In this document: piece after piece, positions 1 to 64,000 of the stretch
Position numbering within the stretch: the first letter of the stretch is position 1
Layout: each line of letters opens with the position of its first letter
DNA from: Bacteroides sp.
GTDB taxonomy: Bacteria > Bacteroidota > Bacteroidia > Bacteroidales > Bacteroidaceae
Assembly (NCBI GenBank): GCA_031555765.1
Contig: JAVBUC010000063.1
Coordinates: 300 to 64,299, forward strand
Direction of reading: 5' to 3'
DNA: 64,000 nt
The notes under the pieces: generated by a model
What the model was told of the DNA's origin: nothing
The model's database searches: none
The model's input: the letters and a program-made list of their open reading frames with translations, nothing else
Position numbers and translations under genes: made by a program

Positions 1-154
1 GTTTCAGCTGTTTATTCCCGTTTTTATGTTGTTAAGTTAAATTTATATCTATGTCTTTTAAACAAATGTAACATGCTTTTTGTTGTTATTGTAAAGCCGG
101 AAAAAAGTCTATTTAAAAGATGTAAATAGGCGTCTATATTCCAGTTTTTAGCAT

Positions 155-162
155 TACATTTG
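155..162 (+). promoter_or_regulatory. Bacteroidetes -7 promoter element (TACATTTG)
   Basis: Matches the TAnnTTTG consensus ~30 bp upstream of the ORF at 191. Confidence 0.6.
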
Positions 163-190
163 CGACTGAAATTTTAAGAGTAATAGAACA

Positions 191-607
191 ATGAAGGCTA
201 CTGTAAAGTTCATAGGAATTTGTCTTTTATTTATGTTGATATTCAACGTAAACGGGAGGGCTATGGAAGTATCCGGAGTTTCTACTACTGCTTGTCAATT
301 TGTGAAAGGAACAGAAGAATGTCACACGCTCGGTCAGGAGAAAGCTTTCGATGCCAACATCTGGCACTCTCTTTCTACATCGGACATTGAGCTGGGAGCA
401 AAACTAGCTAACGAATTTCAAAACGCCAATACAAATAATCAACGAAACCGACGTTTGCTAGAACAAATAGTACTGTTTACAGGACTATATGAAACCCTTC
501 TAAAGGATGGTTTGTTACCAGATGGCAGAAGGCTTTTCGTGACTACTCCTGTTGTTCTATTCGGCTCTGATTATTACATCTTCGCGCTAAGGCGTATTCT
601 CATTTAA
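191..607 (+). CDS. Small secreted hypothetical protein leading the exbB operon; possible regulatory leader
   Basis: N-terminal signal-like segment (MKATVKFIGICLLFMLIF), C-terminus DYYIFALRRILI, own promoter. Confidence 0.7.
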   Translation: MKATVKFIGICLLFMLIFNVNGRAMEVSGVSTTACQFVKGTEECHTLGQEKAFDANIWHSLSTSDIELGAKLANEFQNANTNNQRNRRLLEQIVLFTGLYETLLKDGLLPDGRRLFVTTPVVLFGSDYYIFALRRILI

Positions 608-783
608 TCTTCATTTCTCTTTTTATGCTGCGACCCATAACCGGGTTGTAATACAATCGTTGTGCCCGGGCATTTCATAAAATACCCTTGTACATCACTC
701 TATTGTAGTGTTGTGCCACATCCTTATTACCCAAGAATTACTATTAAATTTTATATTCAATCAATTTAAAAACTAAAATTATT

Positions 784-1605
784 ATGGAAACTACTCAAAA
801 AGTACAAAAAAAGACTTCTGGTTTTAGCGGTATTAAAGCTGCTGGGTTAGTAATTGTTTGCTGCTTCGTGCTTGCAATCTGCATCTACGAGTTCTTGTAT
901 GGTAACCCGGGTAACTTTGTGAACAATGACCCGAATAATCACCCGCTCCAAGGTAACTTCTTGGGAACAATCTATAAAGGGGGTGTCATCGTACCTGTCA
1001 TCCAGACTTTGTTGCTTACTGTATTGGCATTGAGTATCGAACGCTATTTCGCTCTGCGTACAGCTTACGGTAAAGGTTCATTGACGAAGTTTGTAGCAAA
1101 CATCAAAGCTGCCTTGAATGCAGGCGACTTGAAGAAAGCGCAGGAAATCTGCGACAAGCAAAAAGGCTGTGTAGCTAACGTAGTAACAGCTACTTTAAAG
1201 AAGTACGATGAAATGGAAAAAGATGCAATTTTGGCGAAAGACCAGAAACTGCTGGCTATCCAGAAAGAGCTGGAAGAAGCTACTGCCCTCGAAATGCCGA
1301 TGATGCAACAGAATCTTCCGATTATCGCTACGATCACTACACTGGGTACGTTGATGGGGCTTCTCGGAACTGTAATCGGTATGATCCGTTCATTTGCTGC
1401 TTTGGCATCTGGTGGTTCGGGCGACTCTCTGGCTCTGTCACAAGGTATCTCTGAAGCTTTGATCAACACTGCTTTCGGTATCTTGACTGGTGCTTTGGCC
1501 GTTATCTCTTATAACTATTTCACTAACAAGATTGACAAGTTGACGTATTGCCTCGACGAGGTAGGTTTCTCAATCGTGCAGACATACGCTGCTACTCATA
1601 AGTAA
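784..1605 (+). CDS. exbB: MotA/TolQ/ExbB proton channel protein
   Basis: TLGTLMGLLGTVIGMI and GISEALINTAFG transmembrane motifs. Confidence 0.95.
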   Translation: METTQKVQKKTSGFSGIKAAGLVIVCCFVLAICIYEFLYGNPGNFVNNDPNNHPLQGNFLGTIYKGGVIVPVIQTLLLTVLALSIERYFALRTAYGKGSLTKFVANIKAALNAGDLKKAQEICDKQKGCVANVVTATLKKYDEMEKDAILAKDQKLLAIQKELEEATALEMPMMQQNLPIIATITTLGTLMGLLGTVIGMIRSFAALASGGSGDSLALSQGISEALINTAFGILTGALAVISYNYFTNKIDKLTYCLDEVGFSIVQTYAATHK

Positions 1606-1634
1606 TTGTGCGAACCCTTCTAAAATAAAAAATC

Positions 1635-2240
1635 ATGGGTAGAGCAAAAATTAAAAAGAAAGATACGTTCATTGACATGACGGCCATGAGTGACGTTACC
1701 GTACTTTTGCTTACCTTTTTTATGTTGACTTCGACCTTCGTAAAAAAGGAACCAATTGTGGTAGCGACACCCGCCTCGGTCTCTGAAATAAAAATCCCCG
1801 AAACGAATATCCTCCAGATTCTGGTGGATCCCCAGGGGAAGATATTTATGAGTATGGACAAACAGAGTGACATGAAGGCCACTCTGGAAGCTATGGGACA
1901 AGAGTATGGTGTGAGTTTCGATCCGAAGGAGGAAAAAGCCTTTTCGCTGTTGCCTACATTCGGTGTACCAATGAAAAGTATGAAGACCTATTTGAACCTG
2001 CCCGGCGAAAAGCAGGATGCTGTTCTGAAAAATGAAGGCATTCCCTGCGATAGCATCGACAATCAGTTCAAAGCTTGGGTACGTAATGCACGCGCAACAA
2101 ATAGTGAACTGCGTATTGCTATTAAGGCCGACGCTTCTACACCCTACTCTGTAATAAAGAATGTTATGAATTCACTTCAGGACCTCAGAGAGAACAGGTA
2201 CAACCTGATCACTTCTCTGAAAACTACTTCTGAAGAATAA
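1635..2240 (+). CDS. exbD: ExbD/TolR family protein
   Basis: IDMTAMSDVTVLLLTFFML TM helix with conserved Asp; IKAD motif. Confidence 0.93.
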   Translation: MGRAKIKKKDTFIDMTAMSDVTVLLLTFFMLTSTFVKKEPIVVATPASVSEIKIPETNILQILVDPQGKIFMSMDKQSDMKATLEAMGQEYGVSFDPKEEKAFSLLPTFGVPMKSMKTYLNLPGEKQDAVLKNEGIPCDSIDNQFKAWVRNARATNSELRIAIKADASTPYSVIKNVMNSLQDLRENRYNLITSLKTTSEE

Positions 2241-2254
2241 AAACGTATGGAACT

Positions 2255-2911
2255 ATGAGTGCAGAAGTACAACAAAGTGATAATGACAAAAAAGGCAAGA
2301 AGACCAAGCAAAAGAAAATGAGTGTTCGCGTAGACTTTACGCCGATGGTGGACATGAACATGTTGCTAATCACCTTCTTTATGCTTTGTACCTCGTTGAG
2401 CAAACCGCAAACGATGGAGATAAGCATGCCCAGTAATGAAAAGGACCTCACCGAAGAACAGCAAACTAAAGTAAAAGCTTCACAAGCACTTACTTTACTG
2501 CTGGGAAAAGATAATAAGCTGTATTATTACGAGGGTGAGCCCAACTATAAGGACTATTCTTCCCTGAAGGAATCTTCTTATGATGCCGATGGACTGCGCG
2601 CACTTCTTTTGAAGAAGAATGCTCCGGCCGTGCGCGAAGTGAGAGAACTGAAAGCGAAGAAAGCTAACCTGGAAATATCGGAAGAGGATTTTAAGACGCA
2701 AGTTGCCGAAATTAAAAACGGAAAAGATACGCCTGTTGTCATCATCAAGGCTACAGACGATGCTACTTATATGAATCTGATCGATGCGCTGGATGAAATG
2801 CAGATATGCGATATAGGTAAATATGTGATTGCACAGATTGCCGATGCCGACGAGTTCTTGCTGAAGAACTACGAAACGCAAGGGCAGCTCTCAGCCAATA
2901 TTGCAGAATAA
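2255..2911 (+). CDS. exbD: ExbD/TolR family protein (second copy)
   Basis: VDFTPMVDMNMLLITFFML motif. Confidence 0.93.
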   Translation: MSAEVQQSDNDKKGKKTKQKKMSVRVDFTPMVDMNMLLITFFMLCTSLSKPQTMEISMPSNEKDLTEEQQTKVKASQALTLLLGKDNKLYYYEGEPNYKDYSSLKESSYDADGLRALLLKKNAPAVREVRELKAKKANLEISEEDFKTQVAEIKNGKDTPVVIIKATDDATYMNLIDALDEMQICDIGKYVIAQIADADEFLLKNYETQGQLSANIAE

Positions 2912-2937
2912 AGTTCCACTAATAAAAGAGTAAAAAA

Positions 2938-3753
2938 ATGGCAAAATTAGATTTGACATCTCATGAATGGTGCGAACTGATATTTCAAGGCAAAAATCAT
3001 GAGTATGGCGCATATAAAATGCGCGAAGATTCAGCGAAGAGACACAATCTGGCAATGTTGATAGTGGTGATCATTGCGGCTGTTGCCCTGTGTATCCCTA
3101 CTTTGGTGAAGTGGGCTACACCCAAGCAAAAAGAAGTAATGACCGAAGTTACGACACTCTCGCAACTGGACGAACCGGAGGTGAAACAAGACGAAATGAA
3201 GAAAGTAGAACCGGTGGCACCGCCTCCTCCCGCTTTGAAGAGTTCGATCAAGTTTACCGCACCGGTCATCAAGAAAGACGAAGAAGTGCGTGAGGAAGAC
3301 GAAATCAAGAGCCAGCAAGAACTGACCAATACGAAAGTGGCCATCTCCATTGCCGACGTGAAAGGTAACGACGAAGTAGGAGGAAAGGATATTGCCGACC
3401 TCAAACAAGTGGTGACCCAGGCGGAACCGGCCAAAGAAGAAGTCTTCGATATGGTGGAGCAGATGCCTACCTTCCCTGGCGGCAATGCTGAATTGATGGC
3501 GTTTATCGGTAAAAACCTGAAATACCCTACCATCGCTCAGGAAAACGGAACGCAAGGACGTGTTATCTGCCAGTTTGTGGTAGGTCGCGACGGACAGGTG
3601 CGCGACGTGACTGTGGTTCGTTCAGTAGACCCTTACTGTGATAAGGAAGCCATCCGTGTTATCCAATCGATGCCGAAATGGATCCCCGGAAAGCAGAATG
3701 GTAAGGCGGTAGCTGTGAAGTACACAGTACCTATTGTGTTTAAATTAAGCTAA
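2938..3753 (+). CDS. tonB: Energy transducer TonB
   Basis: TM anchor, Pro-rich linker, TonB_C domain (MPTFPGG...LKYP..AQENGTQGRV...WIPGKQNG). Confidence 0.93.
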   Translation: MAKLDLTSHEWCELIFQGKNHEYGAYKMREDSAKRHNLAMLIVVIIAAVALCIPTLVKWATPKQKEVMTEVTTLSQLDEPEVKQDEMKKVEPVAPPPPALKSSIKFTAPVIKKDEEVREEDEIKSQQELTNTKVAISIADVKGNDEVGGKDIADLKQVVTQAEPAKEEVFDMVEQMPTFPGGNAELMAFIGKNLKYPTIAQENGTQGRVICQFVVGRDGQVRDVTVVRSVDPYCDKEAIRVIQSMPKWIPGKQNGKAVAVKYTVPIVFKLS

Positions 3754-3760
3754 TACAGGT

Positions 3761-4720
3761 ATGTTAATGAAGGAACAATTTCGGATAATGGGAATGGCTG
3801 CTTTGGTAGTACTCGCGGTAGCCTGTAAACCAAGGCCTAATAAGGACGGACACACGGATACGAATTCATCGGGAACCATCATGGTTGCTGTGGACGAGAG
3901 TTTTCGCCCGATCATTCAGGAGGAAGTGGATGTGTTCGAAGCACTTTATCCCTTAACCGAAATTGTTTCTCGTTACACAACGGAGGTGGATGCCATCAAC
4001 CTGCTGCTGAAAGACAGTGTGCGACTGGCTATTGCTACCCGCATGCTCACTCCTGAAGAGTTGGAGTCTTTTCACAGCCGGAAATTTGAACCGAGAGCCA
4101 TCAAGATTGCAACAGACGGACTGGCATTGATCGTGAACCGGCAAAATCCGGATTCATTGATCAGCGTGCGCGACATTCGCCGGATCCTGGGTGGCGAAGT
4201 GAAGAGTTGGAAAGAAATCTATCCTACTTCCAAGTTGAAGGATATTACTGTGGTGTTTGACAATAAGAACTCCAGTACGGTTCGTTTCGCTATTGATTCG
4301 ATTTGCAAAGGGACGCCGCTGTCGGCTACCGAGGTGAAAGCCGTGCAGACCAATCCGCAGGTGATCGACTATGTAGCTCAGACTCCCGGTGCCATCGGGG
4401 TGATCGGGGTGAACTGGTTGGGCAACCGCAATGACTCTACCAAGCTTTCTTTCCGTGATGAAGTTCGGGTGATGGCGGTAAGTGCAGAAGATATGCCTAC
4501 GGTGGAAAATAGTTTCAAACCGTATCAGGCTTATCTGTACTATGGAGACTATCCGTTGGCGAGACCTATCTACGCTTTATTGAACGACCCTCGCAATGCA
4601 TTGCCCTGGGGGCTCGCTTCATTCATTACATCCGACAAAGGGCAGCGGATAATTTTAAAATCAGGACTTGTGCCCGCTACCCAGCCTGTGCGCATAGTCA
4701 ATATTAGGGACAAAAAATAA
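3761..4720 (+). CDS. PstS-like substrate-binding lipoprotein
   Basis: Lipobox-like LAVAC; VDESF, IATDGLALIVN, YPLARPIY and GQRIILKSGLVP motifs of the PBP_like_2 fold. Confidence 0.85.
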   Translation: MLMKEQFRIMGMAALVVLAVACKPRPNKDGHTDTNSSGTIMVAVDESFRPIIQEEVDVFEALYPLTEIVSRYTTEVDAINLLLKDSVRLAIATRMLTPEELESFHSRKFEPRAIKIATDGLALIVNRQNPDSLISVRDIRRILGGEVKSWKEIYPTSKLKDITVVFDNKNSSTVRFAIDSICKGTPLSATEVKAVQTNPQVIDYVAQTPGAIGVIGVNWLGNRNDSTKLSFRDEVRVMAVSAEDMPTVENSFKPYQAYLYYGDYPLARPIYALLNDPRNALPWGLASFITSDKGQRIILKSGLVPATQPVRIVNIRDKK

Positions 4721-4736
4721 CTAAAATTACTTTACA

Positions 4737-6164
4737 ATGAGACGCATTCAATTATTTTTAGCAGGAGTATTTGTAGCTGTAAGCTCACTTTGCGCTCAAA
4801 CCGAAGACTGGCAAGCTGAAATTGCTAAAATCAAAGGAATGATTGCAACGAATACGGTGCAGGCTGTGCAAGAAGCCGACCAGCTGGTCAAAGGAAAAAA
4901 CAAAAAGAATCTGGACTTGTATGCCGCTATCTCTTATTCTTTCCTGGAAAACGGAAAGATCGTCGAGGCCGAAAAGTACCTCGCCATGGGACAGAAAGTG
5001 AATAATAAATCGGCCCTGTTGTCGGTATTGGCTGGTGATATAGCCGTTGCCAAGAAAGAACCGGGCATCGCTTGCCAGGCATACGAACAAGCGATCTATT
5101 ACGATGCAACGTGCGAAGAAGCATACGTCAAATTCGCCGATGTGTACAAGGGCGCAAGCTCACAGATGGCCATTGAAAAGCTGGAACAGCTGAAAGCAAT
5201 GAACCCTCAGAGTGTTGTTGCCGACAAGAAACTGGCCGAAATCTATTATCGGTACAATAAATTCGGTCAAGCCGCTGAAGCTTATGCCAGTTTCATTAAT
5301 AAACCCGAAGCAACCGAAGACGACATCATGAAGTATTCGTTCACGTTGTTTTTGAACAAAGATTTTACCAAGTCACTCGAAGTGGCCCAGATGGGGTTGC
5401 AGCGCAATCCTCGTAAAGCTGCTTTCAACCGGTTGGTTATGTACAACTATACCGATTTGAAAAACTATGACGAAGCTTTGAAAGCTGCCGATGCTTTCTT
5501 CAACGCATCTGACAAAGCCGACTACTCGAGCTTGGACTATAAGTATTACGGACACTTGTTGTTGGCTACTGAAAACTATAATGGAGCTATTGATGCTTTC
5601 AAGAAAGCCATCGACCTGGATCCGAATCAAACCGATTTGTGGCTCTTGGTATCCGACGCTTATGAGCGTGGAAACCAGTTTGTAGATGCCATCAGTACAT
5701 TCAACCAATATTACAGTTCACTGCCTGCTGACAAGCAAACACCCGACTTGCAGCTGCAATTAGGAAAACTGTATTACTCGGAAGCCACCAGCACTGACTC
5801 AGTGGCTGTTACTCCCGAGATGCGGTTGACTGCTTTAACTTCTGCCGATTCAGTATTTACAGTGCTAGCCAATGTGGCTCCGGATAGCTACCTGGGTAAC
5901 CTCTGGCGTGCACGTACCAACTCGGTACTCGACCCTGAAACTACCCAAGGACTGGCCAAACCGTTCTACGAACAAGTGGCCGAGTTGCTGATTAGCAAGA
6001 ACGACCCGCGATACAATCCGGCGTTGGTAGAGTGCTACAGCTACCTGGGTTACTACTACCTGGTGGCTAACAAGATGACTGAATCGAAAGACTACTGGAA
6101 CAAAATTCTGGCTATAGACCCCGCCAATGCTACTGCCAAAAGAGCGTTGGATGGCATCAAATAG
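4737..6164 (+). CDS. Secreted tetratricopeptide repeat protein
   Basis: Signal peptide; repeated TPR-type helices (AFKKAIDLDPNQ, WNKILAIDPAN). Confidence 0.88.
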   Translation: MRRIQLFLAGVFVAVSSLCAQTEDWQAEIAKIKGMIATNTVQAVQEADQLVKGKNKKNLDLYAAISYSFLENGKIVEAEKYLAMGQKVNNKSALLSVLAGDIAVAKKEPGIACQAYEQAIYYDATCEEAYVKFADVYKGASSQMAIEKLEQLKAMNPQSVVADKKLAEIYYRYNKFGQAAEAYASFINKPEATEDDIMKYSFTLFLNKDFTKSLEVAQMGLQRNPRKAAFNRLVMYNYTDLKNYDEALKAADAFFNASDKADYSSLDYKYYGHLLLATENYNGAIDAFKKAIDLDPNQTDLWLLVSDAYERGNQFVDAISTFNQYYSSLPADKQTPDLQLQLGKLYYSEATSTDSVAVTPEMRLTALTSADSVFTVLANVAPDSYLGNLWRARTNSVLDPETTQGLAKPFYEQVAELLISKNDPRYNPALVECYSYLGYYYLVANKMTESKDYWNKILAIDPANATAKRALDGIK

Positions 6165-6187
6165 TAATAATTTTAGTTGTTTGTCGT

Positions 6188-6228
6188 TGGGAGGAGCGGA
6201 GAGTGATCTTAGCTCCTCCCTTTTTTTA
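6188..6228 (+). terminator. Intrinsic terminator
   Basis: GGGAGGAGC...GCTCCTCCC stem followed by a T tract. Confidence 0.85.
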
Positions 6229-6281
6229 TGCCTTTTTCAATCTTTTTTCCTCTTTTATTTGGTTATCTCAGGAAGATACTC

Positions 6282-6313
6282 TATGTTTGTGGTGTACTAA
6301 TAAACTAATACAC
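6282..6313 (+). promoter_or_regulatory. -7 promoter (TATGTTTG) followed by a YtrA/GntR-type operator palindrome GTGTAcTAataaacTAaTACAC
   Basis: Imperfect inverted repeat just downstream of the promoter of an operon encoding a YtrA-like GntR. Confidence 0.7.
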
Positions 6314-6334
6314 TAAAATTCAAATATTCAATGT

Positions 6335-7192
6335 ATGATGATCACAGTAGAGAATCTTCTTTTTACTTACCGTAGATCAAAACCGGCGGTGCTGAACAAC
6401 TTCTCGCTCACGCTGGAAAAAGGACGGGTTTACGGTTTGCTGGGTAAGAACGGTGCGGGCAAGTCCACGCTGCTTTACCTGATGACTGGGCTGCTTACTC
6501 CCAAGAGTGGGCGAGTGATGTATCACGGCGTCAACGTGCGTCGTCGGTTGCCGGTGACACTGAACGACATGTTCCTGGTACCTGAAGAGTTCGAATTGCC
6601 TCCGGTATCCCTGATTACCTACGTGGAGCTGAACAGCCCGTTCTATCCTCGTTTCAGTAAGGAAGAAATGGTGAAGTACCTGCACTGCTTCGATATGGAG
6701 ATGGATGTGAACCTCGGTGCACTCTCCATGGGGCAGAAGAAAAAAGCGTTTATGAGCTTTGCCTTGGCCACCAACACCTCGCTGCTGCTTATGGACGAGC
6801 CCACCAATGGCCTCGATATCCCGGGCAAGAGCCAATTCCGCAAATTTATCGCTTCGGGTATGACGGACGACAAGACCATTCTGATCTCCACCCATCAGGT
6901 GCGCGACATTGACAAGGCACTGGACCATGTACTGATCATGGACAATAACCGGGTACTGCTCGACGAGCCGATGGCGCGTATCAGCGAGAAAATCTTCTTT
7001 ACCGAGAGCGACGACCGCGACCTGGCCCAGAAGGCATTATACGCCTGGCCATCGGTTCAAGGTAATATGCTGATGCTGCCCAATACGGATGGCGGAGAGT
7101 CCGAAGTAAACCTGGAACTCCTGTTCAATGCCACCTTGACAAAACCACAGGAAGTAGCCGGAATGTTTAACCCTAAAAAAGACGTACAATGA
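6335..7192 (+). CDS. ABC transporter ATP-binding protein (YtrB-like)
   Basis: Walker A GKNGAGKST, signature LSMGQ, Walker B LLLMDEP. Confidence 0.95.
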   Translation: MMITVENLLFTYRRSKPAVLNNFSLTLEKGRVYGLLGKNGAGKSTLLYLMTGLLTPKSGRVMYHGVNVRRRLPVTLNDMFLVPEEFELPPVSLITYVELNSPFYPRFSKEEMVKYLHCFDMEMDVNLGALSMGQKKKAFMSFALATNTSLLLMDEPTNGLDIPGKSQFRKFIASGMTDDKTILISTHQVRDIDKALDHVLIMDNNRVLLDEPMARISEKIFFTESDDRDLAQKALYAWPSVQGNMLMLPNTDGGESEVNLELLFNATLTKPQEVAGMFNPKKDVQ

Positions 7193-8025
7193 TGAAAAAT
7201 ACATGCTTCAGTTGGCACCGTTTCTGGAACCTGTGCCAGAAAGAAATGGTCGAGAGTTGGAAAACGTACGTGCTTCGCTTCGTGTTGATGTATGGCGTAT
7301 TGGTCATTGCTTTTGTCATAAATGGGTTTTCGGTATACAATGAAAGTCGTTCTTCCTGGTATGTGCAACGTGGACTCACTACCGACCCGGCTTGGGATTC
7401 CATCTTCCACATTATGATAATCGGCTTATTTATCTTCAGTTGCATCAGTGCTTCGCTGATCATGGATAGGATGAAGACCAAAACCAGTAGCCTGTCTGTG
7501 TTGTTGACTCCGGTAACTCCCTTCGAGTACTTCTTCTCCCGTTGGATCGTATTTACGGCAGGTTTCCTCGCCGTGTATCTCGTGGCTTATACGTTGGCCG
7601 ACTGGACACGCGTGCTCTTCTTCCTCATGAAAGCCCCCGAGGGCATGATTGTCGAACCGGCCAGCCTGCATCACATCGTTTCAGTCAATCCGTTTGGCAT
7701 ATTTAAAGACGAAGATGGTGCCTCCCGAGTCGCAGGGTTTATAATGGGCTACTTCTTCCTGCAATCTTTCTTTGTGTTGGGAAGTTCCATCTGGCCCAAG
7801 AATTCGTTCCTGAAAACCTTTGCAGCAGGTATTCTGCTAATTATCGTTTTTGCATTGATAGGACAAGCATGCTATGCGCTTGGTGGAGTCAGATCCGCCA
7901 ATGTGGAGATGACGTCAGAGGTTGGAAACCTGATAGCAGGGCTCATTATGGGTGGCTTCATATTGGCCAACTGGGCGCTTGCTTACTACCGATTCAAGGA
8001 GTCGGAGATTATTAACCGTTTCTAA
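7189..8025 (+). CDS. ABC-2 type permease
   Basis: About six hydrophobic helices; start overlaps the ATPase stop. Confidence 0.8.
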   Translation: MMKNTCFSWHRFWNLCQKEMVESWKTYVLRFVLMYGVLVIAFVINGFSVYNESRSSWYVQRGLTTDPAWDSIFHIMIIGLFIFSCISASLIMDRMKTKTSSLSVLLTPVTPFEYFFSRWIVFTAGFLAVYLVAYTLADWTRVLFFLMKAPEGMIVEPASLHHIVSVNPFGIFKDEDGASRVAGFIMGYFFLQSFFVLGSSIWPKNSFLKTFAAGILLIIVFALIGQACYALGGVRSANVEMTSEVGNLIAGLIMGGFILANWALAYYRFKESEIINRF

Positions 8026-8037
8026 AGTCGTAAGTAT

Positions 8038-8406
8038 ATGAATTTTAAAGAAAGCAAAGCTATCTATCTGCAAATAGCAGACAGAATATGCGACGAGATT
8101 CTTCTGGAGCAGTACCCCGAAGAAGAACGGGTGCCTTCGGTACGGGAGTATGCGGCCGTGGTGGAGGTGAATGCCAACACCGTGATGCGGTCGTACGACT
8201 ATCTGCAATCCATCAACATCATCTATAACAAGCGCGGCATCGGCTATTTCGTCTCGCCGGGCGCACCGGAGGAGATCCTTAAGCTGCGTCGGACTCTCTT
8301 TCTGGAAGAGGAGATGAATCTATTTTTCCATCAGATACGTACGCTGAATATTCCTATGGAGGAAATCAGCCGGATGTACCAGGAGTTCTGCGCGAAGGAG
8401 TCATAA
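8038..8406 (+). CDS. GntR family regulator (YtrA subfamily)
   Basis: IYLQIAD...PSVRE.A...VNANTVMRSY...KRGIGYFV winged HTH, short C-terminus. Confidence 0.95.
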   Translation: MNFKESKAIYLQIADRICDEILLEQYPEEERVPSVREYAAVVEVNANTVMRSYDYLQSINIIYNKRGIGYFVSPGAPEEILKLRRTLFLEEEMNLFFHQIRTLNIPMEEISRMYQEFCAKES

Positions 8407-8430
8407 CGTAACAATAAAACAAAGAAAAAC

Positions 8431-9252
8431 ATGAAACGTACAACATATATAATGATAGGTATGCTGCTGGCCAGTTTCGTGGGCTTGGCGGTGCTGATGC
8501 TCACTATTGGTGGAGAAAGAGAAGGATTGAGTCCCGAAATGTGTTTGGGCGATCCGGTCACTATGGATGCAGCTGGCGTAAAAGCCATTCGGATAATAGG
8601 CGATAACCACCATGACGGCGTGGAAGCTCTTTTCTCGACTGCTCTTTTGGTGACAAATGCCCAATCCGGCGAAAAAGGCTCATTTACTTATCCGGAAGCT
8701 GAGTACCTGCAAGTTTCCCGCATGGCCGATACCTTGTTGGTCAGAATTCGGCTGGATGCTATGAAGTTGAGCGACGAGGTCAAAGAACGAGGCCAATTCA
8801 TGATGGGCAATATACAAATGACCCTACAAGCCGAGCCTTCTTTGGTATCTATTGCTAGCCAGGGAGTGAGTTTTGCTCCGATATTGAAACATCTTACGTT
8901 AGATAGTTTGACCATAGACAGCAATATGCTGTCTATGCAATATGGGTACAATTCTATAACTGATTTGCAGGTGGACTCATGTTCGCTGCGCTCATTCCGG
9001 GTTAGTGAAGGTAATGTGTCTTTTAAGGCAAAGGCCAGCCGGATAGGAAACCTCTATCTGAACCTGAATGGCATGTATAATTGGAAGTTAGAGGATTGCG
9101 ACGTAGATACGGAATACCTGAGCGGACAAGGTCGACACTTCGACTGTGTCCTGGAAAAAGGCGAATGCAAGCAGATGTTCTGGCAGCCGGGCGACGAGGA
9201 ATCCACCCTTCAGGTGACGCTGAAAGAGCCGTCGATGGTCATTGTACAGTAA
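8431..9252 (+). CDS. Membrane-anchored hypothetical protein (beta-rich, DUF2807/GIN-like)
   Basis: N-terminal TM segment, repetitive beta-strand pattern; last gene of the Ytr-like operon. Confidence 0.6.
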   Translation: MKRTTYIMIGMLLASFVGLAVLMLTIGGEREGLSPEMCLGDPVTMDAAGVKAIRIIGDNHHDGVEALFSTALLVTNAQSGEKGSFTYPEAEYLQVSRMADTLLVRIRLDAMKLSDEVKERGQFMMGNIQMTLQAEPSLVSIASQGVSFAPILKHLTLDSLTIDSNMLSMQYGYNSITDLQVDSCSLRSFRVSEGNVSFKAKASRIGNLYLNLNGMYNWKLEDCDVDTEYLSGQGRHFDCVLEKGECKQMFWQPGDEESTLQVTLKEPSMVIVQ

Positions 9253-9268
9253 GTACCCTTGGTGAATG

Positions 9269-9315
9269 AAAAACGGGGTGCTCCGTTCGGCAACGATCGG
9301 GGCATTCCGTTTTTT
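9269..9315 (+). terminator. Intrinsic terminator, probably bidirectional
   Basis: AAAACGGGGTGCTCCG...CGGGGCATTCCGTTTTTT. Confidence 0.75.
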
Positions 9316-9335
9316 CGTGAAGAGTTATCACCGGA

Positions 9336-9420
9336 ACACTTGATCAAACGCGCCGGGACACTTGACCAAACGCTCAGAATACTTGATGAAGCGCGCATAA
9401 CACTTGACGAAATTTCGCCG
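9336..9420. repeat. Degenerate 21-22-bp tandem array with ACTTGA cores
   Basis: ACTTGA at 9338, 9360, 9381 and 9402. Confidence 0.75.
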
Positions 9421-9498
9421 GCAATTCAGCACTTTATCCCGATCTACAAAAAGAAAGAAAGGCAACAAATTGTTTCCAATTTATTGCCTTTCAGGTAG

Positions 9499-9571
<73 letters not shown>

Positions 9572-9751
9572 ATGTTTGTGGGTGCAAAAGTAGTGCTTTT
9601 AATTGAGAAAACAAATTATTTGGGGATTATTTTCAATAAAAAGTATATTTCGTAGTTTAGTTACCGTTATAGACACTCTGGATGTTGCCGGTTACTGTAT
9701 ATAAACTGTTAATTTTACGTGCTATTTCTTGTATGGTAGGTAGAAAAGAAT

Positions 9752-9783
9752 TACTTTTGCACACATTAATAAGCAATGTGCAA
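9752..9783 (+). promoter_or_regulatory. -7 promoter (TACTTTTG) overlapping inverted repeat TTGCACA...TGTGCAA, candidate TetR operator
   Basis: Palindrome directly upstream of the tetR gene. Confidence 0.55.
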
Positions 9784-9795
9784 TTCATGTAACCT

Positions 9796-10386
9796 ATGAC
9801 CATATCAAAGACAAAAGCAAAATTGGTAGATGTGGCCCGTCAGCTATTTGCAAAGATGGGAGTGGAGAATACCACGATGAACGATATCGCTCTTGCTTCG
9901 AAAAAAGGTAGGCGTACGCTCTATACGTATTTTAAAAGCAAAGAAGAGATTTACCTGGCTGTTGTAGAATCGGAACTGGAAATTCTGTCGGATATGATGA
10001 AGCGTGTAGCTGAAAAGAATATATCGCCCGACCAGAAAATACTGGAGATGATTTACACACGGCTCGATGCCATCAAGGAAGTCGTTTATCGGAATGGTAC
10101 GCTCCGTGCTGTGTTCTTCCGTGACATTTGGCGGGTGGAGAAAGTCCGCAAGAAGTTCGACTCGAAGGAGATCATGCTTTTCAGAGGAGTGTTGCAGGAA
10201 GGAAAAGATAAAGGTGTGTTCCAGATCGACGACGTGGAAATGACGGCGAAGCTGGTGCATTACTGTGTCAAAGGAATCGAAGTTCCTTACATACGGGGGC
10301 AGGTGGGTGCCAACCTCGACATGGAAACCCGCAAACGATATGTGGCCAACATTGTGTTCGGCGCATTGAAGAGAACTAACATTTAA
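9796..10386 (+). CDS. TetR/AcrR family regulator
   Basis: ARQLF...TTMNDIA....GRRTLYTYFKSKEEI HTH. Confidence 0.95.
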   Translation: MTISKTKAKLVDVARQLFAKMGVENTTMNDIALASKKGRRTLYTYFKSKEEIYLAVVESELEILSDMMKRVAEKNISPDQKILEMIYTRLDAIKEVVYRNGTLRAVFFRDIWRVEKVRKKFDSKEIMLFRGVLQEGKDKGVFQIDDVEMTAKLVHYCVKGIEVPYIRGQVGANLDMETRKRYVANIVFGALKRTNI

Positions 10387-10404
10387 TTTAATTATATTTA
10401 GAAC

Positions 10405-11151
10405 ATGGGATTATTAGATGGAAAAACAGCCATTGTAACCGGTGCTGCACGCGGTATCGGTAAGGCTATCGCTTTAAAGTTTGCCTCGGAAGGAGCTAAC
10501 ATCGCATTTACCGACCTGGTGATCGACGAAAATGCTGAAAATACAGCCAAAGAAATAGAAGCCCTCGGCGTGAAAGCCAAAGGATATGCATCGAATGCAG
10601 CTAATTTCGAAGATACTGAAAAGGTAGTGGCTGAGATTCATAAAGATTTCGGACGCATCGATGTGCTGGTAAACAATGCCGGTATCACCCGCGACGGACT
10701 GATGATGCGTATGAGCGAGCAACAATGGGATATGGTGATCAATGTGAACCTGAAATCAGCGTTCAACTTTATACATGCCTGCACGCCCATCATGATGCGC
10801 CAGAAAGCAGGTAGCATCATCAATATGGCTTCTGTAGTAGGTGTTCATGGCAACGCCGGACAGGCCAACTACTCGGCTTCGAAGGCCGGTATGATCGGTC
10901 TGGCCAAGTCTATCGCTCAGGAACTGGGTTCACGCGGTGTACGTGCCAACGCCATCGCTCCGGGCTTCATCATCACTGACATGACAGCTGCTTTGTCGGA
11001 AGAAGTGCGGACCGAGTGGGCTAAGAAGATTCCGTTGCGTCGTGGCGGTACGCCCGAAGATGTAGCCGATGTGGCTGTATTCCTTGCTTCGGACATGTCT
11101 GCCTACGTATCCGGACAAGTGATCCAGGTAGATGGTGGTATGAATATGTAA
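10405..11151 (+). CDS. fabG: 3-oxoacyl-ACP reductase
   Basis: TGAARGIG, NNAGITRD, GNAGQANYSASK. Confidence 0.95.
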   Translation: MGLLDGKTAIVTGAARGIGKAIALKFASEGANIAFTDLVIDENAENTAKEIEALGVKAKGYASNAANFEDTEKVVAEIHKDFGRIDVLVNNAGITRDGLMMRMSEQQWDMVINVNLKSAFNFIHACTPIMMRQKAGSIINMASVVGVHGNAGQANYSASKAGMIGLAKSIAQELGSRGVRANAIAPGFIITDMTAALSEEVRTEWAKKIPLRRGGTPEDVADVAVFLASDMSAYVSGQVIQVDGGMNM

Positions 11152-11160
11152 TCAGCGCGG

Positions 11161-11832
11161 ATGACCGTAGTTTACGAAGACAACCACGTTATTATAGTCA
11201 ACAAGACCTGCTCCGAGATAGTCCAGGCCGACAAGACGGGCGATGTACCCCTTTCCGAAATGGTGAAACAATACCTCAAGGAGAAGTACAACAAGCCCGG
11301 CAATGTCTTTATCGGTGTTGTGCACCGCCTGGACCGCCCCGTGAGCGGGCTTGTTCTTTTCGCCCGTACCAGCAAGGCTCTTCCCCGGCTGAACGAAATG
11401 TTTCGCAACGGAGAGGTGAAGAAAACCTACTGGGCCATTGTGAAAGAGGCTCCGCAGGAGTCGGAGGGTGAACTGGTACATTACCTGGTGCGCAACGAGA
11501 GGCAGAACAAGAGCTATGCGTACGACCGGGAAGTACCCAACAGCAAAAAAGCCATCCTGCATTACCGCGTAATAGGCCGTTCGGACAACTACTATCTGCT
11601 TGAAGTTGACCTCAAGACCGGACGTCACCATCAGATACGTTGCCAGTTGGCCAAAATGGGTTGCCCCATCAAAGGCGATTTGAAGTACGGTTTCCCACGC
11701 TCCAATCCCGATGGCAGCATCTGCCTGCATGCCCACCACATCGAGTTCATACATCCTGTATCGAAAAATCTGATTGTGCAAGAGGCTCCGGTTCCGGAGG
11801 GTAACCTGTGGAACGGCTTCGAAAAGTTATAA
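11161..11832 (+). CDS. RluA family pseudouridine synthase
   Basis: HRLDRPVSG, TGRHHQIR, GDLKYG, LHA motifs. Confidence 0.95.
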   Translation: MTVVYEDNHVIIVNKTCSEIVQADKTGDVPLSEMVKQYLKEKYNKPGNVFIGVVHRLDRPVSGLVLFARTSKALPRLNEMFRNGEVKKTYWAIVKEAPQESEGELVHYLVRNERQNKSYAYDREVPNSKKAILHYRVIGRSDNYYLLEVDLKTGRHHQIRCQLAKMGCPIKGDLKYGFPRSNPDGSICLHAHHIEFIHPVSKNLIVQEAPVPEGNLWNGFEKL

Positions 11833-11836
11833 AATA

Positions 11837-11876
11837 AAAAACCATCCCTTGAATAGACAAGTGGGATGGTTTTTTA
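11837..11876. terminator. Bidirectional intrinsic terminator
   Basis: AAAAACCATCCC...GGGATGGTTTTTT. Confidence 0.85.
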
Positions 11877-12215
11877 TTTTAAGCACCTTCCATAACCACA
11901 GGCTTCTTTGCGGGAAACCATGTGCTACGGAAGTGCATGAACTCAAAGTCTTGGCTTAGGCCTAGAGATTTAGTCTCCTCATCTGCGGTACTTGAGGGTC
12001 TCTTCCTATGTGGCAGGCCTTCAGTTGTATTTTCTTATTATTGGGTAATGGATTCTATAAACTGAAGATACCCCCACATGCAAACATGAACAATACTACT
12101 ACTACTACTTTTTATTCTCAATTCATCGTTTTTTTCTTATCCTTTCAGAGTTCAGTTAGTGTTAAATGCGTAAAATCATATATAAAGCACTTTGAGTGCT
12201 TGCTTTATATATAAT

Positions 12216-12230
12216 CCAAATGGCGTGCCA
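12216..12230 (-). promoter_or_regulatory. Sigma54 (-24/-12) promoter TGGCACG-CCAT-TTGG
   Basis: Perfect -24 box TGGCACG, 4-nt spacer, TTG; adjacent to a sigma54 activator gene. Confidence 0.75.
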
Positions 12231-12285
12231 AACATGGACCATTCCCTAAAAATGTGATAATGAGGGCTTTTTGGGCGTGAGGAGA

Positions 12286-12345
12286 TTGTGGAAAGTGTGG
12301 AAATATGTAGAGGAACGTGGAGAAAAGTGTGGAGATTTTCCACAC
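12286..12345. promoter_or_regulatory. Candidate upstream activator sequence: GTGGA repeats and palindrome GTGTGGA-gattt-TCCACAC
   Basis: Several GTGGA(A/G)A copies 60-115 bp upstream of the sigma54 box; perfect 7-bp inverted repeat at 12327-12345. Confidence 0.6.
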
Positions 12346-12350
12346 AAATG

Positions 12351-13697
12351 CTACAGTTCTATCTCGTATAGCTTCAGTTTATTGTACAGCGTTTTGCGGT
12401 CAATATTCAGTAGCTGGGCGGCTTTGCTTTTGTTGTTGCCGGTCTGTCGCAATACTTCCAGGATTTGTTCTTTCTCGGCTTTCTCATTCCGGAGAGCCAG
12501 GTTGCCGCTTGCCGGGGCCGACGGTTGATTGAGCTCATCGCCCAGTTCGAAGGTGGTGATGAAGTTGCCCTGGGCCAGTAAGGTGGCCCGTTTGATGATG
12601 TTCTTCATCTGCCGCAGATTGCCCGGCCAATGGTAGTCCAGTAATGCCTGGCAAGCCTCGGGCTCGAAGCCCGTCAATTGTTTGCCGAGTTCCTTGTTGG
12701 CCTGGTCCAGGAAGAAGTTGGCGAAGAGCAGGATGTCCTCCCGGCGATCTTTCAGGCAAGGTATGCGGAGGGTGAATTCATTGATGCGGTGGTACAAGTC
12801 CTCACGGAACGTTCCTTTTTCGATGGCCAGTTCCAGGTTCTCGTTGGTAGCCGTGAGCAGACGGATGTCGACCGCTATTTCCTTGTTGGAGCCTACCGGA
12901 CGCACCTTTCGTTCCTGCAGGGTGCGGAGAAGTTGTATCTGTACTTCGTAGCTCAGATTCCCTATTTCGTCCAGGAAGATCGTTCCTCCATTGGCTGCCA
13001 CGAAAGCTCCCGTCGTGTCGTTCAGTGCCCCGGTGAAAGAACCTTTGACATGTCCGAAGAACTCGGATGCAGCCAGTTCCTTGGGCATAGCTCCGCAGTC
13101 GATGGCGATGAACGGCTGGTTGTGACGTTTGCTCAACTGGTGGATGCGATGAGCCACGAACTCTTTCCCCGTGCCGCTGGCACCATTGATCAGCACCGAC
13201 ATGTTGGTAGGAGCCACCAGTTCGATGTATTTGAAGAGTTGGCGGGCCACGTCGCTATTCCCTTCCAGGAAAGGCGATTGCGAGGGAGTAGAAGCTTTCG
13301 TACTTGCTGCAGCGGGTGCGGCGGGTCGGGCCGTTTCCTCATCCGAGAAAGCAGCCGACATCTTTTTCAGAAGTTCGTCGGGGTTGACGGGTTTGGCCAC
13401 GTAGTCGATGGCACCGAGCTTGATGGCCTGTACAGCCGTCTGTATGTCAGCATAGCCTGTCATAATAATCAGAGGGGTGGTCAGCCTTTTTTCATTCATC
13501 CATTTCAGCAGGAAGATTCCATCATTGTCGGGCAGACGTAAATCAGACAAAATCAAGTCGACAGGACTCGATTCCAGTTGCTTCACGGCACGGGCAATAG
13601 TGCTTGCGGACAACACGTCAAACCCCTTCTTACTTAGCCAGGTTTTCAGCATCATTCCAAAAGTAATATCGTCTTCGATGATAAGTATGGATTTCAT
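12351..13697 (-). CDS. Sigma54-dependent response regulator (NtrC/ZraR/RteB-like)
   Basis: REC domain (IIEDD, SDLRLP), GASGTGKE, GSFTGA loop, FLDEIG, FREDLY, WPGNLR, Fis HTH. Confidence 0.95.
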   Translation of the reverse strand: MKSILIIEDDITFGMMLKTWLSKKGFDVLSASTIARAVKQLESSPVDLILSDLRLPDNDGIFLLKWMNEKRLTTPLIIMTGYADIQTAVQAIKLGAIDYVAKPVNPDELLKKMSAAFSDEETARPAAPAAASTKASTPSQSPFLEGNSDVARQLFKYIELVAPTNMSVLINGASGTGKEFVAHRIHQLSKRHNQPFIAIDCGAMPKELAASEFFGHVKGSFTGALNDTTGAFVAANGGTIFLDEIGNLSYEVQIQLLRTLQERKVRPVGSNKEIAVDIRLLTATNENLELAIEKGTFREDLYHRINEFTLRIPCLKDRREDILLFANFFLDQANKELGKQLTGFEPEACQALLDYHWPGNLRQMKNIIKRATLLAQGNFITTFELGDELNQPSAPASGNLALRNEKAEKEQILEVLRQTGNNKSKAAQLLNIDRKTLYNKLKLYEIEL

Positions 13698-13725
13698 GTT
13701 GCTTGGTTTTCCTCTTTTTATATGA

Positions 13726-13762
13726 CAAAGGTAACAGGTTTTACTTGAAAATAGTATATTTG
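13726..13762. promoter_or_regulatory. Divergent -7 promoter pair (TACCTTTG on minus, TATATTTG on plus)
   Basis: Two TAnnTTTG motifs between divergent genes. Confidence 0.65.
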
Positions 13763-13780
13763 CGTACTTAAATTAAATAA

Positions 13781-14629
13781 ATGCTAATGAAAAAGCTGTA
13801 TTTGATACTATTAACAGGGCTTGTGTGTGTAGGAATAGCCTGCAAACCGGGACAAAAAAACAATGTAAACATGGGACAAGAAGGAACATTAGTTAAGATT
13901 GAAACCACTATGGGCGACATCCAGGTGAAGCTGTATGATGAAACGCCTTTACACCGTGATAACTTCGTGAAGCTGGTGAAACAAGGTACTTACGAAGGTA
14001 CACTCTTCCACCGGGTCATCAAGGACTTTATGATTCAGGCCGGCGATCCGGACTCGAAGGATGCTCCCAAGGGCAAGGCACTGGGTGCCGGCGATGTAGG
14101 TTACACCATACCGGCCGAGTTTGTTTATCCGAAGTATTTCCATAAGAAAGGTGCCCTCTCGGCAGCACGCCAGGGCGATGAGACCAACCCGAAGAAGGCT
14201 TCGTCCGGTTGCCAGTTCTACATCGTTACCGGTAAGGTGTTCAATGATTCCACCTTATTAAATATGGAGCAACAGAAAAATCAGGGTAAGTTGAATGTCA
14301 TCTTCAACACGCTGGCTCAGAAGCACATGAAAGAGATCTACAAGATGCGTAAGGACAACGACGAAGAGGGACTCTATACGCTGCAGGATTCTTTGTTGGC
14401 ACAGGCCGAAGCCGAGGCTGCCAAGCAACCCGACTTTCATTTCACGCCCGAACAGATTACAGCGTACAGCACCGTGGGGGGCACCCCGCATCTGGATGGT
14501 GAGTACACCGTATTCGGCGAAGTGCTGGAAGGCATGGACGTAGTGGACAAGATCCAGAAGGTAGCCACCAACCGCAGCGACCGCCCGGAAGAGGATGTAC
14601 GTATCGTCCGGATGACTATCTTGGAGTAA
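13781..14629 (+). CDS. Cyclophilin-type peptidyl-prolyl isomerase (lipoprotein)
   Basis: FHRVIKDFMIQAGDP, SGCQFYIV, PHLDGEYTVFGEV. Confidence 0.95.
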   Translation: MLMKKLYLILLTGLVCVGIACKPGQKNNVNMGQEGTLVKIETTMGDIQVKLYDETPLHRDNFVKLVKQGTYEGTLFHRVIKDFMIQAGDPDSKDAPKGKALGAGDVGYTIPAEFVYPKYFHKKGALSAARQGDETNPKKASSGCQFYIVTGKVFNDSTLLNMEQQKNQGKLNVIFNTLAQKHMKEIYKMRKDNDEEGLYTLQDSLLAQAEAEAAKQPDFHFTPEQITAYSTVGGTPHLDGEYTVFGEVLEGMDVVDKIQKVATNRSDRPEEDVRIVRMTILE

Positions 14630-14635
14630 ACGCGT

Positions 14636-15868
14636 ATGCAAATCAATAAATTCGTCCTTGACAACGGACTGCGGCTGATTCATTCGCAGGATGAGAGCAC
14701 CCAAATGGTGGCACTCAACATCCTGTACGATGTCGGTGCACGCGATGAGCACCCCGATCATACGGGCTTTGCCCATCTGTTCGAGCACCTGATGTTCGGC
14801 GGCTCCGTGCACATCCCCGATTACGATGCGCCGCTGCAGTTGGCCGGCGGGGAGAACAATGCCTGGACGAATAACGACATCACCAACTATTACCTCACCG
14901 TGCCGCGCCCCAATGTGGAGACCGCCTTCTGGCTGGAGTCCGACCGGATGCTGAGCCTCGACTTCAGCGAACGGTCGCTCGACGTGCAGCGTGGGGTGGT
15001 GATGGAAGAGTTCAAGCAACGCTGCCTCAACCAGCCGTATGGCGACATCGGGCACTTGCTCCGTCCGCTGGCATACGAGGTGCATCCGTACCGTTGGCCC
15101 ACCATCGGCAAGGAGCTGTCGCACATCTCGCAAGCCACGCTGGACGAGGTCAAGGCGTTCTTCTTCCGATTCTATGCACCGAACAATGCCATCCTGTCCG
15201 TCACGGGCAACATCACCTGGGAAGAAACATTGAGGCTGACGCAGAAGTGGTTCGGCCCCATCCCCCGGCGGGAAGTCCCCCTCCGCAACCTGCCCCAGGA
15301 ACCGGTACAGACGGCCGAACGGCGGTTGGAAGTAGAACGGAACGTGCCCATCGATGCGCTCTACATGGCTTTCCACATGAGCCCGCGCCGGCATCCCGAC
15401 TACTACGCTTACGATATCCTGTCCGATGTGCTCAGCAACGGGCGTTCCTGCCGGCTCAACCGGCGGTTGGTGCAGGAGCGGAAAGTCTTTGCCAGCATCG
15501 ACGCCTCCATTTCGGGCAGTATCGATGCCGGGTTGTTCCACGTGTCGGGCAAGCCGGCCACGGGAGTGACGCTGGATCAGGCCGAGGCTGCCGTGCGCGA
15601 AGAGTTGCAACGTCTGCAGGAGGAACCGGTGGGCGAGCAGGAGTTGGACAAAGTGAAGAATAAATTCGAGTCGACCCAGATTTTCGGAAACATCAATTAT
15701 CTCAACGTAGCCACCAACTTGGCCTGGTTCGAACTGATAGACCGGGCCGAAGCGTTGGAACTGGAAGTAGAACGCTACCGTTCGGTGACGGCTTCGCACC
15801 TCACCGAGGTGGCGCAGCGTCTGTTCCAGCCCGCGAATGGAGTGGTGTTGCACTATAAAGCTGTATAA
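14636..15868 (+). CDS. M16 (pitrilysin-like) zinc peptidase
   Basis: GFAHLFEHLMF inverted zincin HxxEH motif. Confidence 0.95.
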   Translation: MQINKFVLDNGLRLIHSQDESTQMVALNILYDVGARDEHPDHTGFAHLFEHLMFGGSVHIPDYDAPLQLAGGENNAWTNNDITNYYLTVPRPNVETAFWLESDRMLSLDFSERSLDVQRGVVMEEFKQRCLNQPYGDIGHLLRPLAYEVHPYRWPTIGKELSHISQATLDEVKAFFFRFYAPNNAILSVTGNITWEETLRLTQKWFGPIPRREVPLRNLPQEPVQTAERRLEVERNVPIDALYMAFHMSPRRHPDYYAYDILSDVLSNGRSCRLNRRLVQERKVFASIDASISGSIDAGLFHVSGKPATGVTLDQAEAAVREELQRLQEEPVGEQELDKVKNKFESTQIFGNINYLNVATNLAWFELIDRAEALELEVERYRSVTASHLTEVAQRLFQPANGVVLHYKAV

Positions 15869-17203
15869 ATGAAGAAGTTGTTGGCCACGTATAAAGAACA
15901 CTACAAAGCCCTGTTCCACCTGGGGCTTCCCATCGTTATCGGGCAATTGGGGATTATCATCCTTGGATTTGCCGATACCATGATGGTGGGGCATCACAGT
16001 ACCCTGGAACTGGGTGCGGCCTCGTTCGTCAACAACCTGTTCGCGCTGCTGATTATCTTCAGTACCGGTTTCTCGTATGGGCTCACTCCTGTGGTAGGAG
16101 GGCTGTTCGGCAACCGGCAGTTGCCTGAGGCCGGGCAAGCCTTGCGCAACAGCTTGCTGGCCAACGGGCTGGTGGCCCTCTTGCTGACGGTGCTCATGAC
16201 GATGCTCTACTTCAACCTGGAGCATCTGGGACAGCCCGAAGAGTTGATTCCCCTGATTAAACCCTATTATCTCACCCAGTTGGCGTCGCTCCTGTTCGTG
16301 CTGCTGTTCAATGGCTTCAAGCAATTCACCGACGGCATTACCGACACGAAGACGGCCATGTGGATACTCCTGTTCGGGAACTTGCTCAATATCTTTGGCA
16401 ACTACCTGCTTATCTATGGTAAGCTCGGCCTTCCTGAATGGGGATTGCTCGGCGCAGGTTTCAGTACACTGTTTTCCCGGATCGTGATGGTGGTGGTCTT
16501 TGCTGCCGTCTTTTTCCGGAGCAACCGCTTTGAACGATACCGTACCGGGTTCTTCCGGTTGGGCTGGTCGCGCACCATGTTCCGCCGTCTCAACGCATTG
16601 GGCTGGCCCATTGCCTTGCAAATGGGCATGGAAGCCGCTTCCTTCAGTCTTAGTGCCGTGATGATGGGGTGGATAGGTACCATTGCCCTGGCTTCCCACC
16701 AGATTATGACCACCATTTCGCAAGTCACCTTCATGGTCTTCTACGGCATGGGGGCCGCTGTGGCCGTGCGTGTGAGCAACTTCAAAGGACGGGGCGACAT
16801 CGTCAATGTCCGCCGTTCGGCCTACGCCGGTTTCCACCTCATTATGCTGACGGCTGCGATACTCTCCACCATTGTCTTTCTGTTCCGCAACCATGTGGGC
16901 GGATGGTTCACCGATAGTGAAGAAGTATCTGCTCTGACGGCCCAACTTATTATCCTGATGCTTATTTACCAGTTTGGCGACGGTTTGCAGATCAACTTCG
17001 CCAATGCTCTTCGCGGTATCTCGGACGTAAAGCCGATGATGCTGATCGCTTTTATTGCATACTTTCTCATTTCCCTGCCCGTGGGCTATTTTTGCGGATT
17101 CACACTGGGCTGGGGGGCTATGGGAGTATGGATGGCTTTTCCCTTCGGATTAACAAGTGCCGGACTCATGTTGTGGTTCCGGTTTAGAAACCAAACTAAA
17201 TGA
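15869..17203 (+). CDS. MATE family efflux transporter
   Basis: FADTMMVG, about 12 TM helices, ALRG motif. Confidence 0.93.
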   Translation: MKKLLATYKEHYKALFHLGLPIVIGQLGIIILGFADTMMVGHHSTLELGAASFVNNLFALLIIFSTGFSYGLTPVVGGLFGNRQLPEAGQALRNSLLANGLVALLLTVLMTMLYFNLEHLGQPEELIPLIKPYYLTQLASLLFVLLFNGFKQFTDGITDTKTAMWILLFGNLLNIFGNYLLIYGKLGLPEWGLLGAGFSTLFSRIVMVVVFAAVFFRSNRFERYRTGFFRLGWSRTMFRRLNALGWPIALQMGMEAASFSLSAVMMGWIGTIALASHQIMTTISQVTFMVFYGMGAAVAVRVSNFKGRGDIVNVRRSAYAGFHLIMLTAAILSTIVFLFRNHVGGWFTDSEEVSALTAQLIILMLIYQFGDGLQINFANALRGISDVKPMMLIAFIAYFLISLPVGYFCGFTLGWGAMGVWMAFPFGLTSAGLMLWFRFRNQTK

Positions 17204-19443
17204 AACCATCTCGATTCACTAAAGTAAAGATCGCCCTTGGCTACCTCCTGCTTTTGTTGGCGGTGTTGTTCTCCCTGATGTTCATTCGTCGGGAGCTGAA
17301 AAAACTGTCGGACTCAAACGATATGCAATCCTTGCAGACCGATAGCATCTATTACTGGTTGAACCAAAAAGACCAGAATGCGCTCGATATGTTTCAAAAG
17401 CTGACGCAAGCCAATGACAGTATGTTGATAGTCAGCGAAAGGAACGAGATGATTGCTGCCCAGAACATACCCGTGCCCAAGAGCAGCGTGGTGCAGGAAC
17501 GGGTGGTGACCCGGAGCGACTCCATTATTACCACTCCCCAGAAGAAAGGATTCTTCCGGCGGTTGGGCGAAGTGTTCGTTCCTTCCAAGGCCGACTCGGC
17601 TGTGGTGGTCAATAAGTCCACTCAGGTGGCACGGGATACTACGCTGCTGAAAAATGCAGAAGTAAAACCGGTCATCCAGGTAACCGAAGTTGCCACCCCG
17701 GTAAGCTATAAAGGAAAAAAGCTCCAATGGGATAACGAATATTTCCGTGAACTGAATGCCGAGCTCGTCGCGCGCATCGACACCATGCTTCAGGGCTATG
17801 AAAACGAAGCATTGGAGCGTATTCACGAAAACACCCTGGCGGGAATAGAGATACGCCAACGCTCTACCGAGACTATCGGGCGGGTTTCCATGATAGCCAT
17901 CGTACTTTCGGCCATCTTCCTGACACTCATTTGGCGAGACATCACCCGGAGCAACCGCTACCGCCGGCAGTTGGAAAAGGCCAACCTGCGCAACGAGGAG
18001 TTGTTGGTAGCCCGTGAGAAGATGATGCTGGCCATCACGCACGACTTTAAAGCACCCCTCGGCTCCATCATGGGCTACTCCGAACTGCTGTCCGGGCTGG
18101 TCACCGATGAACGGCAACGCTTCTACCTGGGGAACATGAAGATTTCCTCCGAGCACCTGCTCAAGCTGGTGGGCGACCTACTCGAATTCCATCGCCTCGA
18201 CCTGAACAAGGCGGAGGTGAATTCTATTTCCTTCTATCCGTTGCAACTGTTTGAAGAAATACGCGTTTGCTTCGAACCATTAGCCGGGCGGAAAGGCCTG
18301 AAGCTGTGCTATCGCCTGGATTCCGAACTTACCGGTTGCTATGTCGGCGACCCGCTCCGCATCCGGCAGATTACCGACAACTTGCTTTCCAATGCCATCA
18401 AGTTTACTTCGGAGGGCGAAGTCACCCTCGATGTTCGTTACGAAGAGTCCATGCTCCGCATCGGAGTGGGCGATACCGGAAAGGGAATGGAACCTGCCGA
18501 TCAGGAACGTATCTTCCAGGAGTTCACCCGCTTGTCGGGAGCTCAGGGCGAAGAAGGTTTCGGGCTGGGACTCTCCATTGTCAAGAAGCTGGTGCAGTTA
18601 TTGTCCGGCCGGGTCGAAGTAGAAAGTACCCCGGGTGTGGGCAGTCGCTTCACCGTCGTCCTGCCGCTATCGCCGGTAGAAGCCGCCGAGGCGCAGCCGG
18701 GAGAAGTTGTTGAGGCAGCAAGCGTCCAACCTTTAGTTACAGGTATCCGCATCCTGCTCATCGATGACGACAAGATACAACTTCAACTTACCTCGGCCAT
18801 GCTGCAACGGCAAGGCATTGAGGCGGTTTGTTGCGAGCAGCCCGAAGAACTCTTCGACCACCTGCGTACAGAGACGTTCGACTTCCTCTTTACCGATGTA
18901 CAAATGCCTGCCATGAACGGGTTCGATCTCTTGAACCTGCTTCGTGCTTCCAACATTCCGCTCGCCCAAACCATTCCGGTGATTGCTGTTACCGCCCGTA
19001 GCGAAACCGACGACATGGAGTTCGTCCGTCATGGCTTTGCCGGTTGTCTGCGTAAGCCGTTCTCCATAAAAGAGCTGCTGGCTGTTATCAGCAACCAGGC
19101 GAAGGGGCTCGACTTCTCTGCCCTGCTCACTTTCTCCGAGGGCGATGCCGATGCTTCGCGTGCCATCATGTCGTCGTTCATCGGCGAAACCGGTAAGAAC
19201 ATCGCGCGGATGGAAGAAGCCGATGCCCAATCCGATACCGGCGGCGTGGCTGCTATGGCGCATAAGTTGCTCCCGCTGCTTACCATGATTGGTGCCACCC
19301 GTACCATTTCTACGCTGCGGTGGCTGGAGATGCAGCGCGGCAAGGAGTACTCCGACGAACTGAAGAGCCGCACGGGCGAGACACTGACTATCCTGAAACG
19401 AGTAGTTGAAGAAGCGGAGGCATACGCTGCGAAACTGTCATAA
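17200..19443 (+). CDS. Hybrid sensor histidine kinase (HisKA-HATPase-REC-Hpt; RteA-like)
   Basis: ITHDFKAPL H-box, NLLSNAIKFT, DTGKGM, GFGLGL, REC TDVQMP, C-terminal AHKL Hpt-like motif. Confidence 0.93.
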   Translation: MKPSRFTKVKIALGYLLLLLAVLFSLMFIRRELKKLSDSNDMQSLQTDSIYYWLNQKDQNALDMFQKLTQANDSMLIVSERNEMIAAQNIPVPKSSVVQERVVTRSDSIITTPQKKGFFRRLGEVFVPSKADSAVVVNKSTQVARDTTLLKNAEVKPVIQVTEVATPVSYKGKKLQWDNEYFRELNAELVARIDTMLQGYENEALERIHENTLAGIEIRQRSTETIGRVSMIAIVLSAIFLTLIWRDITRSNRYRRQLEKANLRNEELLVAREKMMLAITHDFKAPLGSIMGYSELLSGLVTDERQRFYLGNMKISSEHLLKLVGDLLEFHRLDLNKAEVNSISFYPLQLFEEIRVCFEPLAGRKGLKLCYRLDSELTGCYVGDPLRIRQITDNLLSNAIKFTSEGEVTLDVRYEESMLRIGVGDTGKGMEPADQERIFQEFTRLSGAQGEEGFGLGLSIVKKLVQLLSGRVEVESTPGVGSRFTVVLPLSPVEAAEAQPGEVVEAASVQPLVTGIRILLIDDDKIQLQLTSAMLQRQGIEAVCCEQPEELFDHLRTETFDFLFTDVQMPAMNGFDLLNLLRASNIPLAQTIPVIAVTARSETDDMEFVRHGFAGCLRKPFSIKELLAVISNQAKGLDFSALLTFSEGDADASRAIMSSFIGETGKNIARMEEADAQSDTGGVAAMAHKLLPLLTMIGATRTISTLRWLEMQRGKEYSDELKSRTGETLTILKRVVEEAEAYAAKLS

Positions 19444-19466
19444 CGAATACATTCTTACCAAAAATT

Positions 19467-19516
19467 GAGGTCAACAGTCCTACGCTATTGCTTGGAGGCT
19501 GTTGACCTCTCTCTTT
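19467..19516 (+). terminator. Stem-loop/terminator
   Basis: GAGGTCAACAG...CTGTTGACCTC followed by a pyrimidine tract. Confidence 0.65.
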
Positions 19517-19682
19517 CTTGTACCTATTATCACACCGTCTAGTGATTGCTCCCACACCGAGATAATTTGTTTTCTCCCTTTGTTATCCGTTTCTCCTTTT
19601 TCCATAGTCATTTTTGGTACAGACGAATCTTTTTTCGATTATAATTGTTTACTTTGTATCAAAATATCGTAGCAGCATCCTC

Positions 19683-22600
19683 ATGAAACGAAAATGGCTA
19701 AAGCGTATAGGATGGATACTGGCCACTCCTGTACTGCTTTTTATCATACTGATGATACTTCTCTACGTACCTCCTGTGCAGAATCTGTTGCGAAAGGAGG
19801 CCACGGCTTATGCATCCCAGGCTACCGGCATGCAGATAGAAGTGCGTCGTATCGACCTCCGTTTCCCGCTCAACCTGTTGGTCAGCGGTGTGCAAGTGGT
19901 GCAGGCACCCGATACTCTCCTTACCCTCGAGAGCCTGAACGTACGCGTCAAGCCCTGGCCTCTGTTCAAAGGAAAGGTCGAAGTCGATGGGGTGACGCTC
20001 CGGAAAGGCACAGTTAACTCTGCCCAACTGATAAAGGGCATGCAGATACAAGGCGTACTGGGGCGATTTTCCCTCTATGCCAATGCCGACCTGGGCGAAG
20101 AGGTAGCGGTAATCCGCCAGATAGAACTATCCGACACCCACATCCGGCTGACGATGGGCACCGATACCACCACTACACCGAAAGACTCCACCCAGACAGC
20201 TCTCCGCTGGAACATCGCCTTGCGTGAGCTGAACCTGAAAAATGTCTCCTTCCAGATGCAGCAACCCGATGACTCCGTAAACGTAGGAGCTCATATCGGC
20301 GAAGCTATGCTGAAGAATGCCGATGCCGACCTGGGGCGGCAGGTGTACGGTTGGCAACAATTCCTGCTCAGCGGGGCCTCTGCCTCGTACAATGTAGGAA
20401 AAGCAGACGGTGCGGTCAAAGGGTTTGATCCGTCGCACATACAAGTGCGTGATTTCCGTCTGGCACTCGACTCCATCTTCTATCAAGGAACCCATGTCAA
20501 CGCCCTGATCCGCGAATGTTCGCTCAACGAACGCTCCGGGCTGAGCATCGACACCCTGACCGGGCGCATCCGCTCCGACGAGAAAGGCATAGAAATACCC
20601 TACATCCGGTTCAAGACGAACCATTCCGAGATGAACTTCTCCATGAAAACCGGGTGGGACCTGGCTCATATCCTTACCTCGGGCGAACTCTCCACTCAAT
20701 TCAATGCGTATATAGGTAAGCAGGATGTGATGCTGCTGGCCGGTACCATGCCCGAAGCCTTCCAAACCGAATATCCCTTCCGCCCGTTAGTTGTCCAGGC
20801 CGGGGTAGAGGGAAGCCTTGACCGCATGCGTATCTCCCAGCTTCGGGCCGACTTGCCGGGAGCGTTCTCCCTGCGTGGCGGTGGCGAACTGCTGCACATC
20901 ACCGACAGTGTGAACCGCCGGGTACAGGTGGATATCAATGCCGTGACGGGCAATCTGCACTTCCTCACGTCGCTCACCGGAATGGGAGCACGACTGGCGA
21001 TCCCTGACAGCATCCGGCTGAAAGCCCGCTTAGGCATGGAAGGGAAAACCTATCAGGCCAACGTGGAACTGCAAGAGGGCCGTGGAGCCATGCTGCTCGA
21101 CGGGCGTTTTGACGGGGCTACCGAAGCTTACCAGGCCGACCTGAAAGTGACCGATTTTCAGCTGCACCACTTCCTCCCTCAGGACTCCATTTATGAGTTT
21201 GCCGCATCCGCTTCGGTGAAAGGGCAGGGAGTGGATGTCACCTCGCCACGCTCCCAGGCCACCGTCCAGGCCACGGTCGACACCCTGCATTACGACCGTT
21301 ACCACCTGGCCAATGTGCAGTTGGACGGCACGCTGAAGAACGCCGTTGCCACCGCCCACTTAGTGTCCGACAACGCATTGATGCAGCTCACCGTCGATGG
21401 CGAATACAACCTGGGCCACACATATCCCGACGGGAAGGTCAAGATAGATGCCACCCGGATCAACCTGTACGAGATAGGCTTACTCCCCGAACTAAAGAGA
21501 CGCCCGTTGGTATTCCGGCTCGAAGCCGAAGCCCGCAAGGATTCCATTGCCGCCAAGCTCACTTCGGGCGACCTATCGCTCGACTTCAAGGCCGGCTCCG
21601 GAGTTAATCCGCTCATGAAGCAAAGTGAGAAGTTCGTAGCTCTGCTCCTGGCACAGGTGAAGAACAAGCTCCTCGATCACGCCGCCTTGCGCCGCGAGCT
21701 GCCTACTACCCGCCTCACTTTTACTGCCGGAAAGGAGAATCCGCTGGCCTGGTACCTGGCCGACAGTAAGATTAGCTATAACAATACGTCGGTTCGCTTT
21801 AACACCTCGCCCCAACGAGGCATCAACGGGCGGGCCACGGTCAACTCCCTGAAGATTGACACCCTGCAACTCGATACGGTTTACATTGCCGCCCGGCAGG
21901 ATACCTCGCATGTCCGTATTCGCGGTGCGGTGATCAATACTGCGAAGAACCCGCACATCTCCTTCAAGGCTGGTGTCACGGGCGAGATACGTACCGGCGA
22001 TGCTGAATTGACGGTAGACTTTGAGAATGCCAAGGGCGAAACAGGCTTGCTGCTCGGCGTGCGCGCCCGTCCGCGCCGCAGTGGCGACGGGTTGGTGATC
22101 AACGTCATCCCGGACAATCCCATCGTGGCTTTCCGTAAATTCAAGTTCAAGGAGAATAACAATTGGCTCTACCTGCATAACAATATGCGCGTTTATGCCA
22201 GCATTGATATGGAGGGCACGGAAGGTACCGGCTTCAAGATGCAGTCGGTCCGCGAAGATACCGTTTCGCTCCAGAATATGAACGTCGAGATCACCCGCAT
22301 CCGGCTGAGTGAGTTGAGCGAGCTCTTACCTTACCTCCCCGATATATCCGGTCTGTTCTCTGCCGAGGTGCATTACGTGCAGAAGCCCGCCTCTCCGTTC
22401 GAGATATCGGCCGAGGCTACCATCGACGAGCTGACGTACGAGAAGCAACGCATCGGCGATGTCACCCTGGGTGCCACCTGGCTGCCCGGCGAAGGTGGGA
22501 AGCAGCACATCAATACCTACCTCACGCACGAGGACGAAGAGATACTGACGGCCGACGGGGCACTGTATCCTGTCGGAATCACCCGGGACAGCATTGTGGT

Positions 22601-24158
22601 AAACGCCAACGTGGAACACTTCCCGCTGAGCATAGCCAATGCCTTCGTGCCCGACCAGGTGGTGAAGCTCAGCGGCGACCTGGACGGCGAACTGCACCTC
22701 ACCGGAAGCAGTGCCAAGCCGTTGCTCAACGGGCAGTTGCTACTGGACAGTGTATCCGTCTATGCCCGCCAGGCAGGTGCCCGCTTCACGTTCGACGACC
22801 GCCCGATGAAGGTGGAGAACAGTCGCGCCGTGTTCGATAAGTTTGCCATCTATACCACCAGCAAGAACCCGTTTACCATCGACGGTTATGTAGACTTCCG
22901 CGACCTGAACAAGCCCACGGCCAATCTGAAGCTGGACGCCAAGAACTATACCCTGCTCAATGCCCCCCGTACCCGCGAGAGTCTGGTGTACGGCCGGGTG
23001 TATGTAGACTTCAACTCCACCCTGCGCGGCCCGCTCAATGCGCTGGTGATGCGGGGCAACATGAACCTGCTGGGCAATACCGATGTGACCTATGTACTTA
23101 CCGACTCGCCCCTCTCCGTGCAGGACCGTCTGGGCGACCTCGTCACCTTTGTCTCGTTCAGCGATACCACTTCACTCCGGAAAGCCGAAGAACAGCAAAT
23201 ATCACTCGGCGGCATGGACCTGATGATGACCATACACGTGGAGCCCGCCGTACGCCTCAAGGCCGACCTCAGTGCCGACCGCAGCAGCCGGGTAGAACTG
23301 ATGGGTGGTGGCGACCTCTCACTGAAATACTCTCCACGCGGCGACATGACCCTCATCGGACGGTACACCCTGAGCGGGGGGATGATGAAATACGCCCTGC
23401 CCGTTATCCCGCTGAAAGAGTTCCAGATCAAGAGCGACAGTTACGTGGAGTGGACAGGCGACCTGATGGACCCGATGCTTAACTTCCGCGCCACCGAACG
23501 GACACGCGCTTCCGTGGCCAATGACGACGGCTCGTCACGCATGGTCAACTTCGACCTCTCTGTGGTGGTGAAGAACCGGCTCGATAACCTCTCGCTGGCC
23601 TTCGAGATCGAAGCCCCCGACGATACAGGAATTCAGTCCGAACTCGCTTCGAAAGGAGCCGACGAACGGAATAAACTGGCGGTCATGATGCTTGTCTCCG
23701 GGATTTATATGCCCGATGTGGGGAAGACCAGCGGTGGTGGAATCAATGCGGACAACATCGTGGGCAGTGCGCTGTTCAGCCAGTTCAACTCGATGATGAG
23801 CAATACCATCAAAGGGGGCAGTATCGCCCTCGGAATGGAAGGACGCGACGGCTCGGACGGACGGCAGACCGACTTCACCTTCAAGTACTCCCAACGCCTC
23901 TTCAGCGACCGTGTGCAGGTGGTGCTCGGAGGCCGGGTATCCACCGGAAGCAATGCCCAGAACGATACCGAGTCCTTCATCGACAACATCTCCGTGGAAT
24001 ATCGCCTCGATGCTGCCGGAACCCGGTACATACGCGTGTTCCATGACAAGACGTACGATAACCTCGACGGCGAGATCACCGAGACAGGCGTCGGCCTGGT
24101 GCTCCGCAAGAAGCTCGACCGCCTGAGCGAATTGTTTATCTTTAAAAAGAAGAAGTAG
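19683..24158 (+). CDS. tamB: Translocation/assembly module TamB (DUF490) protein
   Basis: ~1490 aa beta-rich protein with N-terminal TM anchor (PPVQN), adjacent to an Omp85 gene; start placed at ATG 19683. Confidence 0.88.
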   Translation: MKRKWLKRIGWILATPVLLFIILMILLYVPPVQNLLRKEATAYASQATGMQIEVRRIDLRFPLNLLVSGVQVVQAPDTLLTLESLNVRVKPWPLFKGKVEVDGVTLRKGTVNSAQLIKGMQIQGVLGRFSLYANADLGEEVAVIRQIELSDTHIRLTMGTDTTTTPKDSTQTALRWNIALRELNLKNVSFQMQQPDDSVNVGAHIGEAMLKNADADLGRQVYGWQQFLLSGASASYNVGKADGAVKGFDPSHIQVRDFRLALDSIFYQGTHVNALIRECSLNERSGLSIDTLTGRIRSDEKGIEIPYIRFKTNHSEMNFSMKTGWDLAHILTSGELSTQFNAYIGKQDVMLLAGTMPEAFQTEYPFRPLVVQAGVEGSLDRMRISQLRADLPGAFSLRGGGELLHITDSVNRRVQVDINAVTGNLHFLTSLTGMGARLAIPDSIRLKARLGMEGKTYQANVELQEGRGAMLLDGRFDGATEAYQADLKVTDFQLHHFLPQDSIYEFAASASVKGQGVDVTSPRSQATVQATVDTLHYDRYHLANVQLDGTLKNAVATAHLVSDNALMQLTVDGEYNLGHTYPDGKVKIDATRINLYEIGLLPELKRRPLVFRLEAEARKDSIAAKLTSGDLSLDFKAGSGVNPLMKQSEKFVALLLAQVKNKLLDHAALRRELPTTRLTFTAGKENPLAWYLADSKISYNNTSVRFNTSPQRGINGRATVNSLKIDTLQLDTVYIAARQDTSHVRIRGAVINTAKNPHISFKAGVTGEIRTGDAELTVDFENAKGETGLLLGVRARPRRSGDGLVINVIPDNPIVAFRKFKFKENNNWLYLHNNMRVYASIDMEGTEGTGFKMQSVREDTVSLQNMNVEITRIRLSELSELLPYLPDISGLFSAEVHYVQKPASPFEISAEATIDELTYEKQRIGDVTLGATWLPGEGGKQHINTYLTHEDEEILTADGALYPVGITRDSIVVNANVEHFPLSIANAFVPDQVVKLSGDLDGELHLTGSSAKPLLNGQLLLDSVSVYARQAGARFTFDDRPMKVENSRAVFDKFAIYTTSKNPFTIDGYVDFRDLNKPTANLKLDAKNYTLLNAPRTRESLVYGRVYVDFNSTLRGPLNALVMRGNMNLLGNTDVTYVLTDSPLSVQDRLGDLVTFVSFSDTTSLRKAEEQQISLGGMDLMMTIHVEPAVRLKADLSADRSSRVELMGGGDLSLKYSPRGDMTLIGRYTLSGGMMKYALPVIPLKEFQIKSDSYVEWTGDLMDPMLNFRATERTRASVANDDGSSRMVNFDLSVVVKNRLDNLSLAFEIEAPDDTGIQSELASKGADERNKLAVMMLVSGIYMPDVGKTSGGGINADNIVGSALFSQFNSMMSNTIKGGSIALGMEGRDGSDGRQTDFTFKYSQRLFSDRVQVVLGGRVSTGSNAQNDTESFIDNISVEYRLDAAGTRYIRVFHDKTYDNLDGEITETGVGLVLRKKLDRLSELFIFKKKK

Positions 24159-24188
24159 CTTCGCCGAAGCTAAGACAGATATACCGAC

Positions 24189-26564
24189 ATGAAGAAGAAA
24201 CGGGAATACATACGCAGAAAGATACAGACAACGGCCATAGCCGGTGCGGTCATCGGCTGGCTGGCGGTGATGTGCGGCCTTTCGGGCTGCTCCACCACCA
24301 AGCATCTGCCCGAGGGCGAAGTGCTTTATACCGGCTACAAGACCACCGTGAACGACCGCTCCGAAACCAAGACGGGAGTCACGGCGATGGACGAGGTCGA
24401 CGCTGCCTTGGATAAAGATCCCAGCACAAAGATGTTCGGCGTGCTTCCCATACCTATTAAAGTGTGGGCGTACAACCGCTTCGTCCGTTACGACAAAGGC
24501 TTCGGCCGGTGGATGTACAACCGTTTTGCAGCCGATCCGCCCGTCTTCATCTCTGCCGTCAACCCCGAAGTGCGTGCCAAGGTAGCCACCAACATCCTGC
24601 GCGATTACGGCTACTTTAACGGAACAGTGAAGTCGGCTGTTATCCCGGACGATGGGAAGGACAGCCTGAAGAAAGCCTCCGTGGCGTACACCGTCGATAT
24701 GCGCAATCCGTATCACGTGGACACCGTCTATTACGAGAACTTCAACCGGCGGATGCTCACTTTGATGGAACGTGGCCGACGACGCACCCTGATCAAGCCC
24801 GGCGACCAGTTCAATGTCACCCTGCTCGACGAGGAACGCTCCCGCATCAGCACCCAGCTTCGCAACCGGGGGTATTATTATTTCCGCCCCGATTACTTTA
24901 CCTACCAGGCCGATACCACCCTTGTCCCCGGCGGGCACATCAGCCTGCGGCTTATCCCTGTGCCCGGTTTGCCGGATGCTGCAAAGAAGCCTTACTACGT
25001 GGGCAATACGGATGTTTACCTTATGGGCAAGGGCGGCGAAGCTACCAACGACAGCCTGCACTACAAGGACATTACCATACATTATTATAATAAGCTGGAA
25101 GTCCGCCCTAAGATGATGTATCGCTGGCTACACTTCCAGGCCTATGCGCGGAACGACTCCGTCCGTGCCGATCAGCAGACCGGGCTCTACAGTGAGTACC
25201 GCCAGAAGCGTATCCAGGAACGTATCGCCCAACTCGGCATCTTCCGGTATATCGACATGCAGTACGTACCGCGCGATACGACCAACGTCTCCGATACGCT
25301 CGACCTGAACGTGCACGCTACCTTCGATAAACCCTACAACGCCCAGCTGGAACTCAACGTGGTGACGAAGAGCAACGACCAGACCGGTCCCGGTGCTGCC
25401 TTCACCCTTGCCAAGAACAATGTCTTTGGTGGTGGTGAAACGTGGGACATCAAGCTCAAAGGTTCCTACGAGTGGCAAACCGGCGGAGGCGATAACAGCT
25501 CGCTGATGAACAGTTGGGAATACGGAATATCGTCCTCGCTTACCTTCCCGCGGGTGCTTCTTCCCCGGTTCGGCAAGCATGAGTACGACTTCCCTGCCAC
25601 GACCACCTTCCGCGTGTATGCCGACCAGTTGAACCGGGCCAAGTACTACGAGTTGCTCAGCTTCGGCGGTAGCGTGGCGTACAACTTCCAGCCCAAGCGG
25701 GTGAGCCGGCACAGTGTGCTCCCGTTCCGCCTGTCGTTCAACGTATTGCAGAACGAAACCGATGCGTTCAAGGAGAAAGTCAAGGATAACCCGTCGCTCT
25801 ACAGCAGTCTGCGCAACCAGTTCATTCCGGCCGTAGAGTACATCTATACGTATGATAACTCCACGGTGCGTGGCGTGAACAATCCCATCTGGTTCCAGGC
25901 CGATGCCACCTCGGCAGGTAACATCACCTCGGTCATCTACAAGCTGGCAGGCCGCGACTTCAATGAGAAGAACAAAGAATTCATCGGCACCCCTTTCGCC
26001 CAGTTCCTGAAACTCAATACCGAGTTCCGTTACCTGTGGAAGATAGACAAGAACCAGAGCATCGCCACCCGCTTCACTGCCGGAGTGGTCTGCGCCTACG
26101 GCAATGTCGATGTGGCTCCTTACAGCGAGCAGTTCTACGTGGGAGGGTCCAACAGCTTGCGTGCTTTCACCGTACGTAGCATCGGTCCCGGCGGTTACCA
26201 ACCTGCCGATAGTGCCTACATAGACCAGACGGGCGACATCCGTCTCGAAGCCAACGCTGAGTACCGTTTCCGCATCCTGGGCGACTTGCACGGAGCTGTC
26301 TTCGTCGATGCCGGCAATGTGTGGCTGCTGCGCGAAGATGCCGACCGTCCCAACGCCAAGTTCTCGTTCAAGGACTTCGCCAAGCAGATCGCCGTCAATA
26401 CCGGTGCCGGTATTCGTTATGACCTCGGTTTTCTGGTGTTCCGTTTCGACTGCGGTGTGGCCCTTCATCTTCCATACGATACCGGACGAAAGGGATATTA
26501 CAATATCACCGGGTCATTCGGGAAAAGTTTAGGTTATCATTTTGCCATCGGATATCCCTTCTAA
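24189..26564 (+). CDS. BamA/TamA (Omp85) family lipoprotein, TamL-like
   Basis: Lipobox LSGC, POTRA-like segments, GGSNSLRAF lid motif, terminal FAIGYPF. Confidence 0.9.
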   Translation: MKKKREYIRRKIQTTAIAGAVIGWLAVMCGLSGCSTTKHLPEGEVLYTGYKTTVNDRSETKTGVTAMDEVDAALDKDPSTKMFGVLPIPIKVWAYNRFVRYDKGFGRWMYNRFAADPPVFISAVNPEVRAKVATNILRDYGYFNGTVKSAVIPDDGKDSLKKASVAYTVDMRNPYHVDTVYYENFNRRMLTLMERGRRRTLIKPGDQFNVTLLDEERSRISTQLRNRGYYYFRPDYFTYQADTTLVPGGHISLRLIPVPGLPDAAKKPYYVGNTDVYLMGKGGEATNDSLHYKDITIHYYNKLEVRPKMMYRWLHFQAYARNDSVRADQQTGLYSEYRQKRIQERIAQLGIFRYIDMQYVPRDTTNVSDTLDLNVHATFDKPYNAQLELNVVTKSNDQTGPGAAFTLAKNNVFGGGETWDIKLKGSYEWQTGGGDNSSLMNSWEYGISSSLTFPRVLLPRFGKHEYDFPATTTFRVYADQLNRAKYYELLSFGGSVAYNFQPKRVSRHSVLPFRLSFNVLQNETDAFKEKVKDNPSLYSSLRNQFIPAVEYIYTYDNSTVRGVNNPIWFQADATSAGNITSVIYKLAGRDFNEKNKEFIGTPFAQFLKLNTEFRYLWKIDKNQSIATRFTAGVVCAYGNVDVAPYSEQFYVGGSNSLRAFTVRSIGPGGYQPADSAYIDQTGDIRLEANAEYRFRILGDLHGAVFVDAGNVWLLREDADRPNAKFSFKDFAKQIAVNTGAGIRYDLGFLVFRFDCGVALHLPYDTGRKGYYNITGSFGKSLGYHFAIGYPF

Positions 26565-26635
26565 TTAACAATTTTGCCTATCTTTGCAGCGATTTCGTGA
26601 AAGACATCACTAACCCACTAATTAATAACAATCTT

Positions 26636-27538
26636 ATGAAACCTACTTTATTTGTACTCGCTGCCGGTATGGGCAGCCGTTACGGGGGTCTGAAACAGAT
26701 GGATGGTCTGGGACCCAATGGAGAAACAATTATGGACTACTCTATCTACGATGCTATCCGCGGAGGATTCGGCAAAGTAGTTTTTGTGATCCGTAAAGAT
26801 TTCGAACAAGATTTCCGTGAGAAAATTCTGAGCAAATACACTAACCACATCCCGGTAGAGCTTACCTTTCAGGCGTTGGACAACCTGCCCGCAGGCTTCA
26901 CCTGTCCGGCCGACCGCGTGAAACCGTGGGGAACCAACCATGCTGTGCTGATGGGTAAGGGCGTGATCAACGAACCGTTTGCGGTGATCAATGCCGACGA
27001 CTTCTACGGACGTGACAGCTTCGCCGTTCTGGGCAAGCAACTCACCGAGATGGAAGGCAAGGCTAACGACTACTGCATGGTAGGCTATCGCGTGGGCAAT
27101 ACCCTGAGCGAAAGCGGCTCTGTAGCCCGTGGCGTATGCGAAACGGATGCTGACGGTTACCTGACCACGGTCGTAGAGCGCACCGCCATTGAACGTATCG
27201 ACGGTAAAGTTTCGTTCAAAGACGAGAACGACCAGATGGTAACCATCGCCGACAACACCCCGGTATCGATGAACATGTGGGGCTTCACTCCCGACTACTT
27301 CGCCCATTCGGAAGAATACTTCAAAGAATTCCTGGCAGCCAACATGGAGAACCTGAAAGCTGAGTTCTTCATCCCCTTGATGGTGAACAAGCTCATCGTA
27401 GAGAACACCGCCCGTGTGAAGGTGCTCGATACCACCAGCAAATGGTTCGGCGTAACGTATGCCGAAGACCGCCCCGACGTGGTAGCCAAGATACAAGCAC
27501 TGGTAGATGCCGGCGAGTATCCTGCCAAGTTATTCTAA
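26636..27538 (+). CDS. Sugar-phosphate nucleotidyltransferase
   Basis: LAAGMGSRYGGLKQ, KPWGT, INADDFYG; start moved to ATG 26636. Confidence 0.9.
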   Translation: MKPTLFVLAAGMGSRYGGLKQMDGLGPNGETIMDYSIYDAIRGGFGKVVFVIRKDFEQDFREKILSKYTNHIPVELTFQALDNLPAGFTCPADRVKPWGTNHAVLMGKGVINEPFAVINADDFYGRDSFAVLGKQLTEMEGKANDYCMVGYRVGNTLSESGSVARGVCETDADGYLTTVVERTAIERIDGKVSFKDENDQMVTIADNTPVSMNMWGFTPDYFAHSEEYFKEFLAANMENLKAEFFIPLMVNKLIVENTARVKVLDTTSKWFGVTYAEDRPDVVAKIQALVDAGEYPAKLF

Positions 27539-27562
27539 GATAACACTCTCTCGCGACTCTAT

Positions 27563-27595
27563 ATTCCCTTCTCCCTGCCGGAGAAGGGAATTTTT
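27563..27595 (+). terminator. Intrinsic terminator
   Basis: ATTCCCTTCTCC...GGAGAAGGGAATTTTT. Confidence 0.85.
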
Positions 27596-27601
27596 ATTAG
27601 T

Positions 27602-27814
27602 AACTCCAATATCTCGGCTCCCACCGGTGCTACAAAATATGCAGGTTCCATAGTTGGGTATAATATCCTCGATCAAGGCATATATGGGCGGGTATATTCT
27701 TGTAACTAAAGTACCGGCGCAGCTACCGCCCTTCCGCTTATTGGAGGTGGTGATATTGAAGATCCTCTACCTACATGTCCCAGTCCGGGTATACATCCGC
27801 ATCTGCAGCCATAG
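27602..27814 (+). pseudogene. 3' remnant of a GLUG-type/fimbrillin adhesin gene
   Basis: Frame reads NSNISAPTGATKYAGSIVGYNILDQGIYGRVYSCN*STGAATALPLIGGGDIEDPLPTCPSPGIHPHLQP*; no start codon, internal TAA at 27707; resembles Bacteroidales fimbrillin C-termini (from memory). Confidence 0.55.
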
Positions 27815-27822
27815 GCTAAACT

Positions 27823-28380
27823 TAATAGGATTATCAAAATGTCAGGAGTGACATTTTGATAATCCTATGCCCTCTACATTCGCGGCGTTCGTATCCCGAT
27901 AGCTCGTGAGGGGAAAAAATCGCAGCATTTTGCCCTTTGTTTTTTCAGTATGATTGTTTGTTTTCTGATTTTCTATCAAATAGATGTTTGATTGGGCTTT
28001 TTGTAATGACTGGCGTTTAAGTAATCGAAAGGAATGCATTGATTTGATACTGTTTTCTTGCTTGAAAAAGCAAAGAAAAAACTGTAAATAGAAGTTAAAA
28101 GGGGATGAGTGGGAAGTAGAATCTCGTTGTCTAAAGACCTGCAGATCGTTGAGTTAGGGCCAAAGGTCCGTTGCTCTACGACCAACGGTTCTTTCCTCGT
28201 AGAACAAGGGGGCGTTGCTCTACGAGGGAAACCGTATGTTTAACCGGAAATCATCTCGAAAACAAGCTGTTTCTGTATGTTAATGCGGTATATTTATGCG
28301 TCGTATCTCGTAGAAGTGTGTCGGAAGAGAAAATGTGCGTAAGCAATCAGTCCGATATCAGATAATATGGTAAGCTAAAT
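27823..28380. repeat. Non-coding scaffold repeat R1 (44-bp palindrome, conserved blocks, 22-bp array)
   Basis: Colinear with 33251-33827 at offset 5427-5429 over ~500 bp; perfect 20-bp inverted arms at 27825-27868. Confidence 0.85.
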
Positions 28381-28544
28381 ATTGGTTTTTGCTTTCATTT
28401 TAATAATTGGTGCGTTCTTGTACCGGCTGGAAGTAGTCGATTGTCCGCTACCGGCAATGGTGCCGCCGGTGGCGAGGATGTGGATGTGTCTTATTCAGTA
28501 ATTTGGACGCGTTTTGTTCAGCCGTTTGGCTTTTTGAGGCTCGA

Positions 28545-29708
28545 CTACTGTCCAGTAGCTGCGGAGTTCTTATACTGCCGGGGAGTCATGCCTATTTTCT
28601 TCATGAAAGCTGCATGGAAAGAAGACAAGGAGATAAACCCACAATTCTTGGCAACATCCTTCACCGTGGCGTTCCGGTCCTGCCTGATGATCTCCTGTGC
28701 TTTCCTGATGCGATAGTCCTGCACCACCTGACTGAAAGAGGCATTGTACTCGTCGTTAAAGAAGCGCGACAGGTACGTGCGGTTCAGCGGCAGCACCTCG
28801 GCTACATCCATCAGCTTGAAATCCTGGTGCGTATACGGCGAATGCTCCTTCATCCATTGCTCGAAAATCTGTTTGTATTCCTCTACATGGTCGGCATATA
28901 CGCTCTTCAACTGGGCGTTTTCGCCCGTTTCGTATAGCTGTAAAGCCGCTTCCTCGTTCATGGTTTCCTTAAAGAAGTGATCTGAGTACGGGTTCTCCTG
29001 AAACAACCCTTTGTAAAACACCATCGCAAAGCAGAACTGTATCACAAGCTGGTGGACAACGTACGGCCAGTAACCCATATTGAACAACATGCACACAAAG
29101 AAGATGCTTATCCCCCAGTTGCCCAGGGCAAAGTATTTCAGCCAACCGATGTTCATCAGCCAGGTATCGGAGAAGTTATCCCGGCACCAGCGGTCGTAAT
29201 AAAACTTGTGCCGCGTCACTACTGATAACAGCCCGTACAGGTAGCCGAAGATCATGCCGAACAACGGAATGCGGAACCAAACATTGAACGAACCTATCTG
29301 CTCCCGAAAGTCGGCAAAGTTGTCCAGCACAGCAACGGGTTCCTTCCTGATGGCCAGTACAATGAAGTAAAAGGCTGAGATGCAAAACCAGGGAACAAAA
29401 AGCAGGACACCCCGCTTCCAATTGATCCACCCCGGACGAATGGTTTCGATGGAGAAAGGAAGCAACGTAATCACCAGCATGGTGCCGAATATCAGGAAAA
29501 AAGGAGAGAAGAACTCCTGCACCAGTATGGGGGCTCCACCTACATACGTCTGTATCAGCCGGTTCAGGTAATCAAGAAACCACCACAGGAAGGTAGCGGC
29601 AAGTATCAGCCGGGACCGGCTGCCGTTGGCGCGCAGAAACATGAAAACAGCTCCAAGCAAGAATAAGGCGGATGAAAGCGTGTTTAATACAAGAATGAGT
29701 TGTTCCAT
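28545..29708 (-). CDS. Membrane-bound AraC family regulator
   Basis: About 7 N-terminal TM helices; C-terminal NRTYLSRFFN...YRIRKA...VAKNCGF.S.SSFHAAFMKKIGMTPRQY. Confidence 0.92.
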   Translation of the reverse strand: MEQLILVLNTLSSALFLLGAVFMFLRANGSRSRLILAATFLWWFLDYLNRLIQTYVGGAPILVQEFFSPFFLIFGTMLVITLLPFSIETIRPGWINWKRGVLLFVPWFCISAFYFIVLAIRKEPVAVLDNFADFREQIGSFNVWFRIPLFGMIFGYLYGLLSVVTRHKFYYDRWCRDNFSDTWLMNIGWLKYFALGNWGISIFFVCMLFNMGYWPYVVHQLVIQFCFAMVFYKGLFQENPYSDHFFKETMNEEAALQLYETGENAQLKSVYADHVEEYKQIFEQWMKEHSPYTHQDFKLMDVAEVLPLNRTYLSRFFNDEYNASFSQVVQDYRIRKAQEIIRQDRNATVKDVAKNCGFISLSSFHAAFMKKIGMTPRQYKNSAATGQ

Positions 29709-30128
29709 ACAGGTGTTTTAGTTACCTGCAAAAGTAATAAAAAACTTCAGACTACATGCAGTGGGTGTTTGCGTAATCTCTGAATGTATGCAGATTGGCG
29801 TTGAAAACAGTTTACTTGTTGATCGTGGATGAGACTTTTGGACGTCGAGAGGGTGGATGTGGGCGTTCTTAGGAGAAACTTGCAATATGCAGCTTTTTAT
29901 TGTATAAATGTGGTTGCAGATGCCAGCTACAATCGGGCAGATATGCAGATTTTTACAATCCAGCATGTTTTGTACAATCCCGTAATCTTTTTATTTGGTG
30001 ATAGACGGTGTGCGGATTAATTTTGTCTGTACCGAATTTCAGTAAAAAAGCCCGTTTTAGAACGGGCTAAAGAGGTTATCTATATTTACATTACCGAATA
30101 ATAATAATAACAGTAAAAACAAACAATT

Positions 30129-31148
30129 ATGTTAGGAAGAAAATTCAATTCATTACAATCATGCTTAGCTCTCCCAGCAGTGGTATTTACGTTGGTATTT
30201 TTTGCAAGTTGCAGCAAGGACGACAGCTACAACGAGCCGCCGGTACAACCACTTAACTACAGCGATTCCTACTACTGGATTCATGCGGATGCAATGCCCA
30301 CCAAGGAGGTTGACGTGTTTTACGTATATCCCACTGTGTACCTTGGCCCCAACATGTTCGCTGATGTAACCGATCCCGAGGTGCGCGACCGTGCCCGCTA
30401 CATGTACGACGGGCAAGCCACAGCTTTTGAAACCGTGGGTAACATGTACGCCCCCTACTACCGTCAAACCAGTATTGCCATCATGGAGAAAACCACGGAG
30501 GAAAAAGCGGCGGCATTTCACCGGGAGCCGCTTACCGATTTGATAGCAGCCTTTGAGTACTTCATCGACCATTATAACAACGGCCGCCCCTTTATACTGG
30601 CGGCGCACTCGCAGGGAAGCAATATTATGATGTACTTTATGAGCGAATATTTCTCGAATGGGAAATACAAGGATGCGTACAACCGCCTGGTGGCTGCTTA
30701 TCTTATAGGCTACAATGTTACCAACGATTATTTACTGGCCAACAAACACCTGAAGTTTGCTACCTCTGCCAACGACACCCAGGTGATTATCTCGTACAAT
30801 ACCGAAGCGCCGGTTATTGACGGCCCCAACCCCTTAATGGCCGATGGTGTGGGCGTGTGCATTAATCCTCTATCGTGGAGTTGCGATAAGGTTACCGCAC
30901 CCGCTTCTCTCAACCTTGGCACCTATTGTGAGGATGGCAAAGGCGGCTATGTGGCTGGTCCCGGTTTCGCTGATGCCCAGATTACCGACCGCGGCACCAT
31001 AGGCTGCTCTACTGTAAATCCCGACGATTACTTTAACCCTGATATGCCCTTTCCCAGAGGTGTGTACCACGGACAGGATTTTCCTTTTTACTACTTCAAC
31101 CTACGGGCAAATGCTCAGGCAAGGGTAGATGCGTACTTTGGCAGATAA
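30129..31148 (+). CDS. DUF3089 family alpha/beta hydrolase lipoprotein
   Basis: Lipobox FASC; VDVFYVYPT, APYYRQ, GRPFILAAHSQG nucleophile elbow, YHGQDF. Confidence 0.85.
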   Translation: MLGRKFNSLQSCLALPAVVFTLVFFASCSKDDSYNEPPVQPLNYSDSYYWIHADAMPTKEVDVFYVYPTVYLGPNMFADVTDPEVRDRARYMYDGQATAFETVGNMYAPYYRQTSIAIMEKTTEEKAAAFHREPLTDLIAAFEYFIDHYNNGRPFILAAHSQGSNIMMYFMSEYFSNGKYKDAYNRLVAAYLIGYNVTNDYLLANKHLKFATSANDTQVIISYNTEAPVIDGPNPLMADGVGVCINPLSWSCDKVTAPASLNLGTYCEDGKGGYVAGPGFADAQITDRGTIGCSTVNPDDYFNPDMPFPRGVYHGQDFPFYYFNLRANAQARVDAYFGR

Positions 31149-31183
31149 CAAGTAGGGCAGGAACTCACAAAATACTAACTAAA

Positions 31184-31414
31184 ATGCAAAAAATGGAAAA
31201 GTTAAAAGAAAGAGCCATTTACGTGGCACCTTCTATCGAGGTGCTTGAGATGGAACATGAAGGAGGCGTGATGAACAGCAGTTTAAAGCCTTTTGAAGAG
31301 GGTGGCAGTGCCACGATGATTAATCCTTATCAGGGGGGAGGAATCAGGTACAACAGCAGCAGTGCTACCGACCTGGAAGAGTTAATCAATGATATTTTAA
31401 CCATTAAAGAGTAA
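31184..31414 (+). CDS. Small protein with YxxP...E.E.EG motif preceding the fimbrillin gene
   Basis: YVAPSIEVLEMEHEGG...SATDLEELINDILTI; 4-bp gap to the next gene. Confidence 0.75.
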   Translation: MQKMEKLKERAIYVAPSIEVLEMEHEGGVMNSSLKPFEEGGSATMINPYQGGGIRYNSSSATDLEELINDILTIKE

Positions 31415-31418
31415 TGCC

Positions 31419-33107
31419 ATGAGAACAATAAAGTACAGATGGACGGGGTTCATAGTTATGGCAGTCTGGGCGTTGGGTAGCATGTCTTGTACCAACGAGG
31501 AGATAATTACAGAAGCTACTAAGAGCAAAGGCGAGCCATGGACGATAACCGCTACACAAGGTGCCGACGCCGGTACAAGGCTGGGATATACCGAAGAATT
31601 CGATGGCAGTGTTACAGTGAAATGGGCAAAAGACGATGCTTTTACGGTTTTTGGCAGCACAAGCGGTAAGGCGGATTTTACATTGAAGGAGGAAGATGCC
31701 GGTCAGTCGTCCGGAACCTTTACCAGCACCGACACTAACCCCTCAGGTGATTACAAAGCTTTCTTCCCCAAAACTACAGCCGCCTCTTATAACGAGTGTG
31801 TGATGGACCTTACCGGGCAAACCCAAACCATTAATGACGACATGGATCACTTGTCCGACTATGATTATATGACGGGGGCCGTTACATTCAATGGTGACGA
31901 ACCCACCGTGAACTTTACCCACGAAATGCTGATGATGAAGTTTGTACTTACCTTCCCGGCAGCCCTTGCCTCTGGCGAGTCTCTTCAAAGACTATCCATC
32001 GGGGCTGAGAAGGCCGATAAAACAACTCCCGCTTTTTATATAAAGAAAGGAATAGAGGACGCCGATCTGGATGTAAAGGCCAACACACAGGAACTGATAC
32101 TTAACGGTGTGCCATTGGATAGCGACCACAAACTAACTGCTTATATGATGATGTATACATTTAACTTGGCTGAAAATGACAAACTTACATTCATGGTACA
32201 GACTAACCAAAGAGTCTATTCTCATACAGCTACTATTACCATTCCGGGAGGTAAGCAATACGCCCCTGGTAAACGTTACACAGCTACCGCCACGCTTGCA
32301 ACATCTCCCATACAGATGAATACAGTGTTTATTCCCGCAGGCACGTTTATTATGGGGGATAACGAGGTACCATCTTCATCTCCTGCGCATTCTGTTACTT
32401 TGACACGGGGGTTCTATATGGGGGAATGTGAAGTGACAAATACGCAATATGCTGACTTTCTAAATGCGGGCACCGTCTCTGGCACAATTAGCCTTACCCA
32501 AGGTGATGAAACTGATGGAATATATGCAAGTGCTAACGTACTTGGCTCATCACAAAAGCTGGTTTTTGATTGCATGACGGGAACGCGCAGTCCGTGGGGA
32601 GTAACCTATAACACAGTCACATCCCAATGGGAAGCCACATCTGGAAAAGGGAATTATCCTGTGGGCTATGTAACCTGGTATGGAGCCAAGGCTTTTGCCA
32701 GTTGGGCGAAGGGAAAGGTACCTACTAGTGCACAATGGGAATATGCTTGCCGGGCAGGAACAACCACTCCATGGGCTACAGCGACTGGCACCAGTACTGA
32801 TTTGGGTACATATGCTTGGTGGATTTCTAATAGTGGGCTTTCAACGCATCCGGTAAAAACGAAAAATCCCAATTTATGGAACTTGTATGACATGATTGGT
32901 AATGCAGAAGAATGGTGTGACGACAAATCTAGAAATTACACCCCTGCAGCAGTGACCGATCCGGTGGGTAATGGGACACCCATCATACTTCGTCAAAGTG
33001 GCTGTTACGCCAACGATGATGCGTGCAGATCGGCCTTTTACATGACTGTACTAGACCCTAACGATGTCTTCCCCCAGTCTGGATTCCGGATAGCCTTTGT
33101 TCCTTGA
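31419..33107 (+). CDS. Fimbrillin (type V pilus)-like lipoprotein with C-terminal FGE-sulfatase (CLec-fold) domain
   Basis: Lipobox SMSC, GTR cleavage-like motif, W...D..; C-terminal IPAGTFIMG, EVTN.QY, VTWYGA, PTSAQWEYACRAG, LYDMIGNAEEWC, GFRIA. Confidence 0.88.
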   Translation: MRTIKYRWTGFIVMAVWALGSMSCTNEEIITEATKSKGEPWTITATQGADAGTRLGYTEEFDGSVTVKWAKDDAFTVFGSTSGKADFTLKEEDAGQSSGTFTSTDTNPSGDYKAFFPKTTAASYNECVMDLTGQTQTINDDMDHLSDYDYMTGAVTFNGDEPTVNFTHEMLMMKFVLTFPAALASGESLQRLSIGAEKADKTTPAFYIKKGIEDADLDVKANTQELILNGVPLDSDHKLTAYMMMYTFNLAENDKLTFMVQTNQRVYSHTATITIPGGKQYAPGKRYTATATLATSPIQMNTVFIPAGTFIMGDNEVPSSSPAHSVTLTRGFYMGECEVTNTQYADFLNAGTVSGTISLTQGDETDGIYASANVLGSSQKLVFDCMTGTRSPWGVTYNTVTSQWEATSGKGNYPVGYVTWYGAKAFASWAKGKVPTSAQWEYACRAGTTTPWATATGTSTDLGTYAWWISNSGLSTHPVKTKNPNLWNLYDMIGNAEEWCDDKSRNYTPAAVTDPVGNGTPIILRQSGCYANDDACRSAFYMTVLDPNDVFPQSGFRIAFVP

Positions 33108-33128
33108 CCAAGGCATATCACAAAAAAA

Positions 33129-33171
33129 TAATAAAAGAGGTCCGTAAAGGTTCTTAACCGGGCTTTTATTT
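33129..33171 (+). terminator. Probable terminator
   Basis: AATAAAAG...CTTTTATT imperfect stem after the adhesin gene. Confidence 0.5.
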
Positions 33172-33250
33172 GCATTAAAATTAGTTGGAGTATAACTGGG
33201 AGCATTCTCGCTATAGAGGAGCGGCAAAGAAAGCTTATCCGGAACTAAGG

Positions 33251-33827
33251 TAATAGGATTGTCAAAATGTAACTTCTGACATTTTGATAATCCTATACCC
33301 TCTACAATCGCTTCGTTCGCATCAAAGTACTCTGTGTCGATAAAGAATCGCCGCATTTGGGGTTTTGCGTTTTCGAGGTGTTTCTTGTATTTGTGCTTTT
33401 GCTGTTAAATTGATGCCTGATTGCTTCATTTGTAGTTCTGTGCTCTGGTAAATTCGGAATATTGTTTCAATATGCTATCGTTGTATTGAATGGGAATTCG
33501 GAAGAAGAATAGTAAATAAAAGTTAAATTCAGAAGGTTTAAAAGGTTCGGGTCGAATGTTTAAAACATCCGGGGGGTATGTTTAAAACATTCGACCCGTA
33601 TGTTTTAAACATTCGAGCTGTATCTTTACTGCCAATTCTCTTTTTGTTAGCGAGTAAAACTGAATATTTAACCAAAAGTCAACCTGTAAGATGGGTCAAA
33701 TGAATCTTTATACGGCATATTTATACGTAAAATCTCGTAGAAAGGTAAAAGCTTCGAAAATATGCGTTAGTAAAGAGGCACGTATTGTGTATTTTAGAAA
33801 TCTGAAATAGGATTTTGTAAGCTAAAT
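33251..33827. repeat. Non-coding scaffold repeat R2
   Basis: Same conserved blocks and spacing as R1; palindrome at 33253-33296; ATGTTTAAAACAT array at 22-bp period. Confidence 0.85.
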
Positions 33828-33865
33828 GTCATCCGGCATGTTTGCTGTTCCGTCCAGGAGATATT

Positions 33866-35134
33866 TTAATCCCGCATACACCCAATGGGAACCACTAAAA
33901 CCCCATCTTCCCGTCGGTAGGCATATTCTCCACCGGTAAGCACCATAAGGAAAGAAGGACTCCCCATTTTATCGCTATTGATTTTATCTGCCAATGTGAT
34001 TAGATTTTTGGCAGCATCCTCTATTTGTTTGTTTCCTAATTTGACTTCTACTGCTCCCCATTTACCATTGCGCAAACGAACAATCATATCACATTCCAGC
34101 CCGCTTTGATCCCGGTAATGAAAGACATCGCCGTCATTGGCATCGGCATAGATGCGCATGTCACGAATGCATAGTGCTTCGAACAAAAAGCCGAACAAGT
34201 TGAAATCGTCCAGGATGCTATCGGGGTTGGCTCGCAGAACAGCAGTAGCAATGGACGGGTCAACGAAGCACCGTTTGGCCGAAGTCCTTATGGCGGTTTT
34301 GGAGCGCAACGACGGTTGCCAGGCAGGCACATCTTCTACCACAAAGATGCGGCGTAGTGCATTGAGATATATCGCCAGCGTCTTATCCGACAGACTTGCG
34401 TCGTTAGCTTCTACATCCGCCAGAATGGTTTGTTGCGTGGTGAGCGTAGCAATGTTACGCGCCAGTGAACGTAGCAGCACACGAACCCTTTCCGGATTCT
34501 TCTCTACTCCATCCACGCGGCTGATATCCATCTGGATGACCGATTCTACATAGTTTCTGGATACTTGTAAGGCAGCCGGGTTCTTCATTCGGATAGAATT
34601 GGGCCAGCCGCCCCGGCAGATAGCGTAGGCTATATCTTTGATTGTGAAGCTGCTTACGCCTTCAATATCCCGGTTCCCGGCAAATAATGAAGCAAGTGAG
34701 AGGGTTCCGTTAGATTCCAGTGATTCGAAGAGTGACATCGGGCGCATGGTTATTCGGGATATTCGCCCGGTCCCGGTATGTTCCGTTTGATTGTCTTGAG
34801 GCACTGCCGATCCGGTCAGGATGTATTGGCCGACATCTCCGCTCCGGTCTACATCATAACGTACAGCATCCCACAATACCGGAACTGTTTGCCACTCATC
34901 AAGCAAACGTGGCTTCTCTCCTTTAAGTAGTAACGACGGCTTTGTATCAGCCATCGCCCGGTATGCGGCAGCGTTGTCGGGATCCTGAAGGTATACAGCA
35001 CTCTTTGAAGCCTGGTGCCCTGTGGTTGTTTTTCCACACCATTTGGCACCTTCCACCAGAACGGCACCCGAAGATTCCAGCAGGGTACGCAGCATTCGGT
35101 CGTTTATGCGAGGTAGGTATTTTTTATCAGCCAT
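33866..35134 (-). CDS. AAA_14 ATPase with DUF4143 C-terminal domain
   Basis: EGAKWCGKTT, LLDEWQ, ILTGS, GGWP, HYRD..GLECD...AVEVK; start placed at MADKKYLPR. Confidence 0.9.
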   Translation of the reverse strand: MADKKYLPRINDRMLRTLLESSGAVLVEGAKWCGKTTTGHQASKSAVYLQDPDNAAAYRAMADTKPSLLLKGEKPRLLDEWQTVPVLWDAVRYDVDRSGDVGQYILTGSAVPQDNQTEHTGTGRISRITMRPMSLFESLESNGTLSLASLFAGNRDIEGVSSFTIKDIAYAICRGGWPNSIRMKNPAALQVSRNYVESVIQMDISRVDGVEKNPERVRVLLRSLARNIATLTTQQTILADVEANDASLSDKTLAIYLNALRRIFVVEDVPAWQPSLRSKTAIRTSAKRCFVDPSIATAVLRANPDSILDDFNLFGFLFEALCIRDMRIYADANDGDVFHYRDQSGLECDMIVRLRNGKWGAVEVKLGNKQIEDAAKNLITLADKINSDKMGSPSFLMVLTGGEYAYRREDGVLVVPIGCMRD

Positions 35135-35188
35135 AGTCTTAACTGTTGTTTGGTGCAAATATAACTGATTTTGTCTGATTTACAACTG

Positions 35189-35245
35189 ATACTCCGTAAA
35201 ATAGTGTGTTTTTACTCCGTATTTTATAGTTGATTTACTCCGTGT
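35189..35245. repeat. 23-bp-period direct repeats (TACTCCGT)
   Basis: ACTCCGT at 35191, 35214 and 35237, upstream of the ATPase promoter. Confidence 0.75.
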
Positions 35246-35276
35246 TTTATTGTAGTGTGCTTCGAAAGACTGTATC

Positions 35277-36332
35277 TCAATAGTTCGTGTTGAAAAAGAA
35301 TGGTTGGATATCTTTCCAGTCGCTCGTCCGGGTGAGGGCAAGCATCAAGAGCACCCGCGCTTTCTGCGGATTCAACTCCCCGGAAGCGATGAAGCCATAA
35401 CGGGTATCGTCCACTTCGGCTTCCAGGGTGGTAGGCCCGGTAGGTATCCGGGCGGAACGTACTACTTGTATTCCCCGTTCGCGTGCCTGAATCAATAACG
35501 GGAATGCCCGTTGGTGGATATTCCCGTTGCCCACGCCTGCGTAGACTATTCCCTGATACTTGTTAGCCAGTAGCGGAGCCAGCATATCGGCTTCCATACC
35601 GGCATACCCGTACACGATGCCTACCCGGGGGAGTTGCTGCAAGCGGTTGACGTCGAAAAAGGTATGCGGCTCGGCAGGGGCAGGGTGGTAGTACGTGGCG
35701 CGATTGTTGAACACATAACCCAGCGGACCAGCGTTAGGCGACTGGAAGGCTTGTACCTGAATGGTATTGGTTTTCGTTACATCGTCCGCGCCGAGGATGA
35801 GGCTGTTCATCACCACCAATACCCCTCTACCAGTCGATTCCGGTGCGGCGGCGGTAACAACGGCGTTGTACAGATTCAGTGGCCCGTCGGCACTCAGGGC
35901 AGTGGAAGCACGCATGGCACCGGTCAACACCACTGGCTTAGGGCTCTGCACGGTGAGGTGCAGGAAGTAAGCTGTCTCCTCCATGGTATCCGTTCCATGG
36001 GTGATGACGACGCCCTGGACATCGGCACGGGCAAGCAACTCATTCACCCGGTGGGAGAGGACGAGCCAGAGTGAGTCCGTCATATCCTGCGAGCTGACCT
36101 TCATCAGTTGCTCACCGGTGACGTGGGCCACGTCTTGCAGTTGCGGTACGCTTTCCAGTACCGTCTCTATGCCGAGCTGGCTGGGAGTGTACCGGCTGCC
36201 GGTGGCCGACTGTCCGCTACCGGCAATGGTACCGCCGGTGGCAAGTAGGTGGATGTGTGGTTTCTCTGCCGCCATAGACAGGGTGGAGAAGCAGAGTACG
36301 ATGAGCAGTAGAAAGATTCTAATGGTATTCAT
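35277..36332 (-). CDS. ansB: L-asparaginase type II (secreted)
   Basis: Signal peptide, ATGGTIAG, HGTDTMEETAYFL, SADGPLNL, LNPQKAR. Confidence 0.95.
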   Translation of the reverse strand: MNTIRIFLLLIVLCFSTLSMAAEKPHIHLLATGGTIAGSGQSATGSRYTPSQLGIETVLESVPQLQDVAHVTGEQLMKVSSQDMTDSLWLVLSHRVNELLARADVQGVVITHGTDTMEETAYFLHLTVQSPKPVVLTGAMRASTALSADGPLNLYNAVVTAAAPESTGRGVLVVMNSLILGADDVTKTNTIQVQAFQSPNAGPLGYVFNNRATYYHPAPAEPHTFFDVNRLQQLPRVGIVYGYAGMEADMLAPLLANKYQGIVYAGVGNGNIHQRAFPLLIQARERGIQVVRSARIPTGPTTLEAEVDDTRYGFIASGELNPQKARVLLMLALTRTSDWKDIQPFFFNTNY

Positions 36333-36344
36333 AGATGTACGTAT

Positions 36345-37655
36345 TTACATGTCATTCATGGACAAGCTTCTGAAATCGATCCGGTATCCGGAGAATTCTT
36401 TTCGGATAGTATCCGCTTTCGTGTGAAGCACGGTCATATCTATCTTCTTAGGGTTGCGTTTCACCTCTGCCACAATGGCTGTTTTGTCCAGTTCATTGAG
36501 GGCTATCAGGTCGATTTCATTCTCTCCTTTGCTATTCCAATAGCTGCCTATACGTGTCACCCTCTCGCTCTCGGCTATCTTCTCGCGAAAATACTTCTCC
36601 AGTATCAGGCCGCTATATTGTTCGTAATGCTTATCGATGTATTCCCGAAGCATATCGTTCTTCCCCATTTCTAGTAGCGATTGGTTGGGATAAACAAAGC
36701 GAAACCAGAAGTGCAGGTAGTTGTCGCTCAGACTCCAGCGCGCTTTCCTGCTTTCGGGTTTGGAGAACATAGGCTTGGTTCGGGTAATAAGCGAATATTC
36801 CTTTTCCAGATTTACTAAGTAAGCACCTGTGTTCTTGCCGATGATGGAATCGATCTCGCTTTGGGTAGTTTTACCCGAAGCTATCAGCTGCAGGATAGAG
36901 AAATAGGTACCGTACTCCTTGCCGAATTCTGAGATAAGAAAGTCTTTTCCCTCACTGATGAAAGGAGAGTCGGGGCGTACAAATAGGTCGAGCATACCGT
37001 CACGGGTTACTGCTCCTGCTTCCATCAGCAGATCAATGTACTTAGGCACTCCGCCGGTAAGCATATACAGACAGAGAAGATCTTCCGGAGTATGTTTAGG
37101 GTGGAAGTCGGTCAGTATCTTTTTGATAACACTTATAGCGAAAGGGCGCAACACCATCTTCGAGGTAAGGCGGCCGAACAAGGGCTCTTTCCGGTCCTCG
37201 AATATCTTCATCATCATGGAGTAGATGGAGCCGCAGACGATAAAATGCAGGTTGATCTTGTTCTTATATTGATCCCAGAGGTTTTGTGCATCGCTGAAAA
37301 TAGATGAATTGATATTGGCGAACTCCTGGAATTCGTCGATGATAAGTGTGTAATGCTCGCGGGTGGCAAAAATGAGTAGTTGCTCAAACAAATCCCTGAA
37401 TCGGGTGATGGTGCCGAATATCTGTATGCCCAAAGCTTCGGTGACGTCTTGCTGGAATTGGGCGCACAACAAAGATTCGCTTTTGCGCGAAACGAATAGA
37501 TACAGGTATCGCTCGTTTTGCACGGACTCAAGCAGGAGAGAGGTCTTGCCGATACGTCGACGCCCTACCATGACGGTAAAGCAGGCGCTCTTTTTGGATT
37601 GTTCCGAGTGTAGCTGAAGTAACTCTAATTCTTTTTCTCGATTGTAGAACTTCAT
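36345..37655 (-). CDS. ATPase (ATPase_2) with DUF234 restriction-endonuclease-like C-terminus
   Basis: FYNREKEL, GRRRIGKT, IIDEFQ, GGVP, EIDLIA...AEVK. Confidence 0.88.
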   Translation of the reverse strand: MKFYNREKELELLQLHSEQSKKSACFTVMVGRRRIGKTSLLLESVQNERYLYLFVSRKSESLLCAQFQQDVTEALGIQIFGTITRFRDLFEQLLIFATREHYTLIIDEFQEFANINSSIFSDAQNLWDQYKNKINLHFIVCGSIYSMMMKIFEDRKEPLFGRLTSKMVLRPFAISVIKKILTDFHPKHTPEDLLCLYMLTGGVPKYIDLLMEAGAVTRDGMLDLFVRPDSPFISEGKDFLISEFGKEYGTYFSILQLIASGKTTQSEIDSIIGKNTGAYLVNLEKEYSLITRTKPMFSKPESRKARWSLSDNYLHFWFRFVYPNQSLLEMGKNDMLREYIDKHYEQYSGLILEKYFREKIAESERVTRIGSYWNSKGENEIDLIALNELDKTAIVAEVKRNPKKIDMTVLHTKADTIRKEFSGYRIDFRSLSMNDM

Positions 37656-37845
37656 ATCGTAGTTATTTTAATGAAGATTATCTTAATGGACATTACAAAA
37701 ATAAACATTATTCGGATAAGTTGCTCAAAACATGGGATTTATTTTCAATCATCTCCTTTTCGGCACGTACTTCTCTTTTCTTATCGGCGTATAAGTGCTC
37801 CTAAATCACTACCTTTGCACCGAAAAATCAAAAAAGACAACGAAA

Positions 37846-39801
37846 GTGATTTCTGTAGAACAACTCAAAGTGGAATTCAATGCGACGCCGCTCTTCGAAG
37901 AGGTATCGTACATCATTAATAAGAAGGACCGCATCGCCCTGGTGGGCAAGAACGGCGCAGGCAAATCGACCATGCTGAAGATACTGGCCGGGATGCAGAC
38001 ACCCACATCGGGTACGGTAGCCGTTCCGCGCGACACCACCATTGGCTACCTGCCACAGGTGATGATCCTGACCGACAACCGCACGGTGATGCAGGAAGCC
38101 GAACAGGCTTTCGACCATATCTTCGACCTGCAGGCCGACCTGGAACGGATGAACCGGCAGCTTGCCGAGCGTACCGACTACGACTCGGAGGAGTACCACA
38201 AATTGATAGACCGCTTTACGCATGAGAACGACCGCTTCCTGATGATGGGTGGCACCAACTTCCAGGCCGAGATAGAGCGTACGCTGATGGGACTCGGGTT
38301 CGACCGGAAGGATTTCGACCGCCCTACCTCGGAGTTCAGCGGTGGATGGCGGATGCGTATCGAGTTGGCCAAGCTCCTGCTGCGCCGTCCCGATGTGCTG
38401 TTGCTCGATGAGCCTACCAACCACCTCGACATCGAAAGTATTCAGTGGCTCGAAACCTTCCTCGCCACCCGCGCCAATGCGGTGGTGCTGGTGAGTCACG
38501 ACCGCGCCTTCCTGAACAATGTCACCACCCGCACCATCGAAATCAGTTGCGGACAGATCTATGACTACAAGGTAAAGTATGACGACTTCGTGGAGCTGCG
38601 CCGGGAACGTCGCGAGCAACAGATGCGTGCCTACGAGAATCAACAGAAACAGATACAGGACACGGAGGACTTCATCGAACGCTTCCGCTACAAAGCCACC
38701 AAGGCGGTGCAGGTACAAAGCCGCATCAAGCAACTGGAAAAGATAGACCGTATCGAGGTGGACGATGAGGACAACTCGTCGCTTCGCCTCAAGTTCCCGC
38801 CTGCCAGCCGCAGCGGCAGTTACCCGGTGATCTGCGAAGATACGGAGAAGGTATACGGACAGCATGTGGTGTTCCACGACGTGAACCTCACCATCAACCG
38901 GGGCGAGAAGGTGGCCTTTGTGGGCAAGAACGGCGAAGGTAAGTCCACCCTGGTAAAGTGCATCATGAACGAGATACCGTTCGGCGGCAAGCTCACCATC
39001 GGGCACAACGTGCAGATAGGCTACTTCGCCCAGAACCAGGCACAGATGCTGGACGAGGGTTTGACAGTGTTCGACACCATCGACCGGGTAGCCGTGGGCG
39101 ACATCCGGTTGAAGATACGCGACATTCTCGGTGCTTTCATGTTTGGCGGTGAAGCGTCGGACAAGAAGGTGAAAGTGCTCTCGGGCGGTGAACGTACCCG
39201 TCTGGCCATGATCAAGCTGTTGCTGGAGCCGGTAAACTTCCTCATCCTCGACGAACCGACCAATCACCTCGATATGCGCTCCAAGGATGTGCTGAAGGAT
39301 GCCATACGCGAGTTCGACGGGACGGTGGTCGTGGTGAGCCACGACCGGGAATTCCTGGACGGGCTGGTGACGAAGGTCTACGAGTTCGGCAGTGGCCTGG
39401 TACGCGAACACATGGGCGGCATCTATGACTTCCTGCAGAAAAAGAAGATAGAGAGCCTGAACGAATTGCAGAAAGGACCGTCACTGTCGGCATCGCCCAC
39501 CGCCGATGCAGCTTCGAAGAGTGCCGAACCCACCCAGGCATCGGAAAACAAACTCTCTTACGAAGCACAGAAGGAGCTGAACAAGAAACTCAAGAAGATA
39601 GAGAAACAAGTGGCTGACTGCGAGGCGGAAATAGAACAGACGGAATCGGCCATCGCCATCCTGGAAGAGCAAATGGCTACTCCCGAAGGGGCTGCCGATA
39701 TGACGCTGTATGAGCGTCACCAGAAATTGAAGCAGCAACTGGCCCGTGCCGAGGAGACCTGGGAAGCAGCGTTGACAGAGCTGGAAGAACTGAAAGGATG
39801 A
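37846..39801 (+). CDS. ABC-F family ATP-binding protein
   Basis: Two NBDs (GKNGAGKST/FSGGW, GKNGEGKST/LSGGE), DEPTNHLD twice, C-terminal coiled coil; probable GTG start after promoter TACCTTTG at 37810. Confidence 0.93.
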   Translation: MISVEQLKVEFNATPLFEEVSYIINKKDRIALVGKNGAGKSTMLKILAGMQTPTSGTVAVPRDTTIGYLPQVMILTDNRTVMQEAEQAFDHIFDLQADLERMNRQLAERTDYDSEEYHKLIDRFTHENDRFLMMGGTNFQAEIERTLMGLGFDRKDFDRPTSEFSGGWRMRIELAKLLLRRPDVLLLDEPTNHLDIESIQWLETFLATRANAVVLVSHDRAFLNNVTTRTIEISCGQIYDYKVKYDDFVELRRERREQQMRAYENQQKQIQDTEDFIERFRYKATKAVQVQSRIKQLEKIDRIEVDDEDNSSLRLKFPPASRSGSYPVICEDTEKVYGQHVVFHDVNLTINRGEKVAFVGKNGEGKSTLVKCIMNEIPFGGKLTIGHNVQIGYFAQNQAQMLDEGLTVFDTIDRVAVGDIRLKIRDILGAFMFGGEASDKKVKVLSGGERTRLAMIKLLLEPVNFLILDEPTNHLDMRSKDVLKDAIREFDGTVVVVSHDREFLDGLVTKVYEFGSGLVREHMGGIYDFLQKKKIESLNELQKGPSLSASPTADAASKSAEPTQASENKLSYEAQKELNKKLKKIEKQVADCEAEIEQTESAIAILEEQMATPEGAADMTLYERHQKLKQQLARAEETWEAALTELEELKG

Positions 39802-39811
39802 TTTGTAGTTC

Positions 39812-39884
39812 ACCACAGAGTCACACAGAGTTCCACAGAGTTTTTTATTCTCTTACTCTGTGGAACTCTGTGTGACTCTGTGGT
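39812..39884. repeat. REP-like hairpin with perfect 30-bp arms made of CACAGAG units
   Basis: ACCACAGAGTCACACAGAGTTCCACAGAGT, 13-nt loop, exact reverse complement. Confidence 0.9.
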
Positions 39885-40005
39885 AAATAAAACACCATAA
39901 ATATATTGTTAGAAAACCTTTATATACGCAAATTTGTTTTTATCTTCGCAAACTATATTTGGCGAATATTTATTCGCCGAACGATCAATAAACCATATTT
40001 ATAAG

Positions 40006-42039
40006 ATGAAAGGAAGAAATTACTTACCAGTTTTTGCATTCTGCCTCCTGGCTACCGGATGCAACGGCCCGAAGGAAGCGACACTCACATCGGGAATCGA
40101 CCGTGCCAATCTCGACACGACAGCCCTTCCGGGCACTGACTTCTACCAATTTGCCTGTGGAGGCTGGATGAAGAACCATCCGCTGACGGGCGAATACTCT
40201 CGTTTCGGCTCCTTCGACATGTTGGCCGAGAACAACCGTGAACAGCTCCGCGGACTGATCGAGGAACTGGCAGCGGGAACCTACGATGCAGGTACCATAG
40301 CACAGAAAGTAGGTGGCTTGTACAACATTGCCATGGACAGCGTGAAGCTGAATGCCGATGGTGCTACGCCCATACAGGCAGAACTGGAACAAATCGCTGC
40401 GCTGAAAGACAAAGCGGAGATCTATCCACTCATTGCCCGGATGCAGAAAGAAGGTGCTTCTCCTTTCTTCTATCTTTATGTAGGAGCGGACGATATGAAC
40501 AGTTCCATGAACATAGTACACACGTATCAGGGTGGACTGGGCATGGACGAACGTGATTATTACCTGGAGGAAGATGCCGATACCAAGAACATTCGCGACC
40601 AGTACGTGCTGCACATCGGTAAGATGTTCCAGTTGGTTGGATATGATGCAGCTACAGCCGATAAGGCAGCGCAAGCAGTTATGGCGGTGGAAAACCGTCT
40701 GGCCAAAGCTGCCCGTTCGCAAGTGGAACTGCGCGATCCGCATGCCAACTACAACAACCTGACGATGGATCAGTTGAAAAAGGATTTCGCTCCCTTCGAC
40801 TGGGATGCTTTCCTGACAGCAGCCGGACTTCCCAACCTGGCGAGTGTGAACATCGGTCAGCCTGGTGCCATCAAGGAGGTGAGTGCTGTGATCAATACGA
40901 TGTCGATGGACGATTTGAAGTATTACCTGCAATGGAACCTCATCAACTCATCGGCTTCTTGCCTGAGCGATGTGATCTCGGCACAGGACTTTGACTTCTA
41001 CGGCAAAACGATGTCGGGTAAGAAGGAACAACAGCCCCGCTGGAAACGTGCGGTAAATGCAGTGAACGGTTCGCTGGGTGAAGCAGTGGGACAGATGTAT
41101 GTAGAGAAGTATTTCCCTGCCGCTGCCAAAGAACGTATGCTTGCGTTGGTGAAGAACTTGCAGAAAGCTCTGGGCGAACGTATCAACGAACTGGCTTGGA
41201 TGGGAGACACCACCAAGGTAAAAGCGCAGGAGAAACTGGGTACGTTCCGTATCAAGATAGGTTATCCCGACAAGTGGAAAGATTACAGCAACCTGGAAGT
41301 GAAGAACGACTCGTACTGGGCCAACATAAAGCGGGCCAGCGAATGGCAGCACAACGAAATGGTGGCTAAAGCCGGCAAACCGGTAGATCCTAACGAGTGG
41401 TTGATGACTCCGCAAACCGTGAATGCTTACTACCAGCCTACCACCAATGAGATTTGCTTCCCGGCCGGTATCCTGCAATACCCGTTCTTCGACATGAATG
41501 CCGACGATGCTTTCAACTATGGTGCCATCGGCGTGGTGATCGGTCACGAAATGACACACGGCTTTGACGACCAGGGGCGCAAGTACGACAAGGACGGTAA
41601 CCTGAAAGACTGGTGGACGGAAGAAGACGGAAAGAAGTTCGACGAACGTGCTGCGGTGATGGCTGCTTTCTTCGACAGCATCCAAGTAGCTCCGGGTGTA
41701 CATGCCAACGGTAAATTCACATTGGGTGAGAACATTGCCGACCATGGTGGTTTGCAGGTGTCTTACCAGGCCTACAAGAATGCCACGGCTGCTGCTCCGT
41801 TGGGGGAAAAGGATGGCTTTACGGCCAATCAGCGTTTCTTCCTTTCGTATGCCAATGTGTGGGCCGGAAATATCCGTCCGGAAGAAGTGCTTCGTCTGAC
41901 GAAGACCGATGAACACTCCTTAGGCAAGTGGCGTGTGGACGGTGCTCTGCCGCAGATTGCTGCCTGGTACGAGGCCTTCGGCATCACGGAAAACGATCCG
42001 ATGTACCTGCCGGCGGACAAGCGGGTTTCGATCTGGTAA
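40006..42039 (+). CDS. pepO: M13 family metalloendopeptidase (lipoprotein)
   Basis: DFYQFACGGW, VNAYY, GHEMTHGFDD, GENIADHGG; start at ATG 40006. Confidence 0.93.
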   Translation: MKGRNYLPVFAFCLLATGCNGPKEATLTSGIDRANLDTTALPGTDFYQFACGGWMKNHPLTGEYSRFGSFDMLAENNREQLRGLIEELAAGTYDAGTIAQKVGGLYNIAMDSVKLNADGATPIQAELEQIAALKDKAEIYPLIARMQKEGASPFFYLYVGADDMNSSMNIVHTYQGGLGMDERDYYLEEDADTKNIRDQYVLHIGKMFQLVGYDAATADKAAQAVMAVENRLAKAARSQVELRDPHANYNNLTMDQLKKDFAPFDWDAFLTAAGLPNLASVNIGQPGAIKEVSAVINTMSMDDLKYYLQWNLINSSASCLSDVISAQDFDFYGKTMSGKKEQQPRWKRAVNAVNGSLGEAVGQMYVEKYFPAAAKERMLALVKNLQKALGERINELAWMGDTTKVKAQEKLGTFRIKIGYPDKWKDYSNLEVKNDSYWANIKRASEWQHNEMVAKAGKPVDPNEWLMTPQTVNAYYQPTTNEICFPAGILQYPFFDMNADDAFNYGAIGVVIGHEMTHGFDDQGRKYDKDGNLKDWWTEEDGKKFDERAAVMAAFFDSIQVAPGVHANGKFTLGENIADHGGLQVSYQAYKNATAAAPLGEKDGFTANQRFFLSYANVWAGNIRPEEVLRLTKTDEHSLGKWRVDGALPQIAAWYEAFGITENDPMYLPADKRVSIW

Positions 42040-42052
42040 CCGGACTATCCTA

Positions 42053-42094
42053 AAACAGAAAAGGCATCCCCCATTGAGGATGCCTTTTCTGTTT
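42053..42094. terminator. Bidirectional terminator
   Basis: AAACAGAAAAGGCATCC...GGATGCCTTTTCTGTTT between convergent genes. Confidence 0.85.
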
Positions 42095-42098
42095 ATTT

Positions 42099-43280
42099 TT
42101 ATTTATGATCATTGGGCCAGAATTCCGGTTTGTTCTTACTACCCCGGTAGATGCAGTCCAGACATCTGGCACTAACCAGGCTTTCCAAACCTTTCATCTC
42201 CGAGTACTGCAAGGGGCGGAGCCCCATGTAGTAAAGGTCTAGCATCGTTTTGCCTTTTTCTAGCATGCCATTAATAGAGTCCGTGTCGACTTCTTCGCAA
42301 ATCTCCCTGTAGTTGTTACTGATTTGAGCGGCATTGACAAATATACGGTAGCTTGTGGCATTTTGGGCCACCTCGATCTGCCCGATGACCTTCCTGGCCG
42401 GGTTGGTGATGCAGTGGATGTTGCCTTCTATTTTTGACGGTTGTGGGGTGAACAGGCCACCCATTCCTTCGTTGGTTTTGGCTTTGTCCAGAAAATATTC
42501 ATACCCTGCCTTGCTGATGGTTTGTTGGGTGACGAGGGTAGAGTAAAGGACCGTGAAGTGATCATCGGTCGGTGTCCTCTTGTACAGGTTGTGATTGATG
42601 ATCCTGTTCTCGGTCAGTTTCTCGGTACTGCCTACCAGAATGTCATTGCCGTAGTTCACTCGCCAGCAGAAGTATAAAGGAGCTGAGAAGTCAACGTAGA
42701 TCTTATATCCTCCCGATTCGGTGAACGCATCTAAGTCAAAGAATGCAAAAGCAAGGTTGGCGGCGGTTATTTCCCAATCTTCCTTGTATTTCCATATATA
42801 ATAAGAGGTTTTCGTACTTTCGTTGTACGTGGATACGCGGAAAGTAACGTCACTTCTGTACTCAGGCTGCACCCAGGAGATACTGTCGATGGCAGGCGTA
42901 TGGAGCGGTTGGGTGAGTTCCGACCGATAAGACTCTCCATCATACTCGAACTCGATGCCGTAGGATACTTCCGGATTTAATGTCCCGATGGTTAGTGTAT
43001 GTATTCCATTGCCTCCATAAGTGGCGTACGGGCTTTGAGAACCGTCGCTCCCGATGATGCGAAGTTGCACCTGGACATTGTCATATCCGGAAGGAGGGCT
43101 GCCGTCATTCAATGAAAAGCTTTTGCTGAAGTAGAAATTCATAACCGAGTCACTCACAATATTTCCTTCCACAACCAACAGACCTATATCGCTTTTAGGC
43201 AGATTGGCGTTGAATTCTGACACACAGGCAACTATTGCACACAGTAGCAGTGTATAGATAGGGTATCTAAGTTTTTTCAT
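42099..43280 (-). CDS. DUF4249 family lipoprotein (copy 2)
   Basis: Lipobox IVAC, LVVEGNI, GGLFTPQPS..EGNI, CLDC...KPEFW; start at MKKLRYP. Confidence 0.85.
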   Translation of the reverse strand: MKKLRYPIYTLLLCAIVACVSEFNANLPKSDIGLLVVEGNIVSDSVMNFYFSKSFSLNDGSPPSGYDNVQVQLRIIGSDGSQSPYATYGGNGIHTLTIGTLNPEVSYGIEFEYDGESYRSELTQPLHTPAIDSISWVQPEYRSDVTFRVSTYNESTKTSYYIWKYKEDWEITAANLAFAFFDLDAFTESGGYKIYVDFSAPLYFCWRVNYGNDILVGSTEKLTENRIINHNLYKRTPTDDHFTVLYSTLVTQQTISKAGYEYFLDKAKTNEGMGGLFTPQPSKIEGNIHCITNPARKVIGQIEVAQNATSYRIFVNAAQISNNYREICEEVDTDSINGMLEKGKTMLDLYYMGLRPLQYSEMKGLESLVSARCLDCIYRGSKNKPEFWPNDHK

Positions 43281-43303
43281 TTTAGAATCAGATACTATAA
43301 ACT

Positions 43304-44968
43304 TTAAGGCGTTACCCGGAAGAGGGTAGTACCATGTATGGCTTTCCCATCGCTGGTGAATCCTTCGACGGTGACCTTGAATTCGCCACAAAGGTCAGAC
43401 GTGTAGAAGGAGAGGGTTCCGGGTGTCGGAAGCTGCTTGATGCAGGGATTCCAGTACAAAGTATGCCGGAAGTCGGGCTTCAACGATTGGCGGGAAACAG
43501 CATCCGGATACTCGGGCGACGGGAACTCAATAGGCAGTGACGGGCAGTCATAAGTCATGAGTTGCGAGCCTTCGTCCAACTGGATGGCCGAAAGATTCTC
43601 CCGGTGGCTGACAAACGACACCATACACTCAAAGAGTTCGCCTCCATAATAATATTTCTCGTCGTATATTTCTATGTATCGAATGTTTCGGGGGTTGTAG
43701 GTAAGCATGTGCTCGTGGTCACGGATAGGAACACCATCCAGCAGAAGTAAGGTGTTTCCGCTGTTGAACCGGTTCACAGATGGCATCAATACACGGATAT
43801 ATTTCTTCCCGTCTGTCTTACGAACAGCCAGGTAGACAACAAACTCAATGATGGTTTCCTGCAACGTGCTGAAACGGGTGTATTCGTCGAGGTCGTACAC
43901 GATGGGCTTCTTGAAATGGTAATAATTACCCAACGGAACTTCTTGACCGAGCGAATCCACTCCCATTACCTGCTTCAGTTGTGCGCCGATGAAACGGTCC
44001 ATGAGTAGTGAGTCTTCGGCATGTACCCGTAGGGGAGGCAATGAGGCAGGGCGTGCTTCTTCGAACGGAGAGACGATGTTCATCCGGTACGTCTTGTTGT
44101 CGAACGAAGCGACGGAGGTGACTACGTCCTGAGTTCCGTAAACCCTGTCGGTATAGAAGAGGGTGGTGCCGTCGTTCTCGAGTCGTCCGTGTATGTAATG
44201 GATATCAGTACCTACGAACCCGATGCCGGAGTGGTAGACAGGTTGCCCGTGAGCAAAGGCAGGTTCAGTGGTTTGGCCCAGGATGATGTGTCCTTCGTAT
44301 TCGGGTTGCCAACGCCAGTCGGTGATAGGAGTGGTAATGGGAACCTGCTTCAGCCAGGCTTCGGGGTCGACTGCCGGTAGCGCGGCGATGGAGTCGTTCC
44401 GGGAAACACTTACCACAAGGTCGGTAGCATTGGCAGGGATACCTTCCAGGGAGAGGGCAACCGGTTGGCGGTTGCTGTATTGCTGCTTGTCGGTCGTCAC
44501 CCGTATACCGGACGAGGGAGCATCGGGTGTGTACAATGCCTCTTCCGATTCGACCAGTTGCAGGCGGTCGGCTTCCGACGGTATAGCCAGATTGATAATG
44601 GCAATCTGTCTTTTAAATGCTACAGGTGTGCTCTCGTTGCGCATGTACCGCGTATAACCTGACAGTTCATACGTGCCCGATGGGATAGTGAGTGGGATAG
44701 AGATTTTGCCTGCACCCTGTCCTTCTTCCAGAGCCAGTTTTATTTGCAGTTGCGGACGTTCTGTATTACAAATCTCCACATACCCTACTTTACTGAATGA
44801 AGAGGGGCGGAACTGGCTGTCGGTAACAAAGAACTTTACCCACATGTCCTCTCCGGCTACGTAGCAAGCCTTGTCGAGGTGTACAAATACACGTTCGTTC
44901 AAAGTCTCCTGTGCTTGTGCAGACAACGCAGAGACGAATACAAAAAGGGAAAAATATATCTGTTTCAT
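43304..44968 (-). CDS. Secreted hypothetical protein (macroglobulin MG-like N-terminus, plug-like C-terminal region)
   Basis: ERVFVHLDK..Y.AGE, LLLDGVP, PDFRHTLYWNP. Confidence 0.7.
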   Translation of the reverse strand: MKQIYFSLFVFVSALSAQAQETLNERVFVHLDKACYVAGEDMWVKFFVTDSQFRPSSFSKVGYVEICNTERPQLQIKLALEEGQGAGKISIPLTIPSGTYELSGYTRYMRNESTPVAFKRQIAIINLAIPSEADRLQLVESEEALYTPDAPSSGIRVTTDKQQYSNRQPVALSLEGIPANATDLVVSVSRNDSIAALPAVDPEAWLKQVPITTPITDWRWQPEYEGHIILGQTTEPAFAHGQPVYHSGIGFVGTDIHYIHGRLENDGTTLFYTDRVYGTQDVVTSVASFDNKTYRMNIVSPFEEARPASLPPLRVHAEDSLLMDRFIGAQLKQVMGVDSLGQEVPLGNYYHFKKPIVYDLDEYTRFSTLQETIIEFVVYLAVRKTDGKKYIRVLMPSVNRFNSGNTLLLLDGVPIRDHEHMLTYNPRNIRYIEIYDEKYYYGGELFECMVSFVSHRENLSAIQLDEGSQLMTYDCPSLPIEFPSPEYPDAVSRQSLKPDFRHTLYWNPCIKQLPTPGTLSFYTSDLCGEFKVTVEGFTSDGKAIHGTTLFRVTP

Positions 44969-44982
44969 GGTTTACTATTTAC

Positions 44983-46182
44983 TTATTTATGATCATTGGG
45001 CCAAAACTCCGGTTTGTTCTTGCCACCCCGGTAGGTACAGTCTAAGCATCTTCTGGTTACCATGCTTTCCAATTCATACATGACCCCCATAGGTGCTGGC
45101 ACTTTCACGTAGTCCAATGGACGCAGCCCTATGTTGTAAAGGACCTCCATCGTATTATCGTTTAACAAGGCTTTGATGGAATCTTTATCGATAGCAATGC
45201 ACATCTCCCTGTAGGAGGAACTGATGCGTGCGGCGTCGATGAATATCCGGTAAGTCGTGGCGTTCTGGGCTACATCGATGTACCCGATGACTTGTTTGTC
45301 CGGGTCGGTGGTGCAACTGATATTGCCTTCTATCTTCGATGGCTGCGGAGTGAACAGACCACCCATTCCTTCATTTCCCTTGTTTTTGTCCAGATAGTAT
45401 TCGTATGCTCCCTTGCTGATGGCTTGTTGGGTGACGAGTGTAGAGTATAAATAAGTGAAGCGGTCGTCGTTCGGTGTCTTTTTATACAAGGTGTGATTGA
45501 TAATCCGGTTCTCGGTCAGCTTCTCCGTACTGCCTATCAGGATGTCATGACTATTGTTCTTTCGCCAGCAATAATAAACGGGTCTCGAGAAATCTGTGTA
45601 AATATCGTATCCTCCTTCTTCGGTGAACGCATCCGTATTAAAGAATGCATAGGCAACGTACTGTGCTGTTATCTCCCAATCTTCCATATAGTGCCAGATG
45701 AAATACGAGGCTTCCGAGCCTTGGTTGTGTGTAGATACACGGATGGAAACATCACCTTCTTCGACGGGTTGGATCCAGGATACACTATCGATGGCAGGAG
45801 TGCGGAGCGGACGGGCAAGTTCGGACTGGTAGGTGTCTCCATCGTACTCGAACTCGATACCGTAAGCTACTTCCGGATTCAGCGTTCCGACGGGTAGCGT
45901 ATGTATGCCGTTACCGGAATATGTAGCGTATGCACTTTGCGAACCATCGCTCCCGATGATGCGAAGCTTGACCTGAACATTGTCGTATTCGGAAGGAGGG
46001 GTATCGTCATTCAATGAAAAGCTTTTGCTGAAATAGAAATTCATGACGGAGTCGCTCACAATGTTTCCTTCCACGACCAACAGGTCGATGTCGCTGCTGG
46101 GGAGATTGGCGTTGAACTCGGAAATGCAGGCTCCTGCTGCGAGCAGCAACAGTATATAAAGCGGGTATTTTAATTTTTTCAT
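44983..46182 (-). CDS. DUF4249 family lipoprotein (copy 1)
   Basis: Paralogue of 42099-43280 with the same motifs. Confidence 0.85.
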   Translation of the reverse strand: MKKLKYPLYILLLLAAGACISEFNANLPSSDIDLLVVEGNIVSDSVMNFYFSKSFSLNDDTPPSEYDNVQVKLRIIGSDGSQSAYATYSGNGIHTLPVGTLNPEVAYGIEFEYDGDTYQSELARPLRTPAIDSVSWIQPVEEGDVSIRVSTHNQGSEASYFIWHYMEDWEITAQYVAYAFFNTDAFTEEGGYDIYTDFSRPVYYCWRKNNSHDILIGSTEKLTENRIINHTLYKKTPNDDRFTYLYSTLVTQQAISKGAYEYYLDKNKGNEGMGGLFTPQPSKIEGNISCTTDPDKQVIGYIDVAQNATTYRIFIDAARISSSYREMCIAIDKDSIKALLNDNTMEVLYNIGLRPLDYVKVPAPMGVMYELESMVTRRCLDCTYRGGKNKPEFWPNDHK

Positions 46183-46184
46183 GC

Positions 46185-48935
46185 TTAGAATCGGATATTA
46201 TAAGTTACAAATGGTATCGGGGCACCGAAGATGGACATCTGGTAACCTTGGATCTTTCCTTCTTGCGAGACATAATAAATTGAGTATACGTTCTTCCGGG
46301 CGGTAACATTGTACACTCCGATGGAAATAGAACTGTGAGTCAGCAGCGTCAGCTTATGACTGGGTTCGATGTTGAAAGAGATATCCGTACGGAAATAGTT
46401 GGGTATACGATAAGAGTTACGGTCCATATAATACACGCGCATGGCTTGCAGGGTACGGTCGTAATACTGTCCGGCCGGGATGGTGACGGGGCGGCCTGTG
46501 CTGTAATCCGTGTTCACGGAAACGCTGTAGCGTTCGGTGAATTTATAATTGCCCACGAACTTGAAATCATGCGGCTTGTCATACTCGGTAGGATACCAGT
46601 CGCCATTGTTCACCGGATTGGAGATCAGCTTGTCACTCTGGCGCAGGAAAGTGCGCGAGTAAGTGTAGCTTACCCATCCGTTCAGCTTGCCGGTGACTTT
46701 CTTCACGGAGAATTCCACACCGTACGCATGTCCTTCGGTGTTGATGACGTCGGTTTCTATGTGGTGATTCATCAGCAGCTGGGCTTTATTGCGGTAGTCC
46801 AGATAATCGTTCATCCGCTTGTAATAGCCTTCGACGGAGTATTCCCATACATCGCTCGGGGAGTTGAGGTAGAGCCCTCCGGCTACTTGCCATCCGCGTT
46901 GGGGCTTCACGTTGTAGTCGCTCAGCTTCCAGGTGTCGGTGGGCGACATGATAGCGGTATTGGACAATTTGTGTATATACTGGCGCATGGAGTTGAAACC
47001 TACCTTTGCGGACAGGTTATCAGTGAAAGCATAACGGGCCGAGAGGCGGAATTCCGGTCCCATATAGGTCTTCAGAATACTGCCCGCCCCGGCTTGTACC
47101 GTATCGGTGACGGTCGACTCGTGCGGCAATACATCCGATTGGTACTTAAAGTATTGACGCGGACCCAGGGCATTGAACAGGGAGAGGCGTATGCCGGCAT
47201 TCACTGATAGCTTGGGGTTGACTTCCCATTCATCGCCTAAGTAAACAGCCGATTCAAGTGCTTTGTCTTTTTGCAGGATGTCGGGCTTTACTAAGGATTT
47301 TTCGCCTGCCGGTTCGTATCTGCCCGAGTTGATGTCATAAAGCATAGACTTGAAACCGTATTCCAGTTTGTGCTTTTCGGCCAGCGGGTAGGTAAAGTCG
47401 GCTTTGATGAAGAACTGGTTGATGTTGAACGATAGTTTGAACGCTGTGGCTTCCTCGATGGTTTCTGTATTCTCGTAATCGTAGTGATCCATACCAGCTG
47501 TGAAGTATCCCGCGAGTTTTTCGTTGAACACTGTTCTCCATTTGACAGAAGCATTCATATTGTTATAGCCATACTTCTCGTTTTCATTGAAGGAGAAGCG
47601 GTCATGGCTGTAGTACCCGTAGACGTTCAGGTTGTTCTTCTCATTGATACGATGTGAGTAGACAAGCCCCAGGTCATAGAACCCAGCTTTTCCATCATTA
47701 TATCCACTCTTCTTGGGAAGCGTTTTCAGGATCCAGTCCGAATACGTGGTACGTCCACTCAGCAAGAGCGACGAGCGCTCTTTGATGATAGGTATTTCCA
47801 GATTCAGTTTGCTCGTTACCAAGCCCAGTCCGGCCGAACCGGTGAACTTTTCCTTATTGGCCTCTTTGCCGGTGATGTCGAGCACGGAGGAGATACGCCC
47901 TCCGTAGCGGGAAGGAATACTGCTCTTGTAGATTTCCGCATCTTTTACCATGTCCGAGCTGAATGCTGCGAAGAAACCGAACAAGTGATTGGGGTTATAT
48001 ATGGTACCGTCGTTGAGCAGGATAAGGTTCTGGTCGGTAGCTCCTCCACGTACGTTGAACCCGCTCGATGCTTCGCCTACTGTCTTCACGCCCGGTAATG
48101 CCTGAATGGCTTTCAATACGTCGACTTCTCCCAGCGCCATCGGGATATTCTTAATCTTAGCCATTTGAAGTTTCTCCATGCCTATCTGAGTGCCTTTGAC
48201 GTTCTGGATGCGACCGGAAACAACGGATACTTCGTCGAGCATGTATTGTTCTTCTTCTATTTCAATGTCCAAAGAACCGTCGCCATAGAGCATCAGCTGA
48301 CGGCGGGTATTCTTGATGTTTAATCCGCTGATCTCCAGCTGTATGCGACCATTAGGTAGCGTGATGGAAAAGTTGCCGTTCTTATCGGTGGTAGCTGCAG
48401 TCCAGGGACTTCTCAGTACCACGTTGATGCTTGTCAGAGGATCGCCGGATTTGAAATCAGTAATTTGTCCGGTAAGTTCTACCTGCTTGGGCAACTTCTT
48501 TACATACGGGTCGCCGATGGAATAGACTTTGTTTTCTGAAGTGGCTTTCTCCTTCACACCGGTGAACCGGGTGTACAGATCCTCTCCGTAGGTGGATCGC
48601 TGTTCGCCGGCCAGTCCCGGATGGAACGTGGTGATCAATTGGGTGTCTTTCAGTACAAAGAGTATTTGTCCGTAGGTAGAGAGGCGGTAGGGGGTACCGG
48701 CAAGAGCTTTTCCCAACTGCGCGGCAGGTGATGTTTCCTGAAGTGCAGAAGCAGGGATCTGGAACGGTTGTTCGATGATAGCATATACCTGCCAACTGCC
48801 ACTCTGGCGAATATGGTTCAACAGTACCTCAATAGATACACTGTCTCCGGACACAGTATGTGATGTCTGTGCCTGCAGGCCGATGGGGAGTAAGCCCAGT
48901 GTCAGAATGGCTAAGATAAGTGTGTGTCGTTTCAT
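46185..48935 (-). CDS. TonB-dependent receptor
   Basis: CarboxypepD-like domain, plug (LPGVKTVGE..GFNVRGG..DQNLILL), beta-barrel ending in Phe. Confidence 0.93.
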   Translation of the reverse strand: MKRHTLILAILTLGLLPIGLQAQTSHTVSGDSVSIEVLLNHIRQSGSWQVYAIIEQPFQIPASALQETSPAAQLGKALAGTPYRLSTYGQILFVLKDTQLITTFHPGLAGEQRSTYGEDLYTRFTGVKEKATSENKVYSIGDPYVKKLPKQVELTGQITDFKSGDPLTSINVVLRSPWTAATTDKNGNFSITLPNGRIQLEISGLNIKNTRRQLMLYGDGSLDIEIEEEQYMLDEVSVVSGRIQNVKGTQIGMEKLQMAKIKNIPMALGEVDVLKAIQALPGVKTVGEASSGFNVRGGATDQNLILLNDGTIYNPNHLFGFFAAFSSDMVKDAEIYKSSIPSRYGGRISSVLDITGKEANKEKFTGSAGLGLVTSKLNLEIPIIKERSSLLLSGRTTYSDWILKTLPKKSGYNDGKAGFYDLGLVYSHRINEKNNLNVYGYYSHDRFSFNENEKYGYNNMNASVKWRTVFNEKLAGYFTAGMDHYDYENTETIEEATAFKLSFNINQFFIKADFTYPLAEKHKLEYGFKSMLYDINSGRYEPAGEKSLVKPDILQKDKALESAVYLGDEWEVNPKLSVNAGIRLSLFNALGPRQYFKYQSDVLPHESTVTDTVQAGAGSILKTYMGPEFRLSARYAFTDNLSAKVGFNSMRQYIHKLSNTAIMSPTDTWKLSDYNVKPQRGWQVAGGLYLNSPSDVWEYSVEGYYKRMNDYLDYRNKAQLLMNHHIETDVINTEGHAYGVEFSVKKVTGKLNGWVSYTYSRTFLRQSDKLISNPVNNGDWYPTEYDKPHDFKFVGNYKFTERYSVSVNTDYSTGRPVTIPAGQYYDRTLQAMRVYYMDRNSYRIPNYFRTDISFNIEPSHKLTLLTHSSISIGVYNVTARKNVYSIYYVSQEGKIQGYQMSIFGAPIPFVTYNIRF

Positions 48936-49666
48936 TGCTTTTCTTGTTTGTTGATTGTCTCTTCACAGAAAGTAGCCAGCCGCACGAAGCGTTGCTCCTT
49001 TTTATCTGCTGTGTGAGTGGACGAATAAACGTTCTTATTCGTTTTTTCGAAAGCTTTCATCTGCTTCTTTAGAGCAGGGAATATTTTGTTGAAGGAGCGT
49101 CGTTTGTTAACCTGGTGATACTTTCCTTGATACAGGATGTAATATTTCCGGATGGGGGAGAACTCTCGTTGTACCCTGTCGCTCGGACTGAGCATCTGGA
49201 AGCTGTACCGGCATAGCAGTTGCACATGGTCGCCACCGGACATGGCGATATAATACCCTGTCGGCAAACCGCTCCTGGCGGGAGGGGTGTGCCAGATAAA
49301 TGTCCTCCCGTGGAGCTCTATCTTTTTTATGGAGCGTGGGTTCACCACAATCCCGTGGTGAGCTTCCGGGGTAAGGATAATGAGTTGATCTTTATACAGG
49401 TCTATTTTTAGTTGCTGAGCCTGATAGGAGGTACGCTCGAAATACAGATTTCCGACGTGGTACTCCGGCGATTCGTAGAAGGGCTCATTGGAATAGAGGA
49501 AGGGATTGTAAATAGTTCCTACCTCGCCACTGTAAGCCAAAGCATTGTCACCGGCCCTATCTAAGTACTTCTTTTCAATAGAATTTTGCGAATACCCTGT
49601 GAGGAAACTGCTCAGAAGCAGTCCTAAGAGAATCATCCGATAACATTTGATTTGTTGAGTCCTCAT
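48932..49666 (-). CDS. Secreted hypothetical protein, first gene of the TBDR operon
   Basis: Signal peptide; stop overlaps the TBDR start. Confidence 0.75.
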   Translation of the reverse strand: MRTQQIKCYRMILLGLLLSSFLTGYSQNSIEKKYLDRAGDNALAYSGEVGTIYNPFLYSNEPFYESPEYHVGNLYFERTSYQAQQLKIDLYKDQLIILTPEAHHGIVVNPRSIKKIELHGRTFIWHTPPARSGLPTGYYIAMSGGDHVQLLCRYSFQMLSPSDRVQREFSPIRKYYILYQGKYHQVNKRRSFNKIFPALKKQMKAFEKTNKNVYSSTHTADKKEQRFVRLATFCEETINKQEKQ

Positions 49667-49804
49667 GTCTTTCTAGTATTTAAATAAAAAAGTCATTCAA
49701 AGGTAGTGATATTTTTTGATTTTTGTATAGCGAAAGTGTATCCTTTGTGTGTTTTGTTGTATTCTTAGCCTATATTGCTATACTTTTAGACTATCGTTGC
49801 ATTT

Positions 49805-49850
49805 CTCACCGGGATACAATGTACGAGATGTACATATGGTACAAGCCCCC
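49805..49850. repeat. Dispersed REP-like palindromic element (copy A)
   Basis: CTCACCGGGATA..ATGTACGAGATGTACAT shared with 61465-61518. Confidence 0.65.
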
Positions 49851-50054
49851 GTCAAGTGTAAAACGAGCTTCCTGAGAGAAGTAAAATATTTTACTTCCTG
49901 TAATCTGTTTATCTCCATTGTGATACTAATTTTCATGGATGAGTGCTGGTTGATAACAAAGAAACTTATTTTTATTGTTATTTCACTTCTTATTTATTAT
50001 GCGTGATGAACAATATTTCGTAACTTTGCCCACCAAATATAAAAGAGCAATTAA

Positions 50055-51578
50055 ATGTCTGATTCTAAAAGAATAAAAACCGCATTAGTATCGGTTTACC
50101 ACAAGGAAGGTTTGGACGAAATTATTACCAAACTGTATGAAGAAGGAGTTGAGTTCTTATCAACCGGTGGAACACGTCAGTTTATTGAATCGCTGGGATA
50201 TCCTTGCAAGGCTGTTGAGGACCTGACAAGCTATCCTTCTATATTGGGCGGTCGCGTGAAGACATTGCACCCTAAAATTTTCGGAGGAATCCTGTGCCGT
50301 CGCAACCTGGAACAGGATTTGCAACAGATCGAAAAATACGATATTCCGGAAATCGACCTTGTCATTGTGGACTTATATCCGTTCGAAGCCACGGTGGCTT
50401 CGGGAGCCGATGAGGCTTCTATCATCGAGAAGATCGATATAGGTGGTATCTCGCTGATCCGTGCAGCTGCCAAGAATTACAACGATGTGATCATTGTAGC
50501 ATCTCAATTACAATACAAACCGCTGCTCGACATGCTGATGGAGCACGGGGCAACTTCTTCACTCGAAGAACGTCGCTGGATGGCGAAAGAGGCTTTTGCC
50601 GTATCTTCGCACTACGATTCGGCTATCTTTAATTACTTCGATGGCGAAGATGGTTCGGCTTTCCGCTGTACGGCCAACGACCAGAAACCGCTTCGCTACG
50701 GTGAGAATCCGCACCAGAAAGGATACTTCTATGGCAACCTCGATGCGATGTTCGACCAGATCCACGGAAAAGAAATCTCTTACAATAACCTGCTCGATAT
50801 CAACGCTGCCGTAGAACTGATCGATGAGTTCGACGAGGTAACGTTTGCCATCCTGAAACATAATAACGCCTGTGGGCTGGCTTCGCGTCCGGTGCTACTG
50901 GATGCCTGGCAGGATGCATTGGCTGGTGATCCGGTATCTGCCTTCGGTGGCGTACTGATTACAAATGCTGTGATTGACAAGCCGACGGCAGAGGCTATCA
51001 ACGAGATCTTTTTCGAAGTGATCATCGCACCGGATTATGATGTAGATGCACTGGAAATCCTGGGACAAAAGAAAAACCGTATCATCCTGGTACGTAAGGA
51101 GGCTAAACAGCCTAAAAAACAGTTCCGCTCGTTGCTCAACGGCGTACTGGTACAGGATAAAGACTTGAATATCGAAACGCCTGCCGACTTGAAACAAGCT
51201 ACGGACAAGGCTCCGACGCAGGCAGAAATCGAGGATATGCTGTTTGCCAACAAGATCGTGAAGAACAGCAAGTCGAACGCCATCGTGTTGGCTAAAGGCA
51301 AGCAGTTGCTGGCCAGCGGGGTGGGACAGACTTCGCGCGTGGATGCCTTGAAGCAAGCCATCGAGAAGGCCAAATCGTTCAACTTTGAGTTGCAGGGTGC
51401 TGTCATGGCTTCGGATGCTTTCTTCCCTTTCCCTGACTGTGTGGAGATAGCTGGCAACGAGGGTGTGGCTGCAGTGATTCAGCCGGGTGGCTCGGTGAAA
51501 GACCAGCTGACATTCGACTATTGCAACGAGCATGGTATTGCCATGGTAACAACTGGTATTCGTCACTTTAAACATTAA
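50055..51578 (+). CDS. purH: Bifunctional AICAR transformylase/IMP cyclohydrolase
   Basis: GGRVKTLHP, IDIGG, LRYGENPHQ, KHNNACG, SDAFFPF, RHFKH. Confidence 0.98.
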   Translation: MSDSKRIKTALVSVYHKEGLDEIITKLYEEGVEFLSTGGTRQFIESLGYPCKAVEDLTSYPSILGGRVKTLHPKIFGGILCRRNLEQDLQQIEKYDIPEIDLVIVDLYPFEATVASGADEASIIEKIDIGGISLIRAAAKNYNDVIIVASQLQYKPLLDMLMEHGATSSLEERRWMAKEAFAVSSHYDSAIFNYFDGEDGSAFRCTANDQKPLRYGENPHQKGYFYGNLDAMFDQIHGKEISYNNLLDINAAVELIDEFDEVTFAILKHNNACGLASRPVLLDAWQDALAGDPVSAFGGVLITNAVIDKPTAEAINEIFFEVIIAPDYDVDALEILGQKKNRIILVRKEAKQPKKQFRSLLNGVLVQDKDLNIETPADLKQATDKAPTQAEIEDMLFANKIVKNSKSNAIVLAKGKQLLASGVGQTSRVDALKQAIEKAKSFNFELQGAVMASDAFFPFPDCVEIAGNEGVAAVIQPGGSVKDQLTFDYCNEHGIAMVTTGIRHFKH

Positions 51579-51592
51579 ACAAAGAATTAGAT

Positions 51593-52615
51593 ATGGGATT
51601 ATTCTCTTTTACGCAAGAAATCGCGATGGACTTAGGTACCGCCAATACCATTATCATAACGAATGGTAAGATTGTGGTAGATGAGCCTTCGGTAGTAGCG
51701 CTCGACCGTCGTACGGACAAGATGATAGCTGTGGGTGAGAAGGCTAAGCTGATGCACGAAAAGACCCACGAGAACATACGCACCATCCGCCCGTTGCGCG
51801 ACGGCGTTATTGCCGACTTCTATGCTTGCGAGCAGATGATGCGCGGATTGATCAAGCAGGTAAACAATAAAAACCGCCTCTTCTCTCCGTCACTCCGTAT
51901 GGTAATAGGAGTACCGTCGGGAAGTACGGAAGTAGAACTCCGTGCCGTACGCGACTCTGCCGAGCATGCCGGCGGACGTGACGTGTACTTGCTCTTCGAA
52001 CCAATGGCTGCGGCTATCGGTATCGGTATTGATGTAGAAGCTCCTGAAGGAAACATGATTGTTGATATAGGTGGTGGATCGACTGAGATCGCTGTGATTT
52101 CGTTGGGTGGTATCGTCTCGAACAACTCGATCCGTATTGCCGGCGATGACTTGACAGCCGATATCCAGGAGTACATGAGCCGTCAGCACAATGTGAAGGT
52201 CAGCGAACGTATGGCCGAACGTATCAAGATTAATGTAGGCGCAGCGTTGACCGAACTGGGTGACGATGCTCCCGAAGATTATATTGTACACGGTCCGAAC
52301 CGTATTACGGCGTTGCCGATGGAAGTGCCTGTTTGTTATCAGGAAGTGGCTCATTGCCTGGAGAAATCGATCTCAAAGATTGAGACGGCTATCCTGAGTG
52401 CATTGGAGAATACACCTCCTGAACTGTATGCCGATATCGTTCACAACGGAATCTATCTGGCAGGTGGTGGCGCTTTGTTGCGCGGACTTGACAAGCGTCT
52501 GACTGATAAGATTAATATCCCATTCCATATAGCCGAAGATCCGCTTCATGCAGTGGCCAAAGGTACGGGGATAGCATTGAAGAACGTAGATCGTTTCTCT
52601 TTCCTGATGAGATAA
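51593..52615 (+). CDS. mreB: Rod shape-determining protein MreB
   Basis: DLGTANT, IRPLRDGVIADF, DIGGGSTE, GGGALL. Confidence 0.98.
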   Translation: MGLFSFTQEIAMDLGTANTIIITNGKIVVDEPSVVALDRRTDKMIAVGEKAKLMHEKTHENIRTIRPLRDGVIADFYACEQMMRGLIKQVNNKNRLFSPSLRMVIGVPSGSTEVELRAVRDSAEHAGGRDVYLLFEPMAAAIGIGIDVEAPEGNMIVDIGGGSTEIAVISLGGIVSNNSIRIAGDDLTADIQEYMSRQHNVKVSERMAERIKINVGAALTELGDDAPEDYIVHGPNRITALPMEVPVCYQEVAHCLEKSISKIETAILSALENTPPELYADIVHNGIYLAGGGALLRGLDKRLTDKINIPFHIAEDPLHAVAKGTGIALKNVDRFSFLMR

Positions 52616-52633
52616 CGGATTCAGGGTATATCT

Positions 52634-53482
52634 ATGCGGAATCTACTGAACTTTTTAGTGAAATACAACTACTGGTTCCTCTTTATTATTTTAGAGGTAA
52701 CCAGTTTTGTTTTGTTATTTCGGTTCAATAATTACCAGGAAAGTGTTTATTTCACTTCGGCCAATGCTGTGGCGGGTAATATTTATGAAGTATCGGGCAA
52801 CGTGACTTCTTATTTTCACCTGAAGGCTATCAATGCCGATCTGTTGGATCGAAACATGGCTTTGGAACAACAGGTGGTCAATATGGAGAAGGCGTTGCTG
52901 GAACGTTCCATGGATTCAGCAGCAATCAATAGTATCCGGGACTTGTCGCAAACAGACTTCCATGTCATGAAAGCACAAGTGATTAATAACAGCCTGAACA
53001 GGGCGGACAATTACATCACGCTCGATAAGGGAAGCTCTTCCGGCATCCAACCCGAAATGGGGGTGGTCGACGGTAACGGAGTGGTAGGTATCGTTTATGA
53101 GGTTTCGCCTTCTTACGCCCTGGTTATCTCTGTGCTGAACAGTAAGTCCAGTATCAGTTGCAAGATCGTGGGAAGCGAGTATTTCGGTTACCTGAAATGG
53201 GAGCAGAGCGATCCCCGGTATGCTTACCTGAAGGACTTGCCCCGTCACGCGGAATTCAACCTGGGCGATACGGTGGTGACCAGTGGGTATTCTACCGTTT
53301 TCCCGGCAGGCATCATCGTGGGAACAGTAGATGACATGAAAGACTCTAAAGACGGGCTCTCTTATCAACTGAAAGTGAGGCTGGCCAGTGATTTCGGAAA
53401 GATAAGTGATGTGTATGTGATTGCCAGAGACGGGCGAGAGGAGCAGAAAGAGTTGGAACTTAAGGCAACGAAGCAGGAATGA
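52634..53482 (+). CDS. mreC: Rod shape-determining protein MreC
   Basis: ITLDKGS..GI, GVVG, GDTVVTSG..FPAGI; operon position. Confidence 0.95.
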   Translation: MRNLLNFLVKYNYWFLFIILEVTSFVLLFRFNNYQESVYFTSANAVAGNIYEVSGNVTSYFHLKAINADLLDRNMALEQQVVNMEKALLERSMDSAAINSIRDLSQTDFHVMKAQVINNSLNRADNYITLDKGSSSGIQPEMGVVDGNGVVGIVYEVSPSYALVISVLNSKSSISCKIVGSEYFGYLKWEQSDPRYAYLKDLPRHAEFNLGDTVVTSGYSTVFPAGIIVGTVDDMKDSKDGLSYQLKVRLASDFGKISDVYVIARDGREEQKELELKATKQE

Positions 53483-53976
53483 TCATAAACTATTTGCATA
53501 AGCTGGGCTGGTTTGTCGGACTGGTGCTGATTCAGGTATTAATCCTGAATCATATTCACCTTTTCGGATATGCCACGCCTTTTTTGTATGTCTACCTTAT
53601 CTTGAAAATCGAATCGGGGATTTCCCGTAACGGACTTATGCTTTGGGCTTTCTTTCTGGGACTGACTGTGGACATGTTCTCTAATACGCCGGGAATGAAT
53701 GCGGCGGCTACGGTAGCACTGGCCTTTTTCCGGCCGTTCATCCTTCGTCTGTTTACACCGCGTGACTTGCTCGAAAGCATAGTCCCATCATTCAAGGAAC
53801 TGGGTACCAGTAACTTCATAAAATATGTGGTGGCAACTGTCAGCATTCACCACCTGATACTGGGAACAATCGAATACTTCTCGTTCACCAGCATCTGGCT
53901 CTTGTTGTTGAGGGTAGTGGCTTGCTCCTTGTTTACCATCATTTGTGTTTTATCCGTTGAAGGAATAAGAAAATAA
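53479..53976 (+). CDS. mreD: Rod shape-determining protein MreD
   Basis: Hydrophobic, GLTVDMFS.TPG; lies between mreC and mrdA. Confidence 0.92.
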   Translation: MIINYLHKLGWFVGLVLIQVLILNHIHLFGYATPFLYVYLILKIESGISRNGLMLWAFFLGLTVDMFSNTPGMNAAATVALAFFRPFILRLFTPRDLLESIVPSFKELGTSNFIKYVVATVSIHHLILGTIEYFSFTSIWLLLLRVVACSLFTIICVLSVEGIRK

Positions 53977-53979
53977 CGC

Positions 53980-55827
53980 ATGGCAAAAGATTATTCATTG
54001 GAACGGCGCAAGTTTGTCATCGGCGGCATGGTGATTGTCGTGGTGGTGATATATCTGATTCGACTCTTCTCTTTACAGCTCCTGACGGACGATTACAAGA
54101 AGAATGCCGATAGCAATGCTTTTCTGAATAAGATTCAATATCCTTCGCGAGGTGCCATGTACGATCGTGCCGGCAAACTGCTCGTGTTCAACCAACCGGC
54201 TTACGATATTACGATTGTACCCAAGGAAGTGACCCGCCTGGATACACTCGATTTGTGTCAAACGTTGAACATCACCCGGACGCAATTCCTGAAAATAATG
54301 AACGATATGAGGGACCGACGCCGTAACCCGGGCTATTCCCGTTATACCAACCAATTGTTCATGTCGCAACTCTCGGCCGAGGAATGTGGCGTATTCCAGG
54401 AGAAACTGTTCAAATTCCCCGGCTTCTATATCCAACGGCGTACCATCCGGCAATACAACTATAACTCGGCAGCCCATGTGCTGGGCGACATCGGCGAAGT
54501 ATCAATGAGAGACATTGAGGCGGACGATTATTATATCCGTGGCGACTTTGTCGGTAAGCAGGGCATCGAGAAATCGTACGAGGAATACCTGCGCGGCGAG
54601 AAAGGGGTAGAGATACTTCTACGTGATGCACATGGACGTATTCAAGGGCGGTATATGGATGGACAGTATGACAAGAGCCCTGTTCCGGGTAAGAACCTGA
54701 CGTTGAGCCTGGACATCGAATTGCAGATGCTGGGCGAGCGATTGATGCAGAACAAAATTGGCAGTATTGTAGCCATTGAACCCGAAACGGGTGAGATATT
54801 GTGTATGGTCTCAGCTCCTAACTTTGACCCGCGCCTGATGATAGGGCGGCAACGGGGAAAGAATCACCAGATTCTGCAAATGGACCCGCAGAAGCCTTTA
54901 CTGAATCGTGCTATTATGGGAGCTTTCCCGCCTGGGTCTACCTTCAAAACGGCGCAAGCGTTAACATTCTTGCAGGAAGATATCATTCAGCCTTCTACCT
55001 CCTATCCATGTTCACACGGATTTAATTACGGGAGCCTGCATGTAGGCTGTCACGCGCATCCTGCACCATTATCCTTGATCCCGGCGGTAGCTACTTCGTG
55101 TAACTCTTATTTCTGTTGGGGGTTGTTCCGCATGTTTGGCGACCGTAAGTACGGGTCGCCACAAAAAGCCATTACCGTGTGGAAGGATCACATGGTATCA
55201 CAAGGGTTCGGAAATAAACTAGGAGTCGATCTACCCAGTGAGAAGCGCGGCTTAATTCCCAATGCCGAGTACTATAACAAACCTTACAATGGCCGTTGGA
55301 ACGGACTTACTGTCATCAGTATCGCCATCGGACAAGGTGAAATCACAGCTACTCCTTTGCAAATAGCCAATCTGGCTTCGACAATAGCCAACCGGGGATA
55401 TTATGTAGCTCCTCATGTCGTCAAGCAGATTCAGGGAGTCGAACTGGATAGCCTTTATCAGACGCGTCACTATACCACCATCGAGCGTAGACATTACGAA
55501 GAGATCGTGACGGGTATGCGGGCGGCTGTCACAGGAGGAACCTGCCGCTCGGGGGCTATTCCCGGTATCGAAGTGTGCGGTAAGACGGGAACGGCTCAGA
55601 ACCGTGGACATGACCACTCTGTATTTATGGGATTCGCCCCGATGGACAAACCTAAAATCGCTGTCCTTGTGTATGTAGAGAATGGAGGTTGGGGAGCCAC
55701 ATACGGTGTACCTTACGGCTCGCTGATCATGGAGCAATATTTGAATGGCAAGCTGTCGCCCGAAAGCGAAGCACGTGCCGAAGAGTTTAGTAACCGGATC
55801 ATTCAGTATGGTAGCCAGGAACGCTAG
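53980..55827 (+). CDS. mrdA: Penicillin-binding protein 2
   Basis: PGSTFK (SxxK), SCN (SxN), GKTGTAQ. Confidence 0.96.
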   Translation: MAKDYSLERRKFVIGGMVIVVVVIYLIRLFSLQLLTDDYKKNADSNAFLNKIQYPSRGAMYDRAGKLLVFNQPAYDITIVPKEVTRLDTLDLCQTLNITRTQFLKIMNDMRDRRRNPGYSRYTNQLFMSQLSAEECGVFQEKLFKFPGFYIQRRTIRQYNYNSAAHVLGDIGEVSMRDIEADDYYIRGDFVGKQGIEKSYEEYLRGEKGVEILLRDAHGRIQGRYMDGQYDKSPVPGKNLTLSLDIELQMLGERLMQNKIGSIVAIEPETGEILCMVSAPNFDPRLMIGRQRGKNHQILQMDPQKPLLNRAIMGAFPPGSTFKTAQALTFLQEDIIQPSTSYPCSHGFNYGSLHVGCHAHPAPLSLIPAVATSCNSYFCWGLFRMFGDRKYGSPQKAITVWKDHMVSQGFGNKLGVDLPSEKRGLIPNAEYYNKPYNGRWNGLTVISIAIGQGEITATPLQIANLASTIANRGYYVAPHVVKQIQGVELDSLYQTRHYTTIERRHYEEIVTGMRAAVTGGTCRSGAIPGIEVCGKTGTAQNRGHDHSVFMGFAPMDKPKIAVLVYVENGGWGATYGVPYGSLIMEQYLNGKLSPESEARAEEFSNRIIQYGSQER

Positions 55828-57265
55828 TATATGGAAATCTCTGGATTGGGTAACGATCATGCTTTACCTGATTCTGGTGATCTGCGGATGGTTCAGCGTC
55901 TGCGGGGCCAGTTATGAGTATGGAAGTCAGGAGTTTTTCGACTTTGCAACCCGCTCCGGTAAACAGGCTGTCTGGATAGTCTGCTCTTTTGGTTTGGCTT
56001 TTATATTGCTGATGTTGGAGGATCGGATGTATGATACGTTCGCGTACCTTATATATATAGGTATGATCCTGCTGCTGATTGTCACCATCTTTATCGCGCC
56101 CGATGTAAAAGGATCGCGTTCCTGGTTGCAGATGGGACCGGTCAGCCTGCAACCTGCCGAGTTTGCCAAGTTTGCCACGGCTCTGGCTCTGGCCAAGTAT
56201 ATGAGCTCTTATACTTTCAGCATACAGAAGTTTAAATACGCTTCTACAACCATAGCACTCATTCTTCTCCCTATGTTTCTGATTATCATGCAGAAGGAGA
56301 CGGGCTCGGCCTTGGTTTATCTGGCATTCTTCCTGATGCTGTACCGGGAAGGAATGTCGGGTGTGATTCTGTTTTCCGGTTTTTGTGCCGTGCTGTATTT
56401 TGTGGTGGGTATTCGTTTCGGCGAAGAATTTATAGGCGAAACGACGGCTTCTGTCGGTGAGTTTGCCGTACTGTCCATGATACTGCTGTTCTCTGCCGGT
56501 ATGGTAGGGGTGTATACCCGGCGATGGCCTCCGGTGCGTAATATATTAGGGGTATCCCTGTTAGGGCTTTTGGTGGCTTGGGCCGTATTCAAATACATTA
56601 CTCCCTTCAATCTGATGTGGGTGCTGTGGGGACTGTGTGCGGCGGCAATTGTCTACCTGCTTTATCTGTGGTTGCGCGAGCGGCAATATTCCTACCTGCT
56701 CATTGCCTTGTTTTCGTTTTGTTCCATCGGGTTCCTTTATTCCAGTGATTACGTGTTCGACAATGTGTTGGAACGTCATCAGCAGATACGTATTAAAGTC
56801 GTGTTGGGTATGGAGGAAGATCTGGCTGGTGCAGGGTACAATGTCAATCAGTCCAAGATAGCCATTGGCTCGGGTGGATTTGCAGGAAAAGGATTCCTGA
56901 ACGGTACACAGACCAAGCTGAAATATGTACCTGAGCAGGATACGGACTTTATCTTCTGTACGGTGGGCGAGGAGAAGGGCTTTGTGGGTTCTGCTACCGT
57001 ACTGGTTCTTTTTGTGCTGCTGATATTCCGGTTGATGCATGTGTCCGAGCGGCAGATCTCACCTTTCGGGCGGGTGTACGGCTATTCGGTGGTGAGTATC
57101 TTCTTTTTCCACCTCTTTATAAATATAGGTATGGTGCTGGGGTTGACCCCGGTTATCGGTATCCCGTTGCCGTTCTTTAGCTACGGCGGTTCTTCCTTGT
57201 GGGGATTTACCATCCTGTTGTTTATCTTCCTTCGGATCGATGCCGGGCGGACGCGCCGGCTTTAG
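55808..57265 (+). CDS. rodA: Rod shape-determining protein RodA (SEDS)
   Basis: QPAEFAK, GYNVNQSKIAIGSGG, PEQDTDFIF, PFFSYGGSS; start at ATG 55808. Confidence 0.96.
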   Translation: MVARNASIWKSLDWVTIMLYLILVICGWFSVCGASYEYGSQEFFDFATRSGKQAVWIVCSFGLAFILLMLEDRMYDTFAYLIYIGMILLLIVTIFIAPDVKGSRSWLQMGPVSLQPAEFAKFATALALAKYMSSYTFSIQKFKYASTTIALILLPMFLIIMQKETGSALVYLAFFLMLYREGMSGVILFSGFCAVLYFVVGIRFGEEFIGETTASVGEFAVLSMILLFSAGMVGVYTRRWPPVRNILGVSLLGLLVAWAVFKYITPFNLMWVLWGLCAAAIVYLLYLWLRERQYSYLLIALFSFCSIGFLYSSDYVFDNVLERHQQIRIKVVLGMEEDLAGAGYNVNQSKIAIGSGGFAGKGFLNGTQTKLKYVPEQDTDFIFCTVGEEKGFVGSATVLVLFVLLIFRLMHVSERQISPFGRVYGYSVVSIFFFHLFINIGMVLGLTPVIGIPLPFFSYGGSSLWGFTILLFIFLRIDAGRTRRL

Positions 57266-57273
57266 CACGTGGT

Positions 57274-57741
57274 TTATTTCTCTACGCGAACCCCGACATC
57301 ATGGATGCCGGTCAGCGTTTCATCTTTCATTCCCTGTGATACCTTGATGGTGTAATTGCCCGGATGGGCCGGTTGTACAGTACAGAACGGTACGCCCGAT
57401 TGGTACAGGTAGCCTGTGCCATTGCCTTGCCATCTTCCTTCCTCGTCGGCCAGTACGAAAGCGATCGTATCTGTTTTCCAGACGGTAGAGTCGGCAAAGT
57501 TATGGCTGACAAACAGGTACAGATCCTTGTAGGCATAGTTGTTCAGGTTGCGCACTTCGGTAGTCAGCCGGTAGGGGTGTAATGAGTCGTTGACAGATAC
57601 CTGGAAAAAGAGTGTATCACTCTTCCCCCACCCCTTGGAAGAGATGGTTTGGAACGAGTGATACACGGTATGTTCATTGCAGGCGGTTGCCAGCCAGGCG
57701 GTTGCCAATGCCAGGAAGCTGTGCCTGAGTAGTCTTTTCAT
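57274..57741 (-). CDS. gldH: GldH family lipoprotein
   Basis: Lipobox ATAC, GW.K.DTL.F, LADEEGRWQG.G, QGM...L.GI.DVG. Confidence 0.88.
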   Translation of the reverse strand: MKRLLRHSFLALATAWLATACNEHTVYHSFQTISSKGWGKSDTLFFQVSVNDSLHPYRLTTEVRNLNNYAYKDLYLFVSHNFADSTVWKTDTIAFVLADEEGRWQGNGTGYLYQSGVPFCTVQPAHPGNYTIKVSQGMKDETLTGIHDVGVRVEK

Positions 57742-57753
57742 CGGGCAGTTTTA

Positions 57754-59178
57754 TTACTCCTGTGCGTTGTCAGGGCGATTTTCATTATGGGGGCGCGGAC
57801 GTTGTTCGTTGCCTTGTCTCGGTTGCCCTTGACGCTGCTGCCCCTGTGGGCGCAGCGGTCTGTCTCCCTGCGGACGCTGCTGTCCTTGCGGACGTTGCGG
57901 CCTGTCACCCTGAGGTCTGTCACCCTGTGGATGACGGGGCTGTCCCTGGCGGGGTGGCCTATCGCCTTGCGGATGGTCGCCTTGTGGGCGCGGCTGTCTA
58001 TCATTCGGGTAGTTAGCTTGCCCGTTACCTCTTCCTTCGGTGCGCTGACCTTCCGGACCGTTCCTCCGCTTTTTCTTCCCGTTATTATTTCCGCCACCGT
58101 TCTTGTCTTTGCGGGTACGGTCGAAGCGGGTCAGGCTTTCCTGTTCTACCAGGTCGACCGGTTTGGCGATCTCCGTTTTATGTTGCTCTTCCGACAAGCT
58201 ATCCGGCTTGATACCTTTCTTGTTCAGGCCGATGATCTCGAAGGCGCGCTTGCCGCTGATGGTCACCAGATTGGCAGGTATGCCCTTACCCGTTGAATAA
58301 GAGATCTGGTTGCTCAGGATATCCGCTTTGAAGAAATAGTAAGTAGAATCCTTGGTCTCCAATTCGATTTCGCGCGAAGGCAATCGTTTCTGCGCTTCCA
58401 CGTAGCAGTCTACCTCGTAGTTGAGGCAGCATTTCAGCTTGGCACACTGTCCGGCTAGTTTCTGCGGGTTCAGGGAGATATCCTGGAAGCGGGCGGCACT
58501 GGTCGATACCGAGATAAAACTCGTCATCCACGTGGCGCAGCACAATTCACGTCCGCAGGGACCGATACCACCGATGCGACCGGCTTCCTGGCGGGCACCG
58601 ATTTGTTTCATCTCGATACGTATGCGGAATACTTCGGCCAATACCTTGATGAGTTGCCGGAAGTCCACCCGCTCATCGGCAATGTAGTAGAAGATGGCTT
58701 TGTTGCCGTCGCCCTGATACTCCACGTCGCCTATCTTCATATTCAGGCTCAGGTCGATGGCTATCTGCCGGGCGCGGATCATGGTGGCATGCTCCTTGCC
58801 TTTCGCCTCGTCGTACTTCTCCATGTCCACCGGTTTGGCTTTGCGGTACACCCGCTTTACCTCCGGCTCCGCTTTGAAGTTCGCCTTCCTCATCTGTAGC
58901 GGCACGAGTCGTCCGGTCAGTGTCACCGTACCGATGTCATGTCCGGGACTGGCCTCTACGGCCACGATGTCGCCTTTCTCCAGTTTCAGCTTGTTGCTGT
59001 TCTTGAAGTATCCCTTGCGGGTGTTTTTGAACTGAACTTCAACCATGTCGCTTTCCTCGGCATTGCCGGGAATGTCGGCCAACCAGTCGTACGTGTTCAA
59101 TTTGTTATCTTGCCGGGAGCAGCCTTTGCAGCAAAGTCCGTTGCTCCCACTATGCAGCTTGAAGTTTGAATCACTCAT
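57754..59178 (-). CDS. PSP1/RicT (YaaT) family protein with low-complexity C-terminal tail
   Basis: RVDFRQLIK, GGIGPCGRELCC, KLAGQCAKLKCCL. Confidence 0.9.
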   Translation of the reverse strand: MSDSNFKLHSGSNGLCCKGCSRQDNKLNTYDWLADIPGNAEESDMVEVQFKNTRKGYFKNSNKLKLEKGDIVAVEASPGHDIGTVTLTGRLVPLQMRKANFKAEPEVKRVYRKAKPVDMEKYDEAKGKEHATMIRARQIAIDLSLNMKIGDVEYQGDGNKAIFYYIADERVDFRQLIKVLAEVFRIRIEMKQIGARQEAGRIGGIGPCGRELCCATWMTSFISVSTSAARFQDISLNPQKLAGQCAKLKCCLNYEVDCYVEAQKRLPSREIELETKDSTYYFFKADILSNQISYSTGKGIPANLVTISGKRAFEIIGLNKKGIKPDSLSEEQHKTEIAKPVDLVEQESLTRFDRTRKDKNGGGNNNGKKKRRNGPEGQRTEGRGNGQANYPNDRQPRPQGDHPQGDRPPRQGQPRHPQGDRPQGDRPQRPQGQQRPQGDRPLRPQGQQRQGQPRQGNEQRPRPHNENRPDNAQE

Positions 59179-59205
59179 GCGTCTTAATGTATTATATAGT
59201 GAGCG

Positions 59206-60315
59206 TCATTGTTTCAGCAGTACGATCGTCTTCAGGGCGAAGTCGAAGAATACCATTTTGGCGTTGACGTTTTGTTCAATGTGTGCCTGCGCCTCGCTTA
59301 GCTCGTCCATGAGCCCCATCACGTTCCGTTCGTTGATGAACGGGGCGAAGCGTACGGCGAAGCCTTGTTCGTCGCCGGTCATGTAGTTGAGTTCCTTGCG
59401 GTGCAGGTTATAGATAAAATTCTCGCGTACCATCCGCTGGCAATATTCCAGCAGACTTTTCTGTCGTTCGCGTCCCAGGGCGGCCACCTGTTCACTCCAC
59501 TGCTTCATCTCCTTGATCTTACGTTGGTAGGAGAGGCGCATCAGGTTTACGAAGAGGTCGAAGAAGAGCCGGTTCTCCTCGTTCAGGTGGATGGTTTCGA
59601 GGGCTTTGATAAAGTTTCCGTTGGCCAGGTGGGCGATGGAAGCACTGTCGGCAGGCAGTACACCGTACCTTAGTTCCAGTGTGCGGGCGATGCTGATTTC
59701 GTCGAGCGGACGCACGTTGATACGTTGCGTACGGCTCAGGATGGTTTGCAGGATCATCTCCGGCTGTTCGGATATCAAGAGGAAGAGCGTCTGTGCAGGC
59801 GGCTCTTCGAGTAGCTTCAACAGTTTGTTGGCACAAGGGAGCTGCATCTTCTCGGGCAGCCAGATGAGGGTGACTTTGTATCCGCCTTCGCTCGACTTGA
59901 GGCTGAGCTTCTTCATAATCTCGTCGCTCTCCTTGGTGTAGATCACCGCCTGAGAGTTCTCTGCGTCGATTTCGCTGAGCCAGTGGTTGAGGTTGAAATA
60001 CGGATTGCCCAGTACCAATGTGCGCCATTGTTTGATGTAATCGTCGCACCGGGCCGTCTTCACCACCGGGAAAACGAAGTGCACGTCCGGGTGTACCAGC
60101 TTGTTCAGCTTCACGCACGAAGGGCAAACGCCACAAGCATCCGTCTCCGTACGGTTGGTACAGCAGATATAGCGGGTGTAAGCCAACGCCAGCGGGAAAG
60201 CACCGACACCTTCCGCCCCGCACAGAAGCTGAGCGTGCGGGATGCGTCCCTCGCTCACGTCCTGTATCAGCCGTTGCTTGATCTCTTCTTGCCCTATGAC
60301 GTCTCTGAAAAACAT
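59206..60315 (-). CDS. holB: DNA polymerase III subunit delta'
   Basis: HAQLLCG, CGVCPSC, HPDVH, NKLLKLLEEPP, TILSR. Confidence 0.92.
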   Translation of the reverse strand: MFFRDVIGQEEIKQRLIQDVSEGRIPHAQLLCGAEGVGAFPLALAYTRYICCTNRTETDACGVCPSCVKLNKLVHPDVHFVFPVVKTARCDDYIKQWRTLVLGNPYFNLNHWLSEIDAENSQAVIYTKESDEIMKKLSLKSSEGGYKVTLIWLPEKMQLPCANKLLKLLEEPPAQTLFLLISEQPEMILQTILSRTQRINVRPLDEISIARTLELRYGVLPADSASIAHLANGNFIKALETIHLNEENRLFFDLFVNLMRLSYQRKIKEMKQWSEQVAALGRERQKSLLEYCQRMVRENFIYNLHRKELNYMTGDEQGFAVRFAPFINERNVMGLMDELSEAQAHIEQNVNAKMVFFDFALKTIVLLKQ

Positions 60316-60321
60316 ACTCTT

Positions 60322-61275
60322 TTAATAAGTTTCTTTAGCCACCGCCTGGATGCTGTCCACTGCGCCGATGGAGTAGAAGTGGATGCTGGGCAGCCCGTGC
60401 TCCATCAACTCCCGGCATTGAGCCACGCACCATTCGATGCCCACCTGCTGCACTTCGGCTTCGTTCTTGCACTTCAATACTTCGCGCGTCAGTTCCTCGG
60501 GCAAGTCCACCTTGAATGTCTTGGGGATCATGCTCAGTTGCGAAGTCCGCTTGAAAGGTTTGATGCCCGGGATGATGGGGATCGTTATGCCCGCTTCCCG
60601 GCACCGGCCTACGAACTCGAAGTACTTCCGGTTGTCGTAGAAGAGCTGCGTCACGGCATATTCAGCTCCGGCCTCTACTTTCTTCTTCAGCCAGTAGATG
60701 TCCGTATCGAGGTTGGGTGCTTCTTCGTGCTTCTCGGGGTAGCAGGCTACGCCGTACGAGAAAGGCGTGCTGGTGACTTTCATCTCCGAGCCGTCCACGA
60801 ATATTCCCTTGTTGAATTGATTGATCTGTTCCTGCAGTTCGAGGGCGTGGTGATAACCGTCGCCTTCGGGGGTGAAGACCGATTCGTGCTTCGCCTTGTC
60901 GCCCCGCAGCACCAGAAGTTCGGTGATGTTGAGGAATTGCAGGTCGAGCAGCACGTATTCTGTTTCTTCACGGGAGAACCCGCTGCACAGAATATGTGGC
61001 ACTACGGTGATGTTGTACTTGTTTTGGATAGCAGCTGCCACGGCAACTGTTCCCGGGCGGCGGCGCAACCGGTTGCGTTGGAAGAGCCCGTTGCCCAGAT
61101 CCTGGTACACGTACTCGCTGCGGTGTGTGGTGATGTTGATGTATTTCGGGTCGAATTCCCGGAGTTGGTCGATGTCCTGGTACAGCTTCTCGATTCCCGT
61201 GCCTTTCAGCGGAGGGAGTATTTCGAAGGAGAATGCCGTTTGTTGGTTGCTATGTATTAAATCTATTACTTTCAT
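60322..61275 (-). CDS. metF: Methylenetetrahydrofolate reductase
   Basis: FSFEILPP, LRGD, ACYPEKH, KKKVEAGA.YAVTQLFYD, HFYS. Confidence 0.96.
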   Translation of the reverse strand: MKVIDLIHSNQQTAFSFEILPPLKGTGIEKLYQDIDQLREFDPKYINITTHRSEYVYQDLGNGLFQRNRLRRRPGTVAVAAAIQNKYNITVVPHILCSGFSREETEYVLLDLQFLNITELLVLRGDKAKHESVFTPEGDGYHHALELQEQINQFNKGIFVDGSEMKVTSTPFSYGVACYPEKHEEAPNLDTDIYWLKKKVEAGAEYAVTQLFYDNRKYFEFVGRCREAGITIPIIPGIKPFKRTSQLSMIPKTFKVDLPEELTREVLKCKNEAEVQQVGIEWCVAQCRELMEHGLPSIHFYSIGAVDSIQAVAKETY

Positions 61276-61427
61276 TCGTTCTGTATTGCGTGCTTATACA
61301 CTAAGCCTTCTGCAAAGATAATGATTTCTGCGTACCTCTTTATCTTTACTTCCTTGATTTTATGAAAATATGCCGTTTGTGAAGTAAAAAAAGTGATGTT
61401 TAAGCATTGAATACTTTTCTTTCGTAG

Positions 61428-61520
61428 GGCGAGCTGGCTTTACTCACCGACCAAGTTTATTTACCTCACCGGGATAGCATGTATCAGATGTACATCTCGT
61501 ACATCGTTCCCCGGCGAGCT
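61428..61520. repeat. Dispersed REP-like palindromic element (copy B) with 22-bp spaced CTCACC
   Basis: CTCACC at 61443 and 61465; imperfect hairpin CTCACCGGGA...TCCCCGGCGAG centred on AGATGTACATCT. Confidence 0.65.
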
Positions 61521-61789
61521 AATATACTTTCCTCGAGTTAATCTGCTTTGCCCGTTTAGTATCGCATTAAGGTCTTGGGAAACGGTTTCAGGATACTACT
61601 CATTGGCTGGATGAACCTGAAATGTCCTCGTATTTCCGCTCGTCAGGAGGAATTATGGTTTATTCTGGTCGATAAATACCGATTTGCGGGAAACAAGGGC
61701 ATTTTCTTCGCCCGAAGAATTTAACAAAAGCAAAGAAAGCATTATATTCACGGCGAAGAGGTGAATAATAGTATTATTAAAATAAGATC

Positions 61790-64000
61790 ATGAAGAAAGC
61801 ACTACTTGTATTATGGGCAGCCATCAGTTGCCTGTCGGCCTGGGCACAGGCCCCCTTCGGACAATCCGAAAGCATAAACAAAGGTTGGAAGTTTACATTA
61901 TCCGATGTGCCCGAAGCACAGGCACCGGCGTATGATGACAGCAAGTGGAAAACACTGGACGTACCGCACGACTGGAGCGTACAGGCGCAACTAAGCCCTA
62001 CCCTGGCCAGTGCCACAGGCTACCTGCCGGGCGGAATAGGTTGGTACCGCAAGGAACTGAACATACCTGCCGACAAACAAGGCGAGTTGGTCTACCTCTA
62101 TTTCGAAGGAGTTTACAACCGGAGCGAAGTATACGTGAACGGGCAACTGGCAGGGAAGCGTCCCAACGGCTACGTTTCGTTTATGTATGACATCACCCCT
62201 CTGATCCGCTACGGGCAGAAGAATGTGGTGGCCGTCCGGGTGGATCACAGCCAGAGCGCAGATTCACGTTGGTACACTGGCTCGGGCATCTACCGCGATG
62301 TGTGGATGGTGTATGCTAATCCGGTACATATTGCCCAATGGGGACCGTACGTCTATCCTGAGAATGTGACTGGCAAACAGGCCACGTTGCACGTCGAAGT
62401 AGAACTGGTGAACCAGTCGGCCGCTTCGTCTGCCCTGACGGTGGAAAGCATCTTGCTGAATCCCGCCGGACAAACAGTGGCCAAACATCAGGGCAAATTG
62501 CAAGTAGCCCCGAATGGAAAGAATACGCTGGTTGCCGATCTGAAAGTAAAGAACCCGCAACTGTGGGACTTGGACAATCCACAATTGTATCGCTTGCAAA
62601 CCGTTGTGCGTCAGCAAGGAAAGATCATCGACCGTTCGGAGACGGTGACCGGCTTCCGCTCTTTTACCTTCGACCCGAACAAAGGCTTTGCCTTGAATGG
62701 CCGTTGGATGAAAGTCAAAGGCGTCTGCCTGCACCACGATGCCGGCGTGCTCGGGGCGGCTGTTCCGCGCGATGTATGGAAGCGTCGCCTGGAGATATTG
62801 AAGTCTTTGGGCTGTAACGCCATCCGCGCCACGCACAATCCGCAGGCCCCCGACATGTACGAACTCTGCGACGAACTAGGCCTGCTGGTGATGAACGAAG
62901 CGTTCGACGAATGGGAATTCCCTAAACGCAAGTGGATAGAAGGATGGAATGTAGGCACGCCGGGATTCCAGGGAGCATTCGACTTCTTCGAAGAGTGGGG
63001 CGAGCGCGACCTGGCCGACATGGTGCAGCGCGACCGGAACCACATTTCCATCTTCGCCTGGAGCATCGGCAACGAGGTGGACTATCCGAACGATCCTTAC
63101 TCGCACCCGGTACTCGATGGCGGTGCTGCCACCGGCTTCACCCAACCCATCTTCGGCGGTTATAAACCGGATGCACCCGATGCCATGCGCCTGGGAGCCA
63201 TTGCCAAACGGCTTGCCAACGTGGTGAAGACATACGACCAGACTCGCCCTGTGACTGCCGGGCTGGCCGGTGTAGCCATGTCCAATGAAACGGAATACCC
63301 GGCTGCACTGGATATTGCCGGATACAATTATACGGAAAGCCATTACGACTCGGATCATCAGAAATATCCCAACCGGGTGATTTACGGCAGTGAGAACCGC
63401 CACGATATGGCAGCCTGGAAAGCAGTCAGGGACAAGGAACATATCTTCGGACAGTTCCTCTGGACGGGATTCGACTACCTGGGCGAATCGGGTCGTTGGC
63501 CGTCACGCGGACTCTATTCTGGTTTGGTAGATTTTGCCGGATCTGTAAAACCGCGCGGATATTTCCGCCAGTCGCTCTGGGCTGATGCACCGATGGCTTA
63601 TCTCGGTACGTACCCTGTGCCGACGCGGGGAGGCTGGATGGAAAGAGGTCCCTCGATGGATGCCTGGTCTATCTGGAATTATGAACCGGAGCAGATGATC
63701 CGGGTGGTTTGCTACACGAATCAAGCCAAAGCCCGCCTGGAACTGAATGGTAAGACGGTAGGCGAGGAGAAGCCGTACGATGATAAAACGGGTATCCTTG
63801 CTTGGGATGTTCCTTATCAGGCTGGTAAGTTGGAAGTCGTGGCGTTGAACGAGGAAGGCAAGGAGTCGGCACGTTATGCCATTCAGTCTTCAGGAAGACC
63901 GTATGCTTTGGTTGTCCAGTCTTCGAAAAAGACGATCGGCAAGGACGGGCTGGCACAAGTAGTGCTTCAGGTAGTGGACGATAACGGGCTACTCGTGATG
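61790..64000 (+). CDS. Glycoside hydrolase family 2 (beta-galactosidase-like), runs off the window end
   Basis: Read manually from ATG 61790 (absent from the ORF track): signal peptide, VPHDWS, GWYRK, FEGVY, RWYTGSGIYRDV, KGVCLHHDAG, WSIGNE. Confidence 0.93.
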   Translation, partial: MKKALLVLWAAISCLSAWAQAPFGQSESINKGWKFTLSDVPEAQAPAYDDSKWKTLDVPHDWSVQAQLSPTLASATGYLPGGIGWYRKELNIPADKQGELVYLYFEGVYNRSEVYVNGQLAGKRPNGYVSFMYDITPLIRYGQKNVVAVRVDHSQSADSRWYTGSGIYRDVWMVYANPVHIAQWGPYVYPENVTGKQATLHVEVELVNQSAASSALTVESILLNPAGQTVAKHQGKLQVAPNGKNTLVADLKVKNPQLWDLDNPQLYRLQTVVRQQGKIIDRSETVTGFRSFTFDPNKGFALNGRWMKVKGVCLHHDAGVLGAAVPRDVWKRRLEILKSLGCNAIRATHNPQAPDMYELCDELGLLVMNEAFDEWEFPKRKWIEGWNVGTPGFQGAFDFFEEWGERDLADMVQRDRNHISIFAWSIGNEVDYPNDPYSHPVLDGGAATGFTQPIFGGYKPDAPDAMRLGAIAKRLANVVKTYDQTRPVTAGLAGVAMSNETEYPAALDIAGYNYTESHYDSDHQKYPNRVIYGSENRHDMAAWKAVRDKEHIFGQFLWTGFDYLGESGRWPSRGLYSGLVDFAGSVKPRGYFRQSLWADAPMAYLGTYPVPTRGGWMERGPSMDAWSIWNYEPEQMIRVVCYTNQAKARLELNGKTVGEEKPYDDKTGILAWDVPYQAGKLEVVALNEEGKESARYAIQSSGRPYALVVQSSKKTIGKDGLAQVVLQVVDDNGLLVM

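Follow-up and report, generated by a model that had tools for sequence, protein, structure and literature searches.

A dispersed family of ~570-bp non-coding elements in Bacteroides and its putative role as a chromosomal scaffold

A 64,000-nucleotide stretch of a Bacteroides sp. genome (the window, from contig JAVBUC010000063.1) carries two strongly diverged repeats, R1 and R2, on either side of a small group of genes, which raises the question of whether the repeats are the borders of an exchangeable adhesin cassette, as a sequence-only reading of this DNA had proposed, or something else. The answer we favour, with a probability of about 0.42, is that the two repeats belong to a set of 38 dispersed non-coding copies of ~570 bp, each a putative protein-wrapped scaffold organising local chromosome topology between operons. 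The reasoning is that the sequence of these elements drifts while their spacing is locked to helix turns, and therefore they are likely to be protein-wrapped structural sites of the chromosome and not cassette borders.

The repeat pair and the genes it encloses

R1 (about 27824..28403) and R2 (about 33252..33830) are both full, plus-strand copies according to the family model. Their global alignment scores 62, against −129 ± 10 in 200 shuffles, ungapped identity is maximal at offsets of 5427-5429, and the two are 50.8% identical with 40-base flanks included; the conserved islands described earlier are indeed present at a constant offset, with diverged bases between them, in a pair of direct repeats. 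The left end of each carries M1 and M2, two 13-bp motifs of the TGWCA-N3-TGWCA type lying 17 bp apart (27832..27861 in R1 and 33260..33289 in R2, plus strand), which together make up the palindrome named in the earlier reading. The left arm follows (27862..28104 and 33290..33532, plus strand), containing in R1 a conserved CTCTACAATCG block, two more weak M motifs and neutral spacers of fixed length. A central tract with a 22-bp period comes next, showing dyad symmetry and a TTGCTCTACGA flavour in R1 (28105..28220) and a ATGTTTWAAACAT flavour in R2 (33533..33648). The right arm (28221..28403 and 33649..33830, plus strand) holds, in R1, TGYATA motifs, TAGA, GTTA and two terminal M motifs, with strong 10.5-bp AA/TT phasing. 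As each is the other's closest left-arm relative (63%), the pair is likely to be an old local duplication. No reading frame is open across either copy; a short minus-strand ORF looks similar in the two, but other copies do not preserve it and it has no Pfam match. Readings as dif/Xer sites, DnaA boxes or sigma-A promoters did not fit when compared by eye with consensus sequences.

The enclosed genes encode an AraC-type regulator (28545..29708, minus strand; HTH_18 in Pfam), a DUF3089 protein (30129..31148, plus), a 76-residue peptide with no Pfam match (31184..31414, plus) and a 562-residue lipoprotein with a C-terminal FGE-sulfatase-like domain (31419..33107, plus). The first three are as previously described; the fourth, labelled fimbrillin/adhesin by resemblance, matches FGE-sulfatase over residues 301-559 and has no Pfam match at E≤0.1 in its N-terminal half, so that it is a putative adhesin only. 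The small peptide precedes this lipoprotein family in 10 such pairs in the genome. Before R1 and outside the element lies what may be a broken 3' remnant of a lipoprotein gene (27602..27814, plus), a weakly based assignment. It contains an internal stop. The first piece shows weak similarity to the C-terminal end of a paralogous G069 lipoprotein (12/27, E 6e-4), which the second piece does not. Among the window ORFs scanned, minor overlapping ORFs left out, none matched an integrase or transposase, as had been stated. Both repeats sit in a variable island between nucleotidyltransferase and ABC-F genes (27585..37800) that is absent from G042 and G041 and rearranged in G069, so that the predicted variability of the locus between relatives is borne out.

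The proposed adhesin cassette exchange is not, since 35 of the 38 copies have no such gene beside them, and seven of the ten such modules have no R. Copies have neighbours of every kind, and only 3/38 flank the lipoprotein module. The related idea of a variable array of modules keeps some ground: the locus varies, the module is enriched beside R (3/72 flanking genes versus 0/823, a post hoc comparison), and G069 has a 3.9-kb araC and lipoprotein block at the left end of another copy. Against it, the cargo lacks att-like duplications, and the left and right arms of a copy mostly share their closest relative, so that no clear hybrid is seen. Neither an excised circle nor an R1/R2 hybrid junction was found among contigs, which drop rare variants: apparent joints at 28207-33651 and 35373-27857 (depth 7) carry the sequence of G069, and a contig skip at 27539-37841 fits a relative's empty site. 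Breakpoints had been expected inside R; in ortholog pairs they lie outside it.

A family defined by its geometry

The 36 further full-length copies in this genome are intergenic, and mean identity across the 38 is 42%; two truncated copies and one at a contig edge accompany them. A profile search recovered the family in 52/100 other same-genus genomes, and a single genome from a different genus contained about 50 copies; copy number ranges from about 9 (G002) to about 50 (G193). The remaining 48/100 same-genus genomes gave no match, and the element is therefore dispensable; the complete genomes G043, G189, G191 and G194 yielded nothing below E 0.004, and G075 has tract-type matches only. Across the order, one weak, tract-only match appeared in 120 genomes, where 16 candidates per genome were scored and distant forms may be missed. 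Narrow searches of plasmids (two queries), phages (one), viral contigs (two patterns) and metagenome contigs (one pattern) returned no match. The copies in G193 lie mostly between core genes, and their clustering is not that of a cargo array. Orientation relative to replication shows no bias in this genome (18 leading, 13 lagging, 7 unclear); a minus-strand excess in G041 does not recur in G002, and in G000 convergent genes are not clearly preferred (6/36).

What these diverged copies share is spacing, which we judged from anchored spans, dropping pairwise indel counts as unreliable at <70% identity. Of the 38 spans, 22 are 547-553 bases, 12 are 558-562, two are 570-571, and single copies measure 540 and 515. 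Spacing is thus rigid, lengths either agreeing to within 0-3 bases or being whole helical turns apart. Alignment-free distances between motifs agree, with 217/243 deviating by ≤2, 9-12 or 20-23 bases and only one by 3-8; in a neutral simulation 38% of copies fall near a turn multiple. In a second species group of the same genus, orthologues included, 37/38 elements span 483-487 bases and one spans 507. The arms are themselves helically phased: across 71 aligned copies AA/TT power peaks at 10.6, the family-wide period of the left arm, and at 10.5 (0.44 and 1.36), and it peaks at 10.5 in the second species group, random intergenic sets reaching ≤0.043. Copy by copy, phasing of the right arm is above the 75th percentile of intergenic DNA in 97% of the 38, and that of the left arm is not significant (p 0.09). 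Between the arms, the palindromic tract comprises about 4-5 units of 22 bp. Indels of 11 and 22 bases fall mostly in or beside it, and slippage of tract repeats yields these same sizes, which counts against the helical-turn reading; only two insertions of 11 bases, both in G000, are clearly separate from the tract.

In orthologous copies motifs and length are kept while spacers drift, and selection therefore acts in place. Orthologues show 11 indels (nine of 1 nt, one of 2 and one of 22) to 496 substitutions; in control intergenic DNA from a different pair of species the figures are 71 and 1139. Conserved A/T columns changed in 72/865 cells versus 166/784 in variable columns (p 9e-14), and in the G000/G069 comparison in 60/451 versus 317/692. 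Spacer composition tracks local strand skew (rho 0.65). Taken with the fixed spans, motif distances and phasing, these observations support two suggestions of the sequence-only reading, namely that selection acts on spacing rather than sequence, and that R is not a gene but a DNA site for several proteins.

Candidate mechanism and rival explanations

The M motif hints at a host binding protein, as its sequence also occurs before chaperone promoters. It occurs 1.04 times per kb in R, compared with 0.028 in the rest of the intergenic DNA, and it scores ≥10 upstream of 5/5 chaperone genes examined (≥9 in 3.7% of upstream regions), preceding TGGCA..TTGC-type promoters of groES, clpB, dnaK, htpG and grpE in G000 and groES in G041, G339 and G075. 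In our preferred model, protein dimers would occupy the tract and the M motifs along a single helical face, with the phased arms bending around the complex, and one binder may be the host factor that recognises this motif before the chaperone promoters. New copies would be infrequent, produced by duplication together with variable flanking DNA, and would be kept for a benefit to the host in supercoil handling, looping or insulation. The element would then be a slowly spreading, host-retained DNA scaffold, a picture to which we attach the same tentative weight as to the scaffold reading itself. Most copies in the second species group have a TAAAAA.AGAAC type in place of the end motifs, yet the M motif is retained at the groES promoters of G041 and G339; a single host protein therefore cannot explain all copies.

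The rival that survives best, though we consider it unlikely, is a selfish non-autonomous mobile element (a MITE, REPIN cargo or oriT mimic) whose rigid geometry would serve an enzyme acting in trans. Subfamilies sit at unrelated loci, lineage-specific bursts (75-88% identity in G042, up to 91% in G193) also fit such an element, M motifs at either end of the G193 copies have a roughly inverted arrangement, and 27/31 GTAG-type REPs in that genome lie within 250 bp of a copy. In one of two empty-site comparisons, a G042 copy occupies a site empty in G000 with a ~8-base duplication. However, the ratio of 38 intact copies to two truncated and one contig-edge copy at such low identity, together with selection in place on orthologues, is poorly suited to a selfish element, as are ends that are ragged in G042 and the lack of any common target duplication apparent by eye in the G042 and G193 alignments. 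No copy was found in the plasmid and phage searches, the Y1 transposase (PF01797) occurs in 3/5 carriers but was not found in near-complete G041 and G193, and no transposase recurs among 70 + 102 neighbours, which gave one IS66 and two integrase matches. Neither the neighbours nor a self-search of G193 revealed an autonomous transposon sharing the ends of R. A composite, in which a Bacteroidaceae family of self-spreading, host-selected ~570-bp positioned nucleoprotein particles would be partly assembled by the sigma-54 activator of the chaperone regulon, anchor chromosome domains and set the sites of foreign-gene gain and loss, seems to us similarly improbable.

Somewhat less probable again is a gene-capture or recombination platform, in which the complex would favour the gain and loss of DNA beside its ends. 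Neighbouring genes do turn over right up to the element: five ortholog pairs have breakpoints 0-40 bases beyond its right end, and three have them 220-300 bases beyond its left end. Of the G069 sites that could be classified, 0/9 are syntenic, versus 21/57 control regions (p 0.048), but the gap is not significant against long intergenic regions only (6/24, p 0.16), and selection keeping R intact would itself move breakpoints to its edges. Cargo of 0-17 kb varies beside R at the metG / acyl-CoA synthetase locus, yet this locus varies without R in G062 and G339. AAA-ATPase genes are enriched beside R (4/72 vs 5/823, post hoc), as is the lipoprotein module; low-GC3 genes are no more frequent beside R than beside other long gaps (11% vs 12%), and neither a fixed point of crossover nor an att duplication nor a clear hybrid was found at R.

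The chaperone link could also be read differently, with R acting as a distant enhancer or titration array for a sigma-54 activator of chaperone genes, which we find doubtful. The motif's position before chaperone promoters and its resemblance to NorR GT-N7-AC sites, which wrap DNA, favour this idea. Sigma-54-like promoters within 250 bases of R are nevertheless no commoner than in controls (16% vs 13%), the end motifs are replaced in most second-group copies, G075 has the promoter motif but only tract-type matches, and the tract and TGYATA motifs would be unaccounted for.

A structured non-coding RNA, the other option of the sequence-only reading, is very improbable: length is conserved and the tract can fold with compensatory changes, but direct-repeat covariation at offset 22 matches that of the tract, covariation outside it does not leave the range obtained by shuffling (best 0.156, against null maxima of 0.13-0.16), the arms fold with a mean z of −0.3 to −0.7, RNAalifold returns no pair, no Rfam family reaches threshold on any element, and a 10.5-base period is a property of DNA. 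In assembled contigs of one RNA study (run X2), R1 and R2 lie within low-depth contigs shared with their neighbours; run X3 contained almost nothing. The copy beside metG has no RNA contig there while DNA contigs run through it, a hole in one study that we do not treat as evidence.

Significance and comparison with known systems

The family matters in several respects. It escapes identity-based repeat finders, yet keeps its geometry across genera, and it marks many sites of gene turnover. Bacteroides are dominant, genetically tractable gut bacteria in which chromosome-organising DNA sites seem little known, and the family offers a defined, deletable set of 10-50 sites, while the M motif may be an operator of the chaperone regulon.

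Dimer sites set out in arrays that accept only whole-turn changes of spacing are familiar from cer/psi, attP accessory sequences and sigma-54 enhancers. R differs from these in its dozens of chromosomal copies, for which neither a crossover core nor a recombinase gene nor a linked sigma-54 promoter was found. We found no description of the family in the literature, although MITE or REP catalogues in supplements (for example PMC11602168) could hold some copies; the element is not described in the available portions of PMC3733652, PMC5771137, PMC11697453 (FopS sRNAs), PMC3162934 and PMC11840125.

Compared by description, R resembles the BrickBuilt MITE of Porphyromonas gingivalis in being a Bacteroidales intergenic element with arms, a central repeat tract and mixed neighbours. 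BrickBuilt has ~19 intergenic copies of leader, central 23-nt repeat tract and tail (~300 nt each) with mixed neighbours (Klein et al. 2015, PMC4596501), and IS5-type terminal repeats, 1 to 22.8 units and often partial arms, in P. gingivalis and P. gulae only (PMC4596501). R, in contrast, has about 4-5 units and complete arms at fixed helical spacing, lacks IS5-type ends, is conserved at only 42% identity and spans genera.

The proposed role is like that of the REP, BIME and REPIN elements of Proteobacteria, which are described as dispersed intergenic palindromic mosaics persisting as populations (PMC6379681, PMC8049555); R is likewise dispersed, intergenic, palindromic and persistent. BIME-2 is bound and cut by gyrase, and modelling indicates that persistence requires a benefit per copy (PMC6379681, PMC8049555). 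The anatomy is different: REPs are tagged hairpins of 20-40 bases moved by RAYT (PMC6379681, PMC8049555), whereas the unit of R is ~570 bases with phased, non-hairpin arms rather than a GTAG/CGTC-tagged hairpin, its tract flavours mostly lack the tag (only one carries GTAG), and two of five carriers gave no Y1 transposase. Strong gyrase sites, including a degenerate 130-bp motif, show a phased A/T pattern flanking a centre that is read as protein-wrapped DNA (PMC6379681). R shares this helically phased A/T around a centre, while being four times longer and carrying specific dyad motifs.

A dispersed family of intergenic elements

The direct repeats previously described in this window, R1 (27824..28403) and R2 (33252..33830), are real, lie at an offset of 5427-5429, and belong to an intergenic element family, R. 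Iterated nhmmer found 38 full-length copies of R in the genome containing the window (G000), plus two truncated copies and one lying at a contig edge. Mean pairwise identity among copies is 42% (range 32-67%), and all 38 are free of overlap with called genes. The 70 genes nearest to the 36 copies other than R1 and R2 include cysK, nadB, mnmG, dapF, purF, pdxB, metG and ychF, as well as SusC, sigma factors and glycosidases. ATPase genes of the AAA_14/DUF4143 type adjoin R in the window (33866-35158) and at loci L003, L018 and L020; they are enriched next to R (4/72 versus 5/823, a post hoc comparison) and recur next to copies in relatives.

At the left end of R, a CTCTACAATCG block accompanies a pair of 13-base TGWCA-N3-TGWCA motifs (M motifs) set 17 bases apart; around 240 bases of spacer with two weaker motifs come next. 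A tract of 4-5 palindromic units occupies the centre; its period of 22 is constant, while its sequence comes in several flavours differing by copy and species. The right arm contains TGYATA motifs, TAGA, GTTA and a further pair of M motifs 30 bases apart. Genome-wide, G000 has 146 raw tracts that show dyad symmetry and repeat at a period of 21, 22 or 23 (e.g. C44:31089, C1:10458, C8:53992, C11:40014), in at least eight flavours and all but one outside strong genes; the TTCCACA flavour (19 sites) is located within a fold-back element of about 450 bases. Similar tracts are present at loci of several other Bacteroidales genera. A tract-only element of about 120 bases (G000 C9:41247-41365; L175-L180), around 90% identical across several loci of the relative G069, is possibly a younger family. 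Separately, a palindromic repeat of about 85 bases (window 39800-39890) has many copies in the relatives G069 and G042.

Spacing, phasing and a proposed role

R spans fall into three groups, 547-553, 558-562 and 570-571, apart from one copy of 540 and one of 515. In an alignment-free test, 217 of 243 motif distances deviated by no more than 2 bases or by one to two turns, and a single one by 3-8, although many whole-turn indels sit at the tract, where slippage yields identical sizes; the near-constant arm length is independent of this caveat. Among orthologous copies, recognised by common flanks, we counted 11 indels per 496 substitutions, whereas intergenic control DNA, taken from another species pair, gave 71 per 1139. 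Changes in orthologues were 2.5 to 3.5 times rarer at columns conserved between paralogues than at variable columns of matching base class (9 and 6 ortholog pairs, not all independent). One pair has a 92% identical flank and a 63% identical element with a net length change of 1, and R spacers adopt the local strand bias. The scarcity of indels in orthologues and the near-constant arm length support the earlier proposal that selection acts on spacing rather than sequence.

AA/TT frequency is maximal at a period of 10.6 in the left arm and 10.5 in the right (71 copies from G000, G069 and G042) and at 10.5 in a second species group (38 copies, orthologues included); random intergenic sets reach no more than roughly one tenth of the weaker signal. 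When copies are taken singly, phasing is strong in the right arm but does not reach significance in the left. As the likeliest reading we tentatively propose, with a probability of roughly 0.4, that each R copy is a DNA platform that would be bent and wrapped on protein, spreading rarely and presumably retained because of an advantage in supercoiling, looping or insulation.

Spread, gene turnover and the R1/R2 island

Sequence-only models matched 36/60 other same-genus genomes in one set and 52/100 in another, counts that take in tract-only matches and genomes that supplied training sequences. They also matched 4/120 family-level genomes and, weakly, 1/120 at order level; no copies were seen in four complete or near-complete genomes. 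That R is a selfish element appears unlikely. One insertion with a duplication of about 8 bases is found in G042, which has subfamilies of its own with ragged ends, and G193, from another genus, gave 52 matches at E<=0.05, with 22 copies within 400 kb, usually 10-15 kb apart, among mostly core genes; its aligned copies are at most 91% identical. Copies in G193 have patchwork variants in common and are often nested with REPs and 7-mer repeats; in the region C1:625000-1025000 (L305-L324), clusters of 7-mer repeats and GTAG-type REPs lie at the ends of R, although G193 yielded no Y1 transposase.

It is distinctly unlikely that R serves as a gene-capture platform. DNA gain and loss reach right up to R ends, and none of 9 classifiable sites in G069 was syntenic (11 examined, 2 without a match on either side), which is significant against all gaps (21/57) but not against long gaps (6/24); the left and right arms mostly travel as one. 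In the metG/acyl-CoA synthetase gap (L023, L164, L050, L365-L368), R is present in six genomes, in opposite orientation between the two species groups and with variable cargo of 0-17 kb.

Between R1 and R2 lie an AraC-type gene, a DUF3089 gene, a 76-aa peptide and a lipoprotein whose C-terminal domain is FGE-sulfatase-like and whose adhesin label reflects a resemblance. The island is missing from G042 and its fellow relative G041; in G069 it is reshuffled, with a single R there. The sequence-only reading was right that the locus is variable, but exchange of adhesin cassettes is not supported, as the lipoprotein module (in the window at 31184-33107) adjoins only three R copies, with 7 of its 10 members lacking R, and cargo beside R has no att-like ends. 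Hybrid-like joints in metagenome contigs were rejected as R1/R2 recombination, as they carry sequence of a relative. The most plausible origin of R1 and R2 is an old local duplication that copied R together with a lipoprotein gene, R1 having outlasted its own. The lipoprotein family has 10 members, one here and nine elsewhere in G000; each is preceded by a 64-76-aa peptide gene, and C-terminal domains vary. Sequencing runs containing window DNA are labelled invertebrate gut.

A shared motif and comparison with known systems

The density of M motifs in R is 37 times that in the remaining intergenic DNA. They also occur upstream of TGGCA..TTGC-type promoters of five G000 genes that we take, by their N-terminal sequences, to be chaperone genes (C65:22017, C74:30823, upstream of C40:16707, C75:61339 and C75:73314; L377-L386); groES and grpE of relatives were identified through Pfam. 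These genes have in common a sigma-54-like promoter and an upstream TGTCA-N3-TGWCA motif, weak or displaced in genome G043, which is a candidate heat-shock operator. The motif common to R and these promoters is a lead towards an R-binding protein; in the second species group, most copies have another end motif instead. R as a sigma-54 enhancer or sink is very unlikely, there being no excess of TGGCA..TTGC-type promoters near R. A structured RNA, also suggested earlier, is scarcely credible, as covariation is limited to the tract, where direct-repeat covariation equals it, folding of the arms does not surpass that of shuffled sequences, RNAalifold returned no pair and Rfam no match.

We found no description of the R family in the abstracts and article texts searched. 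Of the traits expected for known classes, R shows no common target-site duplication (MITEs), no short tagged hairpin as its unit (REPs), no crossover inside the site or consistent cargo class (cassette systems) and no covarying consensus structure (structured RNAs). In layout R resembles BrickBuilt, and in its proposed way of working it is closest to BIME/REPIN populations.
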